Positions 1 to 64,000 of a DNA stretch of 64,000 nucleotides are shown here, piece by piece. The notes below the pieces were generated by a model. The model was not told the DNA's origin and searched no databases. It saw nothing but the letters and a program-made list of their open reading frames with translations. The stretch's first letter is position 1; every line of letters starts with the position of its first letter. The position numbers and the translations under genes were made by a program. The DNA lies in assembly GCF_003704095.1 (NCBI RefSeq), contig NW_020847572.1:1-64000 (forward strand). Reading direction: 5' to 3'. Origin of the DNA: Pocillopora damicornis. Taxonomy: Eukaryota.

Positions 1-1848
1 TACGTCAGAGGACATATCTGCAATAAGAGGACATAAGTGCAACGGTACAAATGTCTCACACCTGCCACTCTCCTCTCGTGCCTCCCTCCGACGGCTTGAA
101 AACGCAGTCTCCTGTTGGAAGGGCCGAGGAGGAATTGGCTTCGACTGAAGCGGCCGTTGAAAGAGGGGAGGGGGAAGTGGTAGGGTGTATACTTCGTGGC
201 TCAGTTCCCCTAATCCCTTACGTGGTTTAGTTTCGAGCGCGTGCAGGCCTTGGTCCTCACATGATGATTTTCAACAACGCATGTGTTCCACCGTGGTGAT
301 ATATTACGGCTGGTTTCATAAGTTTATTCATTCACTCCTTCATTCTTTCATTCTCTCATCCATTGTTTCTCAAATGTACCATGGGTGCTTTTCACCGGCA
401 AAAAGATTAAAAAATTCGGTTAGGTTGTTGTAATAATGAAACCACAGAACCCAGTGAACCATTGGATAGTTACCCAAAAAAAGATCCACGTCTTAATAAG
501 CACCTTTCCCGAAATAGACACCTACCATCTTGGTAAATAAGAAAATACTGGTCCTTCTTAAACAAGTAGATTGTAAAGCAAGTCAACTTACAATAACTAA
601 GCAACAGCTAGCGAGCACACTAATTTATTTTCAAATCAAATGCACAAAAAAAAGAATTCCAGGTCATGTTCACAAAATTATTTACAAGCTACAGTGCATT
701 TTGATGTTAGTCAGACGGACGCTTCAGGTTACTGCATGTATAACAACAGCCTTCACTTACAAAATTGATTTAACTAATGATTTTTACGTGAAATATCTAT
801 CACAAGTACGAGAAAAAAAAGTACCCTGAGAGGCGAACTTTCCTTTTAGGCGCTGGTGTAAGAAAATTTAAAATGTGCCCCTACACATGACCAAAACAAT
901 CGGGCCTCCGTCCACAATCAAGGAAAATAAACAGCACCCGACAGCAGTTTTTCTTTTTCATTTGAGAGGTTCAAGCGCTTTTCGAATGATTGTATCATAA
1001 ACACCAAAAAAACAATAGCAAAGTAATGAAAGCGGCAAATCTGATTATCGGAAGTGAACTGAAATTAGATTTCAACATTTGAAATTCAAAGCCTTCAGGT
1101 GAGGACAATGTATCAAGTGGTCAAATATTCGATTGATTGAGAAGATGGTGCAATCTTTTTTCTTCTGACCAGTCACAGAACAATGTCGTAAAGCGAAACG
1201 AACCAAGAACAATTTCGATTGTCAATTAAAAAGATCTATCACATGTAACCTCTACACCGCTGCTTACCTGAGAGTCTAGTAATGCGCATGCTTAAAACAA
1301 CAATGAACATGTAGGAGGTAGAGGTCACCATTCGTCTCAAAGGAACAATTTTCTCAAAAGGTTATTTAATTGCCTAACCTTATTACTGTCTCTCTCTTAA
1401 GATATCAGTATGAACAGTCATAAAAGACTGTCCTTCTCGGAAGATTAAATACAAAGGAACTGCATAACGTTACTTATTCTGTTAGCAAATTCTCGTTCAC
1501 TGAGTAAACGGGGACGGAAAATTAAAAAGGAAGATGGCCTTGGAGGTGTGAAGTGGGAGTAGAATGTTTTAGTGCCAATACTTGACAATTAGTCCTGACA
1601 CCAAACTAAATGATATAAAAATCTTTGGATGGGAGGGGGAGGAGTGTAAACATGGTATCTGAGCCCCCCCCTCCCCCCACCTCATCCCATCCAAGACCCC
1701 TTTAAATGACTATTCTATGGGTTGACCGGTTACTTTAAGTCTACAATCTACTGAGTAGTTTTGTGGCTTATTTCCTGGAACAACAAGTACCACTGCACGT
1801 GTCTCTATTACTAATTGGATTATTTCTTATCATTATTAGTTGATAGTA

Positions 1849-4800
1849 TCAGTTGTTAGTATTTCCTCCATGGCCTGGATCATTTTGACTGTGAGGCAAA
1901 AGAGCTAAAGATCCTGAAATAAAAAGGACAGATTTCGTATCGGTAAACTAAAATGATAGTATTCTACTTAAATCTAGCGTAAATTATAGCAGCACGACTC
2001 AATCTTGTCGACTGACCGTTAAATTAGGCTACCTACTAATGACTTTGGTCATAAGAATACGATTCACGAACAAGACAATAAGTAACAAGCTCACAGCCCT
2101 ATACATATGGTACGCGCTTCGTATCTCACGGATAGGACTAGTTTAACACTGGCGGATTACGTGTATCAGCAACAAGAACAAGTAGAGCAGCAATTGTAGG
2201 AAACTTTGAACGATCCCGACATAATTTTTTTTGAAAGATTTCCAATCTTGTACCATACAGCAGCAGGAGAAGCGGTGCCGTAATAAATGGTGCTGGGAAT
2301 CGAGAGGACTTGATGCTGTTTTCTTGGGCAAAACACTCAACTATCACAGTACCTCTCTCTCCACCCAGGAGTAAAAATGGGTACTAACAGACTCACCCAA
2401 GAGGGAGTGGCCAAACTTGTTTTCACTTCATGTTGCGGAAACCAGGGCAATTTCCGGCCAGATAGGCCACTTAGCTCGATAGCTGACTTGTAAACATTTC
2501 CCGTCCCGTTTCATACTTTATAAATTACTAATGCTCATTTACGGCCGAGAGGGAGAGCCAGCGGGGTCTACTGTGTTTATGCCCTTTGCTTACTTACCTG
2601 TCCCGAAGTTGTCTATTAGTTCTTCATCACTGTCGGCGTCTGGTGCTGCACTGGTGGGTAAGGGTACATAACGCAACGACCCCCCTGGCTGCGGATGCAA
2701 AGACTCTTCATTCTCACCGTCATCGCTTTCTACCAGGGGGTCCCTCAGTTGTGCACCGTCACTGTATAAGCGGAGGTGAGTGTAGCGGCTTCGTAAAAGG
2801 TTGTAGCGTCTGGAAAAGGAGTACAAGGGAGTTGTTAGCCACAGACTGAAATCGGTCCCGAGTTCTGGGCCTTGAGATATCAAGAAAGATGGGGCCTTTA
2901 ACTCTCGAGATCAGAGGCCGAATTCTCCCAACTAATGAAAATACATCTCTTTGTTAGCTACTAATGAGAAGTTGATGCTCAATCCTTAGAGATACCTTTC
3001 ATAGAAATATCGCAAAAGATAGCGTGCCGGAGTGGTTACGTCGCTACAATTGCAATAAAGTTATCCCAGGAACTAGTCCTTTTTCCTGTCACCTGGCTTT
3101 GAACTCGTTTAGCACGATTCTACGATTCACGATTCGTTTAACATCGATTCTATTTTTGGACTTCGCCAAAACTGAGGTAGGACTGCGCGTGGTCTATCAA
3201 CAGTATTAAAAGGATAATCATATTTCTCTACGGGAACAAAGAACTCACACAAAAAAAAGTTTCGCTGCGGGGATCATTCCTTCACTCAACTTCATGCGCA
3301 GGTCAAAATAAAAGTCATTTCAATAACCTTGTTGCTCCATCATAACATTCACAAACCTGAGGAAATACACCAGAGTCCCAACGAGAAACACAACCACGAG
3401 CGAGGCAGCGACGCCAACACCAATGGCCAACTGCGTACCTGAGCCGGAATCGGAAGACTGTGTTGGAAACAAACCACCGCCACCATAGTCTGTGAAACAA
3501 CAAGAATAACGAAGGTTCTCACCGTCTTGCAAATCGTAATGCACAAAAAATATACTGTATAATAAAATTAAAAACTACGAGTGTGCTTCATATGTACAAC
3601 GTCTCCGGCGGTGCCACACCTCAACTTAAGCAAAAGACATGCAAACAGCATTGAGGAAACTTAAATTGGGAGATTAAGATGTTACAACAGCGACGTGTGG
3701 TAAAAAGGTCGAAAAACGGAATTAATTTTCCTCCAAGATTTTCGCCTCACTTCACTTCGGCATGACATGTAAATTTAATGTTGAGTTCAATCTAAAACCG
3801 GGACTAGATTGCTGTCGAGGTTTTGTTGCTAAGCCTCGCTATTGTTTTGCTCATAAGATCCTTTGTCTCGCTACGTTCTTGTTGCCGTTGCCGTCGCCGT
3901 CGTGGTTTTCTCAAAGTCCCTGATAAGTCGCCTTCACGGTTTCTGCCCTCAGTTTCGAGAATATGGTGTTAGATCAAGAAAACCTCTACCTGATCAGTTG
4001 GCGTATTCTCGTTACCTGTTTGCTTGCTAATGTATGGATATTAAAGGGAGAAGTTACATGTTCATAACTCCTGGGAGTTGAAGGGTTAAAGGCAAAACTC
4101 AAGTTCCTCCTCTCATAGATGATATCTCATATGAATGCAAGAAGCTTCTCTCCTTCGTTGCATGCATTGGATACAGTATCACAGATCAAGGTACCTCTAT
4201 TTGGTAGCACCTCGACGTGTGTGACTCTGACAGTCAAATCCTTAGGCAGCTGGATCTTGACCGAACCCATCTCCACCTTAAACTTCAGTAAATCCACAAT
4301 CTGAGGAAGCAAAGACAAGTCAAGTCTTGTACCACGGGGCGGGCGGTACAAAATATTGACACAAAACAAAACAACATAGAGACAAAACTGCAAACGGATG
4401 GGGGGGGGGGGGGGGGGCGAAACTGGAAGGTAACGCTAAAAAAAACCGTTTTGTCTGGTGTTTTTTTTCCAAAAGGATCTGGCCTACGATGCCAAATCTT
4501 AGGAGTCTTAATCCGAAGGAAAATGGGACTGTTATGCTGTCTGCATAGAGAAGAGACTGAAATTTGTTTACCAATAGTACTGAGATCAAATTTTAATAAC
4601 AAACAGTTTTCCTTAAAAAAAACAAAAAAAGAAATTTAATTATAACTTTGTCCCTTTTGATGTGGTCACTTCGGATGTGGATCGCAGCGTTTCGACTGCA
4701 TACAGCTAGTCTTCTTCAGGCGATGAGGTGGATTGAGTACGCGTTACTTATATGCTGTTTTGATTAGCTGTGATTGGATGGAATTCCACATTTTAACGAT

Positions 4801-7800
4801 TGTATAATACTATTGCCATGGATAAGCAGGCGACATGTGACATGCGCAGACGTTACTTGGCACTGTAGTTCGCATCTACATTCATTCTTCGAAGGTCGTT
4901 TGCTAGTAAGCCTCGATCCAAATTTTCTAACGCACGTCCTCCTATATCGAAGGTGGAATAACGAAATTACAAACACTTACCTCATCTGCTGATTTGCTAG
5001 TGTTGGTTTGAGCAGGTACTATAGACACATCACTTCTAGTCGGCAGCCCGCGTAACACAAAAACTTCAAGGCGTTTAGGGTCGACATCCAGCATCTAAAA
5101 AAGACAGCAAAAGATAACACGATTATGAAAAATATCTATAGTTAACTCCTCGTCGTGTTTTGTATGGAGTTTACAATAAAAAGCAAACAAAACCTTTCTA
5201 AGGTTCTGCCCTTTCCCTATTTCCTTACATAACGTATCCGAGGGAAAATTTCTCTAAAGAGTAAGGAAATAGAAATACACCAAAATAAAACCCTGACAGC
5301 CAAAATTTTAAAAACCAAACCACTCAAGAACAAATTCTTGAAGGACGTGGATGATTCCGGGGGGGAAGGTCACGAGTTAAATGCAAACCCCTATCTCTCT
5401 CTCTGTGAAAAATTAGTTTATCTATAAACAATAATCACAAAAATAATACTAAAAGCTAAAATAATACTACAAATGATCATAATGAAGATGATAATAATAC
5501 TAAAAGACCCTGACGTTTCCCTCAATGTAAATTAGAATTTTGTCTGAGATCTCCCGCCTCCAAATGGCTTGGGAGTATCTTTACGGAGTATTACCTTAGA
5601 AAGAGCGGTTTCTAGACGCTTGGCGAAAAACTCTCTCCATTGCCATGTTTTGTCATTGTTTTCATCCAACACCGCGTCGAATAAGAGACGCACAGTGAGA
5701 AGATTATCTGAAGTTAAAAAAAAGAAAAAAAAACCGATTAAGCAACTTTTTCCAGAGACCTTTCGCTTTCGCACTTGTACGCAGCACGAAAGGCATTTTG
5801 TTGAAAACTAAGCTCGTACACGACATAAATGACAAGGGTTAAAATACGTTCGAGAAGTGAGTGTTTTGGGCGTATGTGCTACTTCAGTTTGAAAAAAAGA
5901 GAGATTTTTCCCGTTATACTCCGTAAAACTGTGATGTGCAACCTACCTATTCAAAACACCNNNNNNNNNNNNNNNNNNNNNNNNNNNNNNNNNNNNNNNN
6001 NNNNNNNNNNNNNNNNNNNNNNNNNNNNNNNNNNNNNNNNNNNNNNNNNNNNNNNNNNNNNNNNNNNNNNNNNNNNNNNNNNNNNNNNNNNNNNNNNNNN
6101 NNNNNNNNNNNNNNNNNNNNNNNNNNNNNNNNNNNNNNNNNNNNNNNNNNNNNNNNNNNNNNNNNNNNNNNNNNNNNNNNNNNNNNNNNNNNNNNNNNNN
6201 NNNNNNNNNNNNNNNNNNNNNNNNNNNNNNNNNNNNNNNNNNNNNNNNNNNNNNNNNNNNNNNNNNNNNNNNNNNNNNNNNNNNNNNNNNNNNNNNNNNN
6301 NNNNNNNNNNNNNNNNNNNNCCCACCCCGAGCGGATCCTTGTAGACCTATTACACCTAAACATTAGTATCCATATTCTCCACACAGTAATCTTCATATTT
6401 CTTACGGTAATGGCAAGGAGAATTTGTTTTACAATCAGGAGCTTCTTACATTGGCGATCATTTCCTTTCTACTCATGACATTTTCATTTGATTCAAGGAT
6501 GTTACTGTGAGGAGAAATTAGAAGCCAATCACTCTGAGGGGTTTAAGGGTTCACTTACCATACACAGTTACTGTTGTACTGCCAATTGTCTGTCCAATCC
6601 CATTACTGGCTTGGACAGACACTTTATAGATGCCTGCTTTGTTGTATACGTAGTGCACCTCGCTCTCCCAAGTCAATAAAGGAAGCGTGTTTTTGTCGTT
6701 CTGGTCAAATGTCCACATGTAATGTGTTAAGCCAAAATTTGGGCTTGATGTTTGCTGTTGAGCCCAGGCAGTGGAGTGCAGAGTGGCGTTGAACCACGCC
6801 TCAACGCCAACTACCACTGCGTGAGGCGGTTCGATATCGACTTCTTTAATAAGATCTACAGACAAAGAGAAAAGGCAAAATTATCATGAATCGCGAGTAA
6901 AACAAAAAAGACAAGCGTGAAAGTACAACTGGCATAGCTTCTCGTTAAGGACCGAACGCAAAACCATCGCAGTGAGCATCTGCTCTCACAACTGCAGTAC
7001 AGGAGTGTTCTAGCACTTTGCCGGTGCTCATTTTAACTCCTGAGTGAAGAGAGGCACATAAGACAGTTAAACATCCCCAGTAAACTTAATTTGAAGGAGC
7101 TTATGAGAATCAGCCAGGGATATGACTTAAAAGCAGATATTATTCTCTCCAAAGCGGTTTAATAATCGAACCACCCAGACACTCGGAGCCTTAATACCAA
7201 AGCAACCCGATGATGTCGAGGGATTTTGCAATTTCTGCAGCACGAGGTGACCAGTAATGTGGCTACCTTCAGAGGGTAGGGGGCTGTTATGGAACGTGAA
7301 AGCCTTATCGTACTCCAAGCCAAACGTAACCCGTTTCCCGAAATGGCTACTGCTTTATTTCTTGGCACTAACAAACCTTTTTACAATCTAAACAGTGTCA
7401 AGAGGCAAGGCATAAGGAGGAAGCAATTCCGAGAAATTTCTAAAAGTGATAACTGCTGTGTGATAAGCTTATAGTAGAATTCTTGTTTCCCTTCTTTCTG
7501 AGGGATGTCGAAACTGTTTTAAGTTTTATCTACGTCTTACCTAGGACTATAACTTCTGTGGTTCCGTTATCTTGGCCAGCAGTGTTTCCAGCAGCCACGC
7601 TTACATTGTAGGTGCCATGATGAAAGAAAGTGTGGGAGATGTTTTCAGCATTGCTAAGTCCAGTGATGTTCTTCCTTTTACTGCCATCTCCAAAGTTCCA
7701 TTCATACCACGTGGATTCTGTGGAGCCCTGGATGTTAAAGTAGACGTAGACTATTAGAAGATATCTTTAACAAATTACCACTACTCGCATCTTGAGATTC

Positions 7801-10800
7801 CGAAGAGTAATCTCTTAGTTCAAATACAGTTCATATGTATGGACACTTTGAACATGGACGCCACCATTTTGAGTTCTAAGTAACCTGGCCGTACACGGAG
7901 ACCCACCACACGGCGTTGTTCTGGTTATCGCAACAACAACAAAATTAGATCAAAGTCAGAATCTGAGCACTTGTACAGCTACCCCTCCCCTAACCCAATA
8001 TTAATCCGAACTTGTAATCAGCCGACTGTTGTCGGGTTAGGGGAGGGGAGGGGTAGGGACGCAGTTGCTCAGATACTGACATTGATCCAAAAAAATTATT
8101 ACTCGAGTCAAGACTCCTTGTTTGAATAGCTTCTAATTAGTCACACCTATGACCAACGGAAAAATTGGCGTGAAAAAAATTTAATACTTCGTCTAGGAAA
8201 TACTTCCGAGGTGGTCGCTGTTGCTGGAGCAAGGCCCAGTGACATTTAACCTGCTTAATTATTTACAAAATTTAAAATTTTCCCCTACCTGTCCCTGAGC
8301 AAGAGAGAAGGTCACTTTTGTGTTTGTTTCCACGTACAATTTTCCAAACGTGATTCTGAGATCTGAAGGTGCTGAAGAAAGCAAAATGTTTGTTACCAAT
8401 CATCATTCGTAAAAGAAAACGAAGGCTATCAAGTGAAATGTAAAACGGTGGTATAATGATCACATCACAGATGATCTGCCGGCGAAAGTGGTTTAACACT
8501 AATGGGATTCTGCTCTAATTTATTTGTTAGTGCAATGGTTTGAAAACTATGGATCAGAGGTGCAGGAGAAGCTGTTAATGATCTTTACAATTCTCAGTAT
8601 CCTAAAAAGTCATAAAAACAGCTATTGATCAAAGGTCATGGGGAGAAATTTTCAATAAAGTGTCGGAAGTATCGAGGATCGCATTGTTTTCCTTCGCTCG
8701 TCATTAGTCTAGAATATTCGCGCCGCCTAATCCACCAATCAGATGCAAAACTGAAACCAGCCGCGTCGACGTCACCCGCGTTTTCCCGCGCTTCAAGCGG
8801 TTTGTTTGTTTCTATTCTCGGTTTTCATTGACTCCTTGTAATACTCTCCTTTGTTGCGATTGGCCCTAGAGATAACTTTGCTTTTTGGTTTTTTGGAAAG
8901 CGTTTTATTTGTCAATACCGAGCTACTTGTACAATTCAACTATATCTCCTGACTGTGCCTTAATACAACTACCATAAATCGTAGCAACACGTCCTCTTCA
9001 GAATCAACGATGCGACTACGAGTACAAAGAGAATTCAACACGGCGTTCACATACCTTTTATTGGACAATTCCTTATCTCTGGCATTAACTTATCTTCGCG
9101 CCCGCCCTTGCAGCGATCTCCGACAACTTTCCTGTAACTGTAATAGAATGAAGAAACCTTAACACCACCAAAAATACACTGGAGCGTTCCACTACAGTCC
9201 GTTCAAAAACATGGAAAAGTTTTTCTTTGAGATAAAATTGAGGTTTCAACGTGTTGCCACTAACAACATGGACCTTACTTCATTCAACGGGTTTTTCATC
9301 GTCCTCTTCCATTATTCATTGTTGTACTGATAGAGAAATTCCCCATTCAGTGTCGAAAATAACTACTTGTTCCATTAGTTTTGCTCCTGCCTTTCTTTGT
9401 TTTTTTGACTTTGATTTCTCCTTAACTGGTCATATTTTCTTTTAATCTGATGGTCGTTGTGATTATTTTTCTTTAATTTTACGAAATCTTTAGCACGAAA
9501 GGAGTCGCACGACCTTAGTAACTAAAGGGAACTTCTCGTGTTGTTTATCAATCTTACCCACGACTGTGCGGATACGTTTTTCCCTCTGGGCAATGAGCTG
9601 GCACTGGAGCTGCGTCGGCCGTGGGCTCACACACTTTAGAGAGCTCTGAGTGTTCGTAGCCAAAGTCACTTATTTAAAAACAAAAATATAAAATATTACT
9701 ATAGACTTATTAGCCTATATGCTGCAATCTGATTGGCTACACCAGTCGCCGTCCGTTGCCGCGCGTCTGCTGACGTCAAAGTGTGGTAAGAACAAAAAGG
9801 TGGCAGATGAAGTACAGCTGATCGTGTCCCTTGTGTTCCTAATACATCATGACTTCCTCTGTGATCTCTTACTGTACAGACTTACGGCAACATGAGTTTA
9901 TAATAAAGTAGCAAAATGTTGCTAATTGCGACTTCTTCTACACATTTGTACTCCTAAAGATCATCGGTAAGAACCTAATAAAAATGTATGTATCATTCAG
10001 TTTATTGTAAAATTCTTGTTAGAGAGTAAAATGAGTAGTGTCCACCAAGTGGTATGACAATTTTGAGTATTTAGGCGTAAACCTTCATCCGCGAAAAAAA
10101 GCTTCCAGCCGGAAAAAAAAATCCGAGAAATAAAAGACAGTATAAACCTTTTACTTGAACCCATATAGAATCAAATTCTGCACAGCGTTTGTAACTCACC
10201 ATTCAAAATCGTCTTCTTCACAGGCGCAAGTTGTAATATTGATTTCTCTCTCGTATTCCTTTCCGTTGAAGCAGCAATCTCCGCTTTTGCGACGTTCATA
10301 TACGAAGTGTTGACCCAGTAAACATTCCCCGTCAATACGCTACAAGAGAAAAAAGGGAAGAAAAGAGCTAGAATAAAATCAGGATGGCCTTGAGTGGAGG
10401 AAAATTGCTGTGTGATAACCGCGATCTATTCAACAAAATAGAATCGCTAGATAACTATTTAACTCCCTATCATTAAACCCATTATCACAATGATTATTGC
10501 TATAATTATCATTCACCTTATTGCAATCGTTAATGTTACCGTTCTTGTCAGTATCACTTTTATTGCTTAAAAGAAAATTATTACTTAAAAGACAAGACCT
10601 GCGAAACATTTTGGAAAAAAGTTACAATGGCCAACTCACAAATTCCACATTTTACGATACAGTATCATAGAACTGATATATCCCTTTGGGTACAACACTA
10701 TTTGCTTTCAAGTAACAGCACAATATTTTTGTTTCAGTAAGTTTTACTTCTCATGAAAGGGGGAAAAAGAGAAAAAAGAAAAAAATACCTCGAAAAAACT

Positions 10801-13800
10801 TGGGAACAGTTCGGCTGTTATGATTTAGTGCAATTACTACTTACAATGATTCTTCAAATTAAAGCTCTGTAAATAGCAGCAGTTCATTGGAAAAACTGGC
10901 TTTTGCAATTATGCTTTTGAAGTTTTAGTTCGTCAGCTTAAATCAGTTTTCTGGACTACATTATAATACATTAAATATTATCTAATTGACCTAAAAGTTG
11001 TTCTTCTCTTCACTTGAGGCGGTATAACACTACCTAGATTGTCCTAGAGCGCAGTTCCATTGATAATGCCAAAGGAAAAAAATAACACAAGGAGCAAGCG
11101 AGAAGCAAAAAGAGCAAACTGAAAAAAGAAAACAAACAAACAAAAAAAAAAAAGCGCGGGAAAATGAGAGTGACCTAGACGCGATTGGTATCAGATTTGC
11201 TTCTGATTGGTTGAGAAGATGGCATGAGTTTTCTGAACCAATCACGGTGCAAAATGAAGAAAACCAAAGCATTCCCAGATAACTCTCGGCAAAATTTTTC
11301 AACACTCAATAAAAAACCGCTCTAAGGACGATAATTCTTAGTTGTTACCTCATCGTTGGGAGACCAAGTTGTATAGTTATCTGCTAGGCACTTCTGGTTG
11401 AGAACTGACGTGAAGTTCAGTTTTACCGAGAGCCATTTAAATGTGCGGCCTGTATGCTGACCAAATACACTGATAAATTCAAAATGGAAATACGATTTAA
11501 TTTCTCTTTCACAGCTTTACGAATTAACTCTTAAAGTTAAAGTTGATAGTAGCGCCAAATTGGTATCTGGGAACCACGGGTTCGAATCTCATCGAAGCCT
11601 GAATTTTCTCAGACTTCTTTACTGCAGTTGCTGAAATGACAGTGGTGATAAATGACTTGCGGGGATCATTGCGTTCGTTGATTTAGTTTCTGTTTTCCTG
11701 CGAGGGACGGTTTCTATATTGCTAGTCTGAGCAGTTTTCAAGGAGCGTGACAACAAACCCACCAGTGCGCATTCCGATTGGGTACCGCAAAATCAAATCA
11801 AACCAATCAGATTAAAGAATAATTACCGAAGGAGCCAATGACAACTCACGGTAGGCACCGATATCCAGGCCTCAAAGGCGGAAAATATGAGCGAACATGA
11901 AACAATCAGAATTTAATCCTGCGTATGGTGTGACATGATTTACATTGGGACACCGAAACAACAAGGTGAACAAGATCTTTTACTTTGATCAAAACACAAT
12001 TGCACCAAACACAAAAAATGCAAAGGAATGAAATTTAAAAGTTTGCAAAAGGAGCGTCATTCACCTCTGTTTTGTTTACAAATTACACCGGAGCATATTT
12101 AAACTACATAGATATAGGAATTCCTTACTTGATGATAAGAGTTGTTCCTCCCGGCTCAGTGACCATGCCAAAAACAGTCACTGGTTCCTTTCCTAGAGAA
12201 ACATTTTTCCAAGCCTGTCCTTCAGTGCAACTATACCTGCAAAAGAATTATTTTGTGATTTAGGTGAGGTTAAACACAAAACAATGGTAGCCACCGGTAT
12301 CCAGAAAGAAAATTACATGGGCGGCTCCAAGGTCGAGCATTTCGGGCTGACAATCATGTGCATCATCGCAATGGAAAATGCTAAAACAAAGACCTTACCA
12401 CACTGTGTCAGCGTTCCGTACGAGCGGGACTGCTGCCAAAATACCACCATGATCTCCGATTACAAAATCATGGTAGCCGTTAAATTCCTGTCGAAAATTA
12501 CCAATTCAAATGAGTAAAATAAATTACATGAGGCCTTTACCGACGGAACAAATATATCCATGTTCAAAACGACGGCTGATCATTAAGAAACTCTCCATAT
12601 AGAAAAAAAACAGTTAATTTGAGTCTCTGAGGATAAAAACCATTGGTTTTGCATATTCAGCCTCGAAAAAGAGTTAAAAAAAAAAAAAACAAAACAAAAC
12701 AAAACAAAACTATACGCTGGAACTCAGAATATTGACTGCGTGATAGAGTGTTGTATCAGCCACGAAAATGTATGATCTTATACTTTTCATCATTTCAATT
12801 GCTTAATTCCTTCTGAAATCATCTTAACTTCGATCGCCATTTCAGAGAAGGGCTCTTCTCCAATGACTCGTTCTCTCACCTTGGTCCATGATAATCCTCC
12901 GTCCCTTGATAGATAAAGGCCAACCGGTCTTTGACGTAAAGTACTGCCTAAGTTACCTGAAGGTGAATATTGAATCATTTGTTTTAAAACAGTTTTCATA
13001 TTAGTGAACAAAATCTCTTTAATCCTTTCATTGTCGGGTTAAACAATTTATCGCCTTAATGATTGGAACGTGAACGATCGCTATAATTAAAAAATTTACC
13101 ATTTCTCTCATTTAAAATTTAACCACTTCACTTCATATCAAATCTATCATTCCTCTCCTTCAGAAATTAAACCTTTCTTTCAAAAAACTTTTAAACCTTT
13201 CAAAAATCCAGCATCACTCGAGTTCAATATTTAACACTCTTTCTTCTTCAAAAATTTATCGACTCTCTTGTTCACAAATTTACCATCTCTCCTGTTCAAG
13301 AAGTTACTATCTCTCTTGCTCAAAAATTTACTATCTCTCTTGTTCAAAATTTTGTCATTTCTCTTGTTAAAAAAATTTACCATTTCTTTTGTTCAAAATT
13401 TCACCATCTCTCTAGCTCAAAAACTAACCATCCTTCTTCTCCTTTATTTCACTCCATTGTAATTACTGAATTGTGCTTGAATTCTGAATCTGTAGAAAGT
13501 ACATTACCTTGAGCCACAATGATTCCCACGGCTGAGGAAGATGACAGGACAGGAGGGATGTACAAATACCATCGGCCCAGCACCATATGAACGTGAAGAG
13601 AACATTTGGGCTGCAGAGAGATTTTTACAAAAACTGGTTCAATTCCTAGCCTACCAAAATTTAAAACCTTTGGAAATGTTGCATACAACATTTTATATAT
13701 AGAATACTGAATAATAACACTTCAACTATCAAAAAAGGTGAACAAGAAACTTCTCATAGCAATTTTCTTACGATGATCAGCAAACAGATGACGAGAATCG

Positions 13801-24800: not shown

Positions 24801-26355
24801 ACTACAGTGGAAATAAGCTTTAACAGATGCTTTTAAGCAAGCAACCTTCAAAAACCAACCAAATTTGCTGAATTAAATGCCAGCCCCTGCCACAAATTTT
24901 TTAGCATTCCAGATACAACAGTTAGTCATAATGTTAGTCACTGCGAATAATAACTTACAGTAAATGATTTGTAAATAAAACACAAAAAAAAAACCTTTTT
25001 ATACTATCTGTGTCTGACTTTTTGCTGAGATAGAAGCATAAATGTCTGATTGACCATATTTACAACAAGAATGGTGTAGATTACTGATTTGAGCTGTAAA
25101 TACAAGAGATACTGGAAATTTTCCAATCATGATCCACCCGTAGATGCTGCAATCCACCAACTGAGGTGGCATTCAACCATGAATAGCATTTATCAGTTAT
25201 TTTCCTTCCATTTGCAGTAACAGTAATCAAGGGTGGTATTAACTGCATTAAGTTAATTCAGGAATTAAGTTTGACAAAAGCATCAAACTTTTTCATTAAG
25301 TTCCACAGAGCAGTTAAGTGCGACAAGCTCTGCCCTGCTTCATGACTCTAGCACAACACTGATTCAGACATTGTACCCCTGTCATGCCAAGCAAAATTTA
25401 TAAATTAATTAATGCACTTCGGTGGGATTGCATTACCATTGGCTGAATTTCACACAACATTAACACAACATCTGAATCAAAGTTGTGTTTCTGCCATGCT
25501 ATAGTCAAACATTAGGTTCAGCACAGCATAAGCATGATGTCTGAACTGGGCCTTAGTCACTCAAGCTAAGTTCTCTCATTGACTCACTTGTTGTAACAGG
25601 CACCGTATTCCATTGAAATCTTCTTCATTCGGAGGAAATGCTTCAAATTCAACTGGAATCTCCTGAAAACTCAATCGGTACAATATTTTGTATATTTTGT
25701 AATATGTTTGCTATTCCTAGATCTCCTTTCCAATAATATGAAGAACACCAGTGATTTCGTATTATTACAAAATTTAGAGTATGATCTGTGCCAGCTTTTA
25801 TTTACATGTGCAACCCTTACGGAAAACATTATGAACCTATACTTCATTATGCATACACTGCTTTGCTAAAAGAAAACACCGGCAAAAATCTATTTCCTTT
25901 GAGACTAAAGCTTTGATTATTCGGATGCACTGTGACTTACGTTTGTGTAGGTAGTACTTTAATTTGTAGAAATTCATATTAAACAGACGATTTACTAAGA
26001 AATTTGTTATAGTTCTGCAACGCTTCCTAGTGGTATACCATGGAATGACACAAGTATCACTTGCATTTTCTTGTTATACGCACAAGCCTCGATCGGCAGA
26101 GAAGCAAGCCTCCATCTCCTCGATAAGCATAAGTTTGCACGTGCTTAAAAAAACCTTGGTTAGAAAGACGTCTGCGAAATAGAAATGGTCTGCTCTTACC
26201 ATGTTTTCATCAAAGCTTTCATCTGAGCCATCCGTATTTACGTCTGATGAGGAATCTTCGTCAGAATCTTCATCGCTTTCTTCTTGCCTTCTTTTCTCGC
26301 CCTTTTGCAAAGACTTTTCCCCGACGTCGTCCGAATCCGAAGAGGAATCCGCCAT
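21899..26355 (-). CDS. BCCIP: BRCA2- and CDKN1A-interacting protein (BCCIP/Bcp1); middle exon(s) lost in gap 23393-23492
   Basis: Exons 26200-26355 (acidic N-terminus), 25588-25662 (EIPVEFEAFPPNEEDFNGIRCLLQQ), 24665-24745 (LFLK...LSDLIISQ), 24228-24350 (DGVFGLTTVIDL), [gap], 23349-23376, 22665-22817 (YFVMICKTY...FINVEDEVF), 21899-22072 (GRW...KPYRTVLVLP, stop TAG). Confidence 0.93.
23501..23534 (-). ncRNA. Minimal hammerhead ribozyme motif in a BCCIP intron
   Basis: Minus strand GCT-CTGATGA-AG-GGC-TAAT-GCT-G-GAAA-CG-TC-AGC: intact CUGAUGA and GAAA boxes, GUC cleavage triplet, 3-bp stem I, G-G mismatch at the base of stem II. Confidence 0.65.
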
Positions 26356-26556
26356 CTTGAAGGAGACAACAGATGTGCTTAACATGAAGTAGTCTGTTTA
26401 AAAAATAAATAAAATTTAACAATTAAAAAAAAAGAGTCTCGACCCATTCCTCCTGCGCTTAGAAAAAACAAAATGGCGGAGTGACAGTAGGGTGAGCAAG
26501 CAAGTTTGTCATGTTTTTGCAGGCAATTCTTGGGAATTTTGGAAAATATAGTGGAC

Positions 26557-29500
26557 ATGACAACTGAAAGTGTTGCAGAAAGCTCGCTCCTTGGGCTGTC
26601 AAGAGGTAAAATGAGCTAAATTCTTGCAGTTTAGAATTGGCTAGTAACTAACAATAGTACTAATGCGATCTCATATCTGTTTAACTCAGTACGATATTTT
26701 TCCTGTATTTTTGCATTAGTTACAACAGTTAATGATGAAGAATATACTTCTCATTATTGGCCGAAACTGAAAAGTGCGATTTTGTTAATTTTACAACAAA
26801 ATCCTGGAGAATTTATTCCGATTTCGTATGAAGAAATGTACAGGTAAGTGTACGTTTGGCGTAGATATACAGAAACATTCATTAACAATATTTGCGTAAG
26901 CTTAAACCTATATTTAAATGCTTTAGGACTAATTTTCCTCCTTGTGTTATTCGCCATAGTAATTGCAACGACGCGATGACGACTAAAACATTCGCCTTGT
27001 TACAATTTGACCAAATAAAAGTTGACTTGGAAATTCTCTGAAATGATCGAGTATTTGTTTTACTCTCAGCATCCCTTAATTTTCCTATCTACAGTCATTT
27101 TCCTTCCTAACAGTCCATGTAGACTCTAGGGATTCAGTTAAGCATAAATCTTCACGCTAGTGGGCAGCGACTACATTTCTTGAGGAAAATCCTGTATGCT
27201 TGAGCTCTGCAAGCTGTTTCAATGAGAAGGCTACTTTCTCAAGTTCACTTTTCTTGCGTGATTATCTTCTCAGCACTGTATATAAATGTGTATGCCAGCA
27301 GTACTCTGATAGAATGTACAACAATCTGATGGAACTTGTGACTTCCTATCTCAGACGTGTTGCTGAAGAACTGCAGGTATGCTTAGTACTGTTAGTTATG
27401 GTTGACTGGTCAGGAAATACAACAGATCTTTTTATTGTATGTTTTTATCAACATAACCCTTTTAATTACCCCTAGGAGTGACCAGCAGCTAATTTCTCTT
27501 CTCAGTATCCCTGCAGAATCCTTTGTTAAGGTCTTGAGAATAATAGAAATGAACACTAAGTAATGAAGTTCTTGATTATTAGACAAATTCTCCTTGTCAG
27601 CACCATGGGAAATGTAACCAGAGAGTTGTATGGAGAATTTACACACTAACATCAGGGTGTAAAGGGTTACCTTTTTTTTTTTTGAACCTGATCATGCAAA
27701 ACAGATAAGAATACTCTCATGGTTTTGAGCAAACTGACCAACAAAATATTTTCTTTACAGTTAGTCAATGTGTTGTCATCATTATGTGTTCCATATCATT
27801 GGAATTCCCAAGAACTGTTCTTCACTCAAGAAGGGCCATTTTTTTAAGCTTGTTGTTAAGATTTATTTTGCTTGTTGAAATTGCCAGGTAACCCCAGCAG
27901 AAGCTTATCTTGAGAAGTTTAATTTTGCAATGGCACAGTTCTTCCAAGCAGTTAGTGGAATAGTAGCCATCTTTAGTTACATGGTGAGATCCATTCATAC
28001 AGCAAAAATGAACAATTTATTACTTCTGGGAGAGAAACTTTGCTTGCATAAATAATGAGGAATATTTACTATCAATAATATTTTGATTATTTATAATATT
28101 ATCTTCAAATTATTGATGATAGTTATTACAACTGCTTAAGTCTTTGAAGTGATCCACCTATAAGTTCCCCCCACAATTGTAATATGTTAAATAGAATTAA
28201 AAAAATTTACAAACTTGTTAGCTGGAGAAAGTTCCCTTGACTTAGAAATGTAAAATCTAAATTTCCCACATTAGAAACTACATTGAAGCAGTTGGGGAGA
28301 ATTAATGTACTGATATTAGGAATAAAAGGGGCAAGATTGACGTTGTAAGATTTCAATTTTGCAAAATTCTCCCTAGACCTTTAAATCTTTGGCTTGTGGA
28401 AGAATTCTACAAAACACAGTTATGGAAAAAGAAGCAAAACCACTAAAGTCGTGCATGGAAAGAAATGACTGTCTAGTGGAAAGATTGCAAAAAAAGCACA
28501 AGAGTACTATGGAACAAAATGGAAACCAATTAAATCATAGACAGCAAGAAATTACTTTTATTGTAATCTTTCTTTTTTCTTATAGAACCGATTTTATGTG
28601 TCACCAAAACTTCATACTGATTTGAAAGCAGAATTGTGGAAAGTCTTCACAGAACTTGTAGCTGACAATCCACTCCTGTTCAGTAAGTCAACCAATTTTT
28701 CCATGTTGAAAATTTACCACTATTTGATCTGTACTGTCAAGGTGTGAAAAAGTATCTGGTTTCTTTTTCACAAAGAACAAAAATTAATCATGTGAAGGGG
28801 GCTAGAAAATGACCAACCAATTAACAAACTATTGAAAGACTTCAGACCAATTAACTGACTGGTTGACATACTGATCGGATGACTGACTGGTGGACTAAAT
28901 ACTGACTGGCTCCATGGCTGGCCGACTGACTTATTGACTGATGAACTGACTGACTGACTGATGGACTGAACATTGACTGACCAACTGACTGGCAGACTGA
29001 CTGACTGACTGACTGACTGGCCGACAGACTACATGTAGCTGGCTGGCTGATTGACTGACTGATTGGCTGACTGATGAACTGAAGACTGACTGACTTGCTG
29101 ATCTTCTAAATAACTTGCTGGCTCACTGATTTACTGATAGTCCAAGACATTGATGGACTGACTAACTGATGAACTAAACACTGACTGATTGACTGACTGA
29201 CTGATCAACTTATTTGACTGACTGATAAATTGCATACATTTAAAACTGCCTTTGTGCTAATAATCCAACATAATGTAGGTGAAGTTCTCTCTAAAGGATC
29301 TGTTTCCTCTTAGGAGTGATTGATGAGGTTTCATCCAAGCCATTTGGCGTCAACCCACAGATAATGATGTCCATAATTAAAGGACTTTATTCACTCAAAC
29401 CAGGTTTGTATATTACTCACTTGAATTCCCCATCTCCGATTGATTTCATGCAGAGATATAACATAATCCTTTTTGCAGAGTTTTCTGAACGCAATCCAAT

Positions 29501-30543
29501 GCTCTTCGCCCGATTTATTCCCAACATTTTACCACCAACACAATGTGACCAGCTACCAAGTCTAATTCAAGAGGACCGCTTGTTACAGGAGGACCTGGTG
29601 ACGAGCCAGGGCTTTTCAAGGTAAGAGGTGTTTTGTGTAGCGTGACGTAAGTTGTCCAAGATTGTTTTGGTTTGCGTGACTGAGCCTTGTGATTGGGTTA
29701 GAAAAGTGGAGTCACTTCTCAACCAATCAGATTCTAAACTAAAAACCAGTCGCGACTGACACGATTTCTTCTCTGTCGTTTCCCGCCTTTTTAAGCTGGT
29801 TTCGTGTAAATGCTTTTTGTTCTTATTGGTTTCTTGCAATAGCTATCTTTGTTTTGAGAGGGAGTCCTGACTACTTTAACTTTGGTTTGAGATATTCATC
29901 GGAAAGTGCTCCAAACAGCAAGCTTTTCTACACAGATTCTAATTTGTCTTGTTTTCCTGTAACCAACTGAGTTTTTTCCCTGGCAAATTCCTTTTCCTTT
30001 ACCCAAAGGAGTATAGCAGTGTAAGGATTCAAGAACCGTAATTGACGTGTCTTTGACGAGTTTTTTCAAGCCAGTGAACTACTCATGAAATCTATTCCTT
30101 AGCATGAAGCGCTTTTCATTTGAGAGTTAAAGTGCAATTTTCAATTGAGGGTCGAGAGTGATAAAGGATTGCTTTGGTTTTACCCTACTTCGCTCTGTGA
30201 TTGGTCAAGAAAACTCGTGCCACTTTCTCAACCAATCAGATGCAGAACCAAAACTAACTGCAACTTGGTCGCCGGCGTTTTTCCCGCGCTTTAGGTAGTT
30301 TAGTTGTCTTTACTTTGAGTTCTCGTTGGCTCTTAAAGGTATTTTCCTTTCTTCTGATTGGCTGCTGTGATTACTTTGTTTCGGGTTTTACGACAGTCAA
30401 TCGTAAAACGCTCTGAAGTAAAACTCAATACAGTTCCAGATTACTTGTGACACTCACGTTGAAATGACTTTAATATTATTCCTTTCCAATCCAGAGAGGA
30501 CACGGGGAAGAAAAGAAGAGGAGAAGATTTCCAAGGCAGATAA
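26557..30543 (+). CDS. CACUL1: CDK2-associated and cullin domain-containing protein 1
   Basis: Exons 26557-26605, 26720-26843 (YWPKLKSAI...PGEFIPISYEEMYS), 27274-27376 (VYKCVCQQYSDRMY), 27888-27983, 28586-28682 (NRFYVSPKL), 29314-29403 (PFGVNPQIMMSIIKGLYSLKP), 29479-29620 (LFARFIPNILPP), 30495-30543 (stop TAA). Phases are consistent; the start codon is the least certain part. Confidence 0.93.
27453..27670. mobile_element. piggyBac-type MITE (TTAA/CCCT termini), degenerate copy
   Basis: ATAACCCTTTT...GTAAAGGGTTAC ends; the body resembles the copies at 38379 and 42155. Confidence 0.65.
28850..29225. repeat. Degenerate (ACTG)n microsatellite in a CACUL1 intron
   Basis: Long runs of GACTGACTGACT interspersed with variants. 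Confidence 0.9.
30133..30414. mobile_element. High-copy ~280-bp MITE family (CCAATCAGA-containing)
   Basis: Ends TTTTCAATTGAGGGTCG / CGACAGTCAATCGTAAAA; core TGATTGG...AAAACTCGCGCC...AACCAATCAGA. Related copies at ~8650-8905, 11150-11325, 14404-14880, 29630-29912, 48865-49150 and 59340-59460. Confidence 0.75.
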
Positions 30544-32709
30544 GAAACGTCAAAACGCCATACTCTATTTTTAAATCTATTGCAACTATATTGTGGAAGT
30601 AATTAAATTTCGAGGAAAGCGTGAAAGCCCAACGAACAAGAAGAGGCAACCAACCGACCGGTTCCGAAAGCAATTTAGCGAAAAGGACATCTCAATTTGG
30701 CTATACCTCAGCGTAAACGGAAGCACAGTGGTTCTGCACCAAATCCTTCTTCCTTCACTTATCGGGTTCTTTTCAGTTCGCCAGAAGTCAAGGACGGCTC
30801 ACTATTCTTTTGTATTTCTGGAAACACAAGGAATTCTTAAATGTGGAAATTTTATGTTAGCTTAAGGCACCTTCAGGGGCACCAATCTGTTTATTTTACT
30901 CCTTAGAGGAAAAAACCCCACTTTATTTTTACATGGGAGTATCCCATGGCTTTTGAATATGTGCCTAGTGTTGCAGACTGCATAAAGAAGTTCATTTCTG
31001 TTGACAATATTGAGGTGAAGGTAAATTCTGATCTTCAGTGGTAGAGTAGGCAATGTAATCCGTAATGAAGACATCCATTTGTCAATTGAAACCTAGAAGT
31101 GAATCCACATATCAATATTCTCGCAATTAAAAAGTATTTTGTGTCATAGCCTTACGTTTTGAAGGAATTTATTTTCCTTTAAATGCTAAGTAACACACCC
31201 CGTAAGCCTCAAGCTAGCGTTGCAGACGTATTGTTTGTGATTGAAGGCCTCCATCCTGGATCTCAAAGCAGAGGCAGAGTCAAACCTGGTGGTAGTCTCG
31301 TTTGCCAACCTTGTTTGGTTTCGTCGCGAAATAATAATATCAATTTTCCCCCCCCCTCTCATAGAACTTCGGCATCCCAGGTTAAAAGACTTCAACACTC
31401 CGTTTATTACCAGAACCACTGACAACTGTCTACTCATTAGCGACGACCTCTAAGATGAATCATCATCAATTTTTTCTCTGTGTATTCATCAGAGACAACC
31501 TCTAAGATGAATCGTATAGCTTGAGGGACAAGCATCAATTTTTTTTCCTCTTTAAATTGCTACTCTAAGGCGGGCGTGCGATGTAAGCGCGTGGCTAAGA
31601 AGAGAAGAAGAGCGCTCCCTCAGTTGTGCGTGTCTCGCCTCCCGATTGCTTCACGCTTGCCCCCTGCTAGTTACGCGCCTAAAAACACGACAACAAAATT
31701 GAAGCCTGGTCCGTAGACTGTTAATCGTCTTGGATCGTGGGTTACCAATGATAGCGAGAGACGTCGTTACCGCCATAAACACTACAGGTGTTGTGGAGGA
31801 AATATTTCTGTAGAGTACCTAACAGTTAGATTAACCGCGTTACATTCTGTAATTTAAAAAAGTATTTTCCATCCACTTTCCGAATTCTTTCTCGCACAAT
31901 GAGGGAACTGCACAACATGTTCTTCACTCACAATGTAATTTTCAAAATAGCTTTAATTCACTGTTGTTGAGTTTGTGTTAAATATACAGTATTTAGCGCA
32001 TTGAGAGTATCTAAATTTTACCGTCTCAAATGAAGGTTTTGAAATGTTTCTTTAGGGCTGTATTTTCCCTTTCATATCGTAGCAATTGTTGAGGCAATTA
32101 ACAGTCTTTTTACACGCGGTTAGTACGTTCACTGACTGTCTATGGTCTTTGAGATAATCGTCTAGATCGCGAGAGATATAAAACTGAGCAACGATGGCTT
32201 TTACGCCCCGCATTAGGTCTCGCGCCCTTGATTCGTACTTTCCCGTTTAACTACTAAAACAGGTCGCTGATGCCTGATTATTGTATAAAAAGAGAAGAAA
32301 TCATGACAACAAGTTACCTCACAAAACTCTATGAACGTTTGAACCAACTATGCCTTGTAATGCACTCTATTCTGTAGTAACCGGTCTTGTCCCAAGCACC
32401 TGGTATGTGCGTAAGCGGTCGATAGCGTTGAAAGCGTGTTCTGATTGGATACTCAAACTACAAATATCCTTTACTGATTCACCTCTGAGCAACGCCTGCG
32501 GGATTTGCGGAAATATTGTCATCGTAGGAGGAATAGATGAATTAAAATCATATTTTTGTTCTTTATTACCTCGCTGGTTTAGTATGTACTAGAACAGTTC
32601 AGCAAAGTGGAGCTGGCTGGCGGTAATCATTTACCTCGCTTCTTCGCAGCTCATTAAATATTCACTATTAGCCACTTCATTTCGGTAAAGAGTTGTAAAA
32701 TACTTTAGC

Positions 32710-34233
32710 TCAGCTTGTTGGTCTTCGTACTGTCCGCATCGGTTTCTGCGCGCTTAGCATAAATTGAAAGAAAACTAAATCCCTGTACGAGTCGGGAAAG
32801 ATAACAGGCGCTATCAATGTCCAGATATAGATGAACGTGCTGAAAATAGCAGCAGAGAGTCGAATCCATACCGCTCCCCATCCGCAGACTAACTTGACAC
32901 TAAAATGTTGAGCCTCTTCTGGCCGGTACCAGCTAGTTAATGTCATCATGGAATAGAGAGCGGCTAAACAAAAAAGCACTTGGAAAAATGAGTAACTGTA
33001 GGCCACGCCGTCACGCTCATCATCAAATACGCAACCCCCTTCCTCGAAAACGTCGACACGCACTCTAGTGTCCTCTCTATCGGGTACCTCGTGAGTTTCG
33101 TGTGTTTGCTTGCGTGTAACGTGTCCTTGTTGTAGTTTGCCGTACTGCGGAGCGCGAACATCGCGTAAACAGGCGTAGATTAACACAAAGAACATGAATC
33201 CTAAACTTAACAATATTTGAATGTTACTAAATGGAGTTCCAGGGAAGAGATAGTCACGTGATGGGTTACAAACTTCATCAGGTTCATTTGACAATGCTAA
33301 CCACGTGATGAAGGTATTGTAAGAGGTGGCGACCGCTGCTTGAAGGAGTCCCGAACGCGGGCGCGCATCTTGAACGACAGGATTAACAGAAATGTAAGTG
33401 GCAGCAACACAGAGATAAACATTAAACGTTATAAAAAACATGTTATTATGACAGCCAGGCGCCCATGCGTAGAGAATATAGAAGGAGATGATTGAAATAA
33501 TGGAGATTGCGTAAAGTGTTATGGTTGGTATCCACAGAACCATATACCATAAGTTCAGCTGTGTGTAAGATGTAGAGGCTTCGAGTCTCTCTACACAGCT
33601 GGCATTCCACGAGTGTACAAAGTCAATTAACAGCACAAATTGCAAAATTATAAAAGCAAAGCCTCCGTTTAAGCCAAAGAATGTCCATACTTCGCCAGTG
33701 TATTCCGAATGCGGTATAAGCAGAAATAAAAACGTTAGTAACGATAAAACTAAAATCTTGACTCCCCAAAAGCCATTGTTGATCCGTGCTCGGCTGTCAC
33801 GACTCGATAACACGCCATATGAAGCCAAGCTCTGGACAAAATAAAAGATGGCTAACATGAAAAGAACTCTGTACACGGACGCGTAACTAAGTAATGTGTC
33901 ACAGAAAAAGTAGGAGACAGTTTGGCAAAATTCATCGCCAAGAATGTGTCTTGTTCGCGGTGTTAGCAAAAAACAACAGAGCAAGGAAGCCCCTAACAGA
34001 AGTCCAATGTAAGACATTCGGGTGAAGATTGATCGGCGAAGGCGAACTCGAGGGCGAAAACAACGTGCACAGAAATGTAAACCACAGCACAGAACCACAT
34101 CGAGTTTATAACAGACTTCAAGTAACGCATCTACTACTCCGCGAAATCTTGGATTTTCACGAGTGTTTGTTTCGCTGGTTCTCGGGGTTTCCACAATAAC
34201 TTCATGAGTCGATGAAGTTGACGCAGTCGCCAT
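32710..34233 (-). CDS. SERINC: Serine incorporator (SERINC/TDE) family multi-pass membrane protein, single exon, 507 aa from the first ATG
   Basis: Family motifs RARINNGFWGVK, ILQFVLLIDFVHSWN, PRSGLLQAAV, LALSNEPD, DDERDGVAYSYSFF, LYSMMTLTSWYRP, FIYIWTLIAP; many hydrophobic segments. The ORF track starts at GTG 34248; the first ATG is at 34233. Confidence 0.93.
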   Translation of the reverse strand: MATASTSSTHEVIVETPRTSETNTRENPRFRGVVDALLEVCYKLDVVLCCGLHFCARCFRPRVRLRRSIFTRMSYIGLLLGASLLCCFLLTPRTRHILGDEFCQTVSYFFCDTLLSYASVYRVLFMLAIFYFVQSLASYGVLSSRDSRARINNGFWGVKILVLSLLTFLFLLIPHSEYTGEVWTFFGLNGGFAFIILQFVLLIDFVHSWNASCVERLEASTSYTQLNLWYMVLWIPTITLYAISIISIISFYILYAWAPGCHNNMFFITFNVYLCVAATYISVNPVVQDARPRSGLLQAAVATSYNTFITWLALSNEPDEVCNPSRDYLFPGTPFSNIQILLSLGFMFFVLIYACLRDVRAPQYGKLQQGHVTRKQTHETHEVPDREDTRVRVDVFEEGGCVFDDERDGVAYSYSFFQVLFCLAALYSMMTLTSWYRPEEAQHFSVKLVCGWGAVWIRLSAAIFSTFIYIWTLIAPVIFPDSYRDLVFFQFMLSAQKPMRTVRRPTS

Positions 34234-35947
34234 TAAATTGCCCTCCACCTTTCAGCGGTTTTTTCAACGCGTCGAATGAAAACCAATTCTTTCCTCAATT
34301 TCGTGGTTGAGAGCTTGAAGTGGAAAAAGCAATGTTGTTAGTCTTTTTTAACACGTGTCAGTGATTTAGGGAAACCTTAAATCTTTAATGTCGCATGTTC
34401 CCTTGTAGTCATTGTTTGAGATTCTTTGTTCTATCTGCGGTATCAGAAAATTACAAATATTACCCCGAGAAATTAAATTATCGCAAAAGGTCTGAAAGAA
34501 TTGAATTTAAAGGCGATAACGAAAAGGAAAGAATTGATACATTTGATGCCTACATGGCATGGTCGACATGACTTGAATTGGCTCCTTACTGATTCGTACT
34601 AAATAGCATTATCGAAACAAGATTTGATTCGCTCCATCTTGTAATCAATGTTGCTTTTTCTTCCGATGAATGGTTTTTCAAAACAATACGTCAACGGCTT
34701 AATGATTTTTCTTTGAATACTTTATGACCGAGAAATATTCTGTGCCGTCTGGAAGAATTTTAATTTATGAGATGAGCTGGCTGTTTTTTTCTGTTTGTGC
34801 GTGAGTACCTGTAATTTGTATTCTCTGCCCACAAGGATGCAAAATAGTTACTTCGCCAAAATGACTTCTACTCGCTAAAAGAAAAGACCAATTTAACCCG
34901 AGCCTGGATAAAAATAATTGTCAAATATTTTTGAAGTTAAACGGACAAGAGAGGTTTTTAATGCGTCAGTTACATTTTCGACTTATAGCTAGCTAATGCC
35001 TAGTTTTAATAATCTCCAATAAATACATAGAGCCCGAATAAAATGTCTTCCTTTTCCGAAGACACACCTATTGGACAAACAAAATTTTTCTCCAAGCGAT
35101 GTGATATTCATTCTATACGCAAACTTTGGAGAAAAAATTAAAAACATGTCATATAGTAAAGTTTGACAGAAGGAATTGCATGAATGTGTTTTTACTCCCA
35201 AAAAGCCGAATTTTCTTTAAGTTTAGTCATTGCTTCTGTGCTAGTTTTACATTCATGCAGCTTACAAGACTCAAATGTTTTATAGAACTTTCATTGGTTT
35301 CTTGGATTTGACCCTTGGTCTTACATAACAATTACGTCCTTACGGTGAACGACCGCTAGGACGAGCGTTTGAACGCGACGCTTTCTTCACTACATTTCTT
35401 TATACCCATTTAACTCCGATGATCTGATTGTTAACTCTCCCCTCTAGCTGCTACACAATTCCTTGTAAATTAGTTACAAGAAAATTGGAGTTAGATCAAG
35501 ATAACAACTTCTGCCAAGTTTGAGTATTCTTATTACCCTTTTGCTGGGTAGTGAATGGATATTATAGGGATAAGTTACATTCACTTTTGGGATAGAAAAA
35601 TAAAATATCAAAACGCCGCGAATTAAAAGGGAAAAGTCCATTCGAATTCNNNNNNNNNNNNNNNNNNNNNNNNNNNNNNNNNNNNNNNNNNNNNNNNNNN
35701 NNNNNNNNNNNNNNNNNNNNNNNNNNNNNNNNNNNNNNNNNNNNNNNNNTCAGTGGAAAAAAAAACCTTAAAATGGGGCATAGAAAAGAAGTTTCCCGAC
35801 GCGACAGCTGCAACCGCTGTTTGTCACAAGCCCTCTTCCGCTTCTTTCGAAAAGGCTTCAAGAAGACTGAGCACCACATACACTCGCAGTGCCTGCTGGG
35901 TTTTGAAACTCAGACTGACGTGGCGAGCGCCAGGCATACAAAGAAAG

Positions 35948-47200: not shown

Positions 47201-50200
47201 AATCCACTATCAGTGGTGATTCACCAGAGGATGAAAGAGAACCATCGCGTCATTCTTATGCCAGATCACGACAGCCACCTTCACAGTATATGGACACACT
47301 TGATCCAAATGTTGCCAGTCATTCTTTAGGTCACGGTAAGAGATCTGCCAGAGCTGGAAAATCAAAGACGAGATATACTGAAGATGATCGTGCAATTTTA
47401 TCTCAGCGGTCAAGGCTAGAGACATCTGAAAATAGAAAAGACGATTCAAGGATACCAGATGCCAAGGGTGGCCATTCTTCGCGTGATAAAAGCTTTTCTC
47501 GTGATCCAAAAACCTCCAGAATGGATGCTAACATTTCAAGGCTGACTTCGTTGGTAACAAAGTCATTAGAGGAGAGCATTTCCTCCTCCTCTCTTGCGTC
47601 AACCACAACGTCTTCAAGAAGACCAAGTTCAAAAAGTAAAAAGGCAAAGTTGGCTTCCTCAACTAGTGAATCGTCTGACGTTTCTGAATATTTCAACTAC
47701 GCTTTCTTCGAGCCTCGTCTCCGGACGTCCATTGGACAGAAAATAAAATTAAGAGAGCTGCTGAGGTCTGTGAAGTCACATGACCTTTCCCCTATAGTCC
47801 GTAGAACTCGAGATAGCACTTCTCCTGAGTCTACCTCAGGATTGTCCAGCAACGACGGGGTAAGTGCTGAAAAGGAGCCTGAGCCTGTAGTGAGGGAGCC
47901 TTTACGATCAGATGCTGCACAAAAGCCTGCTGCGATGTACTCCCCACAGCAGCCAACGAATGGTCCAAGATGTACTTGCGCTCGCGCGCCAAAGACTGTT
48001 ACACGAGCAACATCATCAGGGGCGTTCCGAAGCCGTAGAGAAGGTGATGGAAGAAGGATTGAAAAGCGCGATGTTGGTGTGAACTGTCCCACACCAGTTA
48101 TGACAAGGGACCCATCGCCCGTTGAAGACGAGGTGTCGCGCGTTCTGTTGGAAGATGCTAGTACTCAGACGGACGAAGTTGGTGGTGGACGAAGAGTGGA
48201 AAGAAAAGTTGATTGTGAACCTGAAAAATCACCGCGTAAGTCAGTGAAGAGTAAAAGATACGAACAGCTTTCAAATGTTGAAGAACGTGGTGTTATCTCT
48301 CAACCTTCGCCTAAAAAGTTAGATCTCTATTACCAGATGGAGCAGCGAGAAGCTCGACATAAACCTAAAGAACGTTTAGTACCGAGTCAAAATTCACCGG
48401 ATCATCGTGTTAGAACAAGCCCTGACTGGAGAAACAGGGCACAGGAGCCTGCGTGGTTTTATCCTCTGAAGGGCAAACCGCAACCCGAACAAAAAGCCAC
48501 CTCACAGATAAGCAGTAGCCTGAATAAAAGTCGCACAAGAGACGAACTACGAGCAGACATGTTTGAGGCTTCAGTTAATCCTTCCAGCACACTACAGCAG
48601 CTCAGTCTTCAAGAAGCATTCCTCTATGCCAGGCCTAAATTTGTAAAGCGTTCGCAGGACAGAGTTTCTCAAATTGAGCAAGCTGCACGAGAGAAAGAAA
48701 GACGTAGGATGTTTACTCAGACTGTGGATGAAGAAAAGAAAAGAGAAGAGGCTGAGTTACGAAGAGCAAGAAGTCCGCCTGTTCCTCAGAAAGCTAAGCC
48801 TCGTGTCTCGAGAAATGGTTAGTTCACGTCAGGAGTCCTGGGTAGGGTTGTGTGAATCCCTCTAGGAGCAATTTTCGATTGAGTGTCGAAAGTTATTGGA
48901 GACTCTTAGTTTTTATAAGTTTGCTCTTCGATTGGTCTGGAAAACTCGCGCCATTTTCGCAGCTAATGACATGCAAAACTAAACTAAATCGTGACTTGGT
49001 CTCTCGATTTTTCTTTATTCCCGTACTTCGGCCATTGTTATTGTTTACACTGTGATATTTAATTTGCTCCTTGTGATGTTTTCCTTGGTTTCCTTGGCTG
49101 TTGTGATTACTTCGGTTTTGTTTCTACTACACGCAATCGAAATTCGCTCCAACCCAGGAATTGCGGTCGTTTTGCTAACGAGCAGTTTGCTGGCGTTTCT
49201 TAGGTCGTTTCGCTAACGTTGTAAGTTGTTTTGCTAATGTCTCTTTTAGTTTTGTTTTCTTTGAAGCAGTGACAAATGTATCGAATCGACTCTCGTAATG
49301 TTTCGAGTCGACTTCATTTCGTCTTGAATTGACTTTTATCGGCGGCTTTCAGTTTGTATTGAAACGACCTAACTCCCCTTCGATTAGCAGTTGATCAAGT
49401 TCTGCCGAAGGAGTCACGAAACGTTTCGTAAATACCCCCTTTTTCTTATAAGAACGTCTTATTTTGGGGCTGAGGCTGAATGTTCTTTTTTTTTGGCTAT
49501 TTGAGCCTAAAAGTGTCCTTGACATATTAAAGTTTTGAGATATAGTATTTCAATAATTCGATTCGGACGTAACCAGACTAAGTTCGATTACAAACTGAGT
49601 TGTTTTTCAGTGTATCGTGCAATAAGAAAACTGCATCTTTAAAGTTAAAAAAGGCCCCTAAGTATTTATGTTAGTTCTCCTGTGAGACTACAGTTTTACA
49701 TTTCTTTTTCCTCTGTTTAGAATTTTCACTTACTCTCAGCCTGGATATGTTCTTAGTACGTTCTTAAGATTTTGGTCAATCTCAGGTTGAACGTTCTTAT
49801 AAAAAAAAAGCTTCTTATATAGGTTCCTATAAGAAAATAAGAGTGTACGTCAGAGAAACGACGTATGAGGCGTTGCAAACTGCCCCGAGATATTGAAAAA
49901 ACGACCTAAAACGTTAGTAAACTGGTCGTTAGCGAAACAACTCGTAGGCGAAAAGACAGCTTATCAAACCTGTAATACCGGTTATTTTAAGAAAGAGCAC
50001 GCAAGAAGTTTTTTTCCTTTTTTGAGTATTAACTGTTTTTGTTTTCTACTTTAGACCAATTTTCTGGACCAAAACCACGGCAGATGACCCGGGCTGAGAT
50101 GAAAGAATTAAATAAGAGGTAAAGCCAGCTACTTTTTTCTCCAATACCTAACGGTCCTACAGCTGTTTACTTTATGAGTCATATATAAACTTGATATTGG

Positions 50201-50609
50201 TTTTGGATGGTTGGTTTTTGAAGGAGAACAAATTACCTCACTTATACATCGAAGAATGATACTAAAATTGCACTTATTCACTTTGAATAAAGATCCTTCT
50301 TTAGTATGCAGCTCTATTCATGGGACTGTCTTTCCAAAAAGTTGCATCATCACAATCAATTCAGAGTGGAATCTCAATCGGTAGAAAGCATACAGAGAAA
50401 ATAAAACTTGACACTGAATTTTGTCATGTAAAATATTCAAGATTGAGCCAACACGTGTCTGGATTTTGAACACTGTTTGATTTCAGATGCTATTGTCCCA
50501 TTGTGGACATATGTATCTGAATTTAGATCTATTGTCCCATTTTGGATAGGAGTTTTTTTTTTCATCCTGGTATTTATCCTTTTTTTCCTTTGTTCAGACT
50601 TTACAAGAA
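41222..50609 (+). CDS. Large, mostly disordered ALMS-motif protein (ALMS1/C10orf90-FATS/CEP295 family), ~1,700 aa; 3' end runs into gap
   Basis: Exons 41222-41317, 41987-42145, 42481-42621, 42750-42960, 44462-48817 (4,356 nt), 50055-50118, 50598-gap, all in consistent phase. C-terminal ALMS motif: SLQEAFLYARPKFVKRSQDRVSQIE...PKPRQMTRAEMKELNKRLYK. A probable non-coding first exon ends at donor 40056. Confidence 0.82.
42155..42361. mobile_element. piggyBac-type MITE
   Basis: TTAACCCTTCAACCCC...GGAAAGGGTTAG termini; the body shares AATTTCTCCTTACAATATCA with the 38379 copy. Confidence 0.75.
43658..44370. mobile_element. Non-autonomous foldback-type DNA transposon with modular TIRs
   Basis: The left arm (43658-43792) has tandem GTTAGATCGCTCC units; the right arm (44251-44370) is its reverse complement (GGAGCGATCTAAC units). 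The ~460-bp non-coding middle has no transposase. Confidence 0.85.
48865..49150. mobile_element. MITE (CCAATCAGA family)
   Basis: TIRs GGAGCAATTTTCGATTGAGTGT / ACACGCAATCGAAATTCGCTCC. Confidence 0.75.
49163..49962. mobile_element. TIR element containing a nested MITE (49433-49848)
   Basis: Outer arms GTCGTTTTGCTAACG...TAGGTCGTTTCGCTAACG versus ACGACCTAAAACGTTAG...CGTTAGCGAAAC; inner TIRs TACCCCCTTTTTCTTATAAGAAC / GTTCCTATAAGAAAATAAGAGTGTA. Confidence 0.65.
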
Positions 50610-51637
50610 NNNNNNNNNNNNNNNNNNNNNNNNNNNNNNNNNNNNNNNNNNNNNNNNNNNNNNNNNNNNNNNNNNNNNNNNNNNNNNNNNNNNNNNNNNN
50701 NNNNNNNNNGATAACATTCAAATTGTGTAGTTGGAGAAACATTATTAAAAGTTCTTTCCAAGCTACTGTCAATCATGTGGCAGACCTCTTGGGAAACATT
50801 CAAGCGAGTTCAAAATTGAATNNNNNNNNNNNNNNNNNNNNGTGGAGGATTCCAATCCTTTTTGTTTGTGTCTGCCTTTGATGCTTGCTATGGCAATGAT
50901 TGACAGAAGCACAAAACTGAATCTTCAGTTTAGTTCTTAGCCTCAAAGTTTGCATGTTACTTAAAGGGATTGTAATTGGAAACTGTTGAAATCAAAATTA
51001 GTTGCAGATGGTGCAACCAAGTGTAACAAACTTAACTTGTCTAGATTNNNNNNNNNNNNNNNNNNNNNNNNNNNNNNNNNNNNNNNNNNNNNNNNNNNNN
51101 NNNNNNNNNNNNNNNNNNNNNNNNNNNNNNNNNNNNNNNNNNNNNNNNNNNNNNNNNNNNNNNNNNNNNNNNNNNNNAGAAAATGGACTTATCAGTTTCA
51201 TGAAAAAGACTCAAAACATTTCACAAAAAAAGGAGTTCTGACTTCTGTGACTACCAGTCAAAAAATAGTAATCCTTTTCAGTGTTATACTTNNNNNNNNN
51301 NNNNNNNNNGCTGATAGTCCCACTGAAGTTCATCCATGTTAGTTTGGGAGTTATTTTCAAAGAAAGTTAATTTGAATTTATCCATCTAGGTCCAGTAAAT
51401 TGCTTCCTTCAATAAGTAATTTCTCGCATATAAACAGTGTATTTATATANNNNNNNNNNNNNNNNNNNNNNNNNNNNNNNNNNNNNNNNNNNNNNNNNNN
51501 NNNNNNNNNNNNNNNNNNNNNNNNNNNNNNNNNNNNNNNNNNNNNNNNNNNNNNNNNNNNNNNNNNNNNNNNNNNNNNNNNNNNNNNNNNNNNNNNNNNN
51601 NNNNNNNNNGAAGGTACATGAATATGCACATGTTTTA

Positions 51638-54148
51638 CTACCAACTGGAATGAATAATCCCCTTTAACATTTTGATAAAGGGTTTTCTCAAATGTTCCAC
51701 ATCCTCCCTTGTTCCTTCCAGTGCATCATCTAGATCTTGCATCAGATCTTCATCCATTGGATGGAATTCCAGTCCACCATAAAATACCTTCTCATGCTGT
51801 TCTGAGTCATAATTCTTTTCAAGCAAGTTTAGGTTTGGCATTAAGAAAGATGGCAGATTTCCTTGCTCAAGACAATCATCAAGGAAGTCATAGATAGCCT
51901 TCCCCCAGGCAATCACCTGGTCTTCTGATGTATTCTGTATATCAAGGTCAATTTCTTTCTGGCAAGATTTATTTACTAACAGATAAAGTGCATTTTTCAA
52001 AAAGTAACTAGAGATAACTTTATCTGCCCAGACATTGTTATCTTCTGGCAGATTTACTGCTACCTCAGTTTCTTTGTGCGATGATTGTTCAGTATCACTT
52101 TCATTATTTCTTTCTTCATCAGAACTGCTTGGTAGTTCTTGCATGATTTGAATTCCTGGTGCAATTTTTGAACACACATAAGTGCTTCTCACAGCCTTTG
52201 CTAGAATGTAACTGGAACGTACATGCTCTGGAAGAGCCTGGAATATTGCAGTTTCTGCTGTAGAAAAAGAGAGACGAAAGTGCTTTTCTCCATGTTTGAA
52301 AAAACATTCACCATGTAGGGCCATCACAACGTGAACACCTTTTTCTTTCAATTTGGGATGCAACAAAGGGGTTTCACAAATATTTGGAGGCCAAAACAAG
52401 GGGAAGTGTACTGCAGGGACAAGATCAACACTGATCAGCAGATCTCTGTAAACTTGACCTGACCACTTGAGAGTAATTTTTGTAGCATTTGCACCCATTA
52501 CGCAGACACTAACTGGTGCTAGAGAGGGGAGATCATTCCAGATTTCCTCCTCAAAAAAGGCTTGGTTTAACTGACCACTGAAGTCATTGATCAACTTTGC
52601 ACTCCTTAAACTGTTGTTTTCATCCACATATTGCATAATCTCATGAGAAGCTGACAGGCGCAAATCAGGTTTCAGTTGCAGTTGACAAAACATTGGGGGA
52701 CTGGATTCCATGTTTGGCTCCTGGAAATGCTTCCCAAGTTTCACCATTGTACATAAGAAGTCAAATTCATCAGGAAATCCACACTTGGTGCCTTCACTGA
52801 CACTACCAGAGATCTCAGGGACAAACGTAAACAGGGGATAAGCTTTTGAAACAATTCCTGCCACCCGCTGAATAACTTTGTTCACTGCAAATTTAATTTC
52901 TTGGCTCTCTGGAATTACTTGTAGTCTGCCAATGACTGGTGAAGTCAATAGTTTTTTCAGAGTTCTGTTTGGGTGTCCATTTAGAGAGAAGTCCTTTGAC
53001 TGCATCTTTTCGACATCCTCTTGCTTTTTGATGTCATTGAATTCATCTTTGAGTGGAAAAAAATCAGGTAGTTCTCCGCGTTGAAAACCATTGTCCAAAC
53101 ACAAAAAATAATCTTCCAAAATATCGATTAGTTGTACATATCCAAAGTACCTTGCCCAGTGGATTGGGGTTTTCCCAGAATTATCTGGCTTTGACACTAA
53201 ACAAGATTCACACCGATTCAATAAACATTTCAGTGCAATGGCATTGTTGTAGAAAACTGCGTAGTGAAGAACTGTTGCTCCATTCTTGTCCTCGATATCA
53301 ACCACACAGCCATTCCCGATTAGCTCCCTTAAATTTGCTGTATTGTCCCAGGAGCACGCCAAGTGTAATGGGGTAACACCATTTCTGTCTTTGATGCCTA
53401 AGTCAGCCCCATGCCTGACAAGGAACTGCAAGAGAGAGCTCTGTCGCATTTCGGATATCACATAATGTACGAGAGCTCGACCAAAGATGTCTTGACTGTT
53501 GATTTTATGACCTTCCATCACAAAGAGTTTCACTAATTTTGAATGCCGCGATTTCTCCTCATCATATTTATCTGTTGGGTTGCTGCAGTCTAGATATCTC
53601 AACATATGCAAAGGTGTCATTCCTAAAGAGTTACTGCTGTTCACCGATATTCCTGTTGAGATCAGAAACTGCACGGTCTCTAAAGAAGCCCCTGTTTCGA
53701 CCGCCTTATGCAGGAGGGTTTCACCCGTTGAGGATAGTGTAGCAGATAAATCGACTCCAAGATCTACAAGGACTTGAAGAACCTCAACAGCATCTGATTC
53801 AAACAGCTCCAAACTATGAAGCAGTTCGTAGGTTCCATTTCGCATACGATCGGGCTTTTGCAGGGAAAATCCCCTGTCTACGAAAGTTTGGCATGCTTTT
53901 TTATTAGCATGCTCTAAAGCATGTTGAAATGGCAGTCTTCCTAGGCCGTCTCTACTGAACATATCCGCGCCATAGTTTAGGAGAAGCTGTACCATTCTGT
54001 AGGCCTCGTCGTCGTAAAAATTAATGCAGTGCAGAGGTGCGCTGCCATAATCATCTCTCTTGTTAGGATCTTCTCCCGCTTTTAAACAGTTTTCCACGGC
54101 TCCAAGACCAGTGTTGAGTATAACTTCACTGTGTAGTGGGAATTCCAT
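51638..54148 (-). CDS. Ankyrin-repeat + cGAS-like (Mab-21 fold) nucleotidyltransferase (ANK-cGLR), single exon, 836 aa
   Basis: Nine ankyrin cores (GSAPLH, GRLPFQ, GTYELLH, GETLLH, GMTPLH, GRALVH, GVTPLH, GATVLH, GKTPIH), then the NTase signature SGSVSEGTKCGFPDEFDF, a third acid in ISVDLVPA, and Mab-21 motifs FRLSFSTAE, SSYFLKNAL and CLEQGNLPSFLMPNLNLL. ATG 54148 lies in AACATCATGG context (the ORF track starts at TTG 54181). Confidence 0.92.
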   Translation of the reverse strand: MEFPLHSEVILNTGLGAVENCLKAGEDPNKRDDYGSAPLHCINFYDDEAYRMVQLLLNYGADMFSRDGLGRLPFQHALEHANKKACQTFVDRGFSLQKPDRMRNGTYELLHSLELFESDAVEVLQVLVDLGVDLSATLSSTGETLLHKAVETGASLETVQFLISTGISVNSSNSLGMTPLHMLRYLDCSNPTDKYDEEKSRHSKLVKLFVMEGHKINSQDIFGRALVHYVISEMRQSSLLQFLVRHGADLGIKDRNGVTPLHLACSWDNTANLRELIGNGCVVDIEDKNGATVLHYAVFYNNAIALKCLLNRCESCLVSKPDNSGKTPIHWARYFGYVQLIDILEDYFLCLDNGFQRGELPDFFPLKDEFNDIKKQEDVEKMQSKDFSLNGHPNRTLKKLLTSPVIGRLQVIPESQEIKFAVNKVIQRVAGIVSKAYPLFTFVPEISGSVSEGTKCGFPDEFDFLCTMVKLGKHFQEPNMESSPPMFCQLQLKPDLRLSASHEIMQYVDENNSLRSAKLINDFSGQLNQAFFEEEIWNDLPSLAPVSVCVMGANATKITLKWSGQVYRDLLISVDLVPAVHFPLFWPPNICETPLLHPKLKEKGVHVVMALHGECFFKHGEKHFRLSFSTAETAIFQALPEHVRSSYILAKAVRSTYVCSKIAPGIQIMQELPSSSDEERNNESDTEQSSHKETEVAVNLPEDNNVWADKVISSYFLKNALYLLVNKSCQKEIDLDIQNTSEDQVIAWGKAIYDFLDDCLEQGNLPSFLMPNLNLLEKNYDSEQHEKVFYGGLEFHPMDEDLMQDLDDALEGTREDVEHLRKPFIKMLKGIIHSSW

Positions 54149-54903
54149 GATGTTCTTTTGCTTCAAATCGATCCACCTCAAGCGTCTTATAAGCGGAATA
54201 AGGCTTTCTTAGTATTACAAGGTTCTTCGATTCTTTGTTTGCGCCAAGGTAAACAGATTCCCTCGGTAACAAGGGGAGGGGTGCACCATTAGTAAAGTGA
54301 TAGGGGCAGGGGATGGTGGGGAATTTGGCTGATGGAAGAATTTCTTATTTCTCAAATATGTTTTGCTTGTTCTATTTTTTAGGTGGATATCTGAAAATAC
54401 GGGTTATTTTACCCATTTACTCGATGTCGTTTTTTCTCTTGCGTTCTACTACGTACTTTTTTACGGGGATCTTTTTCTGTTTTTGCCTCAACCCCCCCTT
54501 GTTAGGGGTTGGCATTAGTGGCATTTGCACTGATGAATTTCCCTAGAGGGTGGGGAAATTATACGTTTGATTCCTTTGCCTTGCTTTGAGGTTGCGCAGT
54601 TTGTGCAGTTCTTCCTCTTTTGTCCAAAGGGATTGAGGATAATTATGTTTTTGCCCTTCGAGCTCTAATCAGGAATTTGCCACGAAAACGTTTGACGGAC
54701 CTGCGGGACTCCTGCTGTTTAGAATTAGTTTCTGAACACCTTTACGGCTTAGCTCCAGTCAACGAGTCTTCAAGCTGTAAATCATTGATAACAATACACT
54801 GATTTTATTTGTACAAAAATGAACAAAGAATTTTGCTATGCGAAATATTATTTACAAAGTGTTTGTCACGAACAAGTCGCTGTGTATATGCACACGAAGT
54901 ATC

Positions 54904-57900
54904 TCAAGTCTGATCAACATCGAGAGTAAGATCCACAACATTCATTGTTGTTTTGGTGGAGTTGCAGCCTCGCAAGCCAGCTACGAACGTGGACGGCTTC
55001 GGAACATTTGTTGATGACTCTCGCTTGGTTTGTGTTTCCACATTCCTGTAAAAAACAATATAAAGGTAGTCTCAGTACCTCTGAGAAGCGACACGAAATA
55101 AGGACAGAATCGCGCGCGCCTCGCGCAAGTTTCATAGCGCGCGCCCAATTAAAATTCGATAAGCTTGTAACAGCATGAGCGCGCGCGCCTCGTGCAGGTT
55201 TCACCGACATGCCATTCGCGTACTCTGTTTAAATGCGATAAACTTCCTTTTTTTAATCTAACATACAAACTTGCCTTCAGTTGTTCAAAAACAAGTTTTC
55301 ACCAAAGCGCAATGATTCAATTCTCACGCGAATGTTCACCTTCCCTTTATATCAGTTTGGTTTTTTTTCCACGCGCAGAAACCTCTGACGTCAGCAAATG
55401 TTATTATGACGCCAATAATTGTCGCGGTTAACGCAAAAGAACCAACGCCTTAAGTTTTGGTCGGTAAAACATTCTTGGTGTCTTCTTTTTCTCCATCTTC
55501 TTCGAAAAATCTGAGAACCATTCTTTCCTAATCTCCCAGGTAAGTGAATAAGTTGCAAACATCATTTCAAAGATCGTCAAAATTTCAACTTGTGGCGATA
55601 AAAATTACGAAAAGGCTCGTGAAAAGTTGTTCAAATTATAACAATACTTACTTAGGGAGGTACACTTGTGAGTCGTTGTCTCTCCTAAAGTTACTCAGAT
55701 TCGTCTGCACTGAATGAGTGATCTTGGTGCGGAGATTTGCCTGTTGAAACAAATAGAGAGTTGTACTTTCTCTTACTTCAACGGAAGAGACAAGCTAAAG
55801 AAACGAAACGTGTCAAGTACATTTAGAAATCTTTCCCCAAAGCCACAATTAGACTAATTTTCCTCGAAAAGTTGTGTCTTGACAAGTTTCCTAGCCATGA
55901 CTTGTCAATAAAAAAAAATTGTCATCCAAATTTAGATAACTTGACAAGAAGCTTTCCAATTCTACACCTATAATACGCCAACGCTGCAAGATTAATAGAT
56001 ATTGCACAGGAAAACTTGACGATACAATGCGTCTTTCTTCCAACCCACCAGTTTAAGAGCTTTCCTCCTCAGCTCCCATTCATTCCACTCGTAAGACTTG
56101 ACAATATTTGTCTCCATGAAGTGAGTGTCTGTTTGTGTTCCACTGTCACACTTAGTAACAGGTGCCTCGATCATCCGTCCAGGTTCTTTACCCTGATGCA
56201 CAAGATCAAAGTTAAAATTCTTTTTGACTTTCGTATTCGTAGGTACCTTCTGCAGAACTTCAAGGGAACTTGTTTCTAAGTTATAGTATGATTAGACGGG
56301 GGGGAGGGATCCAGGAATTCTTGATAGGGGGAGAAGGGGAGTCCAATTATGAAAACTATTGACGGAAAAGTAACTACTTAATACTTCATATTGTTTAGTA
56401 AGTATAGGTAACAACATGATTTCGAGTGCAATTTGGCGTCAATTAGCTCTAGTAAATTTTTGAAAGACGACAGAATTACATAAACCCGTAAATGTCTGTT
56501 AATAGACACAAAGTAATCAATAGTTTACCTGGGCGTAAGGTGTGATGGAGGCAAACTGTGTGTGAAGCTCCAGCAGCTGAATAAGTTCGGGAGATTTCTT
56601 AGCCGCTTCTGCAACTCCATTAATGTAACTTCAACAAAACAGAGAAAGAGGGTGTTAATAACACAAGTCACATTCACTCAACAACGTTCATTTACCGAAT
56701 ACATTCGGCATTCTCCACACCAATTGCCGAGCGAGGTGAAGCAAAATCAAGGCAACGGATAATTACTAACGAGACATAGTTTAAAATTGCTCTCTAGTAG
56801 AAACAAAAATGCAAAGAAAACAGCGCGAAAGAAGAGGCCTATATACCTTTCAGGAGCATTGGAGAACTCGTAGGCAGCTTGTTTGTCACAGAAGGCGTAG
56901 TAATTGTCTTTATAACGTAGAACACCGATCCCTGGGTTGGACGGGATTAATAAACGATCATATACCACAAGCGACCAACCACAAAAACCCTGAAAGAGAG
57001 AAATATCAAAATGAAAAAATGCGCATCAAATTGCGTTAAACCGAAATAAAAGTAAAAACTTTGAAATAATCATTTGCCAGGCTAGACAAGCTACAAAGAC
57101 CAATAAACCAAAGAGAAACAAATACAGTTGAGATTTAAACGGATAGTAAAAGACAAAACTAGACAAAATTTTGGCTAAATTTTTAAAGATGAACAAACTG
57201 CATGCGACACGGCTCTAAAAGATTACATGACCTTACATCGACATCGCTAGCCAAGACCATTTATCAGCACTTATTGCCAATGATATGACGAAAGTTTCTT
57301 AACTTGTTTGATTAAGCTTGCAAATTTACATTTCCATAGACCACGTTCATAGTCTGTCGCGGGAGTGAATAGAAATCGGCCGAAGAAAAAAAACTAAGTA
57401 ATGCGTAACTGTTGAAGCGATCTACGCGCAGTGCTTTTTTTAAGTCGCGCAGTACTGACTAAATTTTTCGCTGATTTCCATCGACTAATGCGATGGACTA
57501 CACTGGCCGGGGAGGGGAGTGTAATATTGTTACATACTGACCCGGTACTGTATTGGTAGCTTGTCAAAGTTCTTTGTAGTCTCGTGAAACAGTAGTTCAA
57601 TCTTAGGATTATCGATTTCTTTGCCATCAATTCTATCATCGTCTGAAGAACTCTGATAGAAACAAATCACCATTATTAACCTGAGAATAATGAAATATTC
57701 TAGACCACTGAAAGCCAGGGTAATTTAGAGCGGGGATGGCACAGTAGTGAGAGCTCTAGCCTCCCACCACTGCGGCCTGGGTTCGATTCCCAGACCTGAA
57801 GTTACATTTGAGTTTTTTATGGTTCTCGACCTTGCTCTGAGGGTTTTTCTCCAGGTCCTACGGTTTTCCACCCTTTGCAAATACCAACATTCCCTATTCC

Positions 57901-64000: not shown

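Follow-up and report, generated by a model that had tools for sequence, protein, structure and literature searches.

Fusions of ankyrin repeats with cGAS-like receptors (cGLRs), or ANK-cGLRs, were catalogued by Li et al. 2023 (bioRxiv 10.1101/2023.02.22.529553; Cell 186:3261), whose screen covered 140 enzymes with poly I:C and ISD45 dsDNA as ligands and marks 15 as active. As given there, dsRNA and dsDNA are the sole cGLR ligands so far, the cGLRs that sense nucleic acid have a pI >8.5, and a positively charged, non-nucleic-acid ligand is proposed for acidic cGLRs such as Pd-cGLR. Entry 85 of their Table S3 is a Pocillopora damicornis protein, XP_027058778.1, with a CDD Mab-21 domain at 452-790, and its orthologues from Stylophora and Acropora are listed as entry 84 (S. 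pistillata XP_022799095.1) and entry 86 (A. digitifera XP_015747416.1). Entry 85 was cloned without its ankyrin part (from residue 402), as were the two orthologues, and none of the three is among the 15 that Li et al. 2023 mark as active.

The window analysed here, 64,000 nucleotides of P. damicornis DNA, encodes a protein identical letter for letter to the text of entry 85 from residue 402 onward, and the Mab-21 matches that we obtained with Pfam (452-637 and 705-786) agree with the CDD coordinates of that entry. Because text and domain coordinates both agree, we conclude that the ANK-cGLR of the window is XP_027058778.1 (LOC113685464) and is already published. Gene, architecture and family assignment were thus known in the literature, where only the ankyrin-less domain was assayed, with nucleic-acid ligands, and neither a product nor a ligand is reported for it, and the novelty implied by the first-pass annotation was mistaken. 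When the literature was searched for later studies of ANK-cGLRs or of non-nucleic-acid cGLR ligands, nothing relevant was found. What the present analysis adds is the purifying selection on the ankyrin array, an acidic charge kept in every orthologue, a conserved acidic tail, synteny, and five paralogues.

Characterised members of the family differ from this protein in charge or architecture. Cv-cGLR1 (8gjw), Sp-cGLR1 and Drosophila cGLR1 likewise lack the vertebrate thumb, but as described by Li et al. 2023 they are single-domain, basic (pI >8.5) sensors of dsDNA or dsRNA, whereas the protein studied here is acidic and ankyrin-fused. Pd-cGLR (cGLR-01, XP_027049992.1), from the same species and genome, shares its low pI of 5.0; however, Pd-cGLR is a single domain, reported there as auto-active and as making 2'3'-cGAMP when purified from E. 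coli, in contrast to the ankyrin-fused enzyme, which carries no activity mark.

The locus and its transcript

The gene occupies the minus strand and consists of the following parts:

51638..54148, minus strand: complete single-exon coding sequence, 836 aa plus stop (ORF listing and joint-free RNA contig coverage)
54149..54239, minus strand: 5' UTR, up to the 5' end of the longest RNA contig (X1 record 1, reaching 54239)
53090..54148, minus strand: ankyrin array, residues 1-353, ten helix-hairpin repeats, of which repeats 4 and 6 are irregular (Pfam, PDB, model)
52952..53089, minus strand: linker, residues 354-399, predicted to be disordered (pLDDT <50 for 354-394)
52163..52951, minus strand: nucleotidyltransferase (NTase) core lobe of the cGAS-like domain, residues 400-662 (Pfam Mab-21, clade profile, superposition)
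52760..52807, minus strand: GS motif together with the first two catalytic acids, G448 S449 ... E461 F462 D463 (conservation, mouse cGAS alignment)
52412..52435, minus strand: third catalytic acid, D575, within ISVDLVPA (conservation, alignment with cGAS ISVD)
52037..52162, minus strand: acidic disordered insert between the lobes, residues 663-704, in place of the vertebrate Zn-thumb region
51815..52036, minus strand: C-terminal helical lobe, residues 705-778, containing SSYFLK, the nucleotide-stacking motif (Pfam, conservation, superposition)
51641..51814, minus strand: conserved acidic tail, residues 779-836, in which a low-confidence acidic stretch precedes a confident terminal helix

The single 836-aa ORF originally reported at 51638-54148 stands, and lies on the minus strand, with its ATG at 54148 and its stop codon at 51638-51640; this ATG is the first in the transcript contig, none lying upstream. 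RNA contigs from polyA or oligo-dT libraries of four studies span 51610-54239 unspliced and without a joint, so that the transcript sought as a check on the earlier annotation does exist, although assembled contigs such as these cannot rank expression level. In the same four RNA runs the neighbouring gene is spliced, and depth is zero across the intergenic stretch 54368-54761 in all four. Of 27 listed RNA variants within the gene, 15 are synonymous and 12 non-synonymous, with zero stops and zero changes at catalytic residues. The locus is a real, expressed, intronless coral gene; a pseudogene or an annotation artefact is ruled out by its expression, by purifying selection and by the intact orthologues.

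The neighbours are a SERINC gene, an ORF with an ALMS motif and an unidentified spliced gene, which rules out an immune gene cluster at this locus, and a motif scan of the 650 bases upstream found no match to the GAS, ISRE, NF-kB or TATA consensus. The promoter thus offers no hint of immune induction, although such a scan is a weak negative.

Fold and active site of the enzyme domain

The family assignment of the first-pass annotation was upheld. The HMMER search that it proposed recovered both Ank and Mab-21: Pfam Mab-21 matched residues 452-637 at 6e-12 (46.5 bits against a cut-off of 24.1), while Mab-21_C, at residues 705-786, scored 20.2 bits, just below its cut-off of 24.1. The motifs lie where they had been claimed (GSVSEGTKCGFPDEFD at 448-463, ISVDLVPA at 572-579, RLSFS at 625 and SSYFLK at 713), and by clade profile the catalytic ones align with the GS, EFD and ISVD of mouse cGAS. 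G448, E461, D463 and D575 are invariant across 23 aligned sequences (the protein itself and 22 full-length or near full-length relatives), a conservation far beyond chance; with S449 included, these positions remain invariant or nearly so in relative sets of 23, 52 and 91. RLSFS..E and SSYxLK are likewise retained among aligned relatives, and Y715 and K718 are invariant in 52 of them.

A phmmer search of the PDB with the enzyme domain as a single sequence gave no match, and the remote matches required the clade profile, which reached mouse cGAS at 1.4e-27 and Cv-cGLR1 (8gjw) at 5e-26, as compared to only 1.9e-07 for Mab21L1 (5eog). For structure searches we used the domain folded alone (pLDDT 86.5, pTM 0.85), since in the full-length model Foldseek was swamped by ankyrins and DARPins at ~1e-15, with cGAS appearing only from rank 40. 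In VIA-align, superposition of the domain model on mouse cGAS bound to DNA (4o6a_A) gave Z 30.8 and an rmsd of 2.6 Å over 326 residues, the C-terminal helical lobe included, and superposition on Cv-cGLR1 (8gjw) gave Z 27.8, so that the superposition suggested earlier does return an NTase fold, even though identity to the solved cGAS and cGLR structures is 17-20%. Pfam, profile and superposition agree on the bilobal cGAS/Mab-21 nucleotidyltransferase fold of the cGLR family, and the active site has the G-S, [E/D]-h-[E/D] and third acidic residue of cGLRs, complete and conserved, rather than the degenerate site of a non-catalytic Mab-21 protein of the Mab21L1 type. We thus conclude, from the predicted fold and from conserved residues, that the protein is a cGLR-family member with a cGAS fold, a full catalytic triad and the nucleotide-contact motifs.

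It is nonetheless not a cGAS in the strict sense, as it lacks both the Zn thumb and a basic domain (pI >8.5). Vertebrate cGAS (mouse 4o6a and 4k96, human 6ct9) has in common with it the bilobal NTase fold, the GS/E-x-D/third-Asp site and the nucleotide-contact motifs RLSFS and SYxxK, but at 17-19% identity. The absence of the thumb pattern H-x5-CC-x6-C, as noted in the first-pass annotation, is genuine, and the whole protein contains no CC dipeptide. The enzyme domain (residues 400-836) has a pI of 5.02 and a net charge of about -22, against the basic domain of cGAS, and the NTase pI is between 4.7 and 5.5 in all 22 aligned relatives. Added to the common core are the 42-residue acidic insert (pLDDT <50, pI 4.05, 17-40% identity outside Pocilloporidae) and the acidic tail, and a 353-residue ankyrin array replaces the basic disordered N-terminus of cGAS. 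The tail is more conserved than any other segment of the protein, with 78-91% identity among robust-clade coral orthologues and 58-64% in more distant ones; in the full-length model its residues 779-815 have a pLDDT <50, whereas the terminal helix reaches 82-95 in the domain model.

The ankyrin array and its conservation

Residues 1-353 have the character of a true ankyrin solenoid of tandem ~33-residue helix-turn-helix and hairpin units. Five Pfam Ank families exceed their own cut-offs, with Ank_2 (3.6e-36), Ank_4 (1.5e-32) and Ank_3 (1.5e-16) falling within residues 1-350, and phmmer against the PDB matched ankyrin-1/2 at 4.9e-52. The N-terminal array described earlier is therefore real, and its repeat count needs a small correction: the AlphaFold model has ten helix pairs, where nine had been given, a figure within counting error since repeats 4 and 6 are irregular. 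The linker that follows has diverged more than the domain on either side of it, and only the acidic insert has diverged further.

Orthologues were found across stony corals and form a fully supported (100) clade in the tree, and synteny with the convergent ALMS-motif ORF is retained in an orthologue of 70% identity. With dN/dS ratios of 0.12-0.18 in the ankyrin array, 0.11-0.15 in the NTase core and 0.05-0.11 in the acidic tail, the gene is under purifying selection in every domain across stony corals. Ankyrin repeats are kept in 46 of the 52 nearest relatives of the enzyme domain, and the ankyrin-less rows of the tree are mostly short fragments nested next to full-length fusions.

Possible triggers and proposed roles of the array

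We lean slightly towards a reading in which the protein is a ligand-gated nucleotidyltransferase, inactive at rest, that when activated would make a second messenger of the cyclic-oligonucleotide type, a signal for at least one of the STING receptors encoded in the P. damicornis genome. STING-type receptors are present in that genome, where STING_LBD (PF15009) matches six loci at 129.7-143.3 bits (cut-off 27 bits), as compared to five STING genes in the count of Li et al. 2023. The cue for such an enzyme is unlikely to be double-stranded nucleic acid, given that the enzyme domain is strongly acidic, has no Zn thumb and, in the screen of Li et al. 2023, carries no activity mark with dsDNA and poly I:C; in this the first-pass annotation, which had doubted a nucleic-acid ligand, is supported. 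Since array and enzyme are equally conserved, the array may serve to dock a conserved partner, whether a protein of the host or a microbial molecule that does not vary. Such docking would be needed for activation or for placement, and the array would not be a simple lid that keeps the enzyme off until it is taken away. An array that evolves as slowly as the enzyme also makes such a partner likelier than a fast-evolving pathogen protein. The ratios reported above are not the signature of an arms race. Of the first-pass proposals, those of an active enzyme, of a trigger read or gated by the ankyrin array and of a guard-type sensor find no support here.

Alternatively, one could envision an enzyme blocked in cis by the ankyrin array, perhaps together with the acidic tail, and released when a protein ligand occupies the ankyrin groove. 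Ankyrin grooves commonly bind extended, disordered peptides; structures of the AnkB autoinhibition segment are among the PDB sequence and Foldseek matches of the protein, and the acidic stretch 779-815 is highly conserved with low model confidence. The full-length model also reaches a pTM of 0.71 despite the disordered linker, which may mean a predicted contact between the domains. However, pure inhibition in cis predicts constitutive activity once the array is removed, and the three ankyrin-less orthologous constructs of Li et al. 2023 are not marked active, so removal of the ankyrin part does not obviously unleash the enzyme. We thus regard this mechanism as rather improbable, and the simple version of ankyrin gating put forward at first is left without support. 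The missing activity mark fits an absent ligand; it would equally fit a protein that is non-catalytic or differently catalytic, or one that folds poorly in E. coli. The three unmarked orthologues might be taken to indicate a Mab-21-like scaffold or another NTase reaction, such as linear oligonucleotide synthesis or nucleotide transfer onto protein, as might the sub-threshold Mab-21_C match and the low identity to cGAS and cGLR structures solved so far. The acidic triad is lost in non-catalytic Mab-21 proteins, but in the present protein it is invariant, as are GS, RLSFS..E and SSYxLK, at a dN/dS of ~0.13; this and the profile preference for cGAS (1e-27) over Mab21L1 argue against the scaffold version rather than against a different NTase chemistry. 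A protein that makes no cyclic messenger is, to our minds, also quite doubtful.

Two further readings concern where and what the enzyme senses. Its ligand could bind at the back face of the enzyme, by analogy with other cGLRs, the ankyrin array merely placing the enzyme or recruiting downstream partners and taking no part in sensing. Equal selection on array and enzyme is what one would expect for binding of a conserved host protein, and acidic cGLRs such as Pd-cGLR are active without an accessory domain, as reported by Li et al. 2023; but the relatives and the tree indicate that the fusion is very long-lived, and such persistence suggests a functional coupling tighter than mere localisation, so that we consider this arrangement unlikely. 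Sensing of nucleic acid in the manner of cGAS or Drosophila cGLR1 would accord with DNA-bound cGAS as the closest solved structure and with the ligands so far listed for cGLRs by Li et al. 2023. Against it stand the NTase charge and pI, low in the orthologues as well, the missing thumb, and the lack of an activity mark with poly I:C and ISD45 dsDNA, which together make it very improbable.

A bolder reading is that the scleractinian orthogroup senses a conserved non-nucleic-acid cue, likeliest a protein, through the ankyrin groove, with the acidic stretch at ~779-815 acting as an in-built pseudo-ligand or regulatory switch. We put this forward as a speculative proposal with the odds against it; if true, it would be the first cGLR with a defined non-nucleic-acid trigger mediated by an accessory domain. 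We know of no cGLR for which a non-nucleic-acid ligand is proven, and those fused to repeats stand out as the candidates to have one. The present gene offers a good test case, being intronless, expressed and conserved across stony corals, with an ankyrin-less form already made. Corals have about 40-50 cGLRs and several STINGs, and the cue of even one orphan branch would help to explain the expansion of cGLRs in hosts of intracellular algae and dense microbes.

The P. damicornis genome itself has five ANK-cGLR paralogues; the four compared with LOC113685464 share just 22-30% identity over the enzyme domain and are placed in separate clades of the tree. The four, along with P. damicornis TPR-cGLRs and bivalve ANK-cGLRs, are of the same class, with repeats and a Mab-21 NTase in one long ORF, but in the TPR fusions the repeats lie C-terminal to the enzyme, whereas in the protein studied here they are N-terminal.

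Transcription and surroundings of the gene

ANK-cGLR is a real, expressed and intronless gene. It and its neighbors in the window are as follows.

51638-54148, minus strand: ANK-cGLR ORF, 836 aa; ATG at 54148, stop at 51638-51640
54791-56990 and beyond, minus strand: spliced upstream gene, ending 550 bases from ANK-cGLR; RNA contigs in all four runs
55045-55650, 55740-56047, 56192-56527 and 56629-56846, minus strand: GT..AG introns of the upstream gene, absent from the RNA contigs
44434-48822, plus strand: ALMS-motif gene convergent to ANK-cGLR, single ORF of 1462 aa; C-terminal ALMS motif at 27.9 bits (cut-off 27)
32713-34248, minus strand: intronless SERINC (serine incorporator) ORF, 512 aa; Pfam 3e-116 over the full profile

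The first-pass annotation had staked its reading on the presence of a transcript, and RNA contigs from four separate studies (polyA or oligo-dT libraries) cover 51610-54239 without any joint, one of them, of 3823 bases, extending beyond the ANK-cGLR stop into the 3′ UTR. Because the intergenic stretch 54368-54761 has zero cover in all four runs, and because the upstream gene lies on separate contigs of its own with its four introns spliced out in the same runs, this cover is transcript-like rather than stray DNA; it speaks to transcription itself and not to its level or condition. No ATG lies between the 5′ end of the RNA contigs and the start codon. The 27 listed differences between contigs and window (15 synonymous, 12 nonsynonymous) include no stops and none at catalytic residues. 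One low-depth contig (run X9, depth 5.6) lacks two bases at 53793, within codon 119 of the ankyrin array; this would be a frameshift and may represent a null allele or an assembly error. At 56399-56439, inside one of the upstream gene's introns, numerous RNA contigs in each of the four runs stop with varied loose ends, which suggests a short multi-copy element common to other transcripts.

The convergent ALMS-motif ORF (∼1470 aa) is kept beside a 70%-identical ANK-cGLR orthologue in another coral (locus L022, 17202-21653). An Acropora-type orthologue (locus L021) is adjoined by a split DEAD/Helicase_C gene and by a 1019-aa endonuclease and reverse-transcriptase ORF (1557-4616), a LINE-like element; on that side, synteny with the window is lost.

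Fold and active site

The single long minus-strand ORF carries its motifs where the first-pass annotation had placed them: GSVSEGTKCGFPDEFD spans residues 448-463 and ISVDLVPA 572-579, with RLSFS at 625 and SSYFLK at 713, and the vertebrate Zn-thumb pattern is, as had been claimed, absent from the protein, which has no CC dipeptide anywhere. Both expected domains were found by Pfam, with five ankyrin families matched in residues 1-350 (Ank_2, 3.6e-36) and the Mab-21 nucleotidyltransferase domain at 452-637 (6e-12, 46.5 bits; cut-off 24.1); residues 705-786 match the Mab-21 C-terminal domain at 20.2 bits, slightly under its cut-off. The proposed N-terminal ankyrin array is therefore present, with ten helix-hairpin units rather than nine in residues 1-353 of the full-length AlphaFold model (pLDDT 76, pTM 0.71). 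In this model the linker (354-394) and the acidic insert (663-704) are disordered, and confidence is low at 779-815.

Searched against the PDB as a single sequence, the enzyme domain gave no match. A profile of the clade matched mouse cGAS (1.4e-27) and oyster Cv-cGLR1 (5e-26) but Mab21L1 far more weakly (1.9e-07), and in it the GS...EFD and ISVD motifs align with the catalytic motifs of cGAS. Modelled alone from a 91-row alignment (pLDDT 86.5, pTM 0.85), the enzyme domain superposes on DNA-bound mouse cGAS with a Z of 30.8 (rmsd 2.6 Å, 326 residues) and on Cv-cGLR1 with a Z of 27.8, confirming the nucleotidyltransferase fold; convergence of the triad is predicted from equivalence to cGAS rather than from model coordinates. 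G448, E461, D463, D575, R625, S627, E632 and K651 are invariant in 23 aligned sequences, including two mollusc proteins, with Y715 and K718 nearly so. The triad, Y715 and K718 are likewise invariant or nearly invariant in two larger sets, of 52 and 91 relatives. The assignment to the cGLR family with an intact triad was thus right, and ANK-cGLR has the cGLR fold with a complete, conserved active site.

Conservation, charge and the activating cue

Full-length orthologues with 50-83% identity occur in Stylophora, Orbicella, Desmophyllum, Acropora and many other coral assemblies, every genomic copy retrieved being a single ORF. They form one clade (support 100) on a long stem, in a tree whose sample was picked by similarity to the ANK-cGLR query and which therefore cannot date the fusion of ankyrin repeats to enzyme. 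Purifying selection acts on every domain: pairwise dN/dS is 0.12-0.18 in the ankyrin array, 0.11-0.15 in the nucleotidyltransferase core and 0.05-0.11 in the last 58 residues, and array and enzyme are conserved to the same degree (identity to Acropora, for example, is 55% versus 56%). Among robust-clade corals, no segment is better conserved than the tail; we speculate that this acidic element is a candidate for regulation.

ANK-cGLR is already known, as both the protein and its ankyrin-fused architecture were published by Li et al. (2023; bioRxiv 10.1101/2023.02.22.529553, later Cell 186:3261). That study catalogues 3,020 animal cGLRs, describes architectures fused to ankyrin or TPR repeats, annotates ANK-fused members in S. 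pistillata, and gives P. damicornis 42 cGLRs and 5 STINGs. XP_027058778.1 (P. damicornis LOC113685464; Mab-21 at 452-790 in the domain table) is entry 85 of the 140 cloned enzymes in Table S3; its sequence begins at ANK-cGLR residue 402 and is identical over the text compared. Its orthologues from S. pistillata (entry 84, XP_022799095.1) and A. digitifera (entry 86, XP_015747416.1) were likewise cloned with the ankyrin part left off. The table's Note column marks 15 active enzymes and is blank for all three entries, the screen having supplied poly I:C and 45-bp dsDNA, four NTPs, Mg2+ and Mn2+. According to the authors, many cGLRs appeared inactive, probably without the right ligand; nucleic-acid-sensing cGLRs have a pI above 8.5, and acidic ones probably answer other ligands. 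In contrast to the former, the ANK-cGLR enzyme domain has a pI of 5.02 (net charge ∼−22), and that of every orthologue lies at 4.7-5.5.

ANK-cGLR is most likely a resting enzyme that, once activated, would make a nucleotide second messenger for STING. A nucleic acid is an unlikely cue because the domain is acidic, lacks the thumb and is not among the enzymes marked active in the screen with dsDNA and poly I:C. The slow evolution of the array argues that it binds a conserved partner and not a pathogen protein that changes quickly, and the fact that the clade has kept the fusion over long times points to functional coupling of array and enzyme. The array could act as a simple lid, but the three ankyrin-less constructs left unmarked in Table S3 speak against this, provided that they were properly folded. 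For the proposed "guard" model, the sole evidence bearing on it, for or against, is the selection pattern. The mechanism put forward in the first-pass annotation, an active enzyme whose trigger is read or gated by its ankyrin array, is in part a plausible hypothesis.

Related genes in P. damicornis and other corals

An exhaustive search with the enzyme domain yielded 433 related clusters, and of the 52 nearest, 46 have ankyrin repeats. The domain search of the P. damicornis genome (234 Mb, 4393 contigs) gave at least 51 Mab-21 matches, five ANK-Mab-21 single ORFs (ANK-cGLR included), cGLRs with C-terminal TPR repeats, and six STING ligand-binding-domain loci. Four STING matches form a tandem group of under 12 kb (contig C2801, 5333-17145), and this contig also carries two cGLR genes at a distance of ∼255 kb (271296-275538). 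Another contig (C2558, 29065-97279) holds nine Mab-21 matches in ∼70 kb, a tandem array of stand-alone cGLRs with open frames of 336-380 aa. Among public records, the S. pistillata orthologue as modelled in GenBank (PFX20234.1, 684 aa, without ankyrin repeats 6-9) is named 'Potassium channel AKT3' and the Desmophyllum orthologue (P0016) 'E3 ubiquitin-protein ligase'; in both cases the ankyrin repeats seem to have led to a wrong name.
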